Virus record (IMG/VR): IMGVR_UViG_2974716960_000001
Span: 1-64,000 of that record
Length of the DNA: 64,000 nucleotides
Source of the DNA: a virus
Lineage: Duplodnaviria; Caudoviricetes
Reading direction: 5' to 3' (one strand)
The position numbers and the translations under genes were made by a program. The notes under the pieces were generated by a model, which did not search any database, had not been told where the DNA came from, and saw only the letters and a list, made by a program, of their open reading frames with translations. This document shows positions 1-64,000 of this stretch, in pieces (position 1 is the stretch's first letter; every line of letters starts with the position of its first letter).

Positions 1-67
1 TTAAGAACCGTTAAAAGCCCTGGAAAGTGCGACAAAACCGCAGGTCGCACCCACTTAGGAGGTCATT

Positions 68-445
68 ATGGGCGGTCGTGGCGCTCCGCACGCTCGGAAC
101 TACGGCGGGCGTGATCGTTCGTCTAGGAAAGCCTCTAGGGACGCCTACCAGGCCAAACCTCGCAATGCGATGGAGTATGCGCAGCAGTTGGGCGCTAAAG
201 AGGGCTGGGAATACTCCGAAAAGCTGATGACTAGCAGTCCATCGGGTGCTACTCGGCACATGTACGGGACGTTCACGAAGGGTGATGTGTCTATCGGCGT
301 GCAGTACACGGATAGGCCGCGCACTAAGGGCCGTATTTCGGATGCGGCGGTCCGGAAGAACGGTAAGCACACGAGCGATTATTTCGGCACTGCCAGCAAG
401 GATAAGCGTAAAGCGATGAAGGAACTCTTTAAGAAGTACGGGTAG
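68..445 (+). CDS. Hypothetical basic protein (first gene)
   Basis: GGAGG RBS at 58-62; codon style like neighbouring genes; ends 8 nt before terS. Confidence 0.6.
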   Translation: MGGRGAPHARNYGGRDRSSRKASRDAYQAKPRNAMEYAQQLGAKEGWEYSEKLMTSSPSGATRHMYGTFTKGDVSIGVQYTDRPRTKGRISDAAVRKNGKHTSDYFGTASKDKRKAMKELFKKYG

Positions 446-453
446 GGGGATTT

Positions 454-843
454 ATGCCACCACGCAAGCGGGCACCGGCTAAAAGTGCTGTTCCGGCGGG
501 GCTTATGGAGGCCGGGGAAACGCTGTGGACCAGCATTACTGCTGATAGGGAACTTGACGCTGCGAGTCGGGTGCTTCTACTCAATGCTTGCCGTATTGCG
601 GACAGGCTGGATCAGCTCGATACGGAAATCGGCGGTCGGCTGCTTTCTTATAACCAGCGGGGCGATGAAGTGATTAACCCGCTTATCTCTGAGCATCGTC
701 AGCAGTACACGGCTTTGGCGAACATTCTGGGCAAGATGGGGCTGGGCGAGTTGCCTAAGCCGAAGGCCGGTGAGTCGAAGTGGGATGAGCTGGCGAAGAA
801 GCGCGCGGAGCGTGCCGCGAAGGCCGCTGAGAAGGCGGGCTAG
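454..843 (+). CDS. Terminase small subunit
   Basis: Lies before terL; LLLNACRIADRLDQL...NPLISEHRQQ pattern typical of actinophage small terminases. Confidence 0.75.
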   Translation: MPPRKRAPAKSAVPAGLMEAGETLWTSITADRELDAASRVLLLNACRIADRLDQLDTEIGGRLLSYNQRGDEVINPLISEHRQQYTALANILGKMGLGELPKPKAGESKWDELAKKRAERAAKAAEKAG

Positions 844-1046
844 TGCCGGGGATGATGCAGTCCATTCGGTCTGGGCGCGGGGTTCTTTGTCCCTGCTGCG
901 ACGAGTGGACGGGTACTAGGGCGGCTGAGAAGCGCCAATGGACACGCGAGGCCGACGATGAGCGCGTCGAATACGAATACATGCTTAAGCGCGCCGCCGT
1001 CGCTGACGTTATTGATTCTCTAGAGATTGGATTTGGTGATGACTAA
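843..1046 (+). CDS. Hypothetical protein
   Basis: Stop/start-coupled to terS and terL; contains CPCC. Confidence 0.5.
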   Translation: MPGMMQSIRSGRGVLCPCCDEWTGTRAAEKRQWTREADDERVEYEYMLKRAAVADVIDSLEIGFGDD

Positions 1047-2614
1047 TGCCTATGACGGTCGCAGAGCCGTTGTCGGAGGAGGCTGTCGACCAGGCGCGGC
1101 TTGAGGCGCGGGTTTTCGCCGACGTTGCAGACCCTAACGAGAAGTGGCCGGAGCTTGTCGGCAATCAGAAGCCGCGTCTAAGTAACTATCCGACGTTCTT
1201 TACGTCGATGGCTGACGATGGCGTCGACTTTGTTGAGACGTTCGGCTACAACCTGCTGCCCTGGCAAGAGGCTTTGTTCAGGCACTCGCTGGGTGAAACT
1301 ATCGACGGCCTATGGTCGGCCCGCCGGGTGGGCCTAATCGTCGTGAGGCAGCAAGGTAAGACTGAGCTGCTTGAGGCGCGGGAGCTGTTCGGCCTGTTTG
1401 TGCTGAACGAGAAGATTTTCCATACGGCGCAGCAGGCTAAGACGGCAACCCTGTCTTGGCAGACGCTCCGGAACCGGATTGAGAACTATCCGGACTTGGC
1501 CGATATGTGTATGCGGCCTAAGAACGGCGGCGAGGAAACGTCGATCCGGCTTAAGGCCGGTAATGGCTATCTGGACGGTGAGCGGTTCGTCCGCTATATC
1601 GCTCGGTCTCCTGACTCTGGCCGTGGTTTCCGCAATATCGACTTGGTTGTGTGTGACGAGGCGTATGCCCTGTCCCATGCTGAGTGGGGTTCGTTGGGTC
1701 CGACTCAGCGTGCTAACCGCAATCCGCAGACGTGGTTCACCAGTTCGGCGGGTACTGAGGATTCCGAAATGCTTACGAAGCTTCGGGACGTAGGTATCGC
1801 TAAGGCTGATCCGAACTTGCTTTTTGCGGAGTGGTCGCTACCTGAGGGTGCTGATCCGACTGACCGCGCATTGTGGCCTGTGGCTCAGGCGTCTCTAGGC
1901 GCTCCGTTCTGTACGGTGCGCAACCTTGAGGCCGAGTTCATGGGAATGGACTTTGTTGAGTTCGCCCGCGAGCACATGGGCATGTGGGATGACCCCCGCG
2001 TTAACTCCGTGATCCCGATGGACAGTTGGGAAGCGTGCAAGCTTGACGATCTGCCTAATGGTGAACAGCCGCAGGTGGACGTTGAGTGGACGGTCGCTTG
2101 TGTGGACGTGGCTCCGGACCGGGCTTGGGCGTCTATTGCTCTGGCGGGTAAGCGTCCGGATGGCCGGTCTCATGTTGAGGTTCTGGTGGCCGACGAGGGC
2201 ACTAACTGGATTATCCCGACGATGCAGCGCTTGATTAGTTCGAGCACGCCACCCAGGGCGGTCGCTTTGCAGGCTGGCGCGCAAGCTGGCGCGTATTACG
2301 CCGAGCTTGAACAGATCGGCTACAAGGTCCACATGCTGACGCCTCAAGAGGTTGCAGCGGCCACTGCGAAGTTTTACGACGACGTGGTTAGCGAGAAGTT
2401 GACCCACTTGGACGACGACACGCTTGTGTCTGGTTTGGCCGGGGCTACTAAGTATCCAATCGGAAAGATTGAGCACGGCGGCTGGGGCTGGCTACGTAAA
2501 GGGACGAACGTCGATATCACTGGCATTGTCGCGTGTTCTTACGCCAACCGGATTCTGACCCTGGAATCGGCTGAGGAATCCATGACTAAGAAGAAGCGGT
2601 ACAGGATGGTGTAA
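1046..2614 (+). CDS. Terminase large subunit
   Basis: Walker A RQQGKT, Walker B VVCDEA, RNase H-like nuclease CVDVA; position. Confidence 0.95.
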   Translation: MPMTVAEPLSEEAVDQARLEARVFADVADPNEKWPELVGNQKPRLSNYPTFFTSMADDGVDFVETFGYNLLPWQEALFRHSLGETIDGLWSARRVGLIVVRQQGKTELLEARELFGLFVLNEKIFHTAQQAKTATLSWQTLRNRIENYPDLADMCMRPKNGGEETSIRLKAGNGYLDGERFVRYIARSPDSGRGFRNIDLVVCDEAYALSHAEWGSLGPTQRANRNPQTWFTSSAGTEDSEMLTKLRDVGIAKADPNLLFAEWSLPEGADPTDRALWPVAQASLGAPFCTVRNLEAEFMGMDFVEFAREHMGMWDDPRVNSVIPMDSWEACKLDDLPNGEQPQVDVEWTVACVDVAPDRAWASIALAGKRPDGRSHVEVLVADEGTNWIIPTMQRLISSSTPPRAVALQAGAQAGAYYAELEQIGYKVHMLTPQEVAAATAKFYDDVVSEKLTHLDDDTLVSGLAGATKYPIGKIEHGGWGWLRKGTNVDITGIVACSYANRILTLESAEESMTKKKRYRMV

Positions 2615-4270
2615 ATGGCTATTGAACTTCCCGAGGAAATCTCGGACGGTGACGTTCGGAAGTTCGTTGAGAATGAGTTGTGGCCGGAGTTTGTGCGTCG
2701 GCGCGACAAGTTGGACAAGATCGCTAACTGGGCGCGCGGCGAGCAGCCGGACTATTTGATCCAGAATGCTAACCGGGAGAAGCGGGCGCTACTTAAGCTC
2801 GCTAAGACTCCGTGGTTGGGGCTGGTGGTCACTCATTTCACCCAGGCATTGTTTGTGGACGGCTACCGGGCTGAGGGTTCTAAGGAGAACACTAAGGGGC
2901 CTTGGCAGACGTGGAATGCGAACAACATGCAGTCTCGTCAGATTGCGATTCACCGGGCGGCGCTGACCTATGGGTATGCGTATGCGCGTGTGCTGCCGGG
3001 TGAGGCGTGGGACGGTAAGAATCAGGCTGAGATTCGTGGTGTGTCTCCGCGTCGTCTGCTGGCTCTTTATGAGGATCAGATCAACGACGAGTACCCACGG
3101 TATGCGCTAGAGCTTGCCGCTAACGGTAAGTATGTGCGGCTGTATACGGACGAGTTCTATTACGAGCTTAAGATGCCGTCGCCGGGCAGTTTCCCTAACG
3201 AGCAGACGGTTAAGAAGGTTCGTCACGGCGTGGGTGTGTGTCCGTTTGTGCGGTACGTGAACATGATGGACCTGGACGGCTTCACTATGGGTGAGGTCGA
3301 GTACCTGGTGCCGGTGGCGTCGAAGATCGACAAGACGGATTACGACCGCCTGTTGGCGCAGCATTACAACTCTTGGAAGGTCAAGGTTGCTACTGGCATT
3401 GACGACCTGTCCGAGGACGCTACGCCGGAGGAGCAGGCCCGCGCGAAGTTGATCCTGGCTCAGGACGACATTCTGATGCACGGCAACCATGAGGCGAAGT
3501 TCTACACGCTGCCGGAGACGAGCCTTGATGGCTTTATCGCGGCGCACACGCAGGACGTTGAAATCCTCGCTAACAACGCTCAGGTGCCGGTGTGGATTCT
3601 TAATGGGCAGCTTGCCAATCTTTCGGCAGACGCGCTTACAGCGGCCACTAAGGGCACGATCCAGAAGCTTTATGAGCGTCAGGTGACGTTCGGGTCGGCG
3701 CATAACCAGTTGCTTCGGCTCGCGGCGCATGTCGAGGGCGATGAGTCGGGCGCGCGTGACTTCACGGCCAGTGTGTCGTGGCAGGACACGTCGGTGCGTT
3801 CGTTGGCTCAGGCTGTGGACGCTTATGGCAAGGCAGCGACGATGCTGGGTATGCCTAAGGAGTTCCTATGGGGTCTGATTCCGGGCATTACTAAGACGGA
3901 CGTTGAGACGATGCGCGAGCACTTCAACGACGACGACGAAATGACGCAGATGCTCTTGTGGTGGACGGCTAATGGTCCTGGCGGCGAGTTCGCAGCCGAG
4001 ATTGAGGTTGACACGCAGAAGCAGGTCATTGAGGCCCAGGGCGATGTGCAGAAGGCATTGCAGGATGCGCAGGCTAAGGCTCAGAAGGACTTGGCTAAGC
4101 AGAATGCGGAGGCTCAGCGGAAGCAGGCTGTGGAGGTCGCTAAGGCGACTCCGGCGCAGCCTGCCGGTGGGGCGACTCCGACTGCGCGCAAGACCAGCTC
4201 TACGTCCAAGCGGACGCCTAAGAAGTCCGGCGGGGTGAACGGTAACGATCCGTCGAGTAGGGCTGCATAA
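2615..4270 (+). CDS. Portal protein
   Basis: 551 aa directly after terL; SPP1 gp6-like features (WQTWNANNM, AALTYGYAY, NLSADAL). Confidence 0.92.
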   Translation: MAIELPEEISDGDVRKFVENELWPEFVRRRDKLDKIANWARGEQPDYLIQNANREKRALLKLAKTPWLGLVVTHFTQALFVDGYRAEGSKENTKGPWQTWNANNMQSRQIAIHRAALTYGYAYARVLPGEAWDGKNQAEIRGVSPRRLLALYEDQINDEYPRYALELAANGKYVRLYTDEFYYELKMPSPGSFPNEQTVKKVRHGVGVCPFVRYVNMMDLDGFTMGEVEYLVPVASKIDKTDYDRLLAQHYNSWKVKVATGIDDLSEDATPEEQARAKLILAQDDILMHGNHEAKFYTLPETSLDGFIAAHTQDVEILANNAQVPVWILNGQLANLSADALTAATKGTIQKLYERQVTFGSAHNQLLRLAAHVEGDESGARDFTASVSWQDTSVRSLAQAVDAYGKAATMLGMPKEFLWGLIPGITKTDVETMREHFNDDDEMTQMLLWWTANGPGGEFAAEIEVDTQKQVIEAQGDVQKALQDAQAKAQKDLAKQNAEAQRKQAVEVAKATPAQPAGGATPTARKTSSTSKRTPKKSGGVNGNDPSSRAA

Positions 4271-4287
4271 CTGAATAAGGGGGATGG

Positions 4288-5343
4288 GTGGCTGAGGACG
4301 ACCAGGACGATAGGGACGACAAGGCCACTCTCCCGTTGATCGCGGTTCCTGCCCTGGCCGCTTGGTATGCGACTCAGCATGTCGAGCGCCAGGAGCAGAT
4401 CGCGGCGACGACTGCGGCGGGGCTGGCCCTGCTGTGGCCGATCATGAACTTTGGCGATCTGGACGGCTCAACTCCGTCTTGGCTGCACGCCACCACGCTA
4501 CAAATCAAAATGGGCTGGGATGAATCCAGCGAAGCGGCGTTTGAGTATGTGCAGCAGGCTTTGTTTTCGAGTGAGCCAGACGCTACGCCACCTGTTAAGG
4601 CGGCGGTGAGTTTTCCCGCGCAGGAGATTCAAACTGCGATGCGGGTTCGCGGTCCGGTTGAGGTTAAGCGCCAAGTTGCGCGCGCTAAGCCTGAGGCGGA
4701 AGCGATGGAAGCCGGTAAGGCTAAGTCCGAAGGGACGGGTGCCACTAAGGCGACTGACGGCGGTCGCTCTGAGGTTTTGCAGTTCGTGCAGCGAGAGGCC
4801 CCCCGGCGGTTAAAGCAGGGTAGGGCTATCGGGTACGCGCGTAAGACCGACAACAATCCGTGCTACTTCTGCGCCATTTTGGCGTCACAGGGTGCGGTTT
4901 TCTACAAAGAAGACGCTTTTGCGGTGTCGAACAGCAAGCTTCGGCAGGTTAAGTGGTCCTCCAATAGTGACAAGGGCGCGAGGCGCGCGTTCATCGGTGA
5001 TGGACCGGCGAAGGTGCATGACAACTGTCAATGCACGATGCGACCGGTCTTTAGTGAAAAAGACAAATGGGATGAGCGCGCTAAGTATTTCCTTGATTTG
5101 TGGGAACAGTATGGTCACGGCACGTACGTGGACGGCAAGTATTTGTCGCCTGAGGCGAACTTTCGCCGGAACTATACGCCACCCCCACCTTACAGCGCAG
5201 ATGTGCTGGATTTAAGCGAGCGCCGGAAGATTATTGCCGACGTTCAAAAGAACCGTGAGCGCCTTCTAGCTCGCGGGTTTAAGGCGGATTCGCCAAACGT
5301 CAAATTTATTGACGATTCGATTAAGAGACTAAGCATCGCTTAG
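4288..5343 (+). CDS. Capsid maturation protease / MuF-like minor head protein
   Basis: Between portal and scaffold; PCYFCAILASQG...HDNCQCT motif. Confidence 0.7.
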   Translation: MAEDDQDDRDDKATLPLIAVPALAAWYATQHVERQEQIAATTAAGLALLWPIMNFGDLDGSTPSWLHATTLQIKMGWDESSEAAFEYVQQALFSSEPDATPPVKAAVSFPAQEIQTAMRVRGPVEVKRQVARAKPEAEAMEAGKAKSEGTGATKATDGGRSEVLQFVQREAPRRLKQGRAIGYARKTDNNPCYFCAILASQGAVFYKEDAFAVSNSKLRQVKWSSNSDKGARRAFIGDGPAKVHDNCQCTMRPVFSEKDKWDERAKYFLDLWEQYGHGTYVDGKYLSPEANFRRNYTPPPPYSADVLDLSERRKIIADVQKNRERLLARGFKADSPNVKFIDDSIKRLSIA

Positions 5344-5393
5344 GACGCGGAACAGTCACGCGTTTTATTGACTGGCTTTTTGAGGAATTTTCT

Positions 5394-5996
5394 ATGTCTG
5401 ATATTGACCCTGACAACAACGATCCTGTCGAAAACGATCCTGCTGGCGGCGATCCCGTTGAGAAGTCTGAGAGCACGTTTAAGGCGATTACCTCTCAGGA
5501 TGAGTTCGACAAGGCTGTTGCGCGCCGGGTGGCGCGTGAGCGGAAGAAGTACGAAGGCTTTGAGGACTTTAAGACCAAGGCTGAACAGTTCGACCAGCTT
5601 GAGGCTGAGAAGGGTTCGGATATCGAGAAGCTGACTCGTCGTGCCGAGAAGGCCGAGAGTGAGCTAACCAAGCTGACCGAGAAGCTGACTAAGGCTGAGC
5701 GGAATGAGCTGGTACGCGATATCGCGGATGAAATGGGTCTGCCTAAGAAGCTCGCTAAGCGGGTTCAGGGAGATTCTGAGGAAGATATTCGCGCAGACAT
5801 TGAGGATCTTCTAGAGGGCTTGCCAAAGGGCGAACAGAAGGTCGAGAAGAAGGACGACGACGGCGATAAGAAGAAGCCGCCTGCTCAGTCCCCTAAGGCT
5901 CGTATGACTTTCACGTCGACTGGTGATCAGTCGGATGACGGTTTGGAGCTTAGTGCTGACGACATTCTTAAGGACATTCCGCGAGGCAGCGCTTAA
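5394..5996 (+). CDS. Scaffolding protein
   Basis: Acidic coiled-coil protein immediately before capsid; FKAITSQDEFDKAV...RERKKY pattern. Confidence 0.85.
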   Translation: MSDIDPDNNDPVENDPAGGDPVEKSESTFKAITSQDEFDKAVARRVARERKKYEGFEDFKTKAEQFDQLEAEKGSDIEKLTRRAEKAESELTKLTEKLTKAERNELVRDIADEMGLPKKLAKRVQGDSEEDIRADIEDLLEGLPKGEQKVEKKDDDGDKKKPPAQSPKARMTFTSTGDQSDDGLELSADDILKDIPRGSA

Positions 5997-6038
5997 TTAG
6001 CAGTCAATAACTTAATAACAAATTAATAGGAGAAACAT

Positions 6039-7187
6039 ATGGCACACATTTTCGTGAAGCCGGAACTCGTCGCTGAGATTGGCGTTAAGCAGCTACAGCG
6101 CGAGATCGTTCTACCTGGCCTGGTGTGGACTAACCCGCTGACCAATTTCGGTGGTTCTAAGAACGACACGATTACCGTGCGCGTTCCTGCCATCACCACG
6201 GCTAACCGGCGTGACCTGCGCGATACGGACCGTTCGGTCGTCGCTTCTGAGCTGGTCGAGCACTCATTCGGCGTGACGCTGGATAAGCACATTTACGCTG
6301 CGCTGAAGTTCACGGATGAGCAGCGCACGCTTGATATCCGCGACTACACGTCGCAGGTGCTTGTCCCGCAGGTCTCGGCTGTTGCTTACGAGCTTGAGGA
6401 TTACATTGCTGAGCTGATTGAGGGCGCTCCGTACGAAGAGACGATCCTGATTGATCCTTCGGATACGGTGCCGTCGTTTATCACGGCTGATCAGCGCATG
6501 GGTGAGGCGTTCGTGCCTACCGATGGCCGGACCCTGGTGGTCGGTTCTGCTGTGGCTGCGGCTCTGGCTAAGGATAAGCAGTTCCGTCATGCCGATTGGT
6601 CTGGCGATCAGGCTAACTCGGCTCTGCGTGAGGCCCATGTGGGTCGTCTGGCCGGTATGAACGTGATCCGTTCTCTGGCTATCGCTCCGGATAAGGCTTA
6701 TCTGTGGCACCGTACCGCCTTCATCCTGGCTTACCGGACTCCGGTTGTGCCTGAGGGTGCTAAGGCCGGTGCTTCGTTCTCGGCTAACAACGTGGCTCTG
6801 CGTTGGCTGGCTGACTACGACTACAGCCAGCTTGGCGACCGGACCCTGCTTGACGTGTTCACTGGCCGCAAGGTCGTGACCGAGGTCGACGGGTCGTTCG
6901 TGCGCGCTGTGGAGCTACAGCTAACCGCTTCGGGCATCTCGATTGTGGGTGGCGACTTCGCGCTTGCGACTCGGACGGGTACGCGGCAGCTCAAGGTGCG
7001 TGACGACAACGGCACGGACGTGACGGCTCGCTGCACGTTCCAGTCGGCCACGGCCAGCAACGCGACCGTTTCGGCTTCTGGCCTGGTGACGGGTGTCGCG
7101 GCTGGTACGTCGGTGATCACGGCCTCTTACGTTCCGCCTCAGGGTGGCGCGGCTAAGACGGCTACCGCTACGGTCACCGTTCCTTAG
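6039..7187 (+). CDS. Major capsid protein with C-terminal Ig-like domain
   Basis: Position and strong RBS; actinophage capsid motifs (GSKNDTITVRVP); C-terminal ATVSASGLVTGVAAGTSVITAS Ig-like segment. Confidence 0.92.
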   Translation: MAHIFVKPELVAEIGVKQLQREIVLPGLVWTNPLTNFGGSKNDTITVRVPAITTANRRDLRDTDRSVVASELVEHSFGVTLDKHIYAALKFTDEQRTLDIRDYTSQVLVPQVSAVAYELEDYIAELIEGAPYEETILIDPSDTVPSFITADQRMGEAFVPTDGRTLVVGSAVAAALAKDKQFRHADWSGDQANSALREAHVGRLAGMNVIRSLAIAPDKAYLWHRTAFILAYRTPVVPEGAKAGASFSANNVALRWLADYDYSQLGDRTLLDVFTGRKVVTEVDGSFVRAVELQLTASGISIVGGDFALATRTGTRQLKVRDDNGTDVTARCTFQSATASNATVSASGLVTGVAAGTSVITASYVPPQGGAAKTATATVTVP

Positions 7188-7198
7188 TCGAGGCTCTT

Positions 7199-7663
7199 AT
7201 GGCGGGTCTAGCGTCCGTTCAGGACTTGCAGACCCTCATGTCTCAGACGTTTGAGGGCGATGAGCTAGAGCAGGCCCAGCTTGTTCTAGACATTGTTTCC
7301 TCGTGGGCGCGGGTGGTGTCGGGTCGAGCGTGGCCCGACGCCCCCGCCGACGTTCCTGACGATGTGCGGGCTGTTGTGTTGCAGGCGTCCCGCCGGGAGC
7401 TTAAGAACCCTGACCGCGTTATCTCGCGGCAGATGGGTCCGTTCAACGTCCAGTATTCCCAGCCGCCGGACGGGTTCTTTTACCCGGCTGAGTTGGCGAT
7501 CCTTAAGCGCTTTAAGCGTAGCGGGGGGTTGCAGACGGTGAGCACTTCTCGCGGCGAGGAAGGACGGCCTTGGGCCGGTAAGACGGCCTTTATTCGATAC
7601 GGGGACGGCATGTTCCCGTTCTGTAGCGAGGACGACGGGTACGGAGACGTGGTGCCCTGGTGA
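7199..7663 (+). CDS. Head-to-tail adaptor
   Basis: After capsid; NPDRVISRQMGPF motif of Gp19/Gp15-like adaptors. Confidence 0.75.
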   Translation: MAGLASVQDLQTLMSQTFEGDELEQAQLVLDIVSSWARVVSGRAWPDAPADVPDDVRAVVLQASRRELKNPDRVISRQMGPFNVQYSQPPDGFFYPAELAILKRFKRSGGLQTVSTSRGEEGRPWAGKTAFIRYGDGMFPFCSEDDGYGDVVPW

Positions 7664-7998
7664 ACGAAGAGACTTTAACCGTTCGCCGGGGCGATACGGA
7701 TAAGTACGGCAATCCGAACAAAGAGGTTCACGGCACAGTTAAGGGCATTTTTGCGTGGGGGCCGGGGACCAGCACCAACAAGTTTGGCCGTAAGCAGAAT
7801 TTCAAGGGTGAGAGTTCAAGCCTGACTGCGGAGCTGTATGTGAAGCGGGGCGCGGACCTTAAGGCTCGGGATCGTATCGAGCGTGGCAACGGTGAGGTTT
7901 ACACCGTCGTTGGTCATGCAATGTGGGATCAGGGGCACGCCTTTGATGGGTTCGACTTCGGCTACATGGTGTTTCAGGTGGAGGCGGTGAATGGGTAA
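7660..7998 (+). CDS. Head-to-tail stopper
   Basis: Synteny; DKYGNP, ARDRI motifs. Confidence 0.65.
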   Translation: MNEETLTVRRGDTDKYGNPNKEVHGTVKGIFAWGPGTSTNKFGRKQNFKGESSSLTAELYVKRGADLKARDRIERGNGEVYTVVGHAMWDQGHAFDGFDFGYMVFQVEAVNG

Positions 7999-8429
7999 TG
8001 CCTGCGGCTGGTACAACGATTGGTCACAGGCTTACTGACATTCAGATTCCGAACCCGAACCGTGGTTTGGCGCAAATTCTGCTTAGTCCAAACATGGAAC
8101 TGCTCATGGGCATTATCGGCCAGGAGGTCGTGCTTGCTTATCGAGCGGGTGTTGCTAAGCGGTCCGGAAAGCTTATGTCGTCTGCCGGTGCGGAAACGAT
8201 CATTGGCGGTAAGAAGAATGACCGCTGGGTTTCGCACGTCACTGTTGGCGGCGAGACGGCTGTGTCGACGTGGCACAGTCCGCGTAACCCTAATCCTGGC
8301 GACCTGTTCTTTTACGGCGTTCTTCATGAGCACGGCGACGGTGGTAACCCGCCTTCGGGTTGGGACTTCCCTGCGCATAAGGATTTGAAGAAGGCCGTTG
8401 CTGTCGTTAAGGCGAAGAACGGCGCTTAA
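7998..8429 (+). CDS. Neck/tail-completion protein
   Basis: Synteny; coupled start and stop. Confidence 0.55.
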   Translation: MPAAGTTIGHRLTDIQIPNPNRGLAQILLSPNMELLMGIIGQEVVLAYRAGVAKRSGKLMSSAGAETIIGGKKNDRWVSHVTVGGETAVSTWHSPRNPNPGDLFFYGVLHEHGDGGNPPSGWDFPAHKDLKKAVAVVKAKNGA

Positions 8430-8438
8430 GGGGGGCTT

Positions 8439-8942
8439 ATGTCTTTGGTTCTGCCGGATTGGTACGAACATAATTTCGTAAACATCGAGAACCTGTTTAT
8501 CGACATTTTCACGAAACTGCTACCGAATTATGAGTCGGGGTGTTGGTTGCCTGACGACTGGCTTGATAATGCGGACCCTGACCCTACGTTGTGGTTCTTC
8601 CGGATGCCGGGGGGCCAGGTTGCCTGGGACGCCCGTAAGGACGAGTGCCAGTTGCAGGTCATGGCCGTTACTGGCTCGCGCGATGACTCGTGGGAGCTTA
8701 TGAACTTCGTCCGTTCGATCCTGCTACCGATGCAGGGGGACAAGTTCAAGATGGCTGACGGCTATACGGCGCAGATTCGCTGCGACAAAGAAGTGGCCGG
8801 GCCGCAATTGCTGACGCCGAATCAGAGGATCGACAACCGCGTTGTCACGGCGACGTTCCAAGTTTCTGTGTCGATGAAAACCGCGAAGAACTACAAGCAG
8901 TTCCTTTATGCCTTATGGCATGGGATGACGGGTAGTCCGTAG
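8439..8942 (+). CDS. Tail terminator protein
   Basis: Immediately before major tail protein; typical size. Confidence 0.7.
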   Translation: MSLVLPDWYEHNFVNIENLFIDIFTKLLPNYESGCWLPDDWLDNADPDPTLWFFRMPGGQVAWDARKDECQLQVMAVTGSRDDSWELMNFVRSILLPMQGDKFKMADGYTAQIRCDKEVAGPQLLTPNQRIDNRVVTATFQVSVSMKTAKNYKQFLYALWHGMTGSP

Positions 8943-8969
8943 CGAATAATTGAATAAGGACAACTTAAT

Positions 8970-9872
8970 ATGACGGATTTTTACACGATTAAGGACGCGC
9001 AGGCCGACCTAGCGATTGCGCCTCTGAACCTTACCGTGCTTCTGGCTCCGTATTCGGTGACTCCGGCGCTGACGCTTGAGTCTGCTGTTGACGGGTCGCT
9101 GGAAATTCCTGCTGGCTACAAGTCTGTGGGCCATTTCCAGAAGCAGGCGGGTCTTACGCTCGGTAACGAGTTCGACTCGAAGGATATTGAGGCTTACGGC
9201 GAGCCTGAGCCTATCCGCACGATTATCAATAAGCGGACCACGACGTTCGACTTCTCGATGTACCAGAATCAGCGCAATGTGCTTGAGCTGATCTGGACTC
9301 AGGACTTCTCGGACGTTCAGCCTTCGGAGTTCGGTGGCATTGTTCTGGAAGCGCCTAAGGTGCCGAAGAACATCTACTACCGGGCGATCCTGGTTGGTCT
9401 GGATGACCGTAACGACCGTGAGGTCTGGGTCTACTGGCTGATGCCGAAGGTGAAGCTGGATCGGCTGGATAACCAGACGCTCAACGACGATAACGTCCTT
9501 GAGTACAAGCCGACGCTTAAGGCGTTCCGTGACGATGTTGTGGGCTACTCGGTGGCTCAGGGCTTCGCGGGGCCGGGCTGGCGCGACATTGTGGCTACGG
9601 CTGGTTTCGGCCAGGCGCTTACCGCTCTGACGATCACGCCTGCGGCTCCGACTGTCACGGTGGCTACCGGCGCGAGCCATACGGCTCAGCTTCTGGTTGA
9701 GGGTGACAACGGCATTAACTACACGCCGGATTGCACCTTTGAGTCGAGCGATCCGCTTAAGGCGAGCGTTTCGGCTAACGGTCTGGTGACCGGTGTTGCG
9801 GCTGGTACCGCGACGATCACGGCTAAGAAGGGCGCGCTGACGGCTACGGCCACGGTGACGGTTACTGCTTAG
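8970..9872 (+). CDS. Major tail (tube) protein with C-terminal Ig-like domain
   Basis: Synteny; SKDIEAYGEPEPIR motif; C-terminal SVSANGLVTGVAAGTATITA Ig-like segment. Confidence 0.92.
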   Translation: MTDFYTIKDAQADLAIAPLNLTVLLAPYSVTPALTLESAVDGSLEIPAGYKSVGHFQKQAGLTLGNEFDSKDIEAYGEPEPIRTIINKRTTTFDFSMYQNQRNVLELIWTQDFSDVQPSEFGGIVLEAPKVPKNIYYRAILVGLDDRNDREVWVYWLMPKVKLDRLDNQTLNDDNVLEYKPTLKAFRDDVVGYSVAQGFAGPGWRDIVATAGFGQALTALTITPAAPTVTVATGASHTAQLLVEGDNGINYTPDCTFESSDPLKASVSANGLVTGVAAGTATITAKKGALTATATVTVTA

Positions 9873-9890
9873 TCGCAGTTTGGGGGGAAT

Positions 9891-9930
9891 GAGGGGAGCG
9901 GGCTTTGGTTCGCTCCCCTCTCCCTTTGTT
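9891..9930 (+). terminator. Hairpin / probable intrinsic terminator after major tail gene
   Basis: GAGGGGAGCG (9891-9900) pairs perfectly with CGCTCCCCTC (9911-9920); followed by TCCCTTTGTT. Confidence 0.65.
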
Positions 9931-9960
9931 GTCTTAATTATCTAAGGGGGAAAGAATCTT

Positions 9961-10260
9961 ATGGAAGAAAACAAGGAACTGAACGAGCTGGTGGGTACGC
10001 TGTTCGCTGATCTGATTGCTTCGGTGCGGGTGCCTGATCCGCTGCCGGTTGCGCCTGGTCTGGTGGTTAAGAACCCGACTAAGAAGCAGGCTAACGCGCT
10101 GATCAAGGCGACCACGGAGGAAGAGGCTCAGCGCATCATCTTCGGTGATGACTATGAGCGTGCTATGGAGCTGTTCGATCCTCAGCCTGTGCAGGTGTGG
10201 AACGCGTTTATGGCTAAGTACAACGAGCACTTTTTCGGAGATAAGGACTCGGGAAAGTAA
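9961..10260 (+). CDS. Tail assembly chaperone (short form)
   Basis: Between major tail and TMP; ends G GGA AAG TAA. Confidence 0.9.
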   Translation: MEENKELNELVGTLFADLIASVRVPDPLPVAPGLVVKNPTKKQANALIKATTEEEAQRIIFGDDYERAMELFDPQPVQVWNAFMAKYNEHFFGDKDSGK

Positions 10261-10790
10261 TCTACGCTGCGGACATTGTTGAGCGGTATTGGCGTGCGAT
10301 CTGTTGGGATTTCCAAACGATTCTGCACGTCAATGCCCTTGACTACTTCGCAGCGCCGTGCCGGTGCGGTTATTGCCAGGATCGGTACGGGGATGACATA
10401 GGCGCTCGTTATGCGTCTCGTCGGAACTGGGATCAGTTCATCATGTTCTACGAAACCCTGCTGCAAATCCGTGGTTCTTACACGCAGGCGATGTACCTGC
10501 AAGACCCCGACGTGATTGAGCTGCAAGCTAACGCTAAGGATGAGGATTGGAAGGCCGGTAAGCCGCCGCTATTTGGGTGGACGGCGGAGCTGGACGCGTT
10601 GTTCTACATTGCCGATCAGGTGCAGGCGGGCCGGGTCCGTGAGGCTGACCAGTTCAAGCCTTATCCGCGTCCTGAGCTTCCGGCGGAAAAGGAACGTAAG
10701 CGCCGCAAGGAGCAGAAGGTTAACACTGGGCTTGAGGCGGCTATGGCGCGTGGCGTCGAGTCGGCTAAGGCGAAGTGGGTCAAATTATAA
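9961..10790 (+). CDS. Tail assembly chaperone, long form via -1 programmed frameshift
   Basis: Slippery heptamer GGGAAAG at 10251-10257; the -1 frame is open from 10254 (KVIYAADIVERYWRAICWDF...) into the 10443-10790 ORF. Confidence 0.9.
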
Positions 10791-10819
10791 CTGAATAACA
10801 ACTTAATAGAGGGGGCACT

Positions 10820-13800
10820 GTGGCTGAATATATTGCCGCCCAAGCGGGGGTACTTATGGTGCCCACGCTTGGGAAGGGTGCCAATAGCTTTCACCAGAAG
10901 CTACGGACACAACTACAGACGGTGCGTGAGTCTGTCGAGGTCAAGGTTGAGGCTAAGACCGCTGAAATGCTGGCTGAGATTGAATCGGCTAAGCAGGCTG
11001 CGGAGCGCGACCCGATCCGGCTCCGGATTGAGGAGCAGCAGGTTACGCACCAGATCACGTCGATTAAGCGGAAGGTCACTGACCTAAAGGACCAGACGCG
11101 GCGTGGTTTGACCCTGAACGTGGCTGTGGCCGGTATGGCGCAGCTTTCGCAGCTCAGCCTGCTACTTGGGTCGCTCAATACGTCAATCGTGCAGCTAGCG
11201 CAGTCGTCGTTGGTTCTGCCGGGCATCATTGGCGGCCTGGCGTCGTCTTTCGGGGCGGCGATGGTCGGCTCTCGCGGCCTGGCTGACGCGTTCAAGGCGC
11301 AGTCACAGGCTCAGCAGAGCGCGGTGGAGTCTGCACGTCAGCAGCGTGACGCTAACCGTGCGGTGCGGGATTCGACGCGGGAGCTTAATAACGCGATTCG
11401 GGATGCTCGCCGGAATCTTGAGGATTTGAACGCGCAGCTCCGTGACGCCCCGCTGGATGAAGCGGAAGCGATGATGAACCTGCAAGAGGCTATCGCTGAG
11501 GCTAACGACAAGGTTGGCAAGTCGGCGTGGCAGATGCAGAAGGATCAGCTTGGTATTCGGCGGGCTGAGGGCCAGCTTACGGAGACTCGTCGGCGCAATC
11601 TGCGACTACAAGAGGACGTAGCGGAGGCTAACGCTAAGGGCGTTCAGGGTAGTGACGCGGTTGTCGCGGCGACGGAGCGTTTGACTTCGGCGCTTGAGTC
11701 GGCTGCGGACGGCTCTACCGCGATGAAGAAGCTCGCGGACGCTATGGGCAACCTGTCTCCGAACGCTCAGGACTTTGTTAATCGGGTGCGGTCGCTCAGT
11801 GGTGCGTGGCTGGACCTGCGCATGGCTGTGCAGGATCGGCTATTCGCCAATCTGGGGTCCGATATCCAGGGTTTGGCGGGTACGGGCCTGCCACTGCTTG
11901 AACAGGGCTTGACGGGCATTGCAGGGGCCATTAACGGCAACCTGCGTGCGGCTATCTCGTCGCTGGGCGACAGTCAGAATCAGGGATTCCTAGAGCGGCT
12001 GTTCGGTAACACGGAGGACGCGCAGAACCTACTCACTCGGGCTATTGATCCGTTGGTGGGCGGGGTGTTGCGGCTGACGGCGGCTAGCTCCGATTCGCTG
12101 CCGCGTTTGTCGGACGCGTTCGGCGATGTGATGACGCGGTTTGAGAACTTCGTGACTGCGGCTGACGACGATGGGCGTCTTGATAAGTGGATTGACTCTG
12201 GCCTTAAGGCGCTAACCGATCTGGGTAACACTCTGCTGAATATCGGTTCGATCATGAACTCGGTCAGCGAGGCGTTCACCGGTACGGGAGGACGCGGCCT
12301 ACTTGAGCTGCTTAGTGACGGCTCGAAGCGTCTAGCGGATTTCCTTAAGAGCGCCGAGGGGCAGCAGAAGCTTAAGGATATCTTCTACGAGGCGCGGGCT
12401 GAGTTTCAGAAGTGGCGTCCGACGTTGGAGCAGATTCCAGGCATTCTCAAGAATGTGCAGGACGCGGCTCAGCGGTGGGCAAACATGCTGTTGCCGTTCC
12501 TGAATACGGCGGCGACTCTGCTTAAGAACCATCCTGGTCTTATTCAGACGATTTTGTATGCGTGGCTGGGTTGGCGGACTATCCAGCCGATCCTGACGGG
12601 CGTTAAGACGGGGCTGGATGGCCTTACTAAGGCGCTTGACATGGTGTCGAACGCGTTTGGTAATGGCAGTTCCGGCGCTAACGGTAAGGCTTCGCGTTTC
12701 AGTAGCTTGATGGCTGTTGGTGGGCCTATCGCTGTGGGTGTGAGCGCGGTGGCTGCGCTGTTGCTTAACCAGTACGTGAATGCGCAGCAGGAGGCCGCTG
12801 AGTCGACTGCTTACCACGCGGACATGGTTGCGCGGTTGCGCGGCGAAATGGATGCGCTGTCTGGGTCGTTGACGCAGCAGGGTTTGACTGAGAAGTTGGG
12901 CCGGGCTGGCGGTTTCGTTGATCCTAACGAGTCGGACGCTAAGCCGCGTGACTTGCCGGGGTTGGCTCAGAGTGAGTTCAACATTAACCGGGAGCTGTTC
13001 GGGCAGGCTTTGACGCCGACGAATCAGGCTGCGCGTGACCAGGTTATCGGGACGGCTCGGCGGGCGATCCTTGACGAGCTGAACTCTAAGCCGTTGTCTG
13101 CGTTCGTTGGTGAGGATGACGCGAAGTTCCTTGAAGTGCTGAATAAGCAGCGTAAGCCGGAAGCTCAGATCAACAATGATGTTCTGGCTCGGGCGCTTAC
13201 GGGTGATAATCAGGCTCGGGAGCTGTTTGAGAAGTCGGGGGCTTCGTTCTCGCTTAGCGATCTGCTGTATGGCTACAACAATCCGTTGTCGTGGCTGCCG
13301 GGGTCGCGTAACGATGACACGCCGGGTCTGTCTCAGCGTGCTCGTGCGGGTGCGAATATCAGCCGGTTCGTTATGGACGACACCAACCACGCGTTGCAGG
13401 TTGGCGCGGAAGTGCGGTCCAACAATGAGGCTGTTACTGGCCGGGCGCAGTTTAAGCCGGGCACGCCTAACCCGTTCGCGGGTCTGGGTAGTCCTTCGCC
13501 GTACTACGAGCCTGGGGGCCAGGGCGCGGCGGGTGTGCGTGTCGATATGCGTTTCAGCGATATCCAGCGCAACCATCCGGACCTAGTTGAGAACATTCGG
13601 AAGAACGGTGGCCGGTTCGAGGAGCTGGCTGACGGCACGGTGATCCACCTTGACGCGGACCGCGCGGGTATGTACTTGCAGCCTGCGCCTACGGCAGCTA
13701 CGGGTGGTTTGTTCAGTGGGCCGGGGACGGGTCGTAGTGACTCGATTCTGGCTCGGGTGTCTAACGGCGAGTTCATCACTCGCGCCGATTCTGTGGCTAA

Positions 13801-15931
13801 GTACGGACAGGAGTTCTTTCACGCTCTTAACAAGGGTGAGATTGATCCGTCCATGCTGCCTGGTTTCGACGGTGGTGGTCTGGTCGGTAGTCCGTTTGAC
13901 CCGAATCCGTTGCCGATCAGTGGGTTTGCGCCTAAGCCGTTGCCTCCGGTTCCGGCTGCGCCGCCGGGGGCGTTCGATGCGCCGACGCCGTTGGACATGC
14001 TGCCTAAGCCGGTTATTCCGCTTCCGGACCTTGCGAATCCTGGTCTCTACGATCCGTCTACCGGCAAGTACGGTGCTGCGCCAGCGTCAGCGACTCAGCG
14101 TCCGCTTAAGCCAGGTGTCGACGGCGACAAGGGCGAGTCGAGCGGGCCTAATGTGCCGCCGACTGATCCGCGTTCGCCTGCGTACCCTGCTCACGGCCTG
14201 GGTGGTTCGCCAGGGCCGGGTAACGGCATCCCGCATTTGACGGGAGCTGCGCCGGGGCCGGGCACGCCGACTGTTGCTGGTTTGGCTCTGCCGGGGCTTA
14301 CGCCTCAGGCGGGTATGCCGGGCAGTGTCCCGAATCCAGGTCTGACGCCTAGTGCGAACGACCCGATGGGCTTGGCTGGTCTACCTAAGGAGTTGCAGCC
14401 GGTAGGCATCTTGGAGCAGATCGGTGAGATTCTGCTTAGCGCGGTGCTGGGCTTCTTTGGCATTGATCCGACGTACTTCAATATCGGTAAGCGCATCTTT
14501 ACGGGGCTAACCGGAAGTAACGACGATAAGAACAATAAGCCACGTGACGCTGACCCTCAGGTTCAGCAGATCATTGACGGTTACCCGACTGATTTGCAGA
14601 CTCAGTATCCGTTCGTGGGCACGCTTAACGGCGCGTCGGTATCTCCGGCTGCGCAGCGTGCGGCGAATATGGCTGAGCTTATGGCTGGCAAGCCGTATGT
14701 GTGGGGTGGTGGTGGCCTTGATGGCACTGACTGCTCGGGTCTGGTGATGTACGTTGCCGACGCGCTTAACGGTAAGCCGTTCTCGGGTCGTACGGGTGGT
14801 ACTGGCGGGTTCGCTCAGTCCATTCCGGCTAAGGGTGGCGTGATCATTAGTGATCCTTCTCAGGCTCCACCGGGTACGTACCGGATTGGTTGGAATGCTG
14901 CGCATACGGCGGCAACGCTGCCTGATGGTCGGAACATTGAGTCGAGCACGTACGACAAGCCGATTGCGGTTGGGTCGGGGGCTTCGGGTTATAACGATCC
15001 GCAGTTCACGAACTGGGCGTACTTCCCGTTGCCTAGCTTCGCTAGTGGTGGGTTCCTGAGTGGTGCCGGTACGGGCCGCTCGGATTCGATGCTGGCGCGG
15101 GTTAGTAACGGTGAGTTCATCACTCGTGCGGATTCGGTCGCTAAGTACGGTCGGGGCTTCTTTGAGGCTATTAACTCGGGGCGGATTGATCCGTCGATGC
15201 TGCCGGGCTTCGCGCCTGGTGGTATGCCGTTGCCTCCGGTGACGCCGTTGCCGACGCCTCAGCCAGCTCCACCGCCGCCAGTTGCGACGGCTGCGCCGAA
15301 TGGTGCGCCTGCCGATCCGGCTGCGCCGCCTCCACCGGTTGAGCCTGTTGTCCCTACGGAGACGGCAGAGCAGGCGCTTGGTGGGCTTGGTAGCGCGCTG
15401 TCTGGCACTAACGCCGGGTCGAGCGGGCAGTTGCCGGGTGCGGCTGCGCCGGAGGGTGCTACGCCGGGCGTTGATCCGCGTTCTGTTGCGGGGGCCGCGC
15501 CGACGAACCTTGACCACAACAACCCTGCCTTGAGCAAGGGTATTCAGTCAGGGTTTACGCATGTGGGCAGCTTGATTGCCACGGCAGCGTCTATGGGCGC
15601 TGGCGCGGCGGGTGCGGCTGCGCCGGGAGCTGGTGCTGCCGGTGGTGCGGCTGGTGCTGGTATTCAGGCTGGCGCGCAGATTGCGGGGCAGGTCGCTAGC
15701 GGCGCTGTCAACATTCTGTCGAGCTTGCTGGTGGGCACGCTGTCTGGTGGTTCGTCACCTAACGCGTATGGCGCTCCGGTGCTGCCTCAGCAGCCTCAGG
15801 GTGGCGGTCTGGGTGGACCGGCTGTGGTTAACAACTACGGCGATATCCACACGGCTTCTTATGACCAGTTCTATCAGGGTCAGCAGAGGCGTGAAGCTCA
15901 GACGCAGGTTCCATTCCTGCCGATGAAGTAA
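10820..15931 (+). CDS. Tape measure protein with NlpC/P60-like peptidoglycan hydrolase domain
   Basis: 1703 aa, Ala/Gly-rich helical, follows chaperone; KPYVWGG...DCSGL...HTAA motif near C-terminus. Confidence 0.95.
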   Translation: MAEYIAAQAGVLMVPTLGKGANSFHQKLRTQLQTVRESVEVKVEAKTAEMLAEIESAKQAAERDPIRLRIEEQQVTHQITSIKRKVTDLKDQTRRGLTLNVAVAGMAQLSQLSLLLGSLNTSIVQLAQSSLVLPGIIGGLASSFGAAMVGSRGLADAFKAQSQAQQSAVESARQQRDANRAVRDSTRELNNAIRDARRNLEDLNAQLRDAPLDEAEAMMNLQEAIAEANDKVGKSAWQMQKDQLGIRRAEGQLTETRRRNLRLQEDVAEANAKGVQGSDAVVAATERLTSALESAADGSTAMKKLADAMGNLSPNAQDFVNRVRSLSGAWLDLRMAVQDRLFANLGSDIQGLAGTGLPLLEQGLTGIAGAINGNLRAAISSLGDSQNQGFLERLFGNTEDAQNLLTRAIDPLVGGVLRLTAASSDSLPRLSDAFGDVMTRFENFVTAADDDGRLDKWIDSGLKALTDLGNTLLNIGSIMNSVSEAFTGTGGRGLLELLSDGSKRLADFLKSAEGQQKLKDIFYEARAEFQKWRPTLEQIPGILKNVQDAAQRWANMLLPFLNTAATLLKNHPGLIQTILYAWLGWRTIQPILTGVKTGLDGLTKALDMVSNAFGNGSSGANGKASRFSSLMAVGGPIAVGVSAVAALLLNQYVNAQQEAAESTAYHADMVARLRGEMDALSGSLTQQGLTEKLGRAGGFVDPNESDAKPRDLPGLAQSEFNINRELFGQALTPTNQAARDQVIGTARRAILDELNSKPLSAFVGEDDAKFLEVLNKQRKPEAQINNDVLARALTGDNQARELFEKSGASFSLSDLLYGYNNPLSWLPGSRNDDTPGLSQRARAGANISRFVMDDTNHALQVGAEVRSNNEAVTGRAQFKPGTPNPFAGLGSPSPYYEPGGQGAAGVRVDMRFSDIQRNHPDLVENIRKNGGRFEELADGTVIHLDADRAGMYLQPAPTAATGGLFSGPGTGRSDSILARVSNGEFITRADSVAKYGQEFFHALNKGEIDPSMLPGFDGGGLVGSPFDPNPLPISGFAPKPLPPVPAAPPGAFDAPTPLDMLPKPVIPLPDLANPGLYDPSTGKYGAAPASATQRPLKPGVDGDKGESSGPNVPPTDPRSPAYPAHGLGGSPGPGNGIPHLTGAAPGPGTPTVAGLALPGLTPQAGMPGSVPNPGLTPSANDPMGLAGLPKELQPVGILEQIGEILLSAVLGFFGIDPTYFNIGKRIFTGLTGSNDDKNNKPRDADPQVQQIIDGYPTDLQTQYPFVGTLNGASVSPAAQRAANMAELMAGKPYVWGGGGLDGTDCSGLVMYVADALNGKPFSGRTGGTGGFAQSIPAKGGVIISDPSQAPPGTYRIGWNAAHTAATLPDGRNIESSTYDKPIAVGSGASGYNDPQFTNWAYFPLPSFASGGFLSGAGTGRSDSMLARVSNGEFITRADSVAKYGRGFFEAINSGRIDPSMLPGFAPGGMPLPPVTPLPTPQPAPPPPVATAAPNGAPADPAAPPPPVEPVVPTETAEQALGGLGSALSGTNAGSSGQLPGAAAPEGATPGVDPRSVAGAAPTNLDHNNPALSKGIQSGFTHVGSLIATAASMGAGAAGAAAPGAGAAGGAAGAGIQAGAQIAGQVASGAVNILSSLLVGTLSGGSSPNAYGAPVLPQQPQGGGLGGPAVVNNYGDIHTASYDQFYQGQQRREAQTQVPFLPMK

Positions 15932-15949
15932 ACACTCTAACGACGGGTT

Positions 15950-15998
15950 AGCCCCGCTCGAATGCCGGTATTACTCCGGTGGCCGGGCGGGGCTTTCC
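15950..15998 (+). terminator. Hairpin / possible intrinsic terminator after TMP
   Basis: AGCCCCGCTCG (15950-15960) pairs with CGGGCGGGGCT (15984-15994), then TTCC. Confidence 0.55.
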
Positions 15999-16019
15999 TG
16001 TTAGAAAGACAACTGAATA

Positions 16020-16934
16020 GTGAGCGATTACGTCAAGATTACTTTGACGGGTCGGGATGGTTCTACCTGGTGCTTGTCGGGCGCTGGCGCGGGTCGAGAG
16101 GGTGTCACCCTTTCCCCGAATGTCCAGAATCTTATTGATGCGCCGGTTAAGACTTTGTGGACGCCCGGCCCTTTTGGTGAGCAGTACGCCGGTAAGCGTG
16201 TGCGTCGGCGCGAGGTCATTTTCTCTGTCCAGGTTGGGCATGAGGGCTTTGATCCTGATACGTGGGCCACGGTCGATTCACGTTGGCGTTGGGCCTGGGA
16301 TTACGACCAGGAATGCACGCTAACTGTCGAGACTAGCGACGGCATTCGGAGCCTTAAGCTCCGGCTGCTAGAGGAGCCTAAGGCTTACGGGGCGAAAGAC
16401 CCATTCCTTACGGGCGACTGCGAAGTGATGATGACGACGGTCGCTGAGTTCCCGTATTGGGTGAGCGAGCCGGACGTTTTCATCTGGAAAACGCCGAACC
16501 TTGCGGACCGCACGACGGTGTTTGTTGCCAATAACGGTGACGTGCCGGTGTGGCTGCGGTGGACGTTTACCGCGCCTGGTACGTGGACGCTTCCCGATTT
16601 CTCGTGGGAAAACGACATGTACGCGCGGGGCGAAATGGACCGTGGCCGAACGCTGGTGCTGCCTGAGCTTAAGCAGGGCGAGAGCATCACGGTTGATTCA
16701 GACCCGCGTGTCCAGACGATTGTGGCCGCTAATGATGCGCCTGTTCAGCACAGGTGGAAGGGCAACGATCTGCTGTACCCGCTGATGCCGGGCAAGAGCG
16801 GTGAGCTGCCGGTTGGGTTCAAGGCTAAGCCGACTGAGCCGGGGTCTGAGAATGGCGGCGCTTTCAAGCTAACCGTCCCTAAGTGGTATTCGCGTCCGTG
16901 GTCGCGTCCGCATGTGATTCGGACGGTGCATTAA
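16020..16934 (+). CDS. Minor tail protein (distal tail-like)
   Basis: First gene after TMP; ITLTGRDGSTWCL start typical of actinophage minor tails. Confidence 0.85.
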   Translation: MSDYVKITLTGRDGSTWCLSGAGAGREGVTLSPNVQNLIDAPVKTLWTPGPFGEQYAGKRVRRREVIFSVQVGHEGFDPDTWATVDSRWRWAWDYDQECTLTVETSDGIRSLKLRLLEEPKAYGAKDPFLTGDCEVMMTTVAEFPYWVSEPDVFIWKTPNLADRTTVFVANNGDVPVWLRWTFTAPGTWTLPDFSWENDMYARGEMDRGRTLVLPELKQGESITVDSDPRVQTIVAANDAPVQHRWKGNDLLYPLMPGKSGELPVGFKAKPTEPGSENGGAFKLTVPKWYSRPWSRPHVIRTVH

Positions 16935-18668
16935 ATGTGGCAGGACAGTGACCTTTGGGATATTGACAAGTCTTGCGATTACTACCGTGGTCGGCACGAG
17001 TCGATGCGGAAGGCGCACCCGCTAATCCGTATTTGGATTAACGACCCTGAGAATAGTCATGGCGCTGTCTGTGTCGGGCGGGTCGACTTTACGGACACCA
17101 TTAAGGGTTCGTTCCCATTTAAGAACAACACGGCCACGCAGGGCGTGTTGCAAATCCGAGACGATCATTACATCGCTCTGTTCCTTAAGCGGTTGCCGCA
17201 GGATGAGCGTTACCAGAAGAACGTAATGATCACGGTAGATTTTTACGGCGGCGCTAAGCGCTGGTCGGGGTTGCTGGATAAGTGGAACATTAAGACCACT
17301 GAGGACGGCGCTAAGTATTTTGAAATGACGTTTCAGGACGACCTGACGTATTTGCAATACCTACTGTGCCCTCCTAATCCGTTCTTGCCGATTCCGGTAT
17401 TTCAGTTCCCACGCATGTTCATGCTGGCTGGCCCTAGTAAATGGGCTATCTCAATGCTTATTCTCCTTAACCTGCTAAGGGTCGAGGGGAACCTTTGGGA
17501 ATTGCCGGACGACCCGTTTGACCCTGAGGAGTGGGACCAGATTCTTGATTGGTCCGACTGGCAGGTTCATATCAAGGGTTCGCCGTGGCTGGTGGACGAC
17601 TCGTCTATGTGGACGTTCCTGTCTGCGCGTATGAATCCGGTGGACGCGGTTATCGCTGATGCGCTGGACGATTGCCAGCTCACGATGACGTACCGCCGAG
17701 TCCTTACGGACGATGGCGAGGTCGCGGACGGCCTGATGGGCATTGCGGACGGTACGCGCGTTAAGAACGGCGCGCTGGTGTTCGAGGTTGTCGATAACTC
17801 TAACGCGCACGCTTTCGATGGCACGTTCCTGTCGGGCACGGTCATTGACGGTTTCGCGCGGTCGCTGATCACGTATGGCGGCGGGTTTGTTGAGGATGTG
17901 TTTAACCAGGTCGGGGAGGACTCGACTCTGCATCCGGACGAGTATTACCAGTCCGGTTGGTTGGGCACTATCGCTAAGCAGCCGTGGCTAGTTATCCGTG
18001 ACAGTGAGTGGACGCCGATTACGTCGTCTGACATGTCGTGGGGTCCGTCTAAGAACGTATCCGTTGTTGTGGGTGGTGATAACCCGGCGGCGGACGCCAT
18101 TGCAAAGCTGATCATTGAGACGACTGGCGCGCTTATCGGCTATTTCCTATTGGCTGGGTTCTCCGGCTTGGGCAGTATCGCGGCTGACGTGATTATGCCG
18201 TTCCTGGTGGGAACTATCGCGGCCTGGCTGCAATGGAAGAACACCGGGCGGGCTAACGCGCTTGGCTGGATGCACTACTGGGAGCTGTATCAGGCCGGTG
18301 CCGAGAATAACTCTTGGTCCCTGGCTGCGCTTAGCGCGCTTCGTGGTGGGTTCCTAGTCGGTAAGTCTGAGACGACTCACCTGGTGGCGCTGCACGATTC
18401 GTGGGCTATTCCTGGTCTGCATTTCGATATCGGTCACCGGATCGGTACGACGGTGGATTCGCCGGGCGTGCAGGACATTGTTTGGGTTAACCAGGTCGAG
18501 GAAATGGTTGCGGAGTGGGATAACTCCGGCGACGGACAGCCGTACGCGTGGGTCATTAAGGCCGGTAAGTCGCAGCGGAACATGAGCGTCGGTGAGCGCC
18601 TGGCGCGGCTATCGAAGAAGTTCCTAGATGCAATTAACAACGTCGGTGTTCACCTTGTGCAGGGTTAA
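16935..18668 (+). CDS. Minor tail protein (baseplate hub-like)
   Basis: Second gene after TMP, 577 aa; RWSGLLD, CPPNPFLP motifs. Confidence 0.85.
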   Translation: MWQDSDLWDIDKSCDYYRGRHESMRKAHPLIRIWINDPENSHGAVCVGRVDFTDTIKGSFPFKNNTATQGVLQIRDDHYIALFLKRLPQDERYQKNVMITVDFYGGAKRWSGLLDKWNIKTTEDGAKYFEMTFQDDLTYLQYLLCPPNPFLPIPVFQFPRMFMLAGPSKWAISMLILLNLLRVEGNLWELPDDPFDPEEWDQILDWSDWQVHIKGSPWLVDDSSMWTFLSARMNPVDAVIADALDDCQLTMTYRRVLTDDGEVADGLMGIADGTRVKNGALVFEVVDNSNAHAFDGTFLSGTVIDGFARSLITYGGGFVEDVFNQVGEDSTLHPDEYYQSGWLGTIAKQPWLVIRDSEWTPITSSDMSWGPSKNVSVVVGGDNPAADAIAKLIIETTGALIGYFLLAGFSGLGSIAADVIMPFLVGTIAAWLQWKNTGRANALGWMHYWELYQAGAENNSWSLAALSALRGGFLVGKSETTHLVALHDSWAIPGLHFDIGHRIGTTVDSPGVQDIVWVNQVEEMVAEWDNSGDGQPYAWVIKAGKSQRNMSVGERLARLSKKFLDAINNVGVHLVQG

Positions 18669-18691
18669 TCCGACTTAGGGGGAGATAAGTA

Positions 18692-19189
18692 ATGCTATCG
18701 CAGAACGAATGCGACATGGAGAATCCGGAACAGTTTGCGGCGTGGGCGTTCGCTGCGGGGGTACCTGACCCTCGCGGCGAGCGTTACCCGAATCAGCCTT
18801 TGATTCCCGCTAAGTGTTTCGCGGGCTTGTCGCAGATGCTTTGGGATTTCGGTTTCCGTTGGCATGAGGATAAGCAGGTCAAGTGGGTTAGTCCTCGGAC
18901 CGGGCCGACGCGCAACTTTGAGGCGTGGGGCAGCACGGATATTAAGCCTGAGGACATTATGGGCGACGTTGCCCAGATGGCGGTTGAGGAGTTCCCGCAG
19001 ATCGCGGCCAAGGTTGCGTCGGTGACTCCGGAGAAGCACCAGGAAGCGCTTGAAGAGGCGACTAAGGACTTGCTTAGCAAGATTGAGCGTCTTAGTGAGG
19101 CGCGGGCGCGTATGGAGAGCCGTTTGGCTGAGCGCGCGGACCGGGAGGTAACTCCGGAAGCGGAGGCGGTCGATGGCGGGTCTGCCTAG
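18692..19189 (+). CDS. Minor tail protein (DUF2744-like)
   Basis: CDMENPEQFAAWAF...SQMLWDFGFRWH pattern; synteny. Confidence 0.7.
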   Translation: MLSQNECDMENPEQFAAWAFAAGVPDPRGERYPNQPLIPAKCFAGLSQMLWDFGFRWHEDKQVKWVSPRTGPTRNFEAWGSTDIKPEDIMGDVAQMAVEEFPQIAAKVASVTPEKHQEALEEATKDLLSKIERLSEARARMESRLAERADREVTPEAEAVDGGSA

Positions 19190-20969
19190 TGGTGAAGCTG
19201 GTCTAGACGACCCGAAGTATGTAATCCAGAACACTGTTAAGGCGCTTGCGCAGCGGACGCAGGAGAACGTTGAGGCTGAGCATCGGGCGGCGGTGCAGGC
19301 GGCGGGCAATCCGTTGGACCCTGCATTGCAGTTCTTCTTTAACACGATCATGGGTGGTTTTCAGACCATCGGCAATCTGCTTGAGCAGATCATTCAGGCC
19401 GTAACTGGCGCTGCGGGTGGAACGTTAGCGACACTTTCCACATATATGGCGGGGTTGGTCACCGATATCAGTAATGCGCTGGGGTGGCTGGCCGACTTGG
19501 TTGACGATCTGTGGAATAACGCGGCATCGGTGATCGGGTCTATCCCACAGACGCTTGTGTCGGGCCTACAGGCTGCGCTTAACGGGATTAACAACACGAT
19601 TCAGCAGGTCATTGAGGGCATCGTTGGCGCTATTCGCGGTATCCCGTTGGTGGGTGCTGGCATTGCTGATCTGGTGTCGATCCTTACGGGTTACCGCGAG
19701 GGTGTTGAGACCGACCAGATTACTCAGCAGAACCTAACGATTTCGTCTACGAGCGCGGTGCAGCGGCAGCCTGCTTGGGCGTCGGCCTACCCGATTTCGG
19801 CGGTGACGTATCCGGCGATCCTGCATTCCGATTTCACGGTCTATGCGGAGACGGTCGGGCCTGCTACGGCGGGTACTGCGCACTCGCACGAGATTCGTGG
19901 GTCGACTGACGACGCTTACGCAATCGCGCCGTTCTGGGCTTGTGAGCAGAACGGCAGCTTGGGCGGGTTCGTCACGGTGTCTGAGGACACGGTGTTCTCC
20001 AAGTTCGGCATGGTGATTTTTGCGGACACGACGCCGGTCCCGGCTGGGACGGTCTATTTCGAGGTTTACCGGGAGCAGCCTGGCGGCAGTTTGGACCGGC
20101 TGACTCAGACTGATATCTCGGCGAACATCACCAGTACGAGCAAGCTTTTGGTGTTGCAGTGGACGGACTTCCGGATCGTTGCGCGCCGGGGCGAGCGGTA
20201 CCTACTGCGGATTAAGAACACGTCGAGTCCTAGCGTTGTGCCGCGTTTGCGTGGCCTTGCGTGGGGCACTGGTGTTCCGGAGATTCAGTGGGAAACAACT
20301 ACCGCGACCGATACCAATAAGACGGCGTACACGGCTGCGGAGTCCGCTGCAATTATCTCTACGTCGGGTATCACGCCGTGGCTGATGTTGGCGGCTGAGG
20401 AAACTGACATTCCTGAGGCTCGCACGTGGGCTGACGACTTTAACCGTCCCGAGCTGGGCTACTTGTGGAACCACAGCAAGGCCGATAACGGCGATCTGGT
20501 CATTACCGCTAACAAGCTTTCGTATGGCGGGACCACTAACGGTTTCCAGCAGGCTTTGTATATCCATCCGCTAGCTACGGACAAGTTCAAGCTGACGGCT
20601 GAGGTTTCAAATCTGGGCGGTACGGGCCAGGTGTATTTCATGTGCGCGGGTGGCCGTAATAACAACGTGTCTGCGGTGCTGGCGATTGGCGCTTCGGGCG
20701 TGTCTATTCAGACGTTAATTGGCACGACCGTGACGGTGCGCGCGCAGGTGCTTCGGACTAACAACGCGGGGAAGTACACATTTACGTATGACCCGGCGTC
20801 TAAGACGTACAACGTGTTGCTTAACGATCAGCCTATCGGGCTGTCATGGACGGACAGTGCCAACTTGCTAGATAAGGGTGTCCAGTTCCGGTATTTCCAG
20901 ATTCAGATTCAGCGCGTCAGTGGCGTTAATGGGGGGCAGGTAGACAATTGGGTGATTCAGGACAACTAA
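19173..20969 (+). CDS. Minor tail protein with C-terminal lectin-like domain
   Basis: 598 aa in tail cluster; WADDFNRP motif starts a beta-rich domain. Confidence 0.75.
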   Translation: MAGLPSGEAGLDDPKYVIQNTVKALAQRTQENVEAEHRAAVQAAGNPLDPALQFFFNTIMGGFQTIGNLLEQIIQAVTGAAGGTLATLSTYMAGLVTDISNALGWLADLVDDLWNNAASVIGSIPQTLVSGLQAALNGINNTIQQVIEGIVGAIRGIPLVGAGIADLVSILTGYREGVETDQITQQNLTISSTSAVQRQPAWASAYPISAVTYPAILHSDFTVYAETVGPATAGTAHSHEIRGSTDDAYAIAPFWACEQNGSLGGFVTVSEDTVFSKFGMVIFADTTPVPAGTVYFEVYREQPGGSLDRLTQTDISANITSTSKLLVLQWTDFRIVARRGERYLLRIKNTSSPSVVPRLRGLAWGTGVPEIQWETTTATDTNKTAYTAAESAAIISTSGITPWLMLAAEETDIPEARTWADDFNRPELGYLWNHSKADNGDLVITANKLSYGGTTNGFQQALYIHPLATDKFKLTAEVSNLGGTGQVYFMCAGGRNNNVSAVLAIGASGVSIQTLIGTTVTVRAQVLRTNNAGKYTFTYDPASKTYNVLLNDQPIGLSWTDSANLLDKGVQFRYFQIQIQRVSGVNGGQVDNWVIQDN

Positions 20970-20974
20970 GCAGG

Positions 20975-21145
20975 ATGGGCGTCTACGTGCCAGATAAGGG
21001 CACGGCGGCGGTCCCTGACAATGTGCGCCAGAAGCCGTCTGTTAAAAAGCCGGTCCTTTCGGAGAGCGCACAGTTTCGTGAGCAGATTGTCGAAGCAACC
21101 CTTAAGCGCGCTAGGGCCGAGAAAGGGGGGCTAAGTGTCACTTAA
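20975..21145 (+). CDS. Hypothetical protein
   Basis: ATG 20975 after CAGG, in frame with listed ORF 20948; fills gap. Confidence 0.45.
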   Translation: MGVYVPDKGTAAVPDNVRQKPSVKKPVLSESAQFREQIVEATLKRARAEKGGLSVT

Positions 21146-21410
21146 GAAGTTCACGCAAGACCCAGATGAAGTTTTGGACTACACGATTGATTGGTCGGAG
21201 TGGCTGGCTTCGGGTGACACGATCACCGAAGTTACGGCTACTCCGGCTTCTGGCATCACGGTTGATTCCAGTTCTTTCACGGTTAGTTCTACGACCATTT
21301 GGGTTTCTGGCGGCGCGGCTGGTCAGCGGTACGACATTAGCGTGCATGTCGTTACTAATGGCGGGCGTGAGGGTGACCGGTCGATCACGATTGAGATTAA
21401 GGAGAAGTAG
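21135..21410 (+). CDS. Tail-associated small protein (fibre adaptor-like)
   Basis: QDPDEVLDYTIDWSEWL...WVSGGAAGQRYDIS motif. Confidence 0.6.
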   Translation: MSLKKFTQDPDEVLDYTIDWSEWLASGDTITEVTATPASGITVDSSSFTVSSTTIWVSGGAAGQRYDISVHVVTNGGREGDRSITIEIKEK

Positions 21411-21494
21411 TGACGAATCCGGTTTTTACTCTGGTGGCTTTCGCTTCTGCGGAGGTCACTCCGGCTAATACACAACTAAATATGGAGGACAGTA

Positions 21495-21881
21495 ATGACG
21501 GTCGGGATTCACACGGTCAACCTGGCGAATAAGTGGCTTGGCATCCTGCGGGGCACGGCTTTCACTGCGCCTAGTGGGATTTACATTCAGCTTCATAAGG
21601 GCGATCCCGGCGGGGCGGGTACTGCGAACCTTTCGGCGGTGACGACGCGGGCGCTTGCGACTTTCGCGGCTCCGGCTTCAGGCGCTATCGCACTTACGGG
21701 CACTAACCCATCGTGGACGATGACGGCCACGGAGACGATTACGCATATCAGCGTGTGGGATGCGTCGACTGGCGGGAACTTTCTGTGGTCGGCTGTTCTG
21801 GCTGCGTCTAAGAATGTGCAGTCGGGTGACACGTTGACGCTTACTACGTGCGGGCTGTCGCTGGGCGCTTTGGCGGCTTAA
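21495..21881 (+). CDS. Minor tail protein
   Basis: GGAG RBS; YIQLHKGDPG...THISVWDASTGGNFLW motif typical of tail-fibre-associated proteins. Confidence 0.7.
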   Translation: MTVGIHTVNLANKWLGILRGTAFTAPSGIYIQLHKGDPGGAGTANLSAVTTRALATFAAPASGAIALTGTNPSWTMTATETITHISVWDASTGGNFLWSAVLAASKNVQSGDTLTLTTCGLSLGALAA

Positions 21882-24182
21882 ATGGCTATCGCGTTCAACG
21901 CGGCCACTGTTGGGGGCATCACCGCTTCTGGGCGGACCGCTTCTGTTACGCATACGGCTAACGGCTCTAACCGGGCTGTAATCGTTATGGTCGTCGGTGG
22001 GTGCGGGCCGAGCAATGAACAGCCTTGGGGCAATGGCGATTCCGAGGGCTTGACCTGCACCTACGGCGGCTCGGCTATGACCCTGTTGGGTCATATCGGC
22101 ACTAACGCAGGCACTTTCGGTGGCGTGGCGTTCTTCGGGATGCTTAACCCGCCTACTGGTGTGCAGACTGTCGCGTTCTCTAAGACGAACAACACGTGGT
22201 CGCTGCGAGCGGCGGCTATGTCGTATACCGGGGTGGCGAGCTTCGGGGCTGCTAGTGCGACTTACGGGACTGGCTCGGGGGCCGGGCTTGGAATGACGGT
22301 CTCGGCAGCGGTGGGCGAGGTTGTCGCCCAGGCTTTCGTGACTCTATTGGGCACGGTTACCAGTTGGTCGGCTACCGGCGGTGGCACGCAGCGGCAGATT
22401 GTTAACGCCACTGATTCTGGCGGCGGCGCTTACGGAGTTTTCGGCGATGCACCGGGCGCGGCGTTGGTTGCGTTCAGTGGTACGCGCACGACTTCGGGTG
22501 ACCAGTATGCGGCGGCTGCGGTTCGCCTGTTGCCTGCGGCGGGCGGCGAACCGGAGAACCCTGGTGAGCTGACGACGATTTCGGCGACGGGCGCGTATAC
22601 GTACAACATTCCGTCGTGGGCCACACATGTTGACATTGTTGCGATTGGCGGCGGTGGCGGCGGCGCTGGTGGCGCTAACGTCGGTAACGGCGATGGGCAG
22701 GGCGGTAACGCTGGCACCTGGCAGTCGGTAACCGTCAAACGTGGGGTGGATATCCCATCGGGTGTCACGCAGATTACGGGCGTTGTCGGGACGGGCGGCG
22801 CGGGTGGCGATACCACGCTTTCGAGCGGCAACGCTCCCGGCAGTGCGGGCAATCAATCAACTGCGTTAGCGTCTGGGCTTAGCCTTTCGGCTGCCGGTGG
22901 AGCTGGCGGCTCTGGGATTAACACTACTGGGGGCAGCCTTACTTACGGTAAGTCGCCGGGGAATCTGATCTTTAACGGCCAGACGTATACGGGTGGTGCT
23001 CAAGCTGGCGCGTCGAATAACCCGAGTGGTAATGGCGTGGCGGGCAATGCTCCCGGCGGCGGTGGTGAAGGCGGCGGTGGCACGCTGTTTGGCACTGGCT
23101 CAGATGGTGGTGCTGGTGGCGCTGGGCGTGTGTTCTTCTACGCGTATCACGTAGGTACCGACTATGAGGGCCAGGCCGCGCTTGCGGTGGCGGTGTCCAC
23201 AGAGGCGTCTGCCACGCTGCTCGCTGTAGCTCAGGCGTTTTTGGCTGTGGATGCGGTTCCTGTGTCGGCGGTGTCGCATGGGCAGGCCATAGAGGCGTCT
23301 CTAAGCGTCTCTGCGGACCCAGACGACGTGGCCCGGTATGACGCGTTCACCAACACCGATCTGTTCCTAGACGTGGCTTTCACGGCTTCGGGGATGAAAA
23401 CCCTGAACGGAATTGCGGTGCTGTCGTTGACGGCGGATACGTGGGCCGACGTGACGGAGTTCAGTGTGGCTGACGCGGAGCTGCCGGTGGTCGCTGATAT
23501 GTGGGCTGAGCTTTCCCAGTTGCAGGGGATTGGCGGGGTGCTGGCGGTCGGGGTTACGCCTACGGGTGAAATGTCGCAGGGCCAGGACGTGGCCGCTGAT
23601 CTTGAGGCTGTGGTGTCGCCTACGGCAGCGATGCTTTACGAGGGCACGGTGCGGGCGAACCTGGTGGTTAACGCAACGTTCGTCGCGGTCGGGGAGCGGA
23701 ATGCTCTTACCGGCGCGGACCTGCCTGTGGTGGTGGTTGGCACGGCTGACGCTTCGTCGGGTCCGGTCGCTGGCTCCGGCTTGGCTGTGGTGGTGACGAC
23801 TACGGCGGCGGCGCAGCGCACGCAGTACGTGGATGCCGACTTGTCGCTTAGCGCTGTTACGGACGGCGATTTGTCTGCGAGTTTCGGTATTGATGCCGTT
23901 TTGGAGCTGGTCGCTAACGCGTCGGTTTATTTCGGTTCGATCCGCGAAATTGTGGTGGTGCCTTTCCATGATCGGCACGCGGTTGTGCCTGAGAATCCGC
24001 GCTTAGTGGAGGTTAAGGGCGAGCTGCGCCTAATTAGCGCCGGGGGCGAGAACCGATTTGTTGGTGTGCCTGAGGTTGAGCGCGTGGTTTCGGTTGGCGA
24101 TTCGGATAGGTCCGTGGCGGTGGCCCCTGCTGATAGGTGGGTTCAGGTCGCGCCGGTACCTAAGGCGGTGGCGGTGCGCTAA
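21882..24182 (+). CDS. Glycine-rich minor tail / fibre protein
   Basis: VDIVAIGGGGGGAGG glycine-rich domain; Ala/Val-rich repetitive C-terminus. Confidence 0.75.
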   Translation: MAIAFNAATVGGITASGRTASVTHTANGSNRAVIVMVVGGCGPSNEQPWGNGDSEGLTCTYGGSAMTLLGHIGTNAGTFGGVAFFGMLNPPTGVQTVAFSKTNNTWSLRAAAMSYTGVASFGAASATYGTGSGAGLGMTVSAAVGEVVAQAFVTLLGTVTSWSATGGGTQRQIVNATDSGGGAYGVFGDAPGAALVAFSGTRTTSGDQYAAAAVRLLPAAGGEPENPGELTTISATGAYTYNIPSWATHVDIVAIGGGGGGAGGANVGNGDGQGGNAGTWQSVTVKRGVDIPSGVTQITGVVGTGGAGGDTTLSSGNAPGSAGNQSTALASGLSLSAAGGAGGSGINTTGGSLTYGKSPGNLIFNGQTYTGGAQAGASNNPSGNGVAGNAPGGGGEGGGGTLFGTGSDGGAGGAGRVFFYAYHVGTDYEGQAALAVAVSTEASATLLAVAQAFLAVDAVPVSAVSHGQAIEASLSVSADPDDVARYDAFTNTDLFLDVAFTASGMKTLNGIAVLSLTADTWADVTEFSVADAELPVVADMWAELSQLQGIGGVLAVGVTPTGEMSQGQDVAADLEAVVSPTAAMLYEGTVRANLVVNATFVAVGERNALTGADLPVVVVGTADASSGPVAGSGLAVVVTTTAAAQRTQYVDADLSLSAVTDGDLSASFGIDAVLELVANASVYFGSIREIVVVPFHDRHAVVPENPRLVEVKGELRLISAGGENRFVGVPEVERVVSVGDSDRSVAVAPADRWVQVAPVPKAVAVR

Positions 24183-24213
24183 GGCCGCTTAATAACTAAA
24201 TAGAGGGGGTCCA

Positions 24214-24363
24214 ATGATTATGGATCACGCGGGGGAGCCGGAGGTTCGCTGCGTTGCTTGCGGCGACCGCAGTGTTGACCATCCCACTTTCAAGCATCGG
24301 TTTTGGAACTGGCTGGCGGCTTCCGAGGCTTTCGTGCGGTTTCACCTGGGGCGGGTGCTCTAG
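24214..24363 (+). CDS. Small hypothetical protein (49 aa, below ORF-track cut-off)
   Basis: GAGGGGG RBS then ATG 24214; MIMDHAGEPEVRCVACGDR...; stop abuts next GTG start. Confidence 0.55.
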   Translation: MIMDHAGEPEVRCVACGDRSVDHPTFKHRFWNWLAASEAFVRFHLGRVL

Positions 24364-25305
24364 GTGAAGCACGAAGCTGTTTTGAGCACGATCCCCATGT
24401 CGCGGGGGTCGGGATTTAAGTACGAGTTGCGCGGTAAGCCGGGCGATTACTGGCCGGAGTCGGGCACCGCTTACGTGGTGTTTTACGAGTCGACGGGCGC
24501 GGTGATTGCGACCCTTGAGGGGTTGGTTAAGCCGGAGCTGTTGCTGTTTGAGGCTGAGCCAACGGAGATTGAGTTCATTCCGCATGGCGCGGGGTTTGAG
24601 CTGTTCGTGACGCCGGATGAGACCGGTGTGCCGGTGATGGTTCGTTATGGGACGGTCACGCGGCGGGAGGTCCGGTTTCCGGATGCGCCCGCGACTGATG
24701 TTTCGGATACGGCGCTGCTTTACGCGGACGATATGCAGCGGACGATCCTTGGGCCTCGGTGGCGCAAGGTTGGCGGCAAGGCCGCGATTTACGACGACTG
24801 GATTTCGCTGCATCCTAAGCGCGCTATCGGTCCGGACTTTGTGTTCTTTGACCGGGCGTCGGTGTTGTGGTTTGCGCCGCTGAACTTGGATTCGGTGACC
24901 GTCAACGTCAACATTGTTAACGCGGGTGCCGGTAAGTCGACGGTCGTTTTGGCGTCGGACTACAACATGACTTCATGGCTTGGGGTTCAGTTTGAGACGG
25001 GCATTTCTAATAACAAGTGGCACATCGTGGTCGGGCATTCGCCGCAGGGTGATGACTATGAGATTAAGGCCAGTGTTGACGCGAACTCGGACAACGGCAA
25101 TAACGCGCTAATCAAGTTTAATCACGCTGCGCGGCAGATTACGGCGTTCCGCAATAACGGGACTACGCCTCTTTTGACGTGGACTGACGAGACTGAATCG
25201 CTGCCTATTGGTGACGGTTTCCGCTATACGGGGTTCTCTTGGATTTCGTCTCTGGCTGCTCGTGGTGCGTGTTTCTATGACTGGTGGGCTAAGGACGGTA
25301 TTTAG
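24364..25305 (+). CDS. Minor tail protein (LtfC-like N-terminus, lectin-like C-terminus)
   Basis: LSTIPMSRGSGF...VRYGTVTRRE pattern; last gene before lysin A. Confidence 0.7.
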   Translation: MKHEAVLSTIPMSRGSGFKYELRGKPGDYWPESGTAYVVFYESTGAVIATLEGLVKPELLLFEAEPTEIEFIPHGAGFELFVTPDETGVPVMVRYGTVTRREVRFPDAPATDVSDTALLYADDMQRTILGPRWRKVGGKAAIYDDWISLHPKRAIGPDFVFFDRASVLWFAPLNLDSVTVNVNIVNAGAGKSTVVLASDYNMTSWLGVQFETGISNNKWHIVVGHSPQGDDYEIKASVDANSDNGNNALIKFNHAARQITAFRNNGTTPLLTWTDETESLPIGDGFRYTGFSWISSLAARGACFYDWWAKDGI

Positions 25306-25308
25306 CAG

Positions 25309-26262
25309 ATGGCTTTTGTTAGCAGGTATGGAAACTGGTATTCGGAGAACGGTTGGCGTATGTGTGACGCTAACGAGCTTGACCGGGGGGCGGTGCCGGG
25401 CACTTCGCTGGTGTTGCCCATCCGGAAGGGTGTTGCCAACCTGATCCTTAAGGGTTGGGTGGCGTGGTTCCACCGGAATGTTGAGTCGTTGAATAACGCT
25501 CGCGGGTTCTCCGATGAGGGCGCGTGGACGCCGACTAATGACGTTGCGAACTCTAACCACCTGTCAGGTACGGCTGTAGACCTTAACTGGTCCGACCACG
25601 CCTTTCGGGTGTCGTATTCGGGGTTCACTCAGGCGGAGATTAACAAGGTTCGTGAGGGCCTAAAGCTGTTTGAGGGGACGATCTGGTGGGGGCAGGACTG
25701 GAACTCGCCTAAAGACCCGATGCACTTCCAGCTTAACTACGGCGAGGGTGACGCGCGGAATGCGGCTTTCGCTACCAAGTTGCAGAACGGGTATCTCGGT
25801 ATCTGGTCTGGCGGCGGCGGGGTTGTTGAGCCTCCGGCGGGTGTGGATGACATTTACGCGGAAGAGGGCGACTCGGGCGACCGGGTTAAGCGTTTGCAGC
25901 AGTTCTTTAACGACAACTTTAAGAGCTATTCGCGGCTTGAGGTCGACGGCGATTTCGGACCGGCGACTAAGGCTGTGGTTGTCGAGTTTCAGAAGCGGGT
26001 TGGCGTTTTGGCTGACGGCATTGTCGGGCCGGTCACATTGGGCAAGTTGGTGGATAACGGGTTCAAGCCCGAAGGAAAGGACGTGGTTGTAGTGGCTACT
26101 GATCGGCAGTTGCTTGAGCAGATTAGTGCCGACGTTAAGGAGATTCGGGCGCAGCTAAGCAGCGATGGTCACCCGTCGTGGGCACCGAACGGTCCGGACG
26201 GTAAGCGCATGTCGGTGCGCGATTCCATTGCGGCGTGGGCTAAGAAGCTCGATGCCGCTTAA
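25309..26262 (+). CDS. lysA: Lysin A: M15-type peptidase plus peptidoglycan-binding domain
   Basis: SENGW start; SNHLSGTAVD and DPMHFQL Zn-peptidase motifs; DGDFGPAT...DGIVGPVT PG-binding repeat. Confidence 0.9.
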   Translation: MAFVSRYGNWYSENGWRMCDANELDRGAVPGTSLVLPIRKGVANLILKGWVAWFHRNVESLNNARGFSDEGAWTPTNDVANSNHLSGTAVDLNWSDHAFRVSYSGFTQAEINKVREGLKLFEGTIWWGQDWNSPKDPMHFQLNYGEGDARNAAFATKLQNGYLGIWSGGGGVVEPPAGVDDIYAEEGDSGDRVKRLQQFFNDNFKSYSRLEVDGDFGPATKAVVVEFQKRVGVLADGIVGPVTLGKLVDNGFKPEGKDVVVVATDRQLLEQISADVKEIRAQLSSDGHPSWAPNGPDGKRMSVRDSIAAWAKKLDAA

Positions 26263-27379
26263 GGTCGGCTCGCAGGGCGAGCTAGTTAACCAGTGGGTCC
26301 GGACGATGAACAAGCGTTTCTCCTCCTACTCGCGCGAGAAGGACGGAACTCCGCTTAAGGTCGACGGCTATTTCGGCTATCCGGACCGTGACGTTCAGAT
26401 GGAATACGAGCGGCGGACCGGCCAGGTACGGGACGGCGTTGTTAGTGACGCTGACCTAGTTGCGTTGGGGCTGGCTGAGGCTGAGCCGCTGCACGCGCTG
26501 CTGACGTTCTCGGGGACGTGGGCCGCGCCGGGCACTGGTTACCCGTCGTGGGTGGCGCAGCGCTGCTCTGGCGTGGTCGAGGAAATTCCGGTGCAGTCTC
26601 CGTGGAGTTTCGGCCCGGTCGGTGGTGACGTTCAGTCTCCGTCGTACAAGGAATCGGTCGCAATCGCTGTGGAATGGGCGGTGGCGTGGCTGCTGGCGCA
26701 TCCAAACCGGACGTTCCTACTTGGGGGCTACTCGCAGGGTGCGGAGGCCGCTAGTCGCGTTTACATGGAGTTGCTGCCGGGTGGCCGTTTGGTGCATCTG
26801 CGGAAGAACTTTGTGGGCGGGTTCGGCATTGGCAATCCGTGTCGCCAGAAGGGCCACACGTACTACGGCGGGTCTGATCCCGGCGGGCAGGGCATTGCCA
26901 CCGTTCGCCTTAAGGACATGCCGGTCTGTTGGCTTGAGTGCGCGAAGCCGGGCGACCTCTATACGACGTGTCCGGACGATAAGTCGGGCGAGATTGAGAC
27001 CAGCGTCTACGAGATTGCGACGAGCATTGGCCTGGGTGACCCCTTGGGCCTGGTGCAGGCGTTCATTAAGAACGCGCTGGCAATCGTTGACGACCTGGGC
27101 GGGCTGCCGGGAATTGTGGGCGGTCTCGGTGCGGGTCTGATCCCTGCTGTGCTGCTGGGTGTCCTCGCGGGCGTCCTGAATAAGCCGACGACTGACGCCG
27201 GGCTGGCTGCCGCTATTAAGGCGGCGATTACCGGCATTAAGTTCATCGCGGCTAATCCGCCGACTGAGCCACATATCACGTACGAGTTTCCGATTCCAGA
27301 TCAGCCGTGGTGGTCGTATATCGACCTTGCGGTTCAGCACGTTAAAGATTGGTCGGGCCGCGTCCCGGCTCGCGTTTAG
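26252..27379 (+). CDS. lysB: Lysin B (cutinase-like mycolylarabinogalactan esterase)
   Basis: GYSQG nucleophile motif, GNP motif, N-terminal DGYFG PG-binding segment; likely start ATG 26252 (MPLKVGS), not 26165. Confidence 0.92.
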   Translation: MPLKVGSQGELVNQWVRTMNKRFSSYSREKDGTPLKVDGYFGYPDRDVQMEYERRTGQVRDGVVSDADLVALGLAEAEPLHALLTFSGTWAAPGTGYPSWVAQRCSGVVEEIPVQSPWSFGPVGGDVQSPSYKESVAIAVEWAVAWLLAHPNRTFLLGGYSQGAEAASRVYMELLPGGRLVHLRKNFVGGFGIGNPCRQKGHTYYGGSDPGGQGIATVRLKDMPVCWLECAKPGDLYTTCPDDKSGEIETSVYEIATSIGLGDPLGLVQAFIKNALAIVDDLGGLPGIVGGLGAGLIPAVLLGVLAGVLNKPTTDAGLAAAIKAAITGIKFIAANPPTEPHITYEFPIPDQPWWSYIDLAVQHVKDWSGRVPARV

Positions 27380-27387
27380 GAGAATGA

Positions 27388-27861
27388 TTGATGTTGATTT
27401 ATGACGAGCAGGTCGCGTTTCTGAGCGATGAGAATTTTGCAGGCGATGAGGTAACGCTATTGGCGGTGCGTGGGGGAAAGGTCGATAAGCATTTCCGGCG
27501 CAATTACGCATGGGCTAAGCACGCAGCGGACCGGGGCCAGCTAAAGAAGATCGTTGTGAAGGTCGCGGTCAATAAGGACACGTGGGTTCACACGGTGGGT
27601 GCTGTTACGTCGGCCCTATCGGGTCAGCGGTTGCATCCACTGGCGGCTTTCAATGTGGACGCGGACGTGCGGGATATCGGCGGCGACAAGCTAACGCAGG
27701 TATTGGGGGCGCTTAAGGAGCTGGCACCTAAGCCAGCGGCCTTCATGGCGTCGAATGCCGACGTTAAGGCTCTTGTACGGGCACAGAACGCGCAGGCGAA
27801 GAATGCGCCCAAGCCGGGGCCTAAGAGTGATGACACTAAGGACGTGAAGGACGGTGAGTAA
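27388..27861 (+). CDS. Hypothetical protein resembling a degenerate GH25-like lysin domain
   Basis: GGAG RBS; HFRRNYAWAKHAADRGQL and LHPLAAFNVD recall the glycoside-hydrolase domain of mycobacteriophage lysin A proteins (recognised by eye). Confidence 0.5.
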   Translation: MMLIYDEQVAFLSDENFAGDEVTLLAVRGGKVDKHFRRNYAWAKHAADRGQLKKIVVKVAVNKDTWVHTVGAVTSALSGQRLHPLAAFNVDADVRDIGGDKLTQVLGALKELAPKPAAFMASNADVKALVRAQNAQAKNAPKPGPKSDDTKDVKDGE

Positions 27862-28115
27862 TGAAGATTCTCGGGCACAAGCCAAGCGAGATTCGGAAGT
27901 CAATTGCGGGGTTCGCGGCTGCCCTGTTGGTACTGCTAGTGGCGTTGCCTGTGGCCGGTCTACCGGTAGGTGTTGCGGCTGTAGTGGCGACTGTGACGGC
28001 CTTCCTGACGGGTGTGAGCGTCTACCTCGCTAAGCCCAATGTGGCTGCGGTAATTGATGGGCTGGACATGATTGACCCGCCTGTCGAATACCCACCATTT
28101 ATTGAGAAGTCATAG
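27861..28115 (+). CDS. Holin
   Basis: 84 aa, two hydrophobic helices, in lysis cassette. Confidence 0.75.
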   Translation: MKILGHKPSEIRKSIAGFAAALLVLLVALPVAGLPVGVAAVVATVTAFLTGVSVYLAKPNVAAVIDGLDMIDPPVEYPPFIEKS

Positions 28116-28117
28116 CC

Positions 28118-28540
28118 ATGCCGGAGACGGGCGACTGGATTGGGGTGCTGGTCACTAACTGGCCTGAGCTTGCAGTTATTGCCAGCTTAGTGTTCGGCGT
28201 TTATATGATCGTTCGTTTCCTGGCGGGCACCTTTGAGTCGTTTAGTAGGGCGCTAGGGCCGGTGGGGCGTTTCCTCCGTGCCCAGCGCGCTATTAACAAA
28301 GCTGAATCAGACGACATGCGGAAGCGGATTGCGTACCTGGATGAGCGGGTTACGCGTCTGCTTTACCGCGATCAGTGTTATTTCGCGTACGTGTTGGCTG
28401 ACACGGAGTGGCATCGCAGGCATGAGCTTAAGGCGGCGGCACTTGGTTGGGTGTTTGAACCGCATGTGTCATTCCTTGAGTTCCGCGACCGCTGGATGCG
28501 CGAGCGTGGACTAGATAAGGAATTGGACATTTGGAAGTAA
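28118..28540 (+). CDS. Lysis-cassette membrane protein
   Basis: N-terminal TM helix plus coiled coil; typical gene after actinophage holins. Confidence 0.6.
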
Positions 28541-28797
28541 CGGTTTACTCACCGGAGACCGCTTGCACGAGCTGCATGGCAACGAAGCTCGCGCTTAAGA
28601 AGCAGACTATCCCGTTTACGGCGGTAGTCGCTTCTGATGCGCAGATCGAGCAGTTTAGGGCGGATGGTCACACGTCATTCCCAATCGTGATTGTGGATTG
28701 CGGCGATGGCGCTACGTGGACGTGGAGTGGTTACCGCCATGACGACATTAAGCGACTTAAGGAACTACGGCAGGAACGGACGCCATTGGCGGCTTAA
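28531..28797 (+). CDS. nrdH: NrdH-like glutaredoxin
   Basis: VTVYS...CTSC, SFPIV, WSGYRHD motifs. Confidence 0.8.
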
Positions 28798-28805
28798 ATA
28801 GACTC

Positions 28806-28862
28806 GGGCACTCGCGCTCCCCTCTTTCCCCTGGGGTTGAGCGCGGGTGCCCGTCTTTTTGT
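28806..28862. terminator. Terminator between convergent late and leftward operons
   Basis: GGGCACTCGCGCTC / GAGCGCGGGTGCCC stem followed by GTCTTTTT. Confidence 0.75.
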
Positions 28863-28866
28863 GTCT

Positions 28867-29214
28867 CTAGCAGTATCCGCAGTTGCAGTCGTCGGGCGAC
28901 CGGCTGGATATCACCATCACTGCGCCTTGCGGCTCGGCTGGCTCCGGCTGGTCGATCTTGGCCGGGGGGAACTTGCCGTATATGCCGTCCTCGAATCCGG
29001 CCAGGGTCCGTTCGTGTTGCCAGTCGGCCCGCTCGATGAGCGCCTGGTCCCGCTTGGCCCTTTCTGCGGCCTGAGCGTCCTGCCGCGCGACGATCTTCCG
29101 CGCGATGAGGTAAGCCAGCCAGACCAGCGTTACGCCTAGCAGAAGCGGCCACACGACTTTGACCACTAGGACTACCACTACGGCGATAGTCAGCCAGACG
29201 GCGAACTCACTCAT
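28867..29214 (-). CDS. Membrane protein
   Basis: Two N-terminal hydrophobic segments; part of leftward operon. Confidence 0.6.
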   Translation of the reverse strand: MSEFAVWLTIAVVVVLVVKVVWPLLLGVTLVWLAYLIARKIVARQDAQAAERAKRDQALIERADWQHERTLAGFEDGIYGKFPPAKIDQPEPAEPQGAVMVISSRSPDDCNCGYC

Positions 29215-29219
29215 GACAC

Positions 29220-29552
29220 TTAGGCTCCTGTCGCGTATATCGCAGGCTCGTGCTGGGGGCAGTAGAAGGCGACCGCGCCGCTAAGGATGCCGACCGCGAG
29301 GGCCTTGTCCCCTAGCAGGCCGGTGTCGTCGGCCACTATGTCGCGCCACTGCGCGCCGCCCGTCAGTTGGTCGCACCGCGACTTAGCGATGGGTACAACC
29401 ATGTTGCAGTTCACGTTGCGGCCCGTCTGGTCCGTTAGGTAGGTGCAGAACTCGTAGTCGTCCTGCGGCGCGGCGGCGGCTTGCGGCGCGGCTAGGACGC
29501 TGAGTGCGAGGGCTGCAAGCCCCACAAGCGCGCGTGCGTGTCGATTAACCAT
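29220..29552 (-). CDS. Secreted DUF732-like protein
   Basis: Signal peptide; FCTYL...C...AVAFYCPQH pattern. Confidence 0.65.
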   Translation of the reverse strand: MVNRHARALVGLAALALSVLAAPQAAAAPQDDYEFCTYLTDQTGRNVNCNMVVPIAKSRCDQLTGGAQWRDIVADDTGLLGDKALAVGILSGAVAFYCPQHEPAIYATGA

Positions 29553-30238
29553 TGGTCGATCTTGGCCCGGTTAGGTTCGTCTGGCAAGGAGGTCGTAGCC
29601 TCCGCGCGTTGGATCATGTCGCGCCAGTCCCGAATGTCCTCTAGCACTTGCTCCTGGGCGACCTCGCCGTTGCGGATGCTGAGCAGGTAGTCCCGCCTCA
29701 GCTCCATCATTGGCATCTGCATTTCCTGGCTGACCAGCATTTCGTGGCCCTGCATAAGCAGGCGCAGCGCATGGAAGGCGGCCTTAGTGTCGTAGCCGTG
29801 GGCCTCGATTAGCTCGGGCCGGTTGGTGCGCGGCGCGCGTTCGCCGGTCAGCCGGGCAGACATTGAGTCTGCGTATCCCATGTGCCGGGCTGCTAGGCGC
29901 TTGCTAAGGAATAGCTGCCGGTTCTCTTGCAGCCTGATCATGTCAGGGAAGATCAGATTAGGGGTGAACAGCAGGGTCATAACCGTAGGGTTGCCCTGGC
30001 AAACGAGGCTCACATATTTACGCAGACCGTAAAACTGCGTCTCGGAGTCCCCGGCCTCACTCTTGACACCTTCGGGCTTATCGCGCTGACGTACAGCTCC
30101 GACCGGCGGCTTAAGGCCGATTAGCGCCTCTGGTGGATCGGCGTAGATGCCGATGTAGTCATGGTCGGAGTCCTCACGGTTTAGGCCGTGGGCAAACGAT
30201 CCAATCTCGCCAATGATCAGTGGCCTAATCTCGGCCAT
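29492..30238 (-). CDS. DNA polymerase beta-superfamily nucleotidyltransferase (RlaP/NrdC.11-like)
   Basis: GSFAHGLNREDSDHDYIG (GS...DxD), GNPT, YDTKAAFHALRLL motifs. Confidence 0.85.
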   Translation of the reverse strand: MAEIRPLIIGEIGSFAHGLNREDSDHDYIGIYADPPEALIGLKPPVGAVRQRDKPEGVKSEAGDSETQFYGLRKYVSLVCQGNPTVMTLLFTPNLIFPDMIRLQENRQLFLSKRLAARHMGYADSMSARLTGERAPRTNRPELIEAHGYDTKAAFHALRLLMQGHEMLVSQEMQMPMMELRRDYLLSIRNGEVAQEQVLEDIRDWRDMIQRAEATTSLPDEPNRAKIDQWLIDTHARLWGLQPSHSAS

Positions 30239-30326
30239 ATTCCCCCCCTTTTAAAGCAAGCTAGCCCCGGTTGGCGCTCCCCCTCCCAAGAGAGCGTCCA
30301 GCCGGGGCCAGCGGTCCGTGTTGCCG

Positions 30327-30791
30327 TTAAGACTGCCCGGCGGCTGAAAACTGCGGGTCGTCTTTCTTCGGTGCCGGTGCAGCTTTCTTAGCTGGCGCGG
30401 CTTTCTTGGCCGGTGCAGCGGCTTCCTTGATTTCGTCGCCGGTAGGTGAGCCCGCGGCTTTCCAGTCCCGCACGATCTGCGCGGAGACGCGGCCACGGTC
30501 GGACACTTCGTGCCCGTTGAGCTGCGCCCACTTGCGAACGTCTGCGAGCGGCAAGCCCGGCTCCCCGCCGGAAAACGTGTTCTTGCTGCTAGAACGCTTG
30601 CGTCCGGATTCCTTGCCGACCCGCGAGGCGACCGCCAGCCATTTCTCCATGTCCTTGTCGAACTGCTTAGCGTTCTTCTCGGACAGGTCCAGGTGGTAGT
30701 TGACTCCTCCGACGCCGAAGTCACGTTCAACCTCGGCTTCCAGTTCCGGCTCGTAGTCATCGAACAGTGTGACGGTTACCCGCTTACCCAT
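30327..30791 (-). CDS. lsr2: Lsr2-like nucleoid-associated protein
   Basis: MGKRVTVTLFDD...YHLDLSEKN dimerisation domain; VRKWAQLNGHEVSDRGRVS AT-hook domain. Confidence 0.92.
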   Translation of the reverse strand: MGKRVTVTLFDDYEPELEAEVERDFGVGGVNYHLDLSEKNAKQFDKDMEKWLAVASRVGKESGRKRSSSKNTFSGGEPGLPLADVRKWAQLNGHEVSDRGRVSAQIVRDWKAAGSPTGDEIKEAAAPAKKAAPAKKAAPAPKKDDPQFSAAGQS

Positions 30792-30868
30792 TTCGGTACC
30801 CCTTCGTTTTCGTTGTTTCGGGTATGTGGTGCGTACACAGTAAGCACCTTAATCATTATCCGTCAACT

Positions 30869-31246
30869 TCACCTGAGCGGATTAGTCGCTAATTGCACAA
30901 TGAACAGGACGAACATGGTTAGCACCACAGCCGCGACGATACCCCCGACGATGAGTTGGGTAGGCGTTACGCGCCGATAAACCGGGACGTAAGGCTTCTG
31001 GCGAGTCAACGCAGCGGACCAGTTGAGTTCTAGGCGGTTGAGGTCGGCGGCGAGCTGGTCGTACTTCCGCTCGTGCTGCATGTATTCGGCCTGCCGCCAG
31101 ACGCCGGGGGTGCGCTGCCAGTCGTTCAACGCTTCCCGGTATCGCCGGAGAGCCGCGTCTGCCTCGCGCAGCGCAGGTACGGACCCGTCACGTCGGATGG
31201 CGTCTTGTAGCGCCTGGATGAAAGCGGGGTTTGGGGCGATGCTCAT
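30869..31246 (-). CDS. Hypothetical protein with C-terminal TM helix
   Basis: First gene of leftward cassette; LIVGGIVAAVVLTMFVLFIV hydrophobic helix. Confidence 0.55.
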   Translation of the reverse strand: MSIAPNPAFIQALQDAIRRDGSVPALREADAALRRYREALNDWQRTPGVWRQAEYMQHERKYDQLAADLNRLELNWSAALTRQKPYVPVYRRVTPTQLIVGGIVAAVVLTMFVLFIVQLATNPLR

Positions 31247-31562
31247 GCGCGCGTGTCTCCTACCGGACTTAGGTAACCACTAGTTACGAGGACTGTTCAC
31301 TTACTCAACGTGAGTTGCGTTAGGCGAGCGATTAGATGTTTTCGTTTAAAGACCCGATGCCCAAGGTGACGTTTGGCGGGTTGTTGTCGTTGCTTGGTTG
31401 GGGAACGCTACTAGCGAGTGTCCTGTTATAGGACAGCAGGAATTTCACAAATTATGGAAATATTAAAGAGAACCCACAGACTTCTCACAGGGGCGAGGGG
31501 TTGCCCAGACGTGTCCGCAGGTGTAGGGGTCGCAGCGCTCCGACCAGGGCCGATCCGACTCT

Positions 31563-31763
31563 TAGTTGATACTTTTGTTGATACCTCGGAGAAAAACACC
31601 CTCTGACCTGCATGTTCTTAACGTCACCAGAGGATTAAAAGCCCGTAGGTATACCCCCTGCACACGTGCGTGTATGGTGTCAAACATGCAGCTAAGGCGA
31701 GTTAAGAGTCTCTAGAGGACTCAGGATGACTCCACCGTAGTTGATACCTGTAGTTGATACCTG
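31563..31763. other. Predicted attP region
   Basis: Non-coding, just 5' of integrase; arm-type repeats TAGTTGATACTT/TTGTTGATACCT (31563-31586) and exact tandem TAGTTGATACCTG x2 (31738-31763). Confidence 0.7.
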
Positions 31764-31785
31764 GGCACCGCGAGAAGGGCGAAAC

Positions 31786-33090
31786 GTGGCTGACGAGCCG
31801 AAGAAAAATAAGAGGCGCGCGAAGGGCGATGGAGGGCTGTATGAGGACGCCAACGGGTTGCATGTCGGCATCGTCTGGGTGACCGGTCCGGACGGCAAAA
31901 AGAAGCAAAAGCGAGTCGCCAGCAAGAGCAAAGCGGAGGCCGCTGCGAAGCTCAACAAACTGCGCGCCGACGTACTCGCCGGGAAGGTCGGCACCACGCC
32001 GGGGAAGGTTCGCACGGTGGGTGAGTGGCTGGACTACTGGCTGACCGTTAAGAAGCGCGAGGTTCGTCCGAAGTCGTACACCAGTTACGAGGGCACGGTG
32101 CGGCTGTACCTCAAGCCGCATATCGGCCATATCCGGCTGGACAAGCTGACGGTCGCTCAGGTCCGCTCTATGCTCTCGGCGCTACAGGATGGGTCCGGAG
32201 ACACCAAGGGGTCGACGCGGAACGCTGAGAAGGCGTACCAGGCGCTCAACAACGCACTCAAGCAAGCGGTCAATGAGTCCGCGATTCCCCGCAACGTGTG
32301 CGATGCGATCAAAAAGCCGAAGCACCGGAAGGAGCAGCGCGGCGCTTTCGAGAAGAACGCAGCGGTCCACATTCTGCGGACGGCAGCCAAGCGGGACGAC
32401 GAAGACGACCCTAAGCGGCCTAAGCTCGCGTCCCGGTGGGCGGCGGCGTTCATGACCGGCGCGCGGCAGGCTGAGCTGATCGGCTTGGAGTGGGATCGGG
32501 TCGACACAAAGAACGGCGTGCTGGATATCTCGTGGCAGTTGCAGCGGCTCTCGTATGAACATGGCTGCGGCGAGCCTAAGGACGGTAAGTACCCATGCGG
32601 CAAGGTTCGGGTCGGGTATTGCCCTGAGAAGAAGTTCGCGCCGCCACCCGGCTTTGAGTCCCGGCATTGCCACCGGTCGCTGTTCTGGACCCGGCCTAAG
32701 ACGTACTCGGGGGAGCGGACCGTGCCGATGGCACCGCTACTGATTGAGTCGCTTAAGGTGCATTCCCGGCTTGATACGGACCCGAACCCGTATGGGCTGG
32801 TGTGGCATCACCGGGACGGTAGGCCGCTAAGCCAAGAGGACGATAACGAGCAGTGGAACATGCTGATGGCTGCCGCCGGGATTGAGAAGCTGCCTCGGCA
32901 AGTGGTGTTGCATGAGGCGCGGAATACGGCGGCGACGATGCTGTTGGAGTCCGGTATCGACGCCAAGATCATTCAGCAGATTTTGGGCCACGCGTCGATC
33001 TTGCAGACGCGCGAATATCAGAGGGTCAGTTTGGAACTGGGTAAGAGCGCCGTGTCTAACGCGTTCGACGCTCTGCTCCCAGACGTTTAG
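31786..33090 (+). CDS. int: Tyrosine integrase
   Basis: GARQAEL (R), LHEARNTAAT (HxxR), LGHAS...Y catalytic residues; likely GTG start 31786 after GAAGGG. Confidence 0.95.
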   Translation: MADEPKKNKRRAKGDGGLYEDANGLHVGIVWVTGPDGKKKQKRVASKSKAEAAAKLNKLRADVLAGKVGTTPGKVRTVGEWLDYWLTVKKREVRPKSYTSYEGTVRLYLKPHIGHIRLDKLTVAQVRSMLSALQDGSGDTKGSTRNAEKAYQALNNALKQAVNESAIPRNVCDAIKKPKHRKEQRGAFEKNAAVHILRTAAKRDDEDDPKRPKLASRWAAAFMTGARQAELIGLEWDRVDTKNGVLDISWQLQRLSYEHGCGEPKDGKYPCGKVRVGYCPEKKFAPPPGFESRHCHRSLFWTRPKTYSGERTVPMAPLLIESLKVHSRLDTDPNPYGLVWHHRDGRPLSQEDDNEQWNMLMAAAGIEKLPRQVVLHEARNTAATMLLESGIDAKIIQQILGHASILQTREYQRVSLELGKSAVSNAFDALLPDV

Positions 33091-33091
33091 A

Positions 33092-33874
33092 TCAGGCCGC
33101 GCCGTCGAGCTGCTTAGGCAGGGATTGCTTAGACCTCTGCTTAAGCGGCTTCTCTGCGCGAATGCGCTTCCACATGTGGGCCTTAAGGTGCCGCTGCTTG
33201 CGGGTCCACGAAAGGCTCATGGCGGCTGCTCCGACAATCGCGGCAACGACGGTGATTCGCCACGGCCACCGGCCCTCAGCTAACCCGATGGTTGACAGCA
33301 CAGGCGCAGTGAGCGCGATACCGGTAGCGGTCAGATAGAGGTTCACGATCAGCGGAGTACGTGGGTCGCTCATGCGGATGCACCAGAACAGCCAGTACGT
33401 ATTGGCGAGAAGCCAGAAGTAGACCACGGTCACCAGCGGCGTAATTGCGACGTGATCGCCGGTGAGCCATAGCCCGACGAGCGTTGGCAGAGCCACGGTG
33501 AGTGGCAGGCCAATGTGGGCGTTGAGGCGCGCGACTTTGTATTGGTGGCTCCACGTCATGCGCGAAATGAGGTCGCTCAAAAAGACTGCGTGGGCGCAGA
33601 TGAGGGCGATGTGTCCGATGAGGAACTGTGCGGGGATGTAGCTGCACGTAAATGTGTTGGGCAACAACGGGTTAAGCACGTTGAGCCAGGGTGATAACAG
33701 GATCAGCGCGGTTAGCGTGAGTGCGGCGCTGGCGGTTGTGCGGATTTCCCACCGCACGCGCCAGGTGTGTCGTCGTAGTGCCTGGTTGACGGTTCCTGCT
33801 GCGATCAGCGTCCACAAGAGCGCATGGTCTACGAGGGGAGTTAGTTCGTTGGCAAGGTGGAACTGTTCGAGCAT
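33092..33874 (-). CDS. Multi-pass membrane protein downstream of repressor
   Basis: About six to seven hydrophobic helices; same strand as repressor. Confidence 0.7.
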   Translation of the reverse strand: MLEQFHLANELTPLVDHALLWTLIAAGTVNQALRRHTWRVRWEIRTTASAALTLTALILLSPWLNVLNPLLPNTFTCSYIPAQFLIGHIALICAHAVFLSDLISRMTWSHQYKVARLNAHIGLPLTVALPTLVGLWLTGDHVAITPLVTVVYFWLLANTYWLFWCIRMSDPRTPLIVNLYLTATGIALTAPVLSTIGLAEGRWPWRITVVAAIVGAAAMSLSWTRKQRHLKAHMWKRIRAEKPLKQRSKQSLPKQLDGAA

Positions 33875-34024
33875 AGGGTCGTGCCTTTACGGGAGGGGCT
33901 GGACTCGCGTCCGTTGGGAGGGTGGAAACGGCTTGTGACTCAGGCCGTTACAGGGAATGTACTGCCCCCGTTACCCCGGCGTCAATGGCCGTTTTCCCAC
34001 CCGCAACCTCCCGTAAAAGGCGCA

Positions 34025-34405
34025 TTACAGAGGCGGAATATCGGTCCGCGCCCTGGGCCGGTTAAGTCGGCTCCTGGTCCGTCTCCTCACTGTCGTTAGC
34101 ACCGGAGGGTCCAACGTCACATCGCTCACGTCGGCTATGACCTCACCCTCCCGCTCTAGGAAGTCGATCAGGTCCGTTTTGGACAGGTGGCCGAAGCGCA
34201 CCAACAGATCAACCTTGTCTAGGCCGAAGTGCTCAGCGACCGCCATGAGGTTGGGGATGCTGTTCAGCACGCCCTTGTCACGCTGCTCGTAATAGGTGGA
34301 GCGTGACATGTTCAGCGCGCTCAGCGCCTCTTGCATACGTACCTGTCGTTTAAGCAGGTAGCTCACTACAACGATCAGGTCATTGTCTTCGTCTCTGGCC
34401 GACAT
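34025..34405 (-). CDS. Immunity repressor (HTH)
   Basis: Divergent from cro; ALSALNMSRSTYY HTH; ATG 34405 fits a leaderless start from the predicted promoter (ORF track extends to 34435). Confidence 0.75.
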   Translation of the reverse strand: MSARDEDNDLIVVVSYLLKRQVRMQEALSALNMSRSTYYEQRDKGVLNSIPNLMAVAEHFGLDKVDLLVRFGHLSKTDLIDFLEREGEVIADVSDVTLDPPVLTTVRRRTRSRLNRPRARTDIPPL

Positions 34406-34412
34406 GCCGACC

Positions 34413-34442
34413 ATCTTGTCCGACTTGCGGGACAAGTGTCAA
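34413..34442 (-). promoter_or_regulatory. SigA-like repressor promoter (leaderless)
   Basis: Minus strand TTGACA (34437-34442), 18-nt spacer, CAAGAT (34413-34418), 7 nt, then ATG. Confidence 0.6.
34417..34434. promoter_or_regulatory. Operator-like palindrome 1
   Basis: TGTCCGA-CTTG-CGGGACA overlapping the repressor promoter spacer. Confidence 0.65.
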
Positions 34443-34483
34443 CCCGGTTGACCAGCAAAGACGGTCTTACACGTCTGTAATTC

Positions 34484-34501
34484 TGTCCGATTTGTCGGAC
34501 A
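34484..34501. promoter_or_regulatory. Operator-like palindrome 2
   Basis: Perfect arms TGTCCGA-TTTG-TCGGACA at the cro 5' end. Confidence 0.7.
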
Positions 34502-34830
34502 AAACCCTTCCGAATCGGACCGGGCTGTGTATCGTTCAAACCGTGACGCCGACAACCTCCCAAACCTCAGCCCACACAATTCGCTGGATTCCTGACGCCG
34601 TGCAGAATCTCCTGCATAACCACGACATTCTGACGCGCACCGAGCTTGCAAACACGCTGGGTGTAGCGCGTTCCACCGTGTACCGCACGTTCGATGACGA
34701 TTGGTCCGGTGAGCCGAGCATGACGATGCTGGCCAAGATGGCGGGCCACTTCCGCGTCCCACTCAATCGCATCGTCACAGAGCCGGGCAGCGGGGCCGCG
34801 AGGCGCAAAACTGTCCGGATGGCCGGATGA
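34492..34830 (+). CDS. Cro-like HTH protein
   Basis: TRTELANTLGVARSTVYR HTH; divergent from repressor; start uncertain. Confidence 0.8.
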   Translation: MSDKTLPNRTGLCIVQTVTPTTSQTSAHTIRWIPDAVQNLLHNHDILTRTELANTLGVARSTVYRTFDDDWSGEPSMTMLAKMAGHFRVPLNRIVTEPGSGAARRKTVRMAG

Positions 34831-35042
34831 CTGCCGCCACAGTGCTTCTGTCCGATGAACCCGACAGATTGCTTGTCACTCGCCCAGAAGCCGCACGAAT
34901 CTTGTCCCTATCCGTTCCCGAGATTGACCGGCTACGCCTGGCTGGAAAGCTGCTGGCGAAGAAGCACGGTTCAAAGGTGCTGTTCCCGATGAAAGAGCTT
35001 GAGCGTTTCGCTAATGACCTGCCTTGGGAGCTTGACCAGTGA
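34827..35042 (+). CDS. xis: Excisionase / HTH_17 protein
   Basis: LLVTRPEAARILSLS...KVLFPMKELERF pattern; follows cro. Confidence 0.75.
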   Translation: MTAATVLLSDEPDRLLVTRPEAARILSLSVPEIDRLRLAGKLLAKKHGSKVLFPMKELERFANDLPWELDQ

Positions 35043-35401
35043 CGAGAACCCGCATTGAACCCGATACCGAAGCTGTCGAAGAACTTAAGGCCGCGTTAGA
35101 GCGGCTTAGGAAGGACGGATGGAACCGTGGAAAGTTTCACGATTTCGCCACAGGCCAGTGCTGTGCTCTTGGGGCATTCGGCCACCAGTTCCCCACGGAC
35201 TCGCCGGGCGTTAAGTACCTCGCCTACGCAATCCGCACCCGCAAAGGCGGGCATCCATACCCGGCAGACATGCCCGATATGTCCGTCGTCATTCGTTTCA
35301 ACGATGCACATGGCCGCAAGTGGGCAGACGTTGAGGCCGTTTTCCTCGCCGCTATCCGTTACGCGGAAGGTAAAGGCGTCTATGTCCGAGAAGGCCGTTA
35401 G
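35039..35401 (+). CDS. Hypothetical protein
   Basis: Coupled to xis; GWNRG...CCALGA...FNDAHGR motif. Confidence 0.6.
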   Translation: MTRTRIEPDTEAVEELKAALERLRKDGWNRGKFHDFATGQCCALGAFGHQFPTDSPGVKYLAYAIRTRKGGHPYPADMPDMSVVIRFNDAHGRKWADVEAVFLAAIRYAEGKGVYVREGR

Positions 35402-35479
35402 GGATAACGTGCTGGCCGCTGTGTCGCTGGCTGCGTTGATCCTGCTCGGTGCCATCGTTCTTAACGACCTGTTCGCGGC

Positions 35480-35902
35480 GTGGAACGTATGAGTACAGCG
35501 CCCGTACAGAAACTCGGTTCTATTGCTTCCATAGAACCCGAGAACTACGTAGAGTTATTAGTAGAGGGGGAGGGGATGAGAAAGTTCCGAGACGTGATCA
35601 ACGAAGCGCGAAAGGTCGCAATGTTGAATCCACTCGCACGTAACACCGGTAAGGGTTACTACGAGTACGGAGAGCCTTGCTGCTTCTTCGGTCACGTCTT
35701 GGAACGTCTCGGACTTCCCGTCGCCAAATGGGAAATTGCCCTCTTTAACACCTACACACTTGCTGAACTGCCCTGGTTGCATTGGGGCATCGAAGAACCT
35801 AATGAGTATCAGCGGTTATGGATCGCTAAGGTCCAAGCCGCTGCCGATAACGGAGACTCGTGGATTATCGCTATTGCGATGGCGGACGCGACTCTCATTT
35901 AG
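35480..35902 (+). CDS. Hypothetical protein
   Basis: ORF; start could be 35489 or 35576 (the latter after GAGGGGGAGGGG). Confidence 0.55.
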   Translation: MERMSTAPVQKLGSIASIEPENYVELLVEGEGMRKFRDVINEARKVAMLNPLARNTGKGYYEYGEPCCFFGHVLERLGLPVAKWEIALFNTYTLAELPWLHWGIEEPNEYQRLWIAKVQAAADNGDSWIIAIAMADATLI

Positions 35903-36112
35903 ATTTCAGCCCTGCCCCTGAGGCTGACTAACAATAATCAGCGGCACTTAGTAACAAGTTGTTGACCTCTACGAAGTAACTCCGTGGTCGGAGCGTCTGT
36001 GTTTAGTGTCCAGACGGCAGAGTGGTTCGCCTGCAAGTAAGTCAGCATGAGTACGTATCTCACACACGTCTACGTCTGACGTTATTCAGCGTCAGGGGTG
36101 TGTGTGGGGGTA

Positions 36113-36218
36113 GCGATACGCGGTTGGTACCTGAGGGTGACCGCATGAAAACGCTCTGGCGGGGTCCGTGGCCTTATCTACGGGTCAGAGCATCCCAGTT
36201 CGATTCTGGGGTATCGCA
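36113..36218 (+). ncRNA. tRNA-like structured RNA with enlarged D and anticodon arms
   Basis: 7-bp acceptor GCGATAC/GTATCGC; T-arm CCCAG-TTCGATT-CTGGG; two long hairpins in place of D and anticodon arms. Confidence 0.6.
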
Positions 36219-36368
36219 CGAGGCCGGGAGGTTGAGGCGCACGGCACTAACGGGCATTAGTGCTTAGGCGCGGGACGTAAGGGTGTGGCGTTCGCGCTGC
36301 CTTGTTTGCGCTCCCTCCCGGCCATTCTCTTAACCACCGATCACCACATCACCACGAAAGGGCGCGCT

Positions 36369-36725
36369 ATGGCGGTTATCTATCTGGGTGAACCCACCGG
36401 GCCACGACTGCGGAGCGTGAGCCGGGAGAAGGAACGCGAGCTGGACGAATGGCTCTCAGACGCGCTTGAGCACGGTAGCCCACGTGACCACGACATTCCC
36501 GTCAACTTCACACGCGCGCTAAGCGCCTTAGCTAAGCGGCGCGGAATCCAGTTTCACTTTAACTCCGACCGTATGCGGGTACGCGGCGAAGTGGTTCTGG
36601 GTAAGAACTTGCCCGGCTGTGTTGGCGGGTCGAAACGAAAGGTAACTGCGGGCAACGAACGCGCAGAGGCCGCGAAACATGGGCAGCGCGTCGAACCCTG
36701 GAATATGAGGGATTGGCGTGAATGA
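36369..36725 (+). CDS. Hypothetical protein
   Basis: ATG 36369 after GAAAGGG; the upstream extension to 36285 overlaps a structured region. Confidence 0.6.
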   Translation: MAVIYLGEPTGPRLRSVSREKERELDEWLSDALEHGSPRDHDIPVNFTRALSALAKRRGIQFHFNSDRMRVRGEVVLGKNLPGCVGGSKRKVTAGNERAEAAKHGQRVEPWNMRDWRE

Positions 36726-37749
36726 GTTGACACCAACGGTACAAGCGCTGTACCGTGATGACTGCGAGGAGTTCAGAAAGTGGCAAAGCAGTTTTCTTGC
36801 CCGCTGGAATGTGGAGCCTCCTACTCCGAGGAGTACCAGCTTCACCTTCACGAATACGCATCCGAAAAAGGCATCCTTCCGACGTGTGGTCGGGGGGCCG
36901 AACGAAAGGCGCGCTATGCCGGAGGCGATCACGCTGCAATCGGACTTGAGGCAGCCTGAGAAGCTAATGCTCGCCGGGGACTGGCACGGCAATCTGCCGT
37001 GGGCGTTCAAGGCGATCCACTTCGCTAAGGCGAACGGCGCAGACACGATTCTGCATGTCGGCGACTTTGGCTGGTGGGCACCGACTGAGCGGACGTTCCA
37101 GTTCCTGGGGGAGGTCGACAAAGAGCTTAAGGCTGTCGGTATCGACCTTCTGTGGGTCGACGGTAACCACGAGGACCACGCCTTTTGGCACCAGTTCAAT
37201 GCGCCGAAGGCGTATCCGCAGACGTTCATGTCTTACTCAAGCATCACGCACTTGCCGCGTGGCTTCCGGTGGAAGTGGTGGGGCGACGTGTGGATGGCGC
37301 TGGGTGGCGCTCATTCGGTCGACCGCTCATTCGCCGTTGAGGGTGAGTCATGGTGGCCGGGCGAGTGGTTGCAGGACGACCAGCTTGAGTACGCCATGCG
37401 GGACGGCAAGGTCGACATAATCGTTGCCCACGACGCGCCGACCAACGTCACCATTCCCGGCATCGTGCCAGGTAAGGCGATTTACCTCCCTATCGGAGGG
37501 ATGAAGCGCCGGGTTCCGCAGGTCGACTTGCTTAAGGCCGAGGAGCACCGCGCCCGTATCCAGCAGGTGGTGGACGCGGTTAAGCCGGTGGAGTTTTACC
37601 ACGGCCATTACCACCGCGCTTACCAGTCCTTAGCGCGCCATGAGGGCGGCGGTTACACGTTGTGCCGTGGCCTGGATAAGGACGAAACCACGATGGCGAA
37701 GAACACCCATTTCATCACCGGAGGGACGCAGGATGACGACGATGACTGA
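36718..37749 (+). CDS. Calcineurin-like metallophosphoesterase
   Basis: GDWHG, GDFG, GNHE, HDAP, GHYH motifs. Confidence 0.9.
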   Translation: MNELTPTVQALYRDDCEEFRKWQSSFLARWNVEPPTPRSTSFTFTNTHPKKASFRRVVGGPNERRAMPEAITLQSDLRQPEKLMLAGDWHGNLPWAFKAIHFAKANGADTILHVGDFGWWAPTERTFQFLGEVDKELKAVGIDLLWVDGNHEDHAFWHQFNAPKAYPQTFMSYSSITHLPRGFRWKWWGDVWMALGGAHSVDRSFAVEGESWWPGEWLQDDQLEYAMRDGKVDIIVAHDAPTNVTIPGIVPGKAIYLPIGGMKRRVPQVDLLKAEEHRARIQQVVDAVKPVEFYHGHYHRAYQSLARHEGGGYTLCRGLDKDETTMAKNTHFITGGTQDDDDD

Positions 37750-38065
37750 CCTTGCGCGGGAGGTCGTCCTTTCACCCGACGGCAACTTGTCGATCAAGGG
37801 GACCAACGTTTGGTTGCCATCCGATCCAGACGAGTTGGAGCGGGAGCGCCAGGTATGCGCGCAACGCTTAGCCGACATTTTCCAAGCTAAGCGCTACCTC
37901 CTCGAACAGGAGGACCGGGAGTACGGCGGCGCTATCGACTTCGCCACCCGCAAGGCTAACGAGACGTGTGGTCGCAGCAGTCAGGTTCTCTATCGGGACA
38001 TGTCCAGCCGCGATAAGCGCTGGTGGGTGGCGTTCCTTAAGGCGGTGCGCAATGAAGGCGAGTGA
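37733..38065 (+). CDS. Hypothetical protein
   Basis: GGAGGG RBS before ATG 37733. Confidence 0.55.
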   Translation: MTTMTDLAREVVLSPDGNLSIKGTNVWLPSDPDELERERQVCAQRLADIFQAKRYLLEQEDREYGGAIDFATRKANETCGRSSQVLYRDMSSRDKRWWVAFLKAVRNEGE

Positions 38066-38369
38066 ACGTCTCGCGGAGCGCAACGACATTCTCGAAGTCA
38101 TCGCGGAGATTGATTCCGAGTTGGCTGCCCTTATTGGGGTGAGGTCTTTCCGCGCGGCGCAGGAGGCGCGGGAGAAGTTGGATATCCGCCGGGGTTTGGA
38201 GGCGGAACTTAACGCGCTCGGGTTTAAAGCGCCTGAGCTTGATGAGAGGTTGAAGAACCGTGAGGTTACTCGCAGCAGTGCTGCTACTGGCGGTGATCAT
38301 TCTGGCGGTGGTGGCGGCGATTCAGTGGTTGCGAAACGCCGTATTGGACCGTCGCCTCAAGCGAGCTAA
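38052..38369 (+). CDS. Hypothetical protein
   Basis: ATG 38052 overlapping the previous stop. Confidence 0.45.
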   Translation: MKASERLAERNDILEVIAEIDSELAALIGVRSFRAAQEAREKLDIRRGLEAELNALGFKAPELDERLKNREVTRSSAATGGDHSGGGGGDSVVAKRRIGPSPQAS

Positions 38370-38505
38370 CGACCCGTTGCAGTACCTCACCCGGCAGGAG
38401 CGTCGGGAACATGCGCGGGCGCTCGCTAAGCGTCACCTGTCCGAAGCGGACGAGGCGTATTACCAGCGCCTTAACGACATGCTCCAAATCAAGCCGGTCC
38501 TGTAA
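38260..38505 (+). CDS. Membrane-anchored protein
   Basis: N-terminal TM helix followed by charged domain. Confidence 0.55.
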   Translation: MRLLAAVLLLAVIILAVVAAIQWLRNAVLDRRLKRANDPLQYLTRQERREHARALAKRHLSEADEAYYQRLNDMLQIKPVL

Positions 38506-38542
38506 CTCAGGGCCACCCTCTAAGAAAGGTAATCGCACCAAA

Positions 38543-38671
38543 ATGAAGAAGATCATGGAGTTCTTCGGTTTCACGTCGGCGGGCGCTTTCATGAAGGAAT
38601 GGAAGGCGCTGGACGAGGCCGACCAGGCGCAGCTCAAGGCCGGTATCGAGGACGGCTCGCTGACCTACTAA
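38543..38671 (+). CDS. Small hypothetical protein (42 aa)
   Basis: GAAAGG RBS; MKKIMEFFGFTSAGAFMKEWKAL...GSLTY. Confidence 0.6.
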   Translation: MKKIMEFFGFTSAGAFMKEWKALDEADQAQLKAGIEDGSLTY

Positions 38672-38686
38672 CCGCACTTCCCGACT

Positions 38687-38723
38687 AAGCCCCCACTGAC
38701 TCCGGTTGGTGGGGGCTTTGTTG
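38687..38723 (+). terminator. Intrinsic terminator
   Basis: AAGCCCCCAC / GTGGGGGCTT stem then TGTTG. Confidence 0.65.
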
Positions 38724-38761
38724 CGCCTTAAAACAAATCCCTTTAGAAAGGAACCCTTACG

Positions 38762-39721
38762 TTGAACCGTAAGAAAATCGCGGCTATGGCTCTCGCGGCG
38801 GCTGCCGTTCTTCCCGTCGTCGCATGTTCGACTTCGGTCCCGGCTGGCGTTACCGCTGTCAAGGTGGAGGACTACGCGTTCATCCCGACCGATCCGACCG
38901 TCGAGGGCTGCATGAAGCCGGAGACGAACGAGTACAACCCAATCGGCGGGTTCAAGGCGTACATGTACCCGGCCCGGCAGATCAGCTACGACGCGCTGGA
39001 CCAGGAGGGCGCGGAGGCCCCGGCCACCGTCGTCGTGTCGAACCGCGAGGCTCCGGCTGAGCTTAAGGTGCCGGTGACGGTGACGTTCGACCTCACGCAG
39101 GATTGCGAGCTGCTTAAGCAGTTCCATCGGGACTTCGGCACCAAGTATCAGGGCTGGCTTAACAGCGACGGCACCACGTCGCAGGGCTGGAAAGACCTGC
39201 TGAATTACGTGGTCGGCCAGCCGTTGCAGAACACGTTGGTGTCGATTGCGCAGAAGTACGAGTGGCGCAAGATTTGGAACGACGAGGCCGTGCGCGTCGA
39301 GTTCCAGAACGCGCTGCGCGAGACGCTGCCTAAGGTGTCGCGGGACCGTACTAACGGCGTCGACTACTTCACCAACTTTCAGGTGACGGTGATGAAGCCG
39401 GACCCGGTAGACGCCACGCTCAAGTCCGCGATCATTGCGGAGCAGCAGGCTATCGCCCAGGCGAAGGCCACCGAGGCGAAGGGCGTTGCGGACGCTAACG
39501 CTGCGGAGGCTAAGGCTAAGGCTGACGTGACCGCTGCGGAGGCTCAGACGAAGGTGGCTGAACAGGAGGCTCTCAAGCGGGCTGCTGAGATTCGCGGCTA
39601 CCCGTCCGTTGAGGCTTACCTTGACGCGCAGGAAATCGCCGCCAAGCGTGAGGCTATCGCGCGGGGTCTGAACCCGTACCCGTCGCCCATTGTGGCGGGT
39701 GTTGGCGCTACCGGGCGCTAA
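38762..39721 (+). CDS. SPFH/band-7-like lipoprotein
   Basis: Lipobox-like VVAC; ELKVPVTVTF...KYEWRKIW SPFH-like core; Ala/Glu/Lys coiled-coil tail. Confidence 0.7.
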   Translation: MNRKKIAAMALAAAAVLPVVACSTSVPAGVTAVKVEDYAFIPTDPTVEGCMKPETNEYNPIGGFKAYMYPARQISYDALDQEGAEAPATVVVSNREAPAELKVPVTVTFDLTQDCELLKQFHRDFGTKYQGWLNSDGTTSQGWKDLLNYVVGQPLQNTLVSIAQKYEWRKIWNDEAVRVEFQNALRETLPKVSRDRTNGVDYFTNFQVTVMKPDPVDATLKSAIIAEQQAIAQAKATEAKGVADANAAEAKAKADVTAAEAQTKVAEQEALKRAAEIRGYPSVEAYLDAQEIAAKREAIARGLNPYPSPIVAGVGATGR

Positions 39722-39902
39722 TGCTTAGCCGCATTACACCGGGCGATAGGCGCTTTCTACTGATCTGCGTTGGTGTCATTATCGGCGTCCTGATCGGGTT
39801 GGCGTTCCTCGCCTAGCTAACCCTCCCTAGATGGGGCGCGCATATCTAGGGGTGATTAACGCACGCGCAACCTAAACCCTTTCATGAAACCTAAGGAAAA
39901 AC

Positions 39903-40328
39903 ATGTCCAAAAAGTCCCTGTTCAAGCAACCGGGTGTCGAGCAGTTGGTCCCCGGCGCGGACCTGCCGGTCGGCGTTAAGGTCACCGGTCGCAACATGCA
40001 CGCCGTGTCCCTGCTGGCGTCGGTGAGCGGCGAGAAGCTGGGTAAGCGGACCATCGTCAAGTCTTACTTTGAGGCTGACGGTTCGCTGTCGCACGTCCGG
40101 CTGGTTGACGAGGACGGCACCGTCGATATCAAGGCGGGCGACTACATGATGCTGAGCGACGACCGGGAGACCATCGTCATCGGCAACGCGCAGGAATACG
40201 CGGCCCTTAAGGCCATGCTGCCTCTCGTCGTCGCGCTCGGGGATGCCTTCGCTAAGGCTGGCCCCGCGACCCTGACCGGCCTGCCGATTCTGGACGGGAT
40301 GCTGGCGAGCTTCGGGAACATCTTCTGA
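39903..40328 (+). CDS. Hypothetical protein
   Basis: AAGGA RBS; coupled to next gene. Confidence 0.6.
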   Translation: MSKKSLFKQPGVEQLVPGADLPVGVKVTGRNMHAVSLLASVSGEKLGKRTIVKSYFEADGSLSHVRLVDEDGTVDIKAGDYMMLSDDRETIVIGNAQEYAALKAMLPLVVALGDAFAKAGPATLTGLPILDGMLASFGNIF

Positions 40329-40567
40329 TGGCGCTTTTCAAAAAGGCTGCGCCGGTATTCGTCGCCCCTAAGTCCGTGGCTTCTATCACGGAGGGGCTGA
40401 GCGACACCCTCGCGGAGCTTGAGGCGCACGCCGAGGATCAGGCGCAGCAGGTTTCGTTTCAGAACATGCTAGCGGCCCAGGCGCGGAACGCGGCTAAGGA
40501 GCATGAGGTAGAGCACGACAAGGCGCTTAAGGTGGCCGGGAACATTAGGGCGCTACTCGACGCATGA
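40328..40567 (+). CDS. Hypothetical coiled-coil protein
   Basis: TGATG coupling. Confidence 0.6.
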   Translation: MALFKKAAPVFVAPKSVASITEGLSDTLAELEAHAEDQAQQVSFQNMLAAQARNAAKEHEVEHDKALKVAGNIRALLDA

Positions 40568-40694
40568 TCAATTTCGTTTGGCGGAACCTGTCCGCGCTTC
40601 ATTATTTCCGTAAGGAGCGCGGCAGGTTTCCCACCCTCGCTGAATTTCGTGATGAAACACGATGACACTACGACTTGCCCTTTAAGGAGACCTA

Positions 40695-42119
40695 ATGACC
40701 ACCTTTTTGCAGAGCCTAAACGGCCAGCTAAACACGACCCGCACGGAGAACGGCGATAAGGCGCATAAGTCGTCGCTTGATCCGGTGGTCGATTACTTCG
40801 GCTTGGCGGGCGCTATGCGTGACCGCGCCGAGGCGAGCGCCGACCTGTTTGAGAAGGCGTACCGTGCTGACCCGCAGGCTGCGGTGCGGACCCTGTTCTA
40901 TCTGCGTGATGTGCGCGGGGGCCAGGGGGAGCGCGACGTATTCCGTGCCGGGCTTAAGCGCCTGTTCCATATGGACCCTTACACCGGTATGGCAGTTGTG
41001 GAGCACACGCCGTTCTATGGGCGCTGGGATGACTTGTTCATCTTCGGGTCTCAGGTTCCGGCGGGTATCTCGGCACTTATCCGTGAGCAGTGGGCCGAGG
41101 ACGTTGACGCTTACGAGCGCGGCGAGAAGGTCTCACTGTTGGCTAAGTGGCTGCCTTCCGATAAGGCTGCGAATAAGGAGCTGGCTATCGCTGTCCGGAC
41201 GGTGCTGGGCCTGACGCAGCGCGAGTACCGGCAGACGCTTAGCGCGCTGCGGGAGCGGATTGGCCTGCTTGAGCACGCTATGTCGGACGGCGTTTACGCC
41301 AACGTCGACTACAGCAAGCTCCCGGCGCAGGCGCACCGTAAGCACGTTAAGGCGTTCCGGCGCAACGACGGTGAGCGGTACCAGGCGTTCCTAGACGCGG
41401 TTGACCGTGGCGAGGCCAAGGTGAACACGTCGACCCTGTATCCGTACGAGCTGTACGACTTGTGCCGGTCGGACCCGAACGCCGCTGACACGCTGTGGAA
41501 CAACCTGCCGGACTACACGCGGCCCGGCCAGGACGCGATCGTTCTAGCGGACGTTTCAGGCTCCATGTGGGGTCGGCCTATGTCTGTGTCTGTGTCGCTG
41601 GCTTTGTACTTCGCAGAGCGCAACACAGGGCCGTATAAGGGCTACTTCATGACGTTCGCCTCTACGCCTGCGCTGGTGCAGGTGACCGGTAAGACGTTGC
41701 AGCAGAAGCTCCACGCTATCGAGCACTCGACTGGCTGGTGTGGGTCGACGGACTTGGAGGCCGCGTTCAAGGCGATCTTGCGCGCCGGTAAGCAGTCGGG
41801 CACCGTCCCGGCCACGCTCTACGTCGTGTCGGACATGCAGTTCAATCAGGCGCTTAACCACGCTGACCTGAGCGTGTTTGAGTCGGCCCGGCTGGACTTC
41901 CAGCGGGCGGGCCTTGAGCTGCCGCATGTCGTGTTCTGGAACGTCAACGCGCGCCACGATCAGCTTCCGGCCACGATCCTTGACGGGAACGTGACGCTGG
42001 TGTCTGGCTTGGCGGCTACGACTTTCGGCATGGCCGTGGAGGGTAAGACCCCTCGTGAGCTGGTGAATGACGTGATCAATAGCGAGCGGTACTCGCAGAT
42101 CAACGTTTCCGGTTCCTAA
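40695..42119 (+). CDS. Ro60-like RNA-binding protein (DUF2828 / helical ring + vWA)
   Basis: TENGD, LFYLRDVRGGQGER, YGRWDDL, AKWLPS in the helical region; MIDAS DVSGS...STD...SDMQF in the vWA domain. Confidence 0.88.
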   Translation: MTTFLQSLNGQLNTTRTENGDKAHKSSLDPVVDYFGLAGAMRDRAEASADLFEKAYRADPQAAVRTLFYLRDVRGGQGERDVFRAGLKRLFHMDPYTGMAVVEHTPFYGRWDDLFIFGSQVPAGISALIREQWAEDVDAYERGEKVSLLAKWLPSDKAANKELAIAVRTVLGLTQREYRQTLSALRERIGLLEHAMSDGVYANVDYSKLPAQAHRKHVKAFRRNDGERYQAFLDAVDRGEAKVNTSTLYPYELYDLCRSDPNAADTLWNNLPDYTRPGQDAIVLADVSGSMWGRPMSVSVSLALYFAERNTGPYKGYFMTFASTPALVQVTGKTLQQKLHAIEHSTGWCGSTDLEAAFKAILRAGKQSGTVPATLYVVSDMQFNQALNHADLSVFESARLDFQRAGLELPHVVFWNVNARHDQLPATILDGNVTLVSGLAATTFGMAVEGKTPRELVNDVINSERYSQINVSGS

Positions 42120-42160
42120 TGTTTCCGGATACCGGGTGCCGCCCGGTATCGTAAAACTTG

Positions 42161-42212
42161 TGGACGCTAACAGCAATTAAAACTGTTTGCGGATAACAAT
42201 AAAATGCGTCCA
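42161..42212 (+). ncRNA. Candidate Y-like RNA unit 1
   Basis: TGGACGC/GCGTCCA stem, ACAGCAAT (42170-42177), TGTT-TGCGGAT-AACA stem-loop. Confidence 0.65.
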
Positions 42213-42223
42213 GTTTAAACGTG

Positions 42224-42343
42224 TGGACCCCCACAGCAATTACTACATTCCATGATAAGGACGAGGTTCGGGTTCGAGTCCCGGCGGTGGCCCTGTGTCG
42301 CTGTAGCTTAATGGCAGAGCGCGTATGTAAACCAAGGGGTCCA
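42224..42343 (+). ncRNA. Candidate Y-like RNA unit 2 with circularly permuted tRNA domain (YrlA-like)
   Basis: TGGACCCC/GGGGTCCA stem, ACAGCAAT, T-arm TCGGG-TTCGAGT-CCCGG, loop-closed 7-bp acceptor, D-arm GCTT-AATGGCA-GAGC. Confidence 0.8.
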
Positions 42344-42355
42344 GTTAAGCGGCTG

Positions 42356-42410
42356 TGGTCACTAACAGCAATCAAAAAACTTTCACTGTTAATGAAATAT
42401 AATGTGACCA
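42356..42410 (+). ncRNA. Candidate Y-like RNA unit 3
   Basis: TGGTCAC/GTGACCA stem, ACAGCAAT (42365-42372), TTTCA-CTGTTAA-TGAAA stem-loop. Confidence 0.7.
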
Positions 42411-42425
42411 GTCTTGCCGCGCATT

Positions 42426-42460
42426 AACCCGCTACCCGGTCGACGGGGGCGGGTTTTTTG
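42426..42460 (+). terminator. Intrinsic terminator closing the Ro-like/ncRNA locus
   Basis: AACCCGC..CCCG/CGGG..GCGGGTT stem followed by TTTTG. Confidence 0.85.
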
Positions 42461-42604
42461 TTGCCTTGAGGAGGACTTACATGCCTGGACCAATGTCCGC
42501 GCCCAACGGAAACGCGCTGATCACCTACAGCGCCGAGGCGCGCAAGAAAGCCGGTCGGACCGGCAAGACGGAGCTTGTGAAAGCCCGTAAGGGGGAGAAG
42601 AAAA

Positions 42605-42940
42605 ATGCGTAAGGGAATCGTCGCGGTAATGCTGGTCGGCGCGTTGTCGCTGGTCGGGTGCGCCACCCAGAATCAGCACTGGGAGCGTGGCTGCAAGGTC
42701 CAGTCAAAGGACATGCTGTACGGCAGCGACAGCGAAGGTGCCACTAAGCGCACTAAGCGCATTAGCACCACGTGCGGGGCGTTCGACGTAGAGGACGCTA
42801 TCGAGGTCGGCCACATGAACAGCTACGACCTGTGGGCCAAGCTCGAAGAGGGTAAGACCTACGACCTCAAGGTCGGCGGGCTGCGTAACGGGTTCTTCTC
42901 CATGTTCCCCACCGTCTTGGAGGTTAAGGATGCCGGTTAG
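42605..42940 (+). CDS. Putative lipoprotein
   Basis: Signal peptide with LVGC lipobox. Confidence 0.65.
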   Translation: MRKGIVAVMLVGALSLVGCATQNQHWERGCKVQSKDMLYGSDSEGATKRTKRISTTCGAFDVEDAIEVGHMNSYDLWAKLEEGKTYDLKVGGLRNGFFSMFPTVLEVKDAG

Positions 42941-43247
42941 CGTTAGCGAGGCGATCCTTCGCTACAAAGAGGCGCAGGCTAAGAAGCGGGGCGAGACGCT
43001 GCCGGAGAAGTTCTACCGGGTGCCCAATCGCCGGTCTATCCGCGCGCACCGCTTCGGCGGGTTCCGCGAGGGTATGGGTAGCGGCGATTCTTTCGTCCTG
43101 GTGAGGCCGTACCGGTCCCGCATTCAGCGGGGCAAGTCGCGTCCTCAGCCACGCGGGCAGATCGTTAGGCGGGGTTTCAAGGATTACCTCGAAAACGGTC
43201 CGGACGCCGACCGGGGCAAGGTCACCGGCTGGACGCAGAAGCTATGA
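42930..43247 (+). CDS. Hypothetical basic protein
   Basis: GGAGG RBS; coupled ORF. Confidence 0.55.
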   Translation: MPVSVSEAILRYKEAQAKKRGETLPEKFYRVPNRRSIRAHRFGGFREGMGSGDSFVLVRPYRSRIQRGKSRPQPRGQIVRRGFKDYLENGPDADRGKVTGWTQKL

Positions 43248-43420
43248 GCTATCGCGTAGAAGTTCTACTTAATGACCGGTTGCTCCCGCCGATGATTGCC
43301 GTGAGGGAGCCTGAGGTTAATCACACCGGCCATCTGCAAGTAATGCTCAAGGATGGCTATTTGGTGTACGCGCCGGGCTATTGGTTGAGCTACGGAGTTA
43401 AGGAACACAAAGATGGCTAA
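43244..43420 (+). CDS. Small hypothetical protein (58 aa)
   Basis: ATGA-coupled ORF MSYRVEVLLND... filling the gap. Confidence 0.5.
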   Translation: MSYRVEVLLNDRLLPPMIAVREPEVNHTGHLQVMLKDGYLVYAPGYWLSYGVKEHKDG

Positions 43421-43616
43421 GGTCGGCACTGTCTACCGCAAGGATTACGAGCCTGGCTGCGGCTGTGGCCCGGCTCCATGTTTCGACATGTACGTCAAGA
43501 CGCTGGACGGGTGGCTACTGGTCGACCAGTACGGCCCCCAGGGAATCGTGGCAAATAAGCCGTGGAAGCGCGCTACCGGGTTTGTCCGGTTCCCGCCGAA
43601 GGTTAGCGAGGATTAA
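43413..43616 (+). CDS. Hypothetical protein
   Basis: AAGGA RBS. Confidence 0.55.
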   Translation: MAKVGTVYRKDYEPGCGCGPAPCFDMYVKTLDGWLLVDQYGPQGIVANKPWKRATGFVRFPPKVSED

Positions 43617-43657
43617 TCACTGATTATCAAGTAAAGCGCGACTACTGGGACCGTCCG

Positions 43658-44590
43658 ATGGTTTACCCACCGGACTTCCAGGGTCCGCTAACGGGGGAAT
43701 GGCGCGAAGGCAGGGGGCGCGATGGAAAGCAAAAGCGCTGGTGGTACTCCAAAGACGCCAAGGGATACAGCCGGGCGTCCGGTGCGGGCAAAGGTCTCGA
43801 CACCAAAGATGGGCTTATCGACTGGGCAGCCTGTCAGGCAGCCGTTGGCATCCTCTTGGACGCCTCCGCGCGCTCAGAGGTCGCAACGCTTATCAACGAG
43901 TACGACGCCGACCCCTGGTACAAGGGAGACGACGGCGGTACCCGCTCCGGTAAAGAGCGGCTTAAAGCGGCTGTTGAGCAAGCGCGTAACACTGCCGGTC
44001 AGCACACTGCTGCTAGCGCTGGCACTGAGTTCCATAAGCTCGGTGAGCTTCGCAATAAGGGCGAAACGCCGCGCGTAGTTCAGGAGCACCTTAAGGCACC
44101 GCTCGCGCAGTACGACAAAGCGGTTGAGCCTATCGAGTTCATTGATCAGGAAATGCTGATCGTTAACGACAAGCTGGAACTGTGCGGGTCTGTCGATTAC
44201 CTCATGGCGTTGCCGCCGGGGATCACCACGCCGGATGGCGTTAAGCACGATCAAGAGCTTGTCGTTGTGGGCGACCTTAAGACGGGTCGCTGGGACGCTA
44301 AGCGCCCTATGGGTGTGACGTGCCAGTTGGCGGCTTATGGGACGGGTCTGCGTTACGACCAGGAGACGAACACTCGGACTCCGCTGCATAACCAGATCAA
44401 TAACAAGTGGGGAGTGATGGTTCATTTCCCAATCATGACTAAGAACCCTCAGGTCAAGTTCTATTGGGTTGACCTTGAGCTGGGTTTGCAAGCGGCGATG
44501 CTCGGTAAGCAAGTCGAGGCGATGCGCCGCGTTTTCAATTCTAAGGATTCAGAGCTTAAGGAGTTGAGCCTTGACCGTTATCAGTGGTAG
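43658..44590 (+). CDS. PD-(D/E)XK (Cas4/RecB-like) exonuclease
   Basis: GTEFH, GSVD, GDLKTG, QLAAY motifs; upstream of ERF. Confidence 0.85.
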
Positions 44591-44885
44591 CCGGGAGACC
44601 AGCTTGGCGGCGTACGAGTCGCTGGATAAGGACTATCTGCGGGAGTCGCAGAAGGCAGTGCTTAAGGCGCTGGGCCGGTTGCGTAAGGGCGGTACCGATA
44701 CGGATATCGCGCGGGTCTACAACCGGTCCAAGTGGGGCGCGGTGTTGCCTCAGTCGCCTTCGGGTTTGCGGACTCGTCGGTCGGAGCTGGTGCGGCAGGG
44801 GCTTGTGGTGGATACCGGCGCGCGTAAGCGGCTGGCGAGTGGTCGTCAGTCCGTGGTGTGGGCCAAGGCAAAGAACGGGGCGTAA
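44571..44885 (+). CDS. Putative winged-helix DNA-binding protein
   Basis: TDTDIA...[10 protein letters not shown]...GLVVDTG pattern. Confidence 0.55.
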
Positions 44886-45641
44886 TTGACTGCGACTAAG
44901 GCAGAGCTGGAAACCGCGCTAGCGGAGGCTGACGCCAAGATCGAATCCCTTGAGGAGGAGATTAAGAACGCGCCGACGTGGGACAAGTCGGACGTTCCGA
45001 CCGTCTTTGTGGCGTGGAACCGTGTTATGCGCGATGTGCAGGCGATCCGCAAGGATTCCTACAACCAGGGCCAGAAGTTCAACTTCCGTGGCATTGACGC
45101 GGTGATGAATGCGGTCGGCCCGGCGCTGCGCACGCACGGTGTGACGGTTGTGCCTCTGGCGCGCGACCACGACGCGGAGCGTTACCAGACCGCTAAGGGC
45201 GGTCAGATGTGTAACCGGACCGTGGAAATGGGTTTCCGCGTCTATGGGCCTGCCGGTGACTATTTCGACGGCAAGGCGTTCGGCGAAGCTGCCGACTCCG
45301 GCGATAAGTCGATGACTAAGGCGGAATCGGTCGCGCTGCGGACGTTCCTGCTACAGGCGTTGATGATTCCGACTGACGATCCGGACCCTGACGCCGAGTC
45401 GCATGAGCGGGCCACTCCGGCGACGGCTGCGCGGATGCAGCCTCCCGCGCCTGTCGGTAATGCGGATTCCGCTAGTGCCCGCGCGAAGCTGCGCGAGCTG
45501 GCGACCGCTAAGAGCTGGGACTTGAACGGCATCGCTAACAAGTTCGCGGAGCACAACAAGGGCCGGGAGCTTAAGGACGCCACTGCCGAAGAGGTCACGG
45601 CGTTTACGAACCTTCTAGAGACAGGGGCGGTCACCGTCTAA
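44886..45641 (+). CDS. erf: ERF-family ssDNA-annealing recombinase
   Basis: FNFRGIDAV, DSGDKSMTKAES...LMIPTDDPDPD ERF motif. Confidence 0.88.
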   Translation: MTATKAELETALAEADAKIESLEEEIKNAPTWDKSDVPTVFVAWNRVMRDVQAIRKDSYNQGQKFNFRGIDAVMNAVGPALRTHGVTVVPLARDHDAERYQTAKGGQMCNRTVEMGFRVYGPAGDYFDGKAFGEAADSGDKSMTKAESVALRTFLLQALMIPTDDPDPDAESHERATPATAARMQPPAPVGNADSASARAKLRELATAKSWDLNGIANKFAEHNKGRELKDATAEEVTAFTNLLETGAVTV

Positions 45642-45841
45642 TGTTCAACAACACGATTGCAGGTATCCCTGTGGAGCTGGTCGACGCTCCACAGGGCATC
45701 GTGGTTCCGTGTGAGCTTTGCTTCGTTAAGGAGGCTGAGTTCGCGGTTGGTTCGCACGATCACAAGCTGGTGTGCGAGGGCTGCCTTGATTACGGCGATT
45801 CGCGGCGGTTCTGGAATCTGGAACCGAGGCAAGCTCTGTGA
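45641..45841 (+). CDS. Hypothetical protein
   Basis: Coupled ORF with two CxxC motifs. Confidence 0.5.
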   Translation: MFNNTIAGIPVELVDAPQGIVVPCELCFVKEAEFAVGSHDHKLVCEGCLDYGDSRRFWNLEPRQAL

Positions 45842-46122
45842 CGGTAACTAAACCGGCTGAGCTGTGGAATGCCCGCCAGATCATTGAGACATTCGAGGAT
45901 GGCGAGGGTCACGGCTGGCATGAAGAACTGCAATGGCTGTGGTTTGACGACCGTGAGCGCACCATGCAGTTACTCGATGAAGTCGGCAGGGTCGGACAGA
46001 TTCGGGAGCCGGTCGAAATCGGGCATGACCGCCGGGTGTGGAACGGGCATCACCGTATCGCGGTGGCCTTAGCTCTTAGCTTGCCGGTGCCGGTGGTCTT
46101 TCATGAACAGGGGGACCGTTGA
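45838..46122 (+). CDS. ParB-N-like domain protein
   Basis: IREPV...VWNGHHRIAVA motif. Confidence 0.6.
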   Translation: MTVTKPAELWNARQIIETFEDGEGHGWHEELQWLWFDDRERTMQLLDEVGRVGQIREPVEIGHDRRVWNGHHRIAVALALSLPVPVVFHEQGDR

Positions 46123-46478
46123 GTGAGTACAACCCGGTATCTGTAGAGCAGGAAATCTTAGCGACCGTTAACGATATCTCGTCTGGGATTATCACGGCGC
46201 GGGATGCTCACGAAAAAAAGCTGGAAACGGAGCGCGCGTATAAGCGTGCTTACGCTCGGGCGTTCATGGCGCATAAGGGTCCGCAGACGGAGAAAAAGGT
46301 CGCGGCGAACATCGTTGAGGATGTTATGAACGCCGAGGATGAGCGCGACGCCTGGGCAGTCGCGTACGAATACGCGAAAGACAACAACAGGGCGCTCAGC
46401 TCAAAGCTTGACGCTATTCGTTCGGTAGGCGCTTCTGTGCGCCAGGCATACGCAAACGCGGGGAGGGGCGAGTGGTGA
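46119..46478 (+). CDS. Hypothetical coiled-coil protein
   Basis: Coupled ORF. Confidence 0.6.
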   Translation: MSEYNPVSVEQEILATVNDISSGIITARDAHEKKLETERAYKRAYARAFMAHKGPQTEKKVAANIVEDVMNAEDERDAWAVAYEYAKDNNRALSSKLDAIRSVGASVRQAYANAGRGEW

Positions 46479-46524
46479 GGTTCATTCACTGGCTCTGGCT
46501 CCATGTGTGCCCACCCGCTCGGGT

Positions 46525-46911
46525 ATGAGCGAGAAGAAATGCCGTCAAATCCTCAAGGTCCGCTCTGAGGGCTTCTGTGAGCGATGTACGCGGTGGGGCA
46601 ACCTCACCCTTCACCATCGCTTGAAACGCTCTCAGGGCGGCTTGTGGACGGCTGAAAACTGCGTTCTGGTGTGCGGCCACGGTACGACCGGCTGCCACGG
46701 ATGGATTGAGCACCACCCAGACCAAGCGGAAACGCAGGGCTGGCATGTGCGCCCCTGGCAAAACCCGGCTGAGATTCCCCTGCTTTGGCGGGGGTCGACC
46801 TGGGTTCTCTTAACCAACGATGGAGGGATTCAGCATGTCGAGAAACCTCAAGGTGCTCCTGGCAGCATTCGGGACGGCTTTAGCTATGACCGCGTGCCAG
46901 CCGAGCGCTGA
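46525..46911 (+). CDS. HNH endonuclease
   Basis: CERC...HHRLKRSQGG...NCVLVC...CHGWIE. Confidence 0.85.
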   Translation: MSEKKCRQILKVRSEGFCERCTRWGNLTLHHRLKRSQGGLWTAENCVLVCGHGTTGCHGWIEHHPDQAETQGWHVRPWQNPAEIPLLWRGSTWVLLTNDGGIQHVEKPQGAPGSIRDGFSYDRVPAER

Positions 46912-47068
46912 GAACGGGGTCAGCACCGACTCTGGCACCAGCACCGGCGACTCCGGCTCAGGCTTCGTTATCAGCCCTAAGGGCGGTATCGGTATCGACC
47001 TGGGCGGCGGTATCCACCTTGACCCGTCGACCGGCGGCATCGGCTTCGGGGGCCTCCCGCTGGGATGA
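46835..47068 (+). CDS. Small Gly-rich lipoprotein
   Basis: GGAGGG RBS; MTAC lipobox-like motif. Confidence 0.55.
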   Translation: MSRNLKVLLAAFGTALAMTACQPSAENGVSTDSGTSTGDSGSGFVISPKGGIGIDLGGGIHLDPSTGGIGFGGLPLG

Positions 47069-47745
47069 GCGACTTCGGGAAAATCCACCGGAAGTTCTGG
47101 GACCACCCAAAGGCTAAGCAGGCCGGTAACGCTGCGCTTGGCCTCTGGGTCAAAGCCAACGCGTGGACTCGGGATAACCGATCCGGAGGGTTCGTCCCGC
47201 GCGATGTGGCGCTAGAGCTGGGAACACGCGACGAGGCTAATGCACTGGTGAAAGCCAGGCTTTGGCGCAGGGTCGATAAGGACGGCGAGTTCATCGGCAT
47301 TCAGTTCAACGACTACGAGCACTGGAACGATGACGTTGAGCCGAACACCGAGGCGGGCAAGCTGGTCCGGAAGGTAATTCCGGAGTCCCACCCGTTCGCT
47401 ATCCGGCAACAGCTCGTCAAAAAGACAGCTGAGCTGCTGCGCGAGGGTATCGACCTAGAAATCATGGAACGTGCGCTTAACCTCTGGCTCGCTAAGGACT
47501 TCGGGCCGGGCATTTTGCCTAGCCTGGTTAGCGAGGCGCAGAAAGAGGCGCAGCGCGCGGCCACACTAAGGAACACGATCACCGCGTGCCTTAAGTCGGG
47601 GCAGGTTTCACCGCTTAAGGCTTACGGATATATCTTCTCGCCTCCCGTTCCGCCGGATGGCCTAGACGTGAGTGAGCGTCGGGTTTGGATGGACCGCGCT
47701 AAACGGGATTGGCTGAATGAACTCCGTGGAAGGGTTGCAGCTTGA
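47065..47745 (+). CDS. Replication initiator / helicase-loader-like protein
   Basis: Directly upstream of dnaB; KFWDHPK...ALGLWV...GFVP N-terminus. Confidence 0.55.
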   Translation: MSDFGKIHRKFWDHPKAKQAGNAALGLWVKANAWTRDNRSGGFVPRDVALELGTRDEANALVKARLWRRVDKDGEFIGIQFNDYEHWNDDVEPNTEAGKLVRKVIPESHPFAIRQQLVKKTAELLREGIDLEIMERALNLWLAKDFGPGILPSLVSEAQKEAQRAATLRNTITACLKSGQVSPLKAYGYIFSPPVPPDGLDVSERRVWMDRAKRDWLNELRGRVAA

Positions 47746-49007
47746 CCGAGGCACAGCCACCTAATGATCAGACTGCCGAGCAGTGCGTTATTGGGTCGCT
47801 GCTCATGTCGTCTAAGGCGCTTAACACGCTTTCGACGTTAATTACAGGCGAGGACTTCTACCGGCCTGTTCACGCCGATATCTTCTCTGCGGCGATGGGT
47901 CTGCTGGCTGCCGGTGAGCCGGTCGACGCAATGACCGTCGCCAAGGAACTAGAGACGCGCGGCCAGCTCCGCAAGATCGGTGGGGCACCGTACCTGCTGA
48001 CCTGCATGGAGAACACGCCGACCGCCACGAACGCTGAGGCGTACGCGCGGATGGTCCTCGACAAGGCGAAGCTACGGCGCATGGCCGAGCTGGGTATCCG
48101 GCTTAAGGCACTGGCCTACGACGAGACCTCGACAAGCGATGACGTGGACCGGCTCATGGGCCAGGGTGAGAAGTTCTTCCGCCAGGAGCACGAGCCTGAC
48201 GACCGGGCGCTTGGGTTCGGTCAAATGATCGAGTCCTGGGAGCACTGGCAGACAACGGCAGAGGGCTATATCAAGACGCCGTGGGAAGCGCTCAATGCCC
48301 GGCTGAATGGCGGGCTACAGCGCGGCAGGCTCTACACCATTGCGGCTAGGCCGGGCGTTGGAAAAAGTGTCGCAGCGTTGCAGATAGCGAGCAATGCGGC
48401 CTTTTGGGGTTTCCCGTCCGCGTTTTTCACGCTGGAAATGTCGACCGACGAGGTTACGTCCCGGTTGATGGCTGCCGGGTCGAGCGTCGACTTCTCAAAG
48501 ATCATGCGTAAGGACTTGGACCTTACCGACCGCGAGAAGATCGACAATTTCATTAAGTTGAACGACACCATTCCGCTACAGGTTGTGGACCGGGCAACGA
48601 TCACCACGGAGCAGATCGTGGCTCACTGTCGTTCAATCGGAAACCTGGGCGTCGTAGTCGTGGACTACCTGCAATTGGTTAAGCCGTCCGATAGCAAGGT
48701 GTCGCGCGAGCAGCAGGTGTCGCATATGTCGCGGTCACTCAAGATCGCGGCGCGTGAGCTTAACGTGGCGATGGTCCAGTGTGCCCAGTTGAATCGCGGT
48801 CCCGTTAAGGACGGTAAGCCGCGCGCTCCGACTATTGCGGACCTCCGCGAGTCGGGAGCGATTGAGCAGGATAGCGACGTGGTTCTCCTATTGCACAACG
48901 ATGAGGACGACCCCGGCATTATCCAAATGATCATTGGTAAGAACCGGAATGGCCGAATGGGCGATCTGGCTCTGAATTTCGAGGGCCACTATCAGAGGAT
49001 CACGTGA
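47742..49007 (+). CDS. dnaB: DnaB-like replicative helicase
   Basis: AEQCVIGSLL N-terminus; Walker A ARPGVGKS; VDYLQL; DLRESGAIEQDSDVV. Confidence 0.96.
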   Translation: MTEAQPPNDQTAEQCVIGSLLMSSKALNTLSTLITGEDFYRPVHADIFSAAMGLLAAGEPVDAMTVAKELETRGQLRKIGGAPYLLTCMENTPTATNAEAYARMVLDKAKLRRMAELGIRLKALAYDETSTSDDVDRLMGQGEKFFRQEHEPDDRALGFGQMIESWEHWQTTAEGYIKTPWEALNARLNGGLQRGRLYTIAARPGVGKSVAALQIASNAAFWGFPSAFFTLEMSTDEVTSRLMAAGSSVDFSKIMRKDLDLTDREKIDNFIKLNDTIPLQVVDRATITTEQIVAHCRSIGNLGVVVVDYLQLVKPSDSKVSREQQVSHMSRSLKIAARELNVAMVQCAQLNRGPVKDGKPRAPTIADLRESGAIEQDSDVVLLLHNDEDDPGIIQMIIGKNRNGRMGDLALNFEGHYQRIT

Positions 49008-49243
49008 GCGTTGATATTAAGGCCCTAATGGAAGGTAAGCCGCTGCGTTGGCAAGACGAGGCGGTTTGCGATGGCGACGACCGTTTTACCGGTCGGGTCG
49101 AAACGCTTAGCTGGCGTGACCACGTTGAAATGCGGCTCTTGTGTGACAAGTGTCCGGTGTTCGGCGAGTGCGCTGAGTGGGCTGAGCGTGAACAGGTAAT
49201 CGAGGTATTCGCAGCGGGGCAATGGAGGTACCCGAATGGATGA
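49004..49243 (+). CDS. whiB: WhiB-like protein
   Basis: WQDEAVC...CDKCPVFGEC four-Cys pattern. Confidence 0.65.
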   Translation: MSVDIKALMEGKPLRWQDEAVCDGDDRFTGRVETLSWRDHVEMRLLCDKCPVFGECAEWAEREQVIEVFAAGQWRYPNG

Positions 49244-49409
49244 GTACGACGACGACTACAACGACGTAGACGAGGAATATCCACGTGACCAAGCCTGATG
49301 ACGATTACGAAAACCCGGTCGGCGAAGTCTTAGACGACGAGACGGTTGAGGAGCTTGCTAAGTCTCACCTGGTCTACAGCATTTCCAAGTTCCTGGGATT
49401 GGGGAATAA

Positions 49410-50267
49410 ATGGCCGTTCATCTGAAGGTCTATAACGAGAAGCTAGGCACCATTAACGGTGCTGCGGAGCCGTTCACCTTCCCCGGCGGGGAACTGCACC
49501 TTAGGAGCATTCTTCCGCCGCTGATTGATGGGACGTGGATTGCGGACGTGCGGGGCGCTGCCACCGACGACCTGGTGACAGCGCTGCTGCTGGCCGACCA
49601 CGCAGCGCAACAGGGCCAGCCGTTCGTGTTGTTCCTGCCGTACCTTCCGGCTGCTCGCGCGGACCGGGGGACGCCGTTCGGCCTGCGGGTGTACGCGGAC
49701 ATGATCAACAACTGCGCGTATGCGGAGCACGTCATTGTCATTGACCCGCATTCGCCGGTCGCTAAGCGGCTGGTTAGGAACATCTGCCCGCTTGACCCGC
49801 TGCCGCTGCTGGACAGGGCGCTAGAGAGCCAAGGGCATTGGCGGTACGACGCAATCATTGCGCCAGATAAGGGCGCAGTGGACCGGGCCGAGAAGGTCGC
49901 TAAGCATTATGGCCTAGACCTGGTTGTCTGCGACAAGGAACGCGACTTTGATACGGGCCGGATTACCAAGTACAAGGTTCCGGCTCTGTCCACTAAGGGC
50001 AAGTACCTGGTGATAGACGATATCTGCGACGGCGGCGGCACATTCGCACTGCTTGCTAGCGAGTCACTTATCGCTAAGACGAACTTGGACCTTTGGGTCA
50101 CGCACGGCATTTTCTCCGGAGCTGCTACCAACCTCCGGAATTACTACGGGCGCATTATGACGACCGACTCTCATCCTGGTCATAACCGGGTGGGTGTGGC
50201 TACGTCGATTGTGCCGACTTACACATACATGCACCAAGCGATGGTTGGCCTTAAGGGGATAGGGTGA
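49410..50267 (+). CDS. PRPP-synthetase-like enzyme (candidate ADPR-PP synthetase, Adps)
   Basis: FTFPGGE, PYLPAARADR, DPHS, PDKGA, DDICDGGGT motifs. Confidence 0.88.
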   Translation: MAVHLKVYNEKLGTINGAAEPFTFPGGELHLRSILPPLIDGTWIADVRGAATDDLVTALLLADHAAQQGQPFVLFLPYLPAARADRGTPFGLRVYADMINNCAYAEHVIVIDPHSPVAKRLVRNICPLDPLPLLDRALESQGHWRYDAIIAPDKGAVDRAEKVAKHYGLDLVVCDKERDFDTGRITKYKVPALSTKGKYLVIDDICDGGGTFALLASESLIAKTNLDLWVTHGIFSGAATNLRNYYGRIMTTDSHPGHNRVGVATSIVPTYTYMHQAMVGLKGIG

Positions 50268-51748
50268 GCACGAAATTTGCGCCGGTCGCGGCGCTATTCG
50301 AGACGGACGCATACAAGCTGGGTCACGTTGACCAGTACGCGCTTAGCGGCGACGTGACGCGGGTGTATTCCAACTACACCAACCGCAAGTCTCGGCTGCC
50401 GGGCGTCGATAAGGTCGTGCATTTCGGGTTGCAGGCTTACATTGCTAAGCACCTGATGGAGGCTTTTGAGCCGTTCTTCGCGGCGAAGGAGAATGAGGTT
50501 GCCGCGCTTTACGAGGAGCGGGTTGCTCAGATTCTCGGGCCGGATGCAGCGCACTCGATTGGCTCGGACCATATTCGCCAGTTGCATGGGCTTGGGTTCC
50601 TGCCGCTGCGGTTCAGCGCGGTGCCTGAGGGGACGCTAGTGCCTATCGGGGTGCCGTCGTTCACGGTGGAGAACACCCACGAGTCGTTCTACTGGCTGAC
50701 CAACTACATCGAGACCGGCCTTAGCGCCGGGGTGTGGCAGGCCAGCACGTCCGCGACCATCGCTAAGCAGTACCGGCGGGTGCTTGAGAGCGCAGCTCTG
50801 CGGACCGGTGCGGACCTGGCGGGCGTCGACTGGCAGTGCCATGACTTCTCATATCGGGGTATGTCGTCGCATGAGAGCGCGGCAGCGTCGGGCGCGGCTC
50901 ACCTGTTGAGCTTTACCGGTACGGACTCGCTGGTGTCGCTGGATTGGATCGACCGTTACTACGGCGGCGAGTACATCGCTGGGTCGGTGCCCGCTACCGA
51001 GCATTCGGTGATGTGTACCGGCATTGAGACGGTCGGGGAGCTTGAGACGTTTAAGCGCCTGCTGGACCTGTACCCGTCCGGCATCGTTAGCGTTGTCAGT
51101 GACACGTTCGATCTTTGGCGCGTGCTAACCACTTATTTGCCGACGCTGCATAAGCAGATCGTGGGCCGGGACGGGAAGCTGGTCATTCGGCCTGACTCCG
51201 GCGATCCAGAGAAGATCATTTGTGGCGATCCGGACGCGCCAGTTTCCTCTAACGAGTGGATGGGCGTGCTGGGGCTGCTCTACGAGCACTTCGGCGGCAA
51301 GAAAAACGCTGCCGGGTTCATTGAGCTTGATCCGCACGTCGGTGTGATTTACGGCGACTCAATCACGGTTGAACGCGCTACGAGCATCACCGCGCGTATG
51401 GAGAAGCTGGGCTACGCGTCGTCCAACGTGGTGTTTGGCGTGGGCAGCTTTACGTACCAGTACAACACCCGCGACACGTTCGGGTCCGCGATGAAGGCGA
51501 CGTGGGCTGAGGTCGACGGCAAGGGTTACAACCTGCTCAAGAATCCAGTGACCGACGACGGGACTAAGAAGTCTGCGACGGGTCGGCTGGCGGTGTTGGA
51601 GAACATCTGGGGCGATCTGGCGCTCAAGCAGAACGCCACGATTGAGGACGAGAAGGCGAGCTTGCTCCGTCCCGTTTGGGAGAACGGAAAGTTTCTAGGC
51701 CGGCAGTCGTTTGCGCAGGTCAGGGCGGTTCTGGCCGCTCAGCGGTAG
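50264..51748 (+). CDS. Nampt-like enzyme (candidate nicotinamide ADPR-transferase, Namat)
   Basis: TDAYK, HDFSYRG, PATEHSVM, VSDT, RPDSGDP, YGDSI, GVGS motifs. Confidence 0.92.
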   Translation: MSTKFAPVAALFETDAYKLGHVDQYALSGDVTRVYSNYTNRKSRLPGVDKVVHFGLQAYIAKHLMEAFEPFFAAKENEVAALYEERVAQILGPDAAHSIGSDHIRQLHGLGFLPLRFSAVPEGTLVPIGVPSFTVENTHESFYWLTNYIETGLSAGVWQASTSATIAKQYRRVLESAALRTGADLAGVDWQCHDFSYRGMSSHESAAASGAAHLLSFTGTDSLVSLDWIDRYYGGEYIAGSVPATEHSVMCTGIETVGELETFKRLLDLYPSGIVSVVSDTFDLWRVLTTYLPTLHKQIVGRDGKLVIRPDSGDPEKIICGDPDAPVSSNEWMGVLGLLYEHFGGKKNAAGFIELDPHVGVIYGDSITVERATSITARMEKLGYASSNVVFGVGSFTYQYNTRDTFGSAMKATWAEVDGKGYNLLKNPVTDDGTKKSATGRLAVLENIWGDLALKQNATIEDEKASLLRPVWENGKFLGRQSFAQVRAVLAAQR

Positions 51749-51755
51749 GTGAGGG

Positions 51756-51773
51756 TGTCCGACTTTTCGGACA
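51756..51773. promoter_or_regulatory. Operator-like palindrome 3
   Basis: TGTCCGA-CTTT-TCGGACA in the intergenic region before pnk; same consensus as the immunity-region sites. Confidence 0.7.
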
Positions 51774-51834
51774 CTTTCGCATGTTTCCGGAGTACACGTG
51801 TTGTACTTGAAAGCGAGCAAGAGAGGGGGTCGGA

Positions 51835-52761
51835 ATGACGACCTTATGGGCGATGCGGGGTTATCCCGGCTCTGGTAAATCCACCAGGGCGCGTGAAATC
51901 GCTGACCAGAACGGCGCGGTGGTTGTGTGCCGCGACGATCTGCGCAACATGCTTCATGGCACCTATTTCTCGGGCGTCAAAGAGCGTGAGGATGAGGTCA
52001 CGGTTGCGGAGCGGGCGCAGGTTAGCGCGTTCCTTAAGGCCGGTATCTCTGTGGTGGTAGACGCTACTCACTTGGAGCCGTCTTATCTGCGTAAGTGGGC
52101 GAAGATGGCGAGCATGTACGGCGCTGACTTTAAGCGCGTTGACGTTGACACTGCGGCCCACCTTTGCATCGTGCGTGACTTTAAGCGCGGCGAGGCCGGA
52201 GACCGGACTGTCGGCGCGGAAGTGATTAACCGGATGGCTAAGCGTCACCCGATTAAGAACTGGCCGAACATTCAGGCTCCCCCGACGTTCGACCCTAAGC
52301 CGGTCGAATGGATTGAGGGTCTGCCGGAAGCCATCATCGTTGATATCGACGGCACGGTGGCTCACATGACGGGCCGGTCACCGTACGACTACACGCAGGT
52401 TCACACCGACGTGGTTGACGAGCAGATTCGGTGGCTGGTCGGCCTGGTGGACTACTACGGCGGTCCGAACGGTGTCCACGTGCTGATCGTGTCGGGCCGG
52501 GACGACTCGTGCCGGGTGGCGACTCAGGAATGGTTGTGGAAGAACGCCATTCCTTACGACGAGCTGCACATGCGGCCTACTGGCGCTAAGGATGAGCACG
52601 GTAACAAGCTGCCGGATTACCTGGTCAAGTACGACCTGTTCGACCAGAACATTCGCGGCAAGTACAACGTGCGCTTTGTGTTGGACGACCGGGACCAGGT
52701 TGTGAATCTGTGGCGGTCGCTGGGCCTTAAGTGCCTGCAAGTGCAGCCGGGGGACTTCTAA
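51835..52761 (+). CDS. pnk: Polynucleotide kinase/3'-phosphatase
   Basis: Walker A GYPGSGKST; HAD DIDGT; FVLDDR (T4 PseT-like). Confidence 0.93.
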   Translation: MTTLWAMRGYPGSGKSTRAREIADQNGAVVVCRDDLRNMLHGTYFSGVKEREDEVTVAERAQVSAFLKAGISVVVDATHLEPSYLRKWAKMASMYGADFKRVDVDTAAHLCIVRDFKRGEAGDRTVGAEVINRMAKRHPIKNWPNIQAPPTFDPKPVEWIEGLPEAIIVDIDGTVAHMTGRSPYDYTQVHTDVVDEQIRWLVGLVDYYGGPNGVHVLIVSGRDDSCRVATQEWLWKNAIPYDELHMRPTGAKDEHGNKLPDYLVKYDLFDQNIRGKYNVRFVLDDRDQVVNLWRSLGLKCLQVQPGDF

Positions 52762-52875
52762 TGGAACCGTTTCTGTTCACCGTAGGGGTGCTGGCGTTGG
52801 CGGGCTTTGCCGCGTTCTTTGGCGTAATCGCGTACTTCATCTGGTCGGTCTACAAAGAGCTAAGGGGGCCGCGCA

Positions 52876-53124
52876 ATGGGAAGCGTCGTAATCACCGGTA
52901 ACGGCGGGGGTGCCATTACCCCTCAGGGTGTGCAGGTCAGCTTGCCTGATACCGACGTGGTGTTTAAGTACGACACCGCTACGCACACAATCACCATTGA
53001 GGGCGCAGAGTTCGCGCGGTTCTCGGATGACATTAAGTCAAACCACCTGTTTTTCAGGCAGGACCGAAATGCTGCGCAGGAGATAGTGCTACTTCATCCA
53101 GATTGGCCCGGCTTTAAGGGCTAA
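52876..53124 (+). CDS. Hypothetical protein
   Basis: GGGGG RBS. Confidence 0.5.
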   Translation: MGSVVITGNGGGAITPQGVQVSLPDTDVVFKYDTATHTITIEGAEFARFSDDIKSNHLFFRQDRNAAQEIVLLHPDWPGFKG

Positions 53125-53285
53125 CCCAAACTTGGATGGGTGCGTTAAAGGGCGGTTGACCCGATCCCAAGGCGGGATGGTTCCCATGACGCCCCAAGCC
53201 TGGCCCATGACCCGAATCGAAGCGGTGAGGTCTGTGCTGCGCACCCATCTAACTAACTTTCCCCCTCCCCTAACGGGGGACAGTT

Positions 53286-53699
53286 TTGGAGCACCTGCTA
53301 GTAGCGCCTTTCAAACGGCCACCAATGACCGCAAACGATCAGCGGCGCGCACATTGGGCGGTAGTCCGAAAGGCCAAGCAAGAGGTAGGGGACACGGTTT
53401 ATTGGCTGGCGCAGCGGGCGGGCATTAAGGACTTAGGTCCGTCCGTTGTGTCATTCCTCTGGTACACGCCGACGCGGCGCGCTACCGATTCCGATTCCCT
53501 CGGCCCTTTCGTTAAGGGGGCCTTAGACGGATTAGTGAGGGCTGGCGTTTGGCCCGACGATAACTCTAAGTACGTCAAACAAACGCGTATGGCAGTAACG
53601 GACTCGGATACGAAAAATCCACGGATTGAGATAAGGATTTGGGAAGTTGGCGAAACTGGAATCGAGTTGGCGGGAGCTGGCGGCGTGCCAGTTCATTGA
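53286..53699 (+). CDS. rusA: RusA-like Holliday junction resolvase
   Basis: PPMTAND...DSDS...KGALDGLVRAGVWPDDN motifs. Confidence 0.85.
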   Translation: MEHLLVAPFKRPPMTANDQRRAHWAVVRKAKQEVGDTVYWLAQRAGIKDLGPSVVSFLWYTPTRRATDSDSLGPFVKGALDGLVRAGVWPDDNSKYVKQTRMAVTDSDTKNPRIEIRIWEVGETGIELAGAGGVPVH

Positions 53700-53943
53700 C
53701 CCCGAACTGTTCTTCCCGACTAAGGGTGGATCGGCTGACGCGCCTAAGCGTGTCTGCAACACCATGTGTGAAGTGCGGGAGCAATGCCTAGAGGGCGCGA
53801 TGCGCGAGGAATACGGGCTTAACAAGAGTCACCGGTTTGGGGTTCGGGGCGGGCTGGTACCGAACGCCAGGTATGCGCTGGCTCTAGAGCGGGGCGAGTA
53901 CGTCGGCAAGAGCGAGTGGGAAATTCACGGAGAGGTTGCGTAA
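53647..53943 (+). CDS. whiB: WhiB family transcription factor
   Basis: WRELAAC...LFFP...C...CEVREQC...GVRGG. Confidence 0.9.
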   Translation: MAKLESSWRELAACQFIDPELFFPTKGGSADAPKRVCNTMCEVREQCLEGAMREEYGLNKSHRFGVRGGLVPNARYALALERGEYVGKSEWEIHGEVA

Positions 53944-54348
53944 GTGTATTCAGTCAACCAGCGAGTAGGCGTTGAAATGCGTTTCCACGCTAATGCGATC
54001 AATCGGGGAAGCGCGTTCAGCATTCCCGTCACGAACGTGAGCGGCGTGCGCAGCAAGCTTATCCCTGAGCTGGATATTCCCGATCTGCCGGGAGCGGCCT
54101 GCAAGGGGACTGTGACTGACGCTGACGACGACCCGTTCTTTCCTAAGGCTGGGGCTGGTGGGCGTAAGCAGGTCGCGGCGGCTCGCGTGATGTGCAATGG
54201 CTGCCCGGTAAAGCAGAAGTGCCGGGACGCGGCGCTCGATTGGGACCGCGCACACCCTGACTATTTCGACCGCACGCAAGGCGTTTGGGGTGGCACCACG
54301 GAAGCGGAGCGCCGGGAAATCCTTAAGGAGGAACAAAATGCTGCTTAG
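53944..54348 (+). CDS. whiB: WhiB family transcription factor
   Basis: AAC...FFP...CNGCPVKQKC...GVWGGTTEAERR; start uncertain. Confidence 0.9.
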   Translation: MYSVNQRVGVEMRFHANAINRGSAFSIPVTNVSGVRSKLIPELDIPDLPGAACKGTVTDADDDPFFPKAGAGGRKQVAAARVMCNGCPVKQKCRDAALDWDRAHPDYFDRTQGVWGGTTEAERREILKEEQNAA

Positions 54349-54568
54349 CGCAACGATAAAGCTCAACTGCGGGGTATTGGAGTATTCGTTTAACCCGGCG
54401 CATAACTACCACCTGGTGACCGTCTCGCAGGGCTGCACGAGGGCCTTCCGCCGGGAGCTGCACAAGTCGGCGGGTGAGGCGATCAACACGCTTGCTCCGT
54501 ACCGCGAGGAGAGCTACGAGGTAGCGACGTTGATTCGCTGGCTGTCCCGATTCCCACACGATGCGTAG
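54338..54568 (+). CDS. Hypothetical protein
   Basis: AGGAGG RBS before ATG 54338. Confidence 0.55.
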   Translation: MLLSATIKLNCGVLEYSFNPAHNYHLVTVSQGCTRAFRRELHKSAGEAINTLAPYREESYEVATLIRWLSRFPHDA

Positions 54569-54646
54569 GCGTCGTAAGCACCGCCGGAACTGGCGGCGGT
54601 TCCTGGCTGACCTATTCGATGGATTCCTAGAAGGGCTGATCGACGC

Positions 54647-55213
54647 ATGGGACTAGCGGAACGCTGCCGGGCGGGGCGCAGGTGTGTCAGTCGCACTCCG
54701 GACGGCCCGGCGCTGGTGTCGCTGCGTCCACTGTGCGACGGCTGCGTTAAGGACATTCAGAAGTGCCTAGATGAACTCCCGACCTATTCCGACTTGCTCG
54801 AAACATATAAGGGCTACGTGCCCGGTTCGGTGGGGCAGTCGAAAGTCAGTTCGTCGGCAGAACCTAAGGCTCCGTTAAACCTGACGGTCGTTGATCTGAT
54901 CGGCCAGATTCGCGCGGTGATGTACCGGGCGGATGGCTACCAGGTGCGCGACTTGATCACGCTTACCGGTGGCCTAGAGGTAGCGCTTGATATCCGTGAG
55001 GTCTATTCCAAGGCTGACGGGATTATCGGGCTGCAAAGGGTGTGGGAGCGGAGGCGCGTCCCATGTCCTGAGTGCGCTTTACCCACTCTCGGGGGATGGG
55101 TGGGCGAGGACCGCATCTACTGCACTAACGCAGATTGCGGGAACGTCTTAACGAAAGCGCAGTACGAAGATTATTGCGAAATGAAATCAAAGGAGAAACG
55201 TGCCAAACGCTGA
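54647..55213 (+). CDS. Hypothetical Zn-binding protein
   Basis: Several CxxC motifs. Confidence 0.6.
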   Translation: MGLAERCRAGRRCVSRTPDGPALVSLRPLCDGCVKDIQKCLDELPTYSDLLETYKGYVPGSVGQSKVSSSAEPKAPLNLTVVDLIGQIRAVMYRADGYQVRDLITLTGGLEVALDIREVYSKADGIIGLQRVWERRRVPCPECALPTLGGWVGEDRIYCTNADCGNVLTKAQYEDYCEMKSKEKRAKR

Positions 55214-55589
55214 AATTACGATTCAGGGCAACCTTACCGCTGATCCGGAATTGCGGTTCCTTGATTCGGGCGTGGCCGTCGCTCAGTTCTCGGTGGCTTC
55301 TACGCCTCGGGTTAAGAAGGGCGATGAGTGGGTGGACGGGGAGACGCTGTTCCTCCGTGCCACCGTGTGGCGCGAGCTGGCTGAGGGTGCGGCTGAGGCT
55401 CTGCGTAAGGGCGATTCGGTCGTGGTGATCGGCAAGCTCAAGCAGCGGTCGTTTGAGACCCGCGAGGGTGAGAAGCGGTCCGTGTTTGAAATCGACGGCG
55501 AGTTCGTCGGGAAGAACGTTCGTAAGCGTCGGGAGCAGGGCGGCGGCGGTTATCAGTCTGCCGCGAGTAACGACGCTCCGGCCTGGTAG
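55200..55589 (+). CDS. ssb: Single-stranded DNA-binding protein
   Basis: ITIQGNLTADPELRF, WRELAE, LRKGDSVVVIG, acidic PAW tail. Confidence 0.95.
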   Translation: MPNAEITIQGNLTADPELRFLDSGVAVAQFSVASTPRVKKGDEWVDGETLFLRATVWRELAEGAAEALRKGDSVVVIGKLKQRSFETREGEKRSVFEIDGEFVGKNVRKRREQGGGGYQSAASNDAPAW

Positions 55590-55651
55590 GCGAAATTCCG
55601 GAGGTAGGGCTAGCGACCCTGGCCCTACCTCCCGGCCCGTAAGGATACGAA

Positions 55652-55870
55652 ATGTCTCACGAGAAAACGTCCGTTGTGCTGCGAAAGATCGACAAAGCCG
55701 CGCGAGTGCGAGGGCTTAACTTCGAGATTCGACGGCCCGGCGGTAATCACACCATTTACGACTTAGACGGTCTGATGGTCACTATCCCTAATGGCACTAA
55801 GGTCACGCGGGTTGAGGCCACTTACCGGCAATTGCAGGACAAACTTGGAAAGGGCTGGTGGCGGCAGTGA
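55652..55870 (+). CDS. hicA: HicA-like toxin/RNase fold protein
   Basis: 72 aa, basic; GGNHTIY...VTIP dsRBD-like HicA motif. Confidence 0.65.
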   Translation: MSHEKTSVVLRKIDKAARVRGLNFEIRRPGGNHTIYDLDGLMVTIPNGTKVTRVEATYRQLQDKLGKGWWRQ

Positions 55871-55934
55871 CGTGGCGCAAGGTTCTTAAGGTAATCGACC
55901 GGATTTTGTGGGGTGTTGAGGGGCGGTGGGTTAA

Positions 55935-57215
55935 GTGAGCTTTGACGCGCCGGAGAACGCTAACTACGCGGCGACAATCGTCAAGCTGCCGCAGGGGCTT
56001 CTCCTAGAAGGTCTGGACAACCTGGTGGGCGTGCCAATGTTCGGTTACCAGGCGCTCACCCAGAAAGAGGGCTACGAGCTGGGCGCGCTGCGTGTGCTGT
56101 TCATGGCTGAGACGCAGCTTGACCCCGACTACGCGCGGGAAAACAACCTGTTCCGTGAGGCCACGCTGAACCGGGACGCCAGCGAGACCGGCTACCTAGA
56201 GCCGAATGCCCGCGTGAAGGCGCTCCGGCTGCGTAAGCACCAGTCAGACGCGCTGTTGATGCCGCTGTCGTCGCTGGCCTACACCGGCTACGACGTGTCG
56301 GCGCTCAAGCCGGGCGATACGTTCGACAAGCTGAACGGCCACACGATCTGCCGTAAGTACGTGGCGAAGGGTAAGAAGCAGGCCACGCAGGGTCAGCCCA
56401 AGGTTCGTAAGCAGGTTGACGAGCGGCTGTTCCCGAAGCACTTGGACACGGAGCATCTGTTCCGGAACCTGCACTACTTCCGTGACGCTAAGCCTGTCGT
56501 GGTGACGCAGAAGTTGCACGGCACGAGCTGGCGCGGCGGCAATATCCCGGTTAACCGGACTAAGGGTCGGTTTGAGCGGTTCCTGAACCGTCTGGGCATT
56601 GCCACTCCGGACACTGAGTACAAGCATGTGTTCGGCTCTCGGAATGTGGTTAAGGGCCGGTCGGATAATAACCACTTCTACGAGTCTGATTTGTGGGCGA
56701 AGTTCGGCGAGAAGCTTGAGGGCAAGATTCCGGAGAACTTCATCATTTACGGCGAGCTTGTCGGGTGGGTTAGCGAGGATGAGCCGATCCAGCGGGGTTA
56801 CACGTACGACCTGCCGCCGGGGCAGTGCGAGCTTTACGTGTACCGGGTGGCGACGGTGAACCCTAAGGGTGTTATCGCGGACCTGTCATGGGAAGGCGTT
56901 AAGGACTTCTGCCGGACGTTGGAACTCAAGACGGTGCCGGAGTTCGGTTTCGACGTTGAGCATGTGCCGAACTTTGAGGCCGAGGAGCGATTCGTCCTGG
57001 CTTACCAGGAGACGTACATGGACTTGCGTTACGCGGACGCTTACCCCAATGGCGGGTATCTGCCGCTGAGTGACCGCAAGACGGTTGACGAGGGTATCTG
57101 CGTCCGTATCGAGGGCCAGGTGCCGCGCGTGCTCAAAGCCAAGTCGCCGAAGTTCCTTGAGCATGAGACTAAGCAGTTGGATAAGGGAGAGGTTGACCTT
57201 GAGTCGGTGGCGTAA
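55935..57215 (+). CDS. RNA ligase (Rnl2-like with N-terminal OB-like domain)
   Basis: Motif I KLHGTS; IIYGEL; EGICVR; LKAKS. Confidence 0.9.
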   Translation: MSFDAPENANYAATIVKLPQGLLLEGLDNLVGVPMFGYQALTQKEGYELGALRVLFMAETQLDPDYARENNLFREATLNRDASETGYLEPNARVKALRLRKHQSDALLMPLSSLAYTGYDVSALKPGDTFDKLNGHTICRKYVAKGKKQATQGQPKVRKQVDERLFPKHLDTEHLFRNLHYFRDAKPVVVTQKLHGTSWRGGNIPVNRTKGRFERFLNRLGIATPDTEYKHVFGSRNVVKGRSDNNHFYESDLWAKFGEKLEGKIPENFIIYGELVGWVSEDEPIQRGYTYDLPPGQCELYVYRVATVNPKGVIADLSWEGVKDFCRTLELKTVPEFGFDVEHVPNFEAEERFVLAYQETYMDLRYADAYPNGGYLPLSDRKTVDEGICVRIEGQVPRVLKAKSPKFLEHETKQLDKGEVDLESVA

Positions 57216-57414
57216 AGCCGCAGTGGTGGGCGCAGTTCTGGCAGCTTTCGGGCTGTCAGGCTGCGCCTCCAACATTCAGGATAAGCAGACGTACGGCGGC
57301 GATGCCGAGTCTGGTGCCCAATATTGGGATGGCTACCTAAAGACGCGCAAGGGTGATGTGTTCTGCGTGTTCTATGACCGTGGCGTTAGTTGCGATTGGA
57401 GCAGCATTAAGTGA
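57199..57414 (+). CDS. Putative lipoprotein
   Basis: LSGC lipobox; likely TTG start 57199. Confidence 0.55.
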   Translation: MSRWRKAAVVGAVLAAFGLSGCASNIQDKQTYGGDAESGAQYWDGYLKTRKGDVFCVFYDRGVSCDWSSIK

Positions 57415-58067
57415 GCGTTGACATTAAGGACGCATTCAAGGCGGCTAAGCTGCGTGAGGCTGAGGCTAAGGCTGAACTCGCGGAGTTGCAGACCGGCCAG
57501 GCGTTGCGCGCCGAGCGCCATTTCCAGGCGACCGACGACATGGTTCACCAGCACTATTTCATCGGTGGCGTGGACTCTAAGAACGTCGCTGAGTGCGCGC
57601 AGCACCTTGAGTTCTGGCACCGGCTGGACCCCACGTGCGACATGAACATCGAGATTCACTCCGGCGGGGGTTCTGCGCTGGCGGGCCTGAGCCTGTTTGA
57701 CAACCTGACGCGCTACAGCTTGAGCGGCGGCGGTAAGCACAAGGTGACCATGACTGTCCGTGGCCTGGCCGCGAGCATGGCGACTGTGCTGGTGCAGGCT
57801 GCCGACGAGCGGGTTATCGGGCCTGAGTCGTTCTTCATGGTTCATGAGCTGTCCGGCCAGACGGCGGGCAAGATCGGTGAGCTTGAGGACACGATGGCGT
57901 TCTACCGGAAGCTGAATACGCGTATCGGTGAGATTTACGTCGAGCGGTCCGGCGGTAAGTGCTCTGCCGAGCAGTTCGCGGCGCTGTGGACGCGCCAGGA
58001 CGTGTGGCTTACCGCTCGGGAGGCTTTCGATCTGGGCTTTGTGGATCGGATCGAGGGGGCTAGCTAA
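57411..58067 (+). CDS. clpP: ClpP-like protease
   Basis: IHSGGGS, AASMA (Ser), FMVHE (His), DVWLTAREAFDLGFVD. Confidence 0.88.
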   Translation: MSVDIKDAFKAAKLREAEAKAELAELQTGQALRAERHFQATDDMVHQHYFIGGVDSKNVAECAQHLEFWHRLDPTCDMNIEIHSGGGSALAGLSLFDNLTRYSLSGGGKHKVTMTVRGLAASMATVLVQAADERVIGPESFFMVHELSGQTAGKIGELEDTMAFYRKLNTRIGEIYVERSGGKCSAEQFAALWTRQDVWLTAREAFDLGFVDRIEGAS

Positions 58068-58499
58068 GTGGCTGAGACGTACGAGGACTATATCGGTAGG
58101 GGCGCTAAGGCTCCTACGTTGACGCTGAATGGCCGCAAGGGTGGGCACGCGGTGCAGCCACATGAGGTGGCCCGCTCGCAGACCTTGCCGACTCAGCAGG
58201 GGACCGGCGAAGTCCTGGCCCTTACCGAGCCTGAGCGTAAGGCGGCGCGTAAGGCCATCGGTCAGGTTCACGCCAACATGGACGTGAAGCTGCAAGCTGT
58301 GCTGGACGCCATTAACCACGTGCGGACTCACGATCCGGTGGGGACGCTGCGTAAGAACAGCAAGGGCGTGTACGCGTTCTCATTCGAGCCGGGCAAGTGG
58401 CTGCTCATCGACGTGGATAAGCCCGCGTACCGGTCGGTGGAGACGCCTGCCGATAACGCGGCCATCCAGAACTCTTGGGAGCTGGTGGTTTCCGGCTAG
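58068..58499 (+). CDS. Hypothetical protein
   Basis: Coupled ORF. Confidence 0.55.
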   Translation: MAETYEDYIGRGAKAPTLTLNGRKGGHAVQPHEVARSQTLPTQQGTGEVLALTEPERKAARKAIGQVHANMDVKLQAVLDAINHVRTHDPVGTLRKNSKGVYAFSFEPGKWLLIDVDKPAYRSVETPADNAAIQNSWELVVSG

Positions 58500-58599
58500 T
58501 GGTTAATTACCTGTCGGGGTTTGGCGTGGGCGCGGTCCTGGGGATCGTGCTCACGCTTTACCTATTTGCAAGCGGCAAGCTCAACATGGAGGGGGAGTA

Positions 58600-58821
58600 G
58601 TGGCCTACAAAGTTGTGAAGATCACCGGCCCTAACTCAGCGATTATCGAGCATGAGCCGGGCGAGGTTTTCGAGTACGCGAATATCGGCGGCTTGATCGT
58701 GTCGTACGTGCGGGTCACCGATCCTTTCCCTTGGGATGGTAAGTACGTGGCCGAGTTCAGCACCCTTGACGAACTGAGGGTGTGGTGGCGTTACGACCGG
58801 ACCATGCCCTTAGCGGCATGA
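58600..58821 (+). CDS. Hypothetical protein
   Basis: GGAGGGGG RBS. Confidence 0.55.
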   Translation: MAYKVVKITGPNSAIIEHEPGEVFEYANIGGLIVSYVRVTDPFPWDGKYVAEFSTLDELRVWWRYDRTMPLAA

Positions 58822-59156
58822 GTAAGTGGCCGTGGCCTGCTGACACTAAGGACGACCGGTACCGCAGGATCATTGACCACTACCGGTCAGCCCTAGCGGA
58901 GATTGACCTTGAGGCGTGCCTAGTGGTCGATAAGAAGATGGCAGAGTACGGGCAGCCGTGGGTGTCTGATAACTCGATTATCGACGTGAACGAAATGCTG
59001 AGCGCTAAGCAACTGTCTGAGCGGTTCGGCATTTCGGAGTGGGACGTACGGAACTGGGCTAAGCGTCATCCGGACAAGATTCGGCGGCATAAAGCGGCTA
59101 ACGGTCGGACGCTATTCCGCGTGGGTGACGTGCTCACGTATCACGCCACCCGCTAG
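58818..59156 (+). CDS. HTH DNA-binding protein
   Basis: LSAKQLSERFGISEWDVRNWA...RTLFRVGDV HTH; ATGA-coupled start. Confidence 0.7.
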   Translation: MSKWPWPADTKDDRYRRIIDHYRSALAEIDLEACLVVDKKMAEYGQPWVSDNSIIDVNEMLSAKQLSERFGISEWDVRNWAKRHPDKIRRHKAANGRTLFRVGDVLTYHATR

Positions 59157-59203
59157 GGAACTCTTGGTCATGATTTAATTAAAGAGGGGAAAGTTGTACC
59201 CAA

Positions 59204-59617
59204 ATGTGGGCTGATATTCCTATTCCAGAGCTTAAGGGGTACCAGGCCAGCGATCAGGGCAAGATTCGCGGTCCCCGCAAGGAACTGTCCGAGTGGGCAG
59301 ACGAGCGGGGCTGTATGCGCGTTAAAGCGGCTGGGAGGCCGTGGGCGGTACACATGCTGGTCTTGCTGACGTTCGTCGGTCCTCGTCCATCTGGGGGCAC
59401 TCCACGGTGGCTTAATGGTGATCCCACGGATAACCGGCTGGTGAATCTGAAATGGCACACCGAAGATGAGCCGGAAGTTCTGACGCGGGTCAACCGTTGT
59501 CGTAACAATCACGTGTACTCACGAGAAAACACAAAGGTATGGGGTTCGGGTCACCGGGTTTGTCTCGATTGCGAGAGGGGCATTCCTAAGGTGGTTCAGC
59601 TTCCAGAAGTGATTTAG
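59204..59617 (+). CDS. NUMOD4-HNH endonuclease-like protein
   Basis: WADIP...YQASDQGKIR, VHMLVLLTFVGPRP, RWLNGDPTDNRLVNLKW (first HNH His apparently replaced). Confidence 0.8.
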   Translation: MWADIPIPELKGYQASDQGKIRGPRKELSEWADERGCMRVKAAGRPWAVHMLVLLTFVGPRPSGGTPRWLNGDPTDNRLVNLKWHTEDEPEVLTRVNRCRNNHVYSRENTKVWGSGHRVCLDCERGIPKVVQLPEVI

Positions 59618-59663
59618 CGCGCCCGCCTCGATCAAAATTTGAAAGGCGGTTCTGGCTGCGCTG

Positions 59664-59707
59664 AGGCGGGTGTCCTGGCGAGGGGTCGGGGCACCCGCCT
59701 TTCTCTT
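59664..59707 (+). terminator. Intrinsic terminator with an alternative antiterminator pairing
   Basis: AGGCGGGTGTCC / GGGCACCCGCCT 12-bp stem then TTCTCTT. Confidence 0.65.
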
Positions 59708-59718
59708 AAGGGGGTGCA

Positions 59719-59979
59719 GTGAAGCCATCTGACTATGCGTGGTTGGCGCTGCTTAGCGCGATTGTCGGATATGAGATTGCGGCACCGCCCGGCGAGCTTC
59801 TTAGTGAAGGCTGGGACCGCTACTTGCTGAGGTTTCCGATTGGCGCGCGTGTGTTGCCGTTGGTGCTGACCTTGCATGTGATTAACGCGCTGCCTGAACG
59901 CTATGACCCGGTTCACCGGTTGTCGGAGCTGTTCGCGGCGCTTGGGGGAAAAATTGACCGATCCAAAGGAAGTGCTTGA
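59719..59979 (+). CDS. Small membrane protein
   Basis: AAGGGGG RBS; AW...YEIAAPPGELLSEGWDRY pattern. Confidence 0.6.
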   Translation: MKPSDYAWLALLSAIVGYEIAAPPGELLSEGWDRYLLRFPIGARVLPLVLTLHVINALPERYDPVHRLSELFAALGGKIDRSKGSA

Positions 59980-60322
59980 GCACCTAGAAGCCGAGAAGGC
60001 TGCTAAGGCAGTTAAGCGTGACGCTATCAACCCGCAGCATTACAAAGATGGCTGGTCGGACGGCGCAGAGCTGATCAGCATTACAGAGAACTTAACCAGC
60101 TCAGGCGGGCAGGCTGTGCAGTACATTGCACGGTCGACGCGGCTGGATTCCAGTAAGAACAAGGGTAAGAACACCCTTGAGTGGATTCAAGACCTAGAAA
60201 AGGCTAAGTGGTTCCTTGACCGGGAGATTAAGCGTCTCCGGAGCAAGACTGCATTGCCGGTTAAGCCGTACTTGATCAATGAGTTCACGTATCCGATGAA
60301 CGTTTACGGGGGCTTTCGTTGA
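59954..60322 (+). CDS. DUF3310-like protein
   Basis: INPQHY...QYIARS...DLEKAKWFLDREI. Confidence 0.75.
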   Translation: MTDPKEVLEHLEAEKAAKAVKRDAINPQHYKDGWSDGAELISITENLTSSGGQAVQYIARSTRLDSSKNKGKNTLEWIQDLEKAKWFLDREIKRLRSKTALPVKPYLINEFTYPMNVYGGFR

Positions 60323-61101
60323 GCGCGCGTGTCTTGATCCTCGACATTGAGACGCAGCGGGCCATCGTTGAGACGTTCGGCTTGTTCAAGCAGTTCATTG
60401 GTATTGATCAGGTGCAGGTGCCTACGCGTGTCCTGTGCTGGGCTGCTAAGTGGCGCGGCGAGGATCGCGTGATGTTCAAGGCCGCGTGGGACGACAACGA
60501 CGAGGCCGGATACCGGGCCATGATGCAAACGATGTGGGATGCGCTGGATAGCGCCGACATTGTTGTCACGTGGAACGGTGATCGTTTCGACCTGCAATGG
60601 CTTGAGGCCGAGTTCCTGCGCCTGGGTATGGGTCGTCCGTTGCCGTACAAGTCGGTTGACTTGATTAAGACGGTGCGCCGTTGGTTCAAGGGCGGGCTGA
60701 TGAGCATGAAGCTCGATTGGTCGTCCCGCATGATCCTTAAGGACCGCAAGGTTCACCACGGAGGGAGTGACCTCTGGTGGGATATTAGGCACGGTACGCG
60801 GGCTGAGAAGCGCGCCGCGCAGAAGATTATGCGCGAGTACAACGAGCATGACGTTCGTTTGACGGGTCGACTGTTTGAGCATCATTTGCCGTATCTGAAC
60901 CTGAACCTTGCTTTGTATGAGGAGACGGTGGACGACGGTATTGAGCGTTGCGTTAAGTGCAATAGCGAGAACTTGAAGAAAGACGGCGTGAAGGCTTACG
61001 TCACTTCGGCGGGCGTTTATCAGATGCTCCGCTGTAAGGACTGTGGTGCGACTTCGCGCGGTAAGCGTATTCGTGGAACGACTGAATTGAGGCCGGTGTG
61101 A
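60319..61101 (+). CDS. DEDD/RNase H-like 3'-5' exonuclease
   Basis: LDIET, NGDRFD, YNEHDV motifs; C-terminal Zn ribbon. Confidence 0.85.
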   Translation: MSARVLILDIETQRAIVETFGLFKQFIGIDQVQVPTRVLCWAAKWRGEDRVMFKAAWDDNDEAGYRAMMQTMWDALDSADIVVTWNGDRFDLQWLEAEFLRLGMGRPLPYKSVDLIKTVRRWFKGGLMSMKLDWSSRMILKDRKVHHGGSDLWWDIRHGTRAEKRAAQKIMREYNEHDVRLTGRLFEHHLPYLNLNLALYEETVDDGIERCVKCNSENLKKDGVKAYVTSAGVYQMLRCKDCGATSRGKRIRGTTELRPV

Positions 61102-61180
61102 GCGTGCTAGTCGGGGCTTTGGTCCTGGGTATGGCTGGTTGGTTTGGATGGTTCATCCGTGACGTACGAAAGAATGGTTT

Positions 61181-61366
61181 GTGGTGAAGCCTGTAGCGCA
61201 GCCGAATATGCTGCACCAAATGATCGTTGGCACTCTGCTGGACAATAAGCAGGTGTATGTCCCTGCCCCTAAGGGTGTGGATGGTCCTGGTCATTGGCGG
61301 GGCACGTTGGCGAATAACGTGTCTGAGCTGAGCATGGATCGCGCGGCTAAGCGGTGGCTTAAGTGA
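61181..61366 (+). CDS. Hypothetical protein
   Basis: Coupled ORF. Confidence 0.45.
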   Translation: MVKPVAQPNMLHQMIVGTLLDNKQVYVPAPKGVDGPGHWRGTLANNVSELSMDRAAKRWLK

Positions 61367-61578
61367 ACGTGGTCGAGGACCACGCGGAGTTCATGCCCGG
61401 CGGCGAGCATTTCGGCTGCCGGGTTATGTCTCTAACGCCGAATGGGCCTTGGCAGTGTGTTGGTATGCACTGCGCGTTCTGTGGCAAGCCCTGCGGCTCG
61501 CAGGGTCATTACTCGTGTTGGGAGAAGAACCGTGAGCAAGGCGGCGGCCAGGTATCGGCAGGAGCTACGCCGGTCTAA
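61363..61578 (+). CDS. Hypothetical Cys-rich protein
   Basis: Coupled ORF; HCAFCGKPC motif. Confidence 0.5.
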   Translation: MNVVEDHAEFMPGGEHFGCRVMSLTPNGPWQCVGMHCAFCGKPCGSQGHYSCWEKNREQGGGQVSAGATPV

Positions 61579-61742
61579 TGCGGCGGTCCCGCACCGTAAC
61601 CGTTACCGGGAGTTCAAGAGTGGAAAGGGTCGACATGGGGAGGCCATAGCGGAGGGTTTGACCGACTGCGATTGTCATGCCCGCCTGATGCCGGGGCTGC
61701 ACTGTTCGTGGTGCGATCCCGACGATAAGGGGGAATGTCGGT

Positions 61743-62165
61743 ATGCCGGGGAATCTGCGGAAGAAGGGTGGGACTGGTAAAACTGAGCGTGATTACCTTA
61801 GGGCGCGTAAGCGCGTACTGAGGCAGTCTCAGATTTGCGCACTCCCAAGTTGCCGTAAGGCGATTGACCTCACCCTTAAGCCGGTCTGCCAGTTCGTGGA
61901 TACGAGCAAGTACACGGTGGAGACGGCGCACTTGATTCCTTTGGACTGTGGCCCTGACTGTCGGGAGCTTAAGCATTACCGCAAGAGCAATCCGTGGGGG
62001 CCGTCCGCTAACCATAAAATCTCGGTGGCGTCGTTGCCGCCCGATTCACCACTGTTGGCGTCCGCTAAGAACCTTGAGTCCATGCACTTGAAGTGCAATC
62101 AGGAGCTTGGCGACGGCAAAAACGCTAAGCCTCGAAATAAGACTTCGAGAGATTGGTTCGCATAG
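61743..62165 (+). CDS. HNH endonuclease-like protein
   Basis: CALPSC...ANH...NLESMHLKCNQ pattern with an internal insertion. Confidence 0.7.
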   Translation: MPGNLRKKGGTGKTERDYLRARKRVLRQSQICALPSCRKAIDLTLKPVCQFVDTSKYTVETAHLIPLDCGPDCRELKHYRKSNPWGPSANHKISVASLPPDSPLLASAKNLESMHLKCNQELGDGKNAKPRNKTSRDWFA

Positions 62166-62383
62166 TGTCGGATAATTCTTCGCCCGACGACCAGGGCAAC
62201 ATCATGGTCGGGGAGCTGCGCATCGTTCAGTACATTGACGGTGATGGCGTCCTTAGCACGGTTGACCTGTCTCAGGGGCCGGGTGGCGCTGAGCTTGAGG
62301 AGGAGGCGTATTCGCAGTTGCTCGATTGGGCACATGCGTTCACGTTGGCCCCGAAGGTTGCGGCGATTCTCGCTAATGAGTGA
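62153..62383 (+). CDS. Hypothetical protein
   Basis: Overlapping ORF in dense gene run. Confidence 0.45.
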   Translation: MVRIVSDNSSPDDQGNIMVGELRIVQYIDGDGVLSTVDLSQGPGGAELEEEAYSQLLDWAHAFTLAPKVAAILANE

Positions 62384-62620
62384 GGTTTACAAGTCGGAGG
62401 TTTTCGCGCGTTGTGTGGCGTGTGATGATTCGATCCGGCTGGGTGATGAGGTTTCCGAGTTCGCGGGGGAGTTGTTTCATGCCGAGTGCGTCTAAGGTCA
62501 AGCGGCCTTGCGTGGCGTGCGGCAAGAGTGTCCCTACTGAGCGTTTCCATAAGACTTGGGGTCGTGGTTGGGAGAAGCTATTTCATGTGGAGTGTGCGCC
62601 AAAGCAATTGGACTGAGCAC

Positions 62621-62920
62621 ATGCGCTCACTGCTGGGTGAGCAGGTGGTGGTGGTGCTTAACCGTGAGCCGCTGGCTACGGCGGTGGGTGAGCTGCTGTC
62701 GTTTGAGGATGGCGGCGAGGTCGTCATTCGTGACGATATGGGTTTTGTGCATTACTGCTGGCCTGCCCTTGAGGCTAGGGGGACTTCATGGAGTTCAAAG
62801 CTAGGTGCTGCGCGCCGGGCCATGACTGGTGCGATCCTTGCTGCGTGTGTGGGGAGCCGGAGGGTATTAATGAGCGACCTGACCTTGCGCCACCGTCTAA
62901 CCCGGTTCCGTCGCGGATAA
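62621..62920 (+). CDS. Hypothetical protein (Sm-like beta pattern)
   Basis: ATG 62621; VVVVLNR...VGELLSFEDGGEVVIRD. Confidence 0.4.
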   Translation: MRSLLGEQVVVVLNREPLATAVGELLSFEDGGEVVIRDDMGFVHYCWPALEARGTSWSSKLGAARRAMTGAILAACVGSRRVLMSDLTLRHRLTRFRRG

Positions 62921-62977
62921 AGCGGAAGATCAATAATCCTTGGCCGACTGAGAATCGTTGGAAGAAGTAGCAGTAAG

Positions 62978-63050
62978 GCCACCTTAGCTCAGTTGGTAGA
63001 GCAGCGCCTTCGTAACGCGCAGGTCAGCGGTTCGATTCCGCTAGGTGGCT
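62978..63050 (+). tRNA. tRNA-Thr(CGT)
   Basis: Acceptor GCCACCT/AGGTGGC; D-arm GCTCAGTTGGTAGAGC; loop TTCGTAA; T-loop TTCGATT; no encoded CCA. Confidence 0.92.
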
Positions 63051-63082
63051 CGTAGTAAACATAATTGAATAGGGAGATTGAT

Positions 63083-63217
63083 ATGACTGAAAAAGACCCG
63101 ATCAAGGTTTCTAAAGACAAGCTTGACGTTGTGCAGGAGCTTCGGGATCGCACGGCGTGGCCTAAGGCCGAGGTTCCAGAGCAGGCGAAGAAGCCCGCGA
63201 AGGTCGGTAACGCTTAA
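63083..63217 (+). CDS. Small hypothetical protein (44 aa) between tRNAs
   Basis: GGGAG RBS preceded by the ATAATTGAATA motif. Confidence 0.55.
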   Translation: MTEKDPIKVSKDKLDVVQELRDRTAWPKAEVPEQAKKPAKVGNA

Positions 63218-63238
63218 GTTTGTCCCCTTCGGGGGTTT

Positions 63239-63312
63239 CTGGCTGTAGCTCAACTTGGTAGAGCGCTGGCTTTGGGTGCCAGGGGTTCGGGGTTCAAATC
63301 CTCGCAGCCAGA
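63239..63312 (+). tRNA. tRNA-Pro(TGG)
   Basis: Acceptor CTGGCTG/CAGCCAG; anticodon arm CTGGC-TTTGGGT-GCCAG; T-loop TTCAAAT. Confidence 0.93.
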
Positions 63313-63564
63313 CAATGGGTCGTGTCCCCACCGATTGAGATTGTGGAGTGTCACCGTGAAGGTGGCAGGGGCCAAATGGTTGGTTCTGGCAGAGATACCC
63401 GATCACCGCCCTCGGGCCAGGCGGTATATAAGTGGGCCATCTTCTTTAGGGATTACCCCGCCTCACGGCGTGCGGCCCCTCGGTTAGTCCACCGATTGGA
63501 CGGCAGGAGACAATGCGGAAACGTAGTTAGCAGGTTGGGCGCTGTTTCTCCGTATAGCCCGCAT

Positions 63565-63637
63565 AGCTCGGTAGCTCAATTGGTAGAGCAGCGGTCTCCA
63601 AAGCCGCAGGTTCCCCGTTCGAGTCGGGGCCGGGTTG
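63565..63637 (+). tRNA. tRNA-Trp(CCA)
   Basis: Acceptor AGCTCGG/CCGGGTT; anticodon arm GCGGT-CTCCAAA-GCCGC; T-loop TTCGAGT. Confidence 0.92.
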
Positions 63638-63664
63638 CAAAGTGAAGTACAGGCCGTATACAGT
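63635..63664 (+). promoter_or_regulatory. SigA-like promoter, probably leaderless
   Basis: TTGCAA (63635-63640), 18 nt, TACAGT (63659-63664), 6 nt, ATG 63671. Confidence 0.55.
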
Positions 63665-63670
63665 GTTGGC

Positions 63671-63883
63671 ATGTCCAAGTCACTCAACTGGCACCGCGTC
63701 TATAGCGGCGAGGGTGCCGATTACGTCGCAGACGGTGCGAGCCAAAACTATCTGGCTGTGCGCTATGCGTACGGGTGGGAGCTGTTCTACCTGCCGCATG
63801 GTGAGACGCATCCGACGTGTGTTGGTGATGGTCCGTGGCATCGCCTTAGGGACGCTAAGGCGCACGCTCAAGGGATGGAATAA
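63671..63883 (+). CDS. Hypothetical protein
   Basis: ATG at the predicted transcription start. Confidence 0.55.
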   Translation: MSKSLNWHRVYSGEGADYVADGASQNYLAVRYAYGWELFYLPHGETHPTCVGDGPWHRLRDAKAHAQGME

Positions 63884-64000
63884 GAAATGAGCACTGAGTT
63901 CTGGTTGGGTATGGCCTGCATTCCGGTGGTCGTCGCGCTGTTGGCGTTGATGGCTGCCGCGATCATGGGGCTGATATACGCCTCGTCGCAGTGGGATTTC

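What the first reader, a model, noticed from the sequence alone, without database searches (positions are those of the whole stretch)
42181..42397. Each small-RNA unit displays a different anticodon-like loop: a possible decoy panel against anticodon nucleases
Seen: all three units place a 7-nt loop at a similar distance after ACAGCAAT. Unit 3 has TTTCA-CTGTTAA-TGAAA (42381-42397), a textbook tRNA-Asn(GUU) loop. Unit 2 has ATGATAA (Ile GAU). Unit 1 has TGTT-TGCGGAT-AACA (central CGG, non-canonical position 33). Established: host defences such as PrrC, RloC, VapC and PARIS AriB cut specific anticodon loops. Inference: the Ro-like ring presents swappable anticodon stem-loops as decoys or repair templates, a modular and potentially programmable anti-defence array.
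Basis: inference. Interest (0 to 1): 0.75.

Follow-up and report, generated by a model that had tools for sequence, protein, structure and literature searches.

The report
Anticodon-loop baits on phage Ro-like RNAs
Three small RNAs encoded behind a Ro60-shaped protein gene of this mycobacteriophage share one handle, two of them display look-alikes of tRNA anticodon loops, and across hundreds of phages such RNAs show the same bias, so they probably bait proteins that read or cut anticodon loops, which is untested.

Summary
The three hairpins exist exactly where stated. U3 (42381-42397) carries CUGUUAA, identical to the tRNA-Asn loop of a Mycolicibacterium genome. U2's AUGAUAA sits in the true anticodon-arm position of a circularly permuted, sealed tRNA shape, which ARAGORN calls tRNA-Ile(GAU) once re-permuted. 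U1's UGCGGAU is not anticodon-like (G at position 33), yet the same loop recurs in an E. coli phage.

In 103 related loci, 33 of 133 distinct units have a hairpin whose 7-nt loop equals a real tRNA anticodon loop, against 1.0 in shuffles. An independent set of 80 loci gave 43 of 207 against 1.5.

The units share a handle: a covarying 7-8 bp stem, unpaired ACAGCAA and a 3' G. They follow a DUF2828/vWA gene whose predicted fold is Ro60. A Felix O1-type homologue (Bas63 gp130) is reported to counter the Ppl defence. This phage also encodes Pnkp and an RNA ligase.

Display of anticodon-loop mimics is well supported. The decoy function is plausible and untested, and "repair template" has no support.

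Caveats: the bare hairpins are thermodynamically weak, only a quarter to a half of units are anticodon-like, and expression is not shown.

This scan noted the same RNA-protein system before on other DNA (at least 59 genomes by its index). I found no paper or Rfam family describing the RNAs.

The parts
40695..42119 (+). Gene for a 474-aa Ro60-fold protein (DUF2828 + DUF7788/vWA with MIDAS DxSxS at D286/S288/S290), annotated 'Ro-like RNA binding protein' in relatives
   Evidence: Pfam PF11443 and PF25043, no TROVE hit. PHROG 850. AF2 model pLDDT 89.9. The top 11 Foldseek PDB hits are all Ro60/TROVE, E 1.5e-7, TM 0.54-0.63 for ten of them and 0.32 for 2nvo. Invariant D286, S288, S290.
42161..42213 (+). 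Unit 1: handle (stem 42161-42167 / 42206-42212, ACAGCAAT 42170-42177, 3' G 42213) plus cargo hairpin TGTT-TGCGGAT-AACA (42184-42198). The loop is not anticodon-like (G33).
   Evidence: closing stem: 4 of 7 pairs with compensatory changes, none broken in 16 sequences. The same loop occurs in E. coli phage JH2.
42224..42344 (+). Unit 2: handle (stem 42224-42231 / 42336-42343, ACAGCAAT 42233-42240, 3' G 42344) plus a circularly permuted, sealed tRNA shape. Parts: anticodon arm 42247-42263 (loop ATGATAA 42252-42258), variable loop 42264-42267, T arm 42268-42284, acceptor 3' strand 42285-42291, closing loop 42292-42296, acceptor 5' strand 42297-42303, D arm 42306-42320.
   Evidence: ARAGORN finds nothing in native order and tRNA-Ile(gat) after re-permutation. 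Weak Rfam YrlA hit of 21.7 bits against a cut-off of 69. Orthologues are annotated tRNA-Asn or tRNA-Thr in GenBank.
42356..42411 (+). Unit 3: handle (stem 42356-42362 / 42404-42410, ACAGCAAT 42365-42372, 3' G 42411) plus a bare anticodon-stem-loop mimic TTTCA-CTGTTAA-TGAAA (42381-42397), Asn(GUU) type.
   Evidence: The loop is identical to real tRNA-Asn loops. Weak Rfam Dicty_Class_I_RNA hit of 21.9 bits against a cut-off of 41.5.
42426..42459 (+). Intrinsic-terminator-like G+C-rich hairpin followed by a U run, closing the gene-plus-RNA block.
   Evidence: RNAfold -24.7 kcal/mol, z -2.3. The simple consensus scan did not list it.

Best explanation
The three units are partner RNAs (Y-RNA-like) of the Ro60-fold DUF2828/vWA protein encoded just upstream.

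Each unit has a constant handle and a variable cargo. The handle is a 7-8 bp terminal stem, an unpaired ACAGCAA and a 3' G. It most likely docks on the protein (inferred). The cargo imitates tRNA parts:
- U2 is a whole tRNA body with a sealed acceptor end and an Ile(GAU)-type anticodon arm.
- U3 is a bare Asn(GUU)-type anticodon stem-loop.
- U1 is a conserved 7-nt-loop hairpin of unknown specificity.

The block is probably transcribed with the gene, ended by the terminator at 42426-42459, and cut into single units (inferred).

The particle then presents anticodon-loop look-alikes that cannot be charged or decode. The most likely use is as baits or competitive inhibitors for host proteins that recognise anticodon loops, first of all the tRNA-cutting nucleases of anti-phage defence. 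The protein would stabilise and present the RNA (inferred).

Shown: the sequence anatomy, the fold prediction, the covariation of the handle, and the family-wide anticodon-loop bias. Not shown: expression, protein-RNA binding, and any target.
For: - Fold: the Ro60 fold is confirmed.
- Linkage: handle units lie on the gene's strand directly beside the gene, 152 against 2 on the opposite strand in set 1 and 207 against 5 in set 2. They were found in 72 of 80 replicate loci.
- Handle: the stem covaries, while ACAGCAA is invariant across Cluster L.
- Cargo bias: 33/133 and 43/207 units carry exact real anticodon loops on stems of at least 4 bp, against about 1-2 expected.
- Loop profile: 43 distinct loops give C/U32 79%, U33 63%, R37 95%, A38 70%, with position 35 the least constrained.
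- In T-arm units the hairpin sits exactly where an anticodon arm belongs, and U2 re-permutes to tRNA-Ile.
- Only the loop is kept. Mimic stems are 34% GC against 59% in real tRNAs, and are unrelated to same-anticodon neighbour tRNAs in 12 of 15 cases. CUUUUAA sits on 6 different stems.
- Orthologous U2 arms differ at the middle anticodon base: CUGUUAA, CUGGUAA, CUGAUAA, AUGAUAA, AUGCUAA.
- Loops equal those of a Mycolicibacterium genome (the genus of the usual laboratory host): Asn, Ser-GCU and Thr-GGU, the last including its A32.
- Context: Pnkp and an RNA ligase in the same genome. Bas63 gp130, a homologue, counters Ppl. Lys-UUU, Thr-UGU and Asn-GUU are known targets of AriB (PMC12409363).
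Against: - No expression, binding or cleavage data exist for these RNAs.
- The bare hairpins are weak. In the window, MFE folds prefer other pairings, including the U3 loop with the handle.
- Only about 20-30% of units have exact anticodon loops, perhaps 40-50% including near matches. Many cargoes are something else.
- U1 is not anticodon-like.
- Several Cluster L lineages (LeBron, Lolly9, Whirlwind, Douge) have a U2 without an anticodon arm, so the arm is dispensable there.
- The one experimentally tested homologue acts against Ppl, which is thought to act on DNA ends. The Felix O1-type units are not canonical anticodon mimics.
- A stoichiometric decoy would have to compete with very abundant tRNAs.
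Confidence: 0.45

Rival explanations
1. This is a tether rather than a decoy. As in Ro60/Y RNA/PNPase particles, the tRNA-like cargo recruits a tRNA-handling enzyme to the Ro-like ring. Candidates are a repair enzyme such as Pnkp, the RNA ligase or RtcB, a modification enzyme, an aminoacyl-tRNA synthetase, or an exonuclease. The particle would then repair, check or degrade damaged host or phage tRNAs.
For: - Y RNAs tether Ro60 to PNPase, and the phiLo phage Ro60 forms such complexes (PMC12135203).
- Ro/TROVE is viewed as an RNA-repair platform in jumbo phages (PMC7824862).
- The gene sits inside or beside tRNA arrays.
- RtcB lies near it in the Listeria phage.
- Pnkp and an RNA ligase are in this window.
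Against: - A fixed partner enzyme would not need rapidly changing anticodon identities.
- Repair enzymes such as Pnkp and Rnl do not read intact anticodon loops (established knowledge).
- No direct data exist.
Confidence: 0.25
2. The anticodon-like loops are evolutionary left-overs. The units arose from tRNA genes in phage tRNA arrays, and only the handle, or the T/D elbow, is functional. The loops would have no specific role.
For: - Units lie among tRNA genes.
- Some units enclose whole tRNAs in normal order (L025:4076).
- Many units have no anticodon-like loop.
- Some lineages lost the arm.
- The hairpins are thermodynamically weak.
Against: - Loops are kept exactly while stems are replaced and AU-rich.
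- Conservation follows the anticodon-loop pattern, with 32, 33, 37 and 38 kept and 34-36 free.
- Bare hairpin units keep canonical loops in very distant phages.
- The excess over background is more than 20-fold in two samples.
Confidence: 0.12
3. The cargo loops work inside the RNA. They pair with the ACAGCAA handle, as the U3 loop CUGUUA can with UAACAG, to open or close the protein-binding site. The resemblance to anticodon loops would be secondary.
For: - The MFE of U3 pairs loop and handle, -11.6 against -8.4 kcal/mol. U1 pairs UUGC with GCAA.
- There is a family-wide excess of complementarity of at least 4 nt, 34 units against 19.2 expected.
Against: - The pairing is not kept in orthologues: Lolly9 has CUGCUA with an unchanged handle, and Bromden has none.
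- The commonest loops (CUUUUAA, CUUGAAA, CUCAUAA, AUGAUAA) cannot pair with CAGCAA.
- The excess is small and the sample is not phylogenetically independent.
Confidence: 0.08

Closest known systems
Ro60/Rsr with YrlA-type Y RNAs (Rfam RF02553; Chen et al. 2014, PMC4201824)
   Same: A ring-shaped HEAT-repeat plus vWA protein is encoded next to small RNAs whose 5' and 3' ends form a stem. At least one RNA carries a tRNA-like domain with T arm, D arm and a sealed acceptor-like stem. Such systems are also present in phages.
   Different: - The protein is DUF2828, not Pfam TROVE, and the similarity is seen only at fold level.
- The handle signature is ACAGCAA, not the Ro-binding bulged helix or the GNCGAA motif.
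- The YrlA model scores 21.7 bits against a cut-off of 69.
- U2 keeps a separate anticodon arm, whereas in YrlA that stem leads to the Ro-binding helix.
- Bare anticodon-hairpin units and arrays of 2-9 units are not described for YrlA.
Bas63 (Escherichia phage JohannRWettstein) gp130, counter of the Ppl defence (PhageMaP preprint, PMC11482910)
   Same: It is a homologous DUF2828 protein. bas63_0130 is 95% identical in DNA to the JH2 locus, whose protein is about 32% identical to the window's. It lies at the head of a tRNA array, and the authors note its Ro60-like structure and guess that some neighbouring 'tRNAs' are Y RNAs.
   Different: The host and phage type differ. The RNAs were not identified in that work. 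Its units are not canonical anticodon mimics, although one shares the UGCGGAU loop with window U1. Ppl is thought to act on DNA ends.
Nuclease-resistant phage tRNAs (T5 tRNA-Lys/Thr/Asn against PARIS AriB, PMC12409363; anticodon-loop variants, van den Berg et al. 2023 as cited in PMC11482910)
   Same: These are phage-encoded RNAs with anticodon loops of the isoacceptors that defence nucleases target (Lys UUU, Thr UGU, Asn GUU), used to survive tRNA-directed immunity.
   Different: Those are working tRNAs that replace cut host tRNAs. The units here cannot be charged, having a sealed acceptor or no acceptor at all. They could only act as baits or inhibitors.
Dictyostelium Class I RNAs (Rfam RF01414; Kjellin et al. 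2021, PMC7919456)
   Same: A short terminal stem is followed directly on the 5' side by an unpaired motif containing ACAGCAA. The interior is variable and the 3' end reads ..(C/A)G. Total length is 42-65 nt, like the bare-hairpin units.
   Different: Scores are below the family cut-off (21.9-29.6 bits against 41.5). The published work reports the class as unique to dictyostelids, with an RRM protein partner. I could not test whether dictyostelids have a DUF2828 protein.

Membership tests
Ro60/TROVE protein | Pfam TROVE domain (sequence level) | tested here: not met
   Pfam gives DUF2828 + DUF7788 + weak VWA_2 and no TROVE. A profile against PDB sequences hits Ro60 only at E 0.07-0.09, in the vWA part.
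Ro60/TROVE protein | Ring of HEAT-like repeats plus vWA domain with MIDAS motif (fold level) | tested here: met
   AF2 model pLDDT 89.9. The top 11 Foldseek hits are Ro60/TROVE structures over the full length, E down to 1.5e-7. DxSxS is invariant.
YrlA Y RNA (RF02553) | Score at or above the Rfam gathering cut-off, with the two-tier stem leading into the T/acceptor/D junction | tested here: not met
   21.7 bits against 69, and the second stem is marked non-pairing in the alignment.
tRNA | Cloverleaf in normal order with an open acceptor end | tested here: not met
   ARAGORN finds no tRNA at 42150-42420. It calls tRNA-Ile(gat) only after re-permutation. The acceptor strands are joined by a 5-nt loop (42292-42296).
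Anticodon stem-loop (5-bp stem, 7-nt loop, Y32 U33 NNN R37) | All loop and stem rules, unit 3 | tested here: met
   TTTCA-CTGTTAA-TGAAA. The loop is identical to real tRNA-Asn loops.
Anticodon stem-loop (5-bp stem, 7-nt loop, Y32 U33 NNN R37) | All loop and stem rules, unit 2 | tested here: inconclusive
   U33, A37 and A38 are present and the position in the tRNA shape is correct. But it has A32 and only 3 of 5 stem pairs. A32 does occur in the Mycolicibacterium tRNA-Thr(GGU).
Anticodon stem-loop (5-bp stem, 7-nt loop, Y32 U33 NNN R37) | All loop and stem rules, unit 1 | tested here: not met
   The loop is UGCGGAU with G33 on a 4-bp stem. It matches none of 270 + 139 phage tRNA loops or 40 host-genus tRNA loops.
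Dictyostelium Class I RNA (RF01414) | Score at or above the Rfam gathering cut-off | tested here: not met
   21.9 bits (U3) and 28-29.6 bits (Aeromonas phage units) against 41.5. The motif and architecture are shared.
Anti-defence decoy of anticodon nucleases | Binding to, or cleavage by, an anticodon nuclease, and rescue of phage growth | not testable with these tools
   Only indirect context is available.

The most novel reading that the evidence does not exclude
The stem-ACAGCAA RNAs are a large, undescribed class of Y-like RNAs for Ro60-fold DUF2828 proteins. Phages would use them as a modular panel of non-chargeable anticodon-loop baits, each aimed at a different tRNA-cutting defence enzyme. 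Variants lacking U33 would serve as non-cleavable inhibitors. The same handle in Dictyostelium Class I RNAs would mean that this kind of particle also exists in eukaryotes.
Probability: 0.25. Interest if true: 0.9.

Novelty: new variant of a known kind. Interest (0 to 1): 0.72.

Why it matters
tRNA cleavage has recently emerged as a major route of bacterial immunity (PrrC, RloC, PARIS, OLD, Cas13, retrons). The known phage answers are repair enzymes and replacement tRNAs. A protein-borne panel of anticodon-loop mimics would be a third answer.

It would also give a function to a very large protein family: more than 7,600 clusters at 90% identity and about 700 phage records. It would give that family RNA partners as well.

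It would explain why some Cluster L phage genomes carry odd 'tRNA-Asn' or 'tRNA-Thr' annotations at this site. It makes a clear, cheap experiment possible in M. smegmatis and E. coli. The shared handle with Dictyostelium Class I RNAs offers a lead on an RNA class whose function has been open for two decades.

Tried and rejected
1. Rfam scan of the region with relaxed thresholds found no family above its cut-off, only weak YrlA and Dicty_Class_I hits.
2. Filing U2 as YrlA or as a tRNA was rejected on the membership tests.
3. Handle-to-loop pairing as the real structure is favoured by MFE but not conserved in orthologues.
4. Set 1 showed an excess of U36 loops (readers of ANN codons, the t6A group): 24/43 against 85/270 real tRNAs. 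It did not replicate in set 2, where Tyr, Arg-UCU, Phe, Lys and Asp lead. I dropped it as a general rule.
5. Recent copying from neighbouring tRNAs was rejected. Stems are unrelated in 12 of 15 cases and much more AU-rich.
6. I looked for eukaryotic (Dictyostelium) DUF2828 proteins. The protein search was saturated by phage and metagenome hits, and the atlas showed only viral and bacterial clusters, so there is no answer.
7. The 'longer' protein search gave only one RecQ fusion.
8. The consensus terminator scan missed the terminator that RNAfold supports.
9. My unit scanner misses units whose 3' G can wobble-pair (for example Listeria phage L016), so set 1 counts are conservative. This was corrected for set 2.

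Full report
**What is there.** The window comes from a 77-kb virus record. Its closest relatives are Cluster L mycobacteriophages (Lclasvirinae: Faith1, Loadrie, Crossroads), about 84% identical over 42100-42480. ORF 40695-42119 encodes a 474-aa protein that GenBank relatives call 'Ro-like RNA binding protein'. Pfam sees DUF2828 + DUF7788 and a weak vWA, not TROVE. An AlphaFold model built on 29 homologues has pLDDT 89.9. Its 11 best PDB matches are all Ro60/TROVE structures over the full length, with E down to 1.5e-7 and TM 0.54-0.63 for ten of them and 0.32 for 2nvo. The MIDAS residues D286, S288 and S290 are invariant. So 'Ro-like' holds at fold level only.

**The three units.** Three units follow the stop codon:
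- U1 is at 42161-42213.
- U2 is at 42224-42344.
- U3 is at 42356-42411.

A G+C-rich hairpin with a U run follows at 42426-42459. Each unit has a 7-8 bp terminal stem, two or three bases, ACAGCAAT, a variable interior, the 3' strand of the stem, and a G. ACAGCAAT occurs nowhere else in the 64 kb. In 16 orthologous or paralogous bare-hairpin units from Cluster L and relatives, 4 of the 7 stem pairs show compensatory changes and none is broken. ACAGCAA is invariant in these sequences.

**Check of the observation.**
- U3 is TTTCA-CTGTTAA-TGAAA (42381-42397). It obeys every anticodon-arm rule. Its loop is identical to tRNA-Asn loops of phage tRNAs and of Mycolicibacterium sphagni.
- U2's ATGATAA (42252-42258) has U33, A37 and A38, but A32 and only three stem pairs. 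It lies 4 nt before a T arm (42268-42284). Then come a 7-bp acceptor-like helix closed by a 5-nt loop (42285-42303), UA, and a D arm (42306-42320). When the two halves are re-joined in normal order, ARAGORN calls tRNA-Ile(gat). In native order it finds nothing. U2 is therefore a circularly permuted, sealed tRNA shape whose break lies between positions 26 and 27, and its hairpin is a true anticodon-arm equivalent. Some GenBank records annotate the orthologue as tRNA-Asn (Wilder, Gardann) or tRNA-Thr (Zakai).
- U1's TGCGGAT (42188-42194) has G at position 33 and matches no real anticodon loop. 'Each unit' is thus overstated, as two of three qualify.

**Caveat on folding.** Folding of the single sequences does not favour the U1 and U3 hairpins. 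Their energies are -9.7 and -8.4 kcal/mol, against MFE values of -12.5 and -11.6. In U3 the MFE pairs the loop CUGUUA with UAACAG of the handle. That pairing is not kept in orthologues.

The protein has full-length homologues (29-39% identity) in about 700 phage records from very different hosts. In all eight phage loci sampled, the non-coding DNA beside the gene, often a tRNA array, holds units of the same design.

I then scanned 103 loci: 23 from annotated phages and this window, and 80 from IMG/VR. The scan found 152 units on the gene's strand against 2 on the other strand. They cluster just before and just after the gene.

Among 133 distinct interiors:
- 7-nt loops make up 82 of 192 predicted hairpins, against 8.9 of 117 in shuffles.
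- 33 interiors carry a hairpin of at least 4 bp whose loop is identical to the anticodon loop of one of 270 real tRNAs from the same loci. Shuffles give 1.0 +/- 1.0 (maximum 4 in 200), and same-length windows from the same loci give 1.6.

An unbiased profile of 43 distinct 7-nt loops, with T- and D-loops removed, reads C/U32 79%, U33 63%, purine-37 95% and A38 70%. Position 35 is the least constrained.

In units that carry a T arm, the 17 nt before the variable loop usually form a 5-7-5 arm. The loops seen there include CUGUUAA, CUGGUAA, AUGAUAA, CUGAAAA, CUUUUAA, CUUCCAA and CUUGUAA.

A second, independent sample of 80 loci from bacterial genomes and MAGs gave 207 units against 5 on the other strand. 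Of these, 43 of 207 had exact matches, using the loop list of the first sample. Shuffles gave 1.5 and genomic windows 2.4.

**What is selected.** Only the loop is kept.
- Mimic stems are 34% GC against 59% for real anticodon stems.
- They are unrelated to a same-anticodon tRNA nearby in 12 of 15 cases.
- CUUUUAA sits on six different stems.

Within the mycobacterial lineage, the orthologous U2 arm reads CUGUUAA (Faith1), CUGGUAA (Zakai, Loadrie), CUGAUAA (M. sphagni prophage), AUGAUAA (window, Bromden) and AUGCUAA (Mycolicibacterium sp. prophage). These changes centre on the middle anticodon base. The interior of U3 is replaced wholesale between the window and Faith1, while the handle stays the same. 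Several loops equal those of M. sphagni, a species of the same genus as the usual laboratory host: Asn, Ser-GCU and Thr-GGU, the last including its unusual A32.

**Limits.** Only about a quarter of units have exact anticodon loops, perhaps up to a half with near matches. Others carry unrelated hairpins. LeBron, Lolly9, Whirlwind and Douge have U2 units without an anticodon arm. Several loops keep the anticodon plus A37 A38 but lack U33. Nothing shows that the RNAs are made, bound or cut.

**Function.** The simplest reading is a Ro/Y-RNA-like particle whose RNAs display tRNA and anticodon-loop mimics that can neither be charged nor decode.

For the bait-for-nucleases idea:
- The identities displayed include Lys-UUU, Thr-UGU and Asn-GUU, the known targets of PARIS AriB (PMC12409363).
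- The window also encodes a Pnkp (51835-52761) and an RNA ligase (55935-57215), the classical pair that mends cut tRNAs.
- Bas63 gp130, which I verified to be the DUF2828 homologue at the head of that phage's tRNA array, is reported to counter the Ppl defence system (PMC11482910).

Against it:
- Ppl is currently thought to attack DNA ends (PMC13648713).
- The Felix O1-type units are not canonical mimics.
- A decoy must compete with abundant tRNAs.

I rate 'anticodon-loop and tRNA mimics displayed on partner RNAs of a Ro-fold protein' at about 0.8. I rate the nuclease-bait function at about 0.4, tethering of a tRNA-handling enzyme at 0.25, relics at 0.12 and intramolecular pairing at 0.08. 'Repair template' has no support.

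**Known or new.** Ro60 with tRNA-like YrlA RNAs is known, including in mycobacteriophages that have true TROVE proteins (PMC4201824). A phage Ro60 with two Y-like RNAs has been solved (PMC12135203). The units here fail the YrlA model and carry a different handle. No paper in the library links DUF2828 with RNAs. The PhageMaP authors only guess at Y RNAs. Other searches found nothing.

The handle resembles Dictyostelium Class I RNAs, which are reported as unique to dictyostelids (PMC7919456). Scores stay below the Rfam cut-off, and I could not test for a dictyostelid DUF2828 protein.

The scan's own index shows that the same system was noted earlier on other DNA, in at least 59 genomes, including the bare anticodon hairpins. 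I consulted those notes after forming my reading, and they are not independent evidence.

Noticed in passing
window 51835-52761 and 55935-57215: The window encodes a T4-type polynucleotide kinase-phosphatase (AAA_33 + HAD_PNKP) and an RNA ligase (PF09414). This is the classical tRNA healing-and-sealing pair. A PRPP-synthetase-like/NAMPT-like pair lies at 49410-51748.
   Followed up: partly
L001:1623-1693, L002:1623-1693 (GenBank KX580962, KX580961): Orthologues of unit 2 are annotated tRNA-Asn (Wilder, Gardann) or tRNA-Thr (Zakai) in some Cluster L genomes and left unannotated in most. They are permuted tRNA mimics, not decoding tRNAs. The two calls differ by one base (GTT against GGT).
   Followed up: yes
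window 42188-42194; L015 about 3926-3932; L063 about 2228: The non-anticodon loop UGCGGAU of unit 1 recurs on a different stem in E. coli phage JH2 (Felix O1 type). AGCGGAU occurs in an uncultured phage. The ligand is unknown.
   Followed up: partly
L016:470-1021 (Listeria phage LMSP-25): A ROOL-like RNA (88.5 bits, E 2e-16, just under the cut-off of 99.1) lies upstream of the DUF2828 gene and its units, with an RtcB ligase gene 1.3 kb downstream.
   Followed up: no
L029:2031-2282: A tmRNA-like element (cyano_tmRNA 116 bits; permuted tmRNA 81 bits) lies directly before two handle units and the DUF2828 gene in an uncultured phage.
   Followed up: no
L025:4076-4180: A complete tRNA in normal order (Rfam tRNA 67.5 bits; ARAGORN tRNA-Gln) is enclosed by a stem-CAGCAA handle. 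The cargo can therefore be a whole, unpermuted tRNA.
   Followed up: partly
protein P0001: A metagenomic 1148-aa protein fuses DUF2828/DUF7788 to a RecQ-family helicase (DEAD, Helicase_C, RQC, HRDC).
   Followed up: no
window 42355-42411; L022:1173-1226 and 1631-1693: The handle (terminal stem, ACAGCAA, 3' ..G) gives weak hits to Rfam Dicty_Class_I_RNA (21.9-29.6 bits against a cut-off of 41.5). That class is published as unique to dictyostelid amoebae.
   Followed up: partly
L104:4536-4800 (Mycolicibacterium sphagni), L105:5576-5830 (Mycolicibacterium sp. S2-37): Cluster L-like prophages in Mycolicibacterium genomes carry the same gene (75% and 52% identity) and three-unit array. Their unit 2 loops are CUGAUAA and AUGCUAA.
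   Followed up: partly

What the first reader, a model, noticed from the sequence alone, without database searches (positions are those of the whole stretch)
42224..42343. Unit 2 is a circularly permuted tRNA mimic with exact tRNA geometry
Seen, 5' to 3': anticodon-like loop TCC-ATGATAA-GGA (42249-42261); variable region; T-arm TCGGG-TTCGAGT-CCCGG (42268-42284); acceptor 3' strand CGGTGGC (42285-42291); 5-nt closing loop; acceptor 5' strand GTCGCTG (42297-42303); T8-A9; D-arm GCTT-AATGGCA-GAGC (42306-42320) with the GG dinucleotide. Established: bacterial YrlA Y RNAs show this T-before-D permuted order with a loop-closed acceptor stem. The closed acceptor means it cannot be charged without cleavage, and standard tRNA finders would likely miss it. 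Inference: an elbow mimic that recruits tRNA-modifying enzymes or decoys tRNA-targeting nucleases.
Basis: partly seen in the sequence, partly recalled or inferred. Interest (0 to 1): 0.85.

Follow-up and report, generated by a model that had tools for sequence, protein, structure and literature searches.

The report
Phage tRNA-shaped Y-like RNA
A mycobacteriophage encodes, right after the gene for a Ro60-shaped protein, a small RNA built like a tRNA written in rotated order with its amino-acid end sealed. It belongs to a widespread phage RNA class that resembles the known bacterial YrlA Y RNAs but has a different protein-binding handle and, as far as I could find, has not been described.

Summary
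Window 42223-42344 is one RNA unit. An 8-bp closing stem plus an ACAGCAA box (the "handle") encloses a circularly permuted tRNA body: 7-nt-loop hairpin, variable-loop-like linker, T arm, sealed 7-bp acceptor hairpin, U8-A9, D arm.

Across 19 homologous cores from phages of Actinobacteria, Bacillota and Gammaproteobacteria, 96% of pair cells are paired and 15 of 17 pairs show double changes. The tertiary Levitt 15:48 pair also covaries. A covariance model built without any mycobacteriophage finds the window core at 49 bits. ARAGORN of 19 cores a tRNA once they are rotated back, and none of 380 shuffled controls.

Unit 2 is the middle of three handle RNAs. They lie between a DUF2828/DUF7788 gene, whose predicted fold matches Ro60, and a terminator.

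It works like YrlA but is not a member. It scores 21.7 bits against a gathering score of 69, it lacks the GNCGAA motif, and its partner gives no TROVE hit in Pfam. I found no Rfam family or held paper that describes this class.

This scan has already noted the same class on other DNA (36 notes, at least 33 genomes). Function is inferred: a Y-RNA-like partner of the Ro-like ring that displays a tRNA body. Interest is moderate to high.

The parts
40695..42119 (+). Ro-like protein gene (474 aa), the presumed protein partner
   Evidence: Pfam DUF2828 (3.6e-28) and DUF7788 (9.7e-30), weak VWA_2, no TROVE hit. AlphaFold2 model has pLDDT 85.7 and pTM 0.86. The top 13 Foldseek PDB hits are all Ro60 chains: 1yvr TMq 0.62, phage phiLo 9kop, Rsr 2nvo. 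Relatives are annotated 'Ro-like RNA binding protein'.
42128..42149 (+). GC-rich hairpin just after the stop codon, with no U tract
   Evidence: Predicted in the 351-nt fold. Also present in relatives. Role unknown.
42160..42213 (+). Unit 1: simple handle RNA (closing stem, ACAGCAA, hairpin with 7-nt loop)
42223..42344 (+). Unit 2: the whole RNA of the finding (handle plus permuted tRNA body)
42224..42231 (+). Closing stem P1, 5' strand. It pairs with 42336-42343 (8 bp).
   Evidence: Compensatory changes between units and between phages.
42233..42239 (+). ACAGCAA box, the presumed binding site of the Ro-like protein
   Evidence: The stem-plus-box pattern occurs 3 times in the window against 0.02 expected. 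These are the only 3 copies in the 77-kb genome. The box recurs next to DUF2828 genes down to about 36-43% protein identity and in phages of other phyla.
42240..42246 (+). P2 5' strand, weak helix with 42323-42330. It occupies the anticodon-stem position in YrlA naming.
   Evidence: MFE folds. It is only loosely conserved between homologues, so it is tentative.
42249..42261 (+). Hairpin with a 7-nt loop shaped like an anticodon loop (GAU in the middle). This is the V arm in YrlA naming.
   Evidence: 7-nt loops are the commonest loop size in this RNA class (36 of 104 predicted hairpin loops).
42262..42267 (+). Variable-loop-like linker ending in U48
   Evidence: An RGG(U)Y linker precedes the T stem in about 15 of 21 homologues. 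U48 covaries with A15.
42268..42284 (+). T arm
   Evidence: 100% of cells paired; 4 of 5 pairs have double changes.
42285..42303 (+). Sealed acceptor hairpin (7 bp, 5-nt loop)
   Evidence: All 7 pairs covary; 91.7% of cells paired. About 12 different stem sequences are seen.
42304..42320 (+). U8-A9 and D arm
   Evidence: 98.7% of cells paired; 3 of 4 pairs have double changes; GG is invariant.
42336..42343 (+). Closing stem P1, 3' strand
42355..42411 (+). Unit 3: simple handle RNA
   Evidence: Weak match to the Rfam Dictyostelium Class I RNA model (21.9 bits, gathering score 41.5).
42428..42459 (+). Intrinsic terminator (GC hairpin plus six U) that closes the block
   Evidence: Fold; sequence. 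The consensus scanner did not list it because the stem is interrupted.

Best explanation
Unit 2 is a structured non-coding RNA of the Y-RNA kind, and it has two modules.

The first module is a handle: an 8-bp closing stem with an unpaired ACAGCAA box directly after its 5' strand. The two neighbouring RNAs, and RNAs beside DUF2828 genes in many other phages, carry the same handle. I infer that the Ro60-shaped DUF2828/vWA protein encoded just upstream binds it.

The second module is a complete tRNA body in rotated order: anticodon-like or V hairpin, variable loop, T arm, acceptor stem sealed by a loop, U8-A9, D arm. It folds into the tRNA L-shape.

The gene, three RNAs and a terminator look like one transcript that is cut into separate RNAs. 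By analogy with Ro60 and YrlA, the ring holds the handle. The tRNA body is displayed to proteins that recognise tRNA shape: TruB, Dus, RNase P, the CCA-adding enzyme, and possibly a nuclease or a repair enzyme. This would either tether such a factor to the ring or protect the RNA.

Because the acceptor stem has 7 bp, RNase P cleavage in the sealing loop is plausible, as happens to the host's own YrlA.

What is shown: the RNA architecture, its conservation and covariation, the link between the handle and DUF2828 genes, and the Ro60 fold of the protein (a prediction). What is inferred: binding, processing, and the biological role. The role is probably RNA quality control or repair during infection, since the phage also encodes Pnkp and an RNA ligase.
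For: - Coordinates and arms are as read.
- Covariation on 19 cores from phages of three bacterial phyla: 96.0% of cells paired, 15 of 17 pairs with double changes, score 0.805 against 0.251 shuffled (0 of 500) and at most 0.231 slid. The Levitt 15:48 pair is CG 9, UA 8, AU 1, other 1.
- The leave-out model R1, built without any mycobacteriophage, finds 42266-42321 at 49.0 bits, E about 1e-14.
- ARAGORN on re-permuted cores: 18 of 19 called tRNA, 0 of 380 shuffled controls.
- With only the T arm constrained, the MFE gives closing stem, hairpin, T arm, acceptor hairpin and D arm in most homologues.
- Handle: 3 matches in the window against 0.02 expected, and no other copy in the genome.
- The handle lies beside DUF2828 genes in about 30 IMG/VR loci and in Listeria, Bacillus, Aeromonas, Salmonella, Sinorhizobium, Staphylococcus, Enterococcus, Campylobacter and Pseudoalteromonas phages.
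- In 591 kb scanned, 21 of 25 permuted cores have a CAGCAA handle within 90 nt upstream. A 22nd has a CAGCUA variant.
- The predicted protein fold matches Ro60.
- The YrlA model aligns end to end at sub-threshold scores here and in 4 other phage units.
- Pnkp and RNA ligase are encoded in the same window.
- In a related Listeria phage, very abundant unannotated RNAs map within 2 kb upstream of the homologous gene, and their authors suggested they may be Y RNAs (PMC12282133).
Against: - I could obtain no expression, end-mapping or binding data for this phage.
- The window sequence alone does not fold better than shuffles (z = 0.20). Its unconstrained MFE mispairs the T arm.
- The window's acceptor stem has three G-U pairs, and the anticodon-like hairpin has only 3 bp.
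- Helix P2 is poorly conserved.
- T and D arms are tRNA-derived, so part of the covariation could come from repeated capture of different tRNAs rather than from selection on a single lineage.
- Handle-to-protein binding rests on gene neighbourhood only.
- In the Listeria phage the same interval also holds a ROOL-like RNA. The abundant RNAs reported there need not be the handle RNAs.
Confidence: 0.8

Rival explanations
1. It is simply a member of the already described YrlA family of Ro60 (TROVE) partners, which was reported in mycobacteriophages in 2014. Nothing would then be new.
For: It has the same T arm, sealed acceptor and D arm order, next to and on the same strand as a Ro-like gene. The Rfam YrlA model aligns over positions 1-114. 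Chen et al. found YrlA in 22 phages (PMC4201824).
Against: It scores 21.7 bits against a gathering score of 69. Related units in other phages score 34-48 bits, all below threshold. The defining GNCGAA motif is absent and ACAGCAA stands in its place. The partner gives DUF2828/DUF7788 in Pfam, not TROVE. Chen et al. selected genomes by TROVE annotation. The phages named as carrying such RNAs are ET08 (PMC4201824) and CcrColossus and Bacillus phage G (PMC12135203). I could not read their supplementary phage list.
Confidence: 0.1
2. Its main role is as a decoy or sponge for host tRNA-targeting nucleases (anticodon nucleases, tRNA-cleaving toxins), independent of the Ro-like protein.
For: It has the tRNA shape. 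The 7-nt loops look like anticodon loops (Y-U-NNN-A-A) in many units of the class. The phage carries the Pnkp plus RNA ligase tRNA-repair pair. DUF2828 genes often sit inside phage tRNA clusters.
Against: The handle and its strict neighbourhood with the protein gene are not explained. The anticodon-like stem in the window is only 3 bp, and it is off the canonical position if P2 forms. This role is not exclusive of the main explanation.
Confidence: 0.12
3. It is a decayed pseudo-tRNA or the junction of two former tandem tRNA genes, with no function of its own.
For: Phage tRNA clusters decay. A T arm followed by the next tRNA's D arm gives the same order, and my scan found two such junction false positives. 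Some GenBank records annotate part of the unit as tRNA-Thr or tRNA-Asn.
Against: The two acceptor strands pair with each other in all 19 cores, and all 7 pairs covary. The unit is conserved with its handle from actinophages to Felixounavirus. It lies 20 kb from this phage's tRNA cluster.
Confidence: 0.03
4. It is a permuted tRNA gene that is processed, as in Cyanidioschyzon, into a working tRNA-Ile(GAU).
For: All four arms are present in rotated order. The loop would read GAU. The acceptor stem has 7 bp.
Against: Bacteria lack the splicing endonuclease and circularisation pathway. The anticodon stem has only 3 bp. The ends are clamped by a conserved handle that ordinary tRNAs never carry. In homologues the hairpin loop varies or is missing.
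Confidence: 0.02

Closest known systems
YrlA, the tRNA-like Y RNA bound by bacterial Ro60/Rsr (Rfam RF02553; Chen et al. 2014, PMC4201824)
   Same: It is encoded beside, and on the same strand as, a Ro60-shaped protein. It has the same order of T arm, loop-closed acceptor stem and D arm. The Levitt 15:48 pair switches between G:C and A:U. Further, simpler Y RNAs lie alongside. M. smegmatis YrlA also has a 7-bp acceptor stem.
   Different: The protein-binding module is a closed 8-bp stem plus ACAGCAA, not GNCGAA. The partner is DUF2828/DUF7788, not a Pfam TROVE protein. It scores far below the Rfam gathering score. The RNAs lie 3' of the gene in tandem, ahead of one terminator.
Thermus phage phiLo Ro60 with Yrl1 and Yrl2 (PMC12135203; PDB 9KOP, 9L5Y)
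   Same: It is a phage-encoded Ro60-fold ring with phage-encoded partner RNAs next to the gene. 9KOP is the second-best structural match of the window protein.
   Different: The phiLo RNAs carry the CGAA motif in a stem-bulge-stem. The text passages I searched report no tRNA-like domain. Sequence identity is only 16-17% in the structural alignment.
D. radiodurans Yrn1 in the Rsr-Y RNA-PNPase (RYPER) machine (described in PMC4201824)
   Same: It is a two-module RNA: a Ro-binding stem plus a tRNA-like end that contacts another enzyme. It is the functional model for 'ring plus tether'.
   Different: Yrn1 has the opposite arm orientation and no full D arm. No PNPase link has been tested here.
Dictyostelid Class I RNAs (Rfam RF01414; PMC7919456)
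   Same: [quoted passage not shown] All five universally conserved motif positions agree. The middle is variable. The 3' end is CUGU, against CAGU or CUGU in phages. Unit 3 gives 21.9 bits.
   Different: That score is below the gathering score of 41.5, and there were no hits at E <= 0.01 in 12 other phage loci. These are eukaryotic Pol III-type genes, and no tRNA-like body is known in them. A protein link has not been tested.
Ordinary tRNA (RF00005)
   Same: D arm, T arm, 7-bp acceptor, U8, A14, G18 G19, T-loop, Levitt pair and variable-loop motif are all present. It is recognised as a tRNA after rotation.
   Different: The order is rotated. The acceptor end is sealed, so there is no CCA end. 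The ends are extended into the handle. There is no hit with the tRNA model even at E <= 10.

Membership tests
YrlA (Rfam RF02553) | Score at or above the family's gathering score (69 bits) | tested here: not met
   21.7 bits, E 0.032 in a 451-nt search. No hit at the gathering threshold on the whole window.
YrlA (Rfam RF02553) | GNCGAAN0-1G motif near the 5' end (the presumed Ro60 contact) | tested here: not met
   The 5' part of unit 2 is closing stem, ACAGCAA, then UUACUAC, with no GNCGAA. All three units carry ACAGCAA instead.
YrlA (Rfam RF02553) | T arm, then a stem-loop in the acceptor position, then D arm, all inside one RNA | tested here: met
YrlA (Rfam RF02553) | Potential for tRNA tertiary pairs, with the Levitt 15:48 pair switching between G:C and A:U | tested here: met
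   Columns 2 and 55 of A3: CG 9, UA 8, AU 1, other 1. U8, A14, G18 G19 and the T-loop are conserved.
YrlA (Rfam RF02553) | Encoded within about 4 kb of, and on the same strand as, a Ro60 (TROVE) orthologue | tested here: inconclusive
   It starts 104 nt after the stop codon, on the same strand. The protein has a predicted Ro60 fold, but Pfam gives DUF2828/DUF7788 and no TROVE.
YrlA (Rfam RF02553) | Pseudouridine 55 and dihydrouridine made by TruB and Dus; bound by Rsr in vivo | not testable with these tools
   Needs CMC primer extension and immunoprecipitation.
ACAGCAA-handle RNAs beside DUF2828 genes (a class I found in no Rfam family or held paper; seen repeatedly by this scan) | Closing stem of 6-8 bp whose sequence differs between copies but always pairs | tested here: met
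   The three units of the window have different stems, all paired. Position 8/139 of A1 is CG 7 and UA 7.
ACAGCAA-handle RNAs beside DUF2828 genes (a class I found in no Rfam family or held paper; seen repeatedly by this scan) | (A)CAGCAA box 0-3 nt after the 5' strand, and a G after the 3' strand | tested here: met
ACAGCAA-handle RNAs beside DUF2828 genes (a class I found in no Rfam family or held paper; seen repeatedly by this scan) | Lies near a DUF2828/DUF7788 gene | tested here: met
tRNA (RF00005) | Cloverleaf in standard order with a free acceptor end | tested here: not met
   No ARAGORN call. No RF00005 hit at E <= 10. It is recognised only after rotation.
Dictyostelid Class I RNA (RF01414), considered for the handle and unit 3 | Gathering score of 41.5 bits | tested here: not met
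   Unit 3 scores 21.9 bits, E 0.11. No hits at E <= 0.01 in 12 phage loci.

The most novel reading that the evidence does not exclude
The stem-plus-ACAGCAA handle and the DUF2828 ring form a second, ancient Ro/Y-type ribonucleoprotein lineage that reaches beyond phages. On this reading the dictyostelid Class I RNAs, which have the same stem, the same box and the same 3' end and are so far thought unique to social amoebae, are its eukaryotic members. They would be bound by a DUF2828 homologue. A candidate is the uncharacterised protein DDB_G0281243, which was pulled down with Class I RNA DdR-21.
Probability: 0.15. Interest if true: 0.85.

Novelty: new variant of a known kind. Interest (0 to 1): 0.6.

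Why it matters
Ro60 and its Y RNAs are conserved from bacteria to humans, and Ro60 is a lupus and Sjogren autoantigen. Even so, what the tRNA-like module of bacterial Y RNAs does is still open.

This RNA shows that a second family of Ro60-shaped proteins has its own partner RNAs. DUF2828 proteins match 708 phage records. Their RNAs use a different handle but the same rotated tRNA body. The tRNA display is therefore the conserved functional part, whether it was kept from a common ancestor or reinvented.

The cluster L phage and M. smegmatis pair is genetically tractable, with phage recombineering and inducible expression. The LeBron homologue of the protein is already known to be toxic when overproduced (PMC13148394). 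The host's own YrlA is processed by RNase P. Binding, processing and phenotype can therefore all be tested directly.

There are practical consequences too. These RNAs are currently unannotated, or are mis-annotated as tRNA-Thr or tRNA-Asn in some GenBank records.

Tried and rejected
- Single-sequence thermodynamics: not informative (z = 0.20).
- Supplementary tables of Chen et al. 2014, to see which 22 phages were listed: not held.
- The Sim et al. 2020 review and Avesson et al. 2011: not held.
- Literature searches for DUF2828, PF11443, DUF7788 and the Class I motif: nothing on RNA partners.
- MAFFT on whole units misaligned the acceptor hairpin. I re-aligned the cores only.
- Units from L001 and L007 have two bulges in the acceptor stem and failed my strict parser. 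I kept them in alignment A3 all the same, and they account for most of the unpaired cells there.
- Search for a Dictyostelium DUF2828 homologue: two homologous-protein runs listed only a RecQ-fused form and marine giant-virus relatives. The ESM Atlas gave only viral and bacterial clusters. The question is unresolved.
- The consensus terminator scan missed the terminator. It is visible in the fold.
- Rejected readings: attP-like tRNA fragment, cis-regulatory 3' UTR element, and a coding ORF. ORFs 42221-42427 (+) and 42100-42375 (-) overlap the region. I rejected them because conservation follows RNA pairs, and homologous units lie upstream of, or far from, the gene in other phages.

Full report
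**1. What is in the sequence**

The window is most of a 77,086-bp mycobacteriophage genome. It is related to the cluster L phages Faith1, Rumpelstiltskin and Loadrie, with 81-85% DNA identity over the region.

An 8-bp closing stem (42224-42231 with 42336-42343) encloses everything, and the box ACAGCAA (42233-42239) follows its 5' strand after one base.

The same design of stem plus box occurs three times in tandem: 42160-42213, 42223-42344 and 42355-42411. This block lies between the stop codon of ORF 40695-42119 and a GC hairpin with six U at 42428-42459. The composite pattern matches 3 times in the window against 0.02 expected and nowhere else in the genome.

**2. Is the tRNA-like fold real?**

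ARAGORN and the Rfam tRNA model find nothing here, even at E <= 10. Folding the window sequence alone is no better than shuffles. I therefore relied on comparison with homologues.

I used the upstream protein to fetch 35 IMG/VR loci and ten regions of named phages. Units with the same inner order (hairpin, T arm, sealed acceptor hairpin, U8-N9, D arm) occur in these places:
- the cluster L relatives
- a metagenomic phage whose protein is 55% identical (three units)
- Bacillus phage PBC2
- Felixounavirus Mushroom
- Enterococcus phage EFGrNG (two units)
- Pseudoalteromonas phage J2-1

On a 19-sequence alignment of the cores (A3), the structure has 96.0% of cells paired. 15 of 17 pairs carry changes on both sides. 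The covariation score is 0.805, against 0.251 in shuffles (0 of 500 reach it) and at most 0.231 when partners are slid.

All seven acceptor pairs covary. The tertiary Levitt pair 15:48 switches between C:G (9) and U:A (8). That is the same signature Chen et al. used for YrlA.

Three further controls agree:
- Each core was rotated back to tRNA order and given a generic anticodon arm. ARAGORN called 18 of 19 a tRNA and none of 380 shuffled controls.
- A covariance model built from eight cores that include no mycobacteriophage finds 42266-42321 at 49.0 bits (E about 1e-14). That is 24 bits above the next hit, which is the D-arm side of the real tRNA-Trp.
- A rule-based scan of 591 kb found 25 permuted cores. 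21 have a CAGCAA handle within 90 nt upstream, one more has a CAGCUA variant, and two are junctions of tandem tRNAs.

**3. Naming of the first hairpin**

In YrlA nomenclature this position is the V arm, and the helix leading to the protein-binding end takes the anticodon-stem position.

The secondary structure is the same under both names. The linker before the T stem reads RGG(U)Y in about 15 of 21 homologues, like positions 44-48 of a class I tRNA. Helix P2 (42240-42246 with 42323-42330) is weak and poorly conserved. Which arrangement holds in three dimensions needs probing or a solved structure.

Hairpins with 7-nt loops of the form Y-U-NNN-A-A are common in this RNA class, including in the simple units.

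**4. The partner**

ORF 40695-42119 matches Pfam DUF2828 and DUF7788, has a weak vWA match, and gives no TROVE hit. It has no sequence match in the PDB.

An AlphaFold2 model from a 16-sequence alignment has pLDDT 85.7 and pTM 0.86. Its best 13 Foldseek matches are all Ro60 chains aligned over their full length: Xenopus Ro60 1yvr with TM 0.62, Thermus phage phiLo 9kop, Deinococcus Rsr 2nvo, and human Ro60. Ordinary vWA domains follow only after these.

Homologues match 708 phage records. They often lie inside tRNA gene clusters on the same strand. In a Listeria phage the homologue lies near an RtcB-type ligase.

Handle RNAs lie next to the gene in nearly every locus I examined down to about 36-43% protein identity. 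They were not found beside the most distant, giant-virus-like homologues at 27-30% identity. Binding of handle to protein is inferred from this neighbourhood and was not tested.

**5. Comparison with what is known**

The nearest described thing is YrlA. The Rfam YrlA model aligns end to end, but at 21.7 bits against a gathering score of 69. The related units of other phages score 34-48 bits. The YrlA motif GNCGAA is absent.

Chen et al. chose genomes by TROVE annotation. The phages named as carrying such RNAs are ET08 and CcrColossus and Bacillus phage G. I could not read their phage table.

In the held library, DUF2828, PF11443 and DUF7788 appear in six papers, none about RNA. A 2025 study of a P100-like Listeria phage reported very abundant unannotated RNAs within 2 kb upstream of the homologous gene and suggested they may be Y RNAs. 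It also found the protein in virions (PMC12282133). I find three handle units in that interval of a related phage, but also a ROOL-like RNA. Which of these are the abundant species is open.

The LeBron homologue gp53 is moderately toxic when overproduced (PMC13148394).

I therefore file the RNA as working like YrlA but not as a member of that family. It is a new variant of a known kind. This scan has already noted the same class on other DNA: 36 notes in at least 33 genomes, several with follow-ups that reached the same reading. Those notes are not independent evidence, and my conclusions rest on the tests above.

**6. Mechanism**

Most likely (0.8 for the identity, lower for the details): the gene and the three RNAs are transcribed together and the RNAs are cut out. 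The ring protein holds the handle. The tRNA body is displayed to factors that recognise tRNA shape.

The 7-bp acceptor stem makes RNase P cleavage in the sealing loop plausible. This phage's host does exactly that to its own YrlA, followed by CCA addition. The window also encodes a Pnkp (51835-52761) and an RNA ligase (55935-57215), the classical tRNA-repair pair. This points to RNA damage and quality control during infection.

A decoy role against tRNA-cleaving nucleases is compatible with the data but does not explain the handle.

**7. A lead beyond the finding**

Unit 3 gives a weak match to the Rfam model of dictyostelid Class I RNAs. Those RNAs are defined by a short stem that joins the two ends, an 11-nt box ending in ACAGCAA next to the 5' strand, and a CUGU end. 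They were reported as unique to Dictyostelia (PMC7919456).

The phage handle agrees at all five universally conserved positions of that box. One of the four proteins pulled down with a Class I RNA, DDB_G0281243, has no known function. I could not obtain its sequence or find a dictyostelid DUF2828 protein with the tools. I rate this link at about 0.15.

Noticed in passing
window 42355-42411 (unit 3) and 42160-42213 (unit 1): The simple handle RNAs resemble dictyostelid Class I RNAs: stem joining the ends, a box ending in ACAGCAA, and a CAGU or CUGU end. Unit 3 scores 21.9 bits on RF01414 (gathering score 41.5). A Class I pull-down protein of unknown function, DDB_G0281243, could be checked for DUF2828.
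   Followed up: partly
window 42190-42199 and 42383-42397; many loci: The inner hairpins of the handle RNAs often have 7-nt loops shaped like anticodon loops (Y-U-NNN-A-A), with different triplets in different units. 36 of 104 predicted loops are 7 nt long.
   Followed up: partly
L037 423-493 (phage Zakai, GenBank KX580961); also Wilder and Gardann: GenBank records annotate part of the homologous unit 2 (handle, hairpin, T arm) as tRNA-Thr or tRNA-Asn. ARAGORN calls nothing there. These look like mis-annotations.
   Followed up: yes
window 51835-52761 and 55935-57215: A Pnkp (kinase plus HAD phosphatase) and an RNA ligase, the tRNA-repair pair, are encoded 10-14 kb downstream of the Ro-like locus.
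   Followed up: partly
window 42128-42149: A conserved GC-rich hairpin without a U tract lies directly after the stop codon of the Ro-like gene and before unit 1. It may be a processing or stabilising element.
   Followed up: no
window 42350-42354 with 42416-42420: Unit 3 is enclosed by a second outer helix (GCGGC with GCCGC), which is conserved in relatives.
   Followed up: no
L039 811-933 (Bacillus phage PBC2): A handle unit appears to enclose a tRNA-Ile body in standard order. ARAGORN. The Rfam tRNA model matches only positions 6-65, so the acceptor ends are missing. Cargo can therefore be in standard as well as rotated order.
   Followed up: partly
L024 3379-3558: A third permuted unit in one metagenomic phage carries a 70-nt insertion in the loop that seals the acceptor stem.
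   Followed up: no
L038 969-1520 (Listeria phage vB_Liva_VAfA18): A ROOL-like RNA (89.8 bits, gathering score 99.1) lies between the phage tRNAs and the three handle RNAs upstream of the DUF2828 gene. It may be one of the very abundant RNAs reported for phage CKA15.
   Followed up: no
protein P0001: A 1148-aa metagenomic protein joins DUF2828/DUF7788 to a RecQ-type helicase. It is seen on a single contig, so it may be a gene-call artefact.
   Followed up: no
L039, L041: In loci returned as reverse complements, the annotation table lists tRNA genes on the minus strand, while ARAGORN and the sequence place them on the plus strand, the same strand as the DUF2828 gene.
   Followed up: yes
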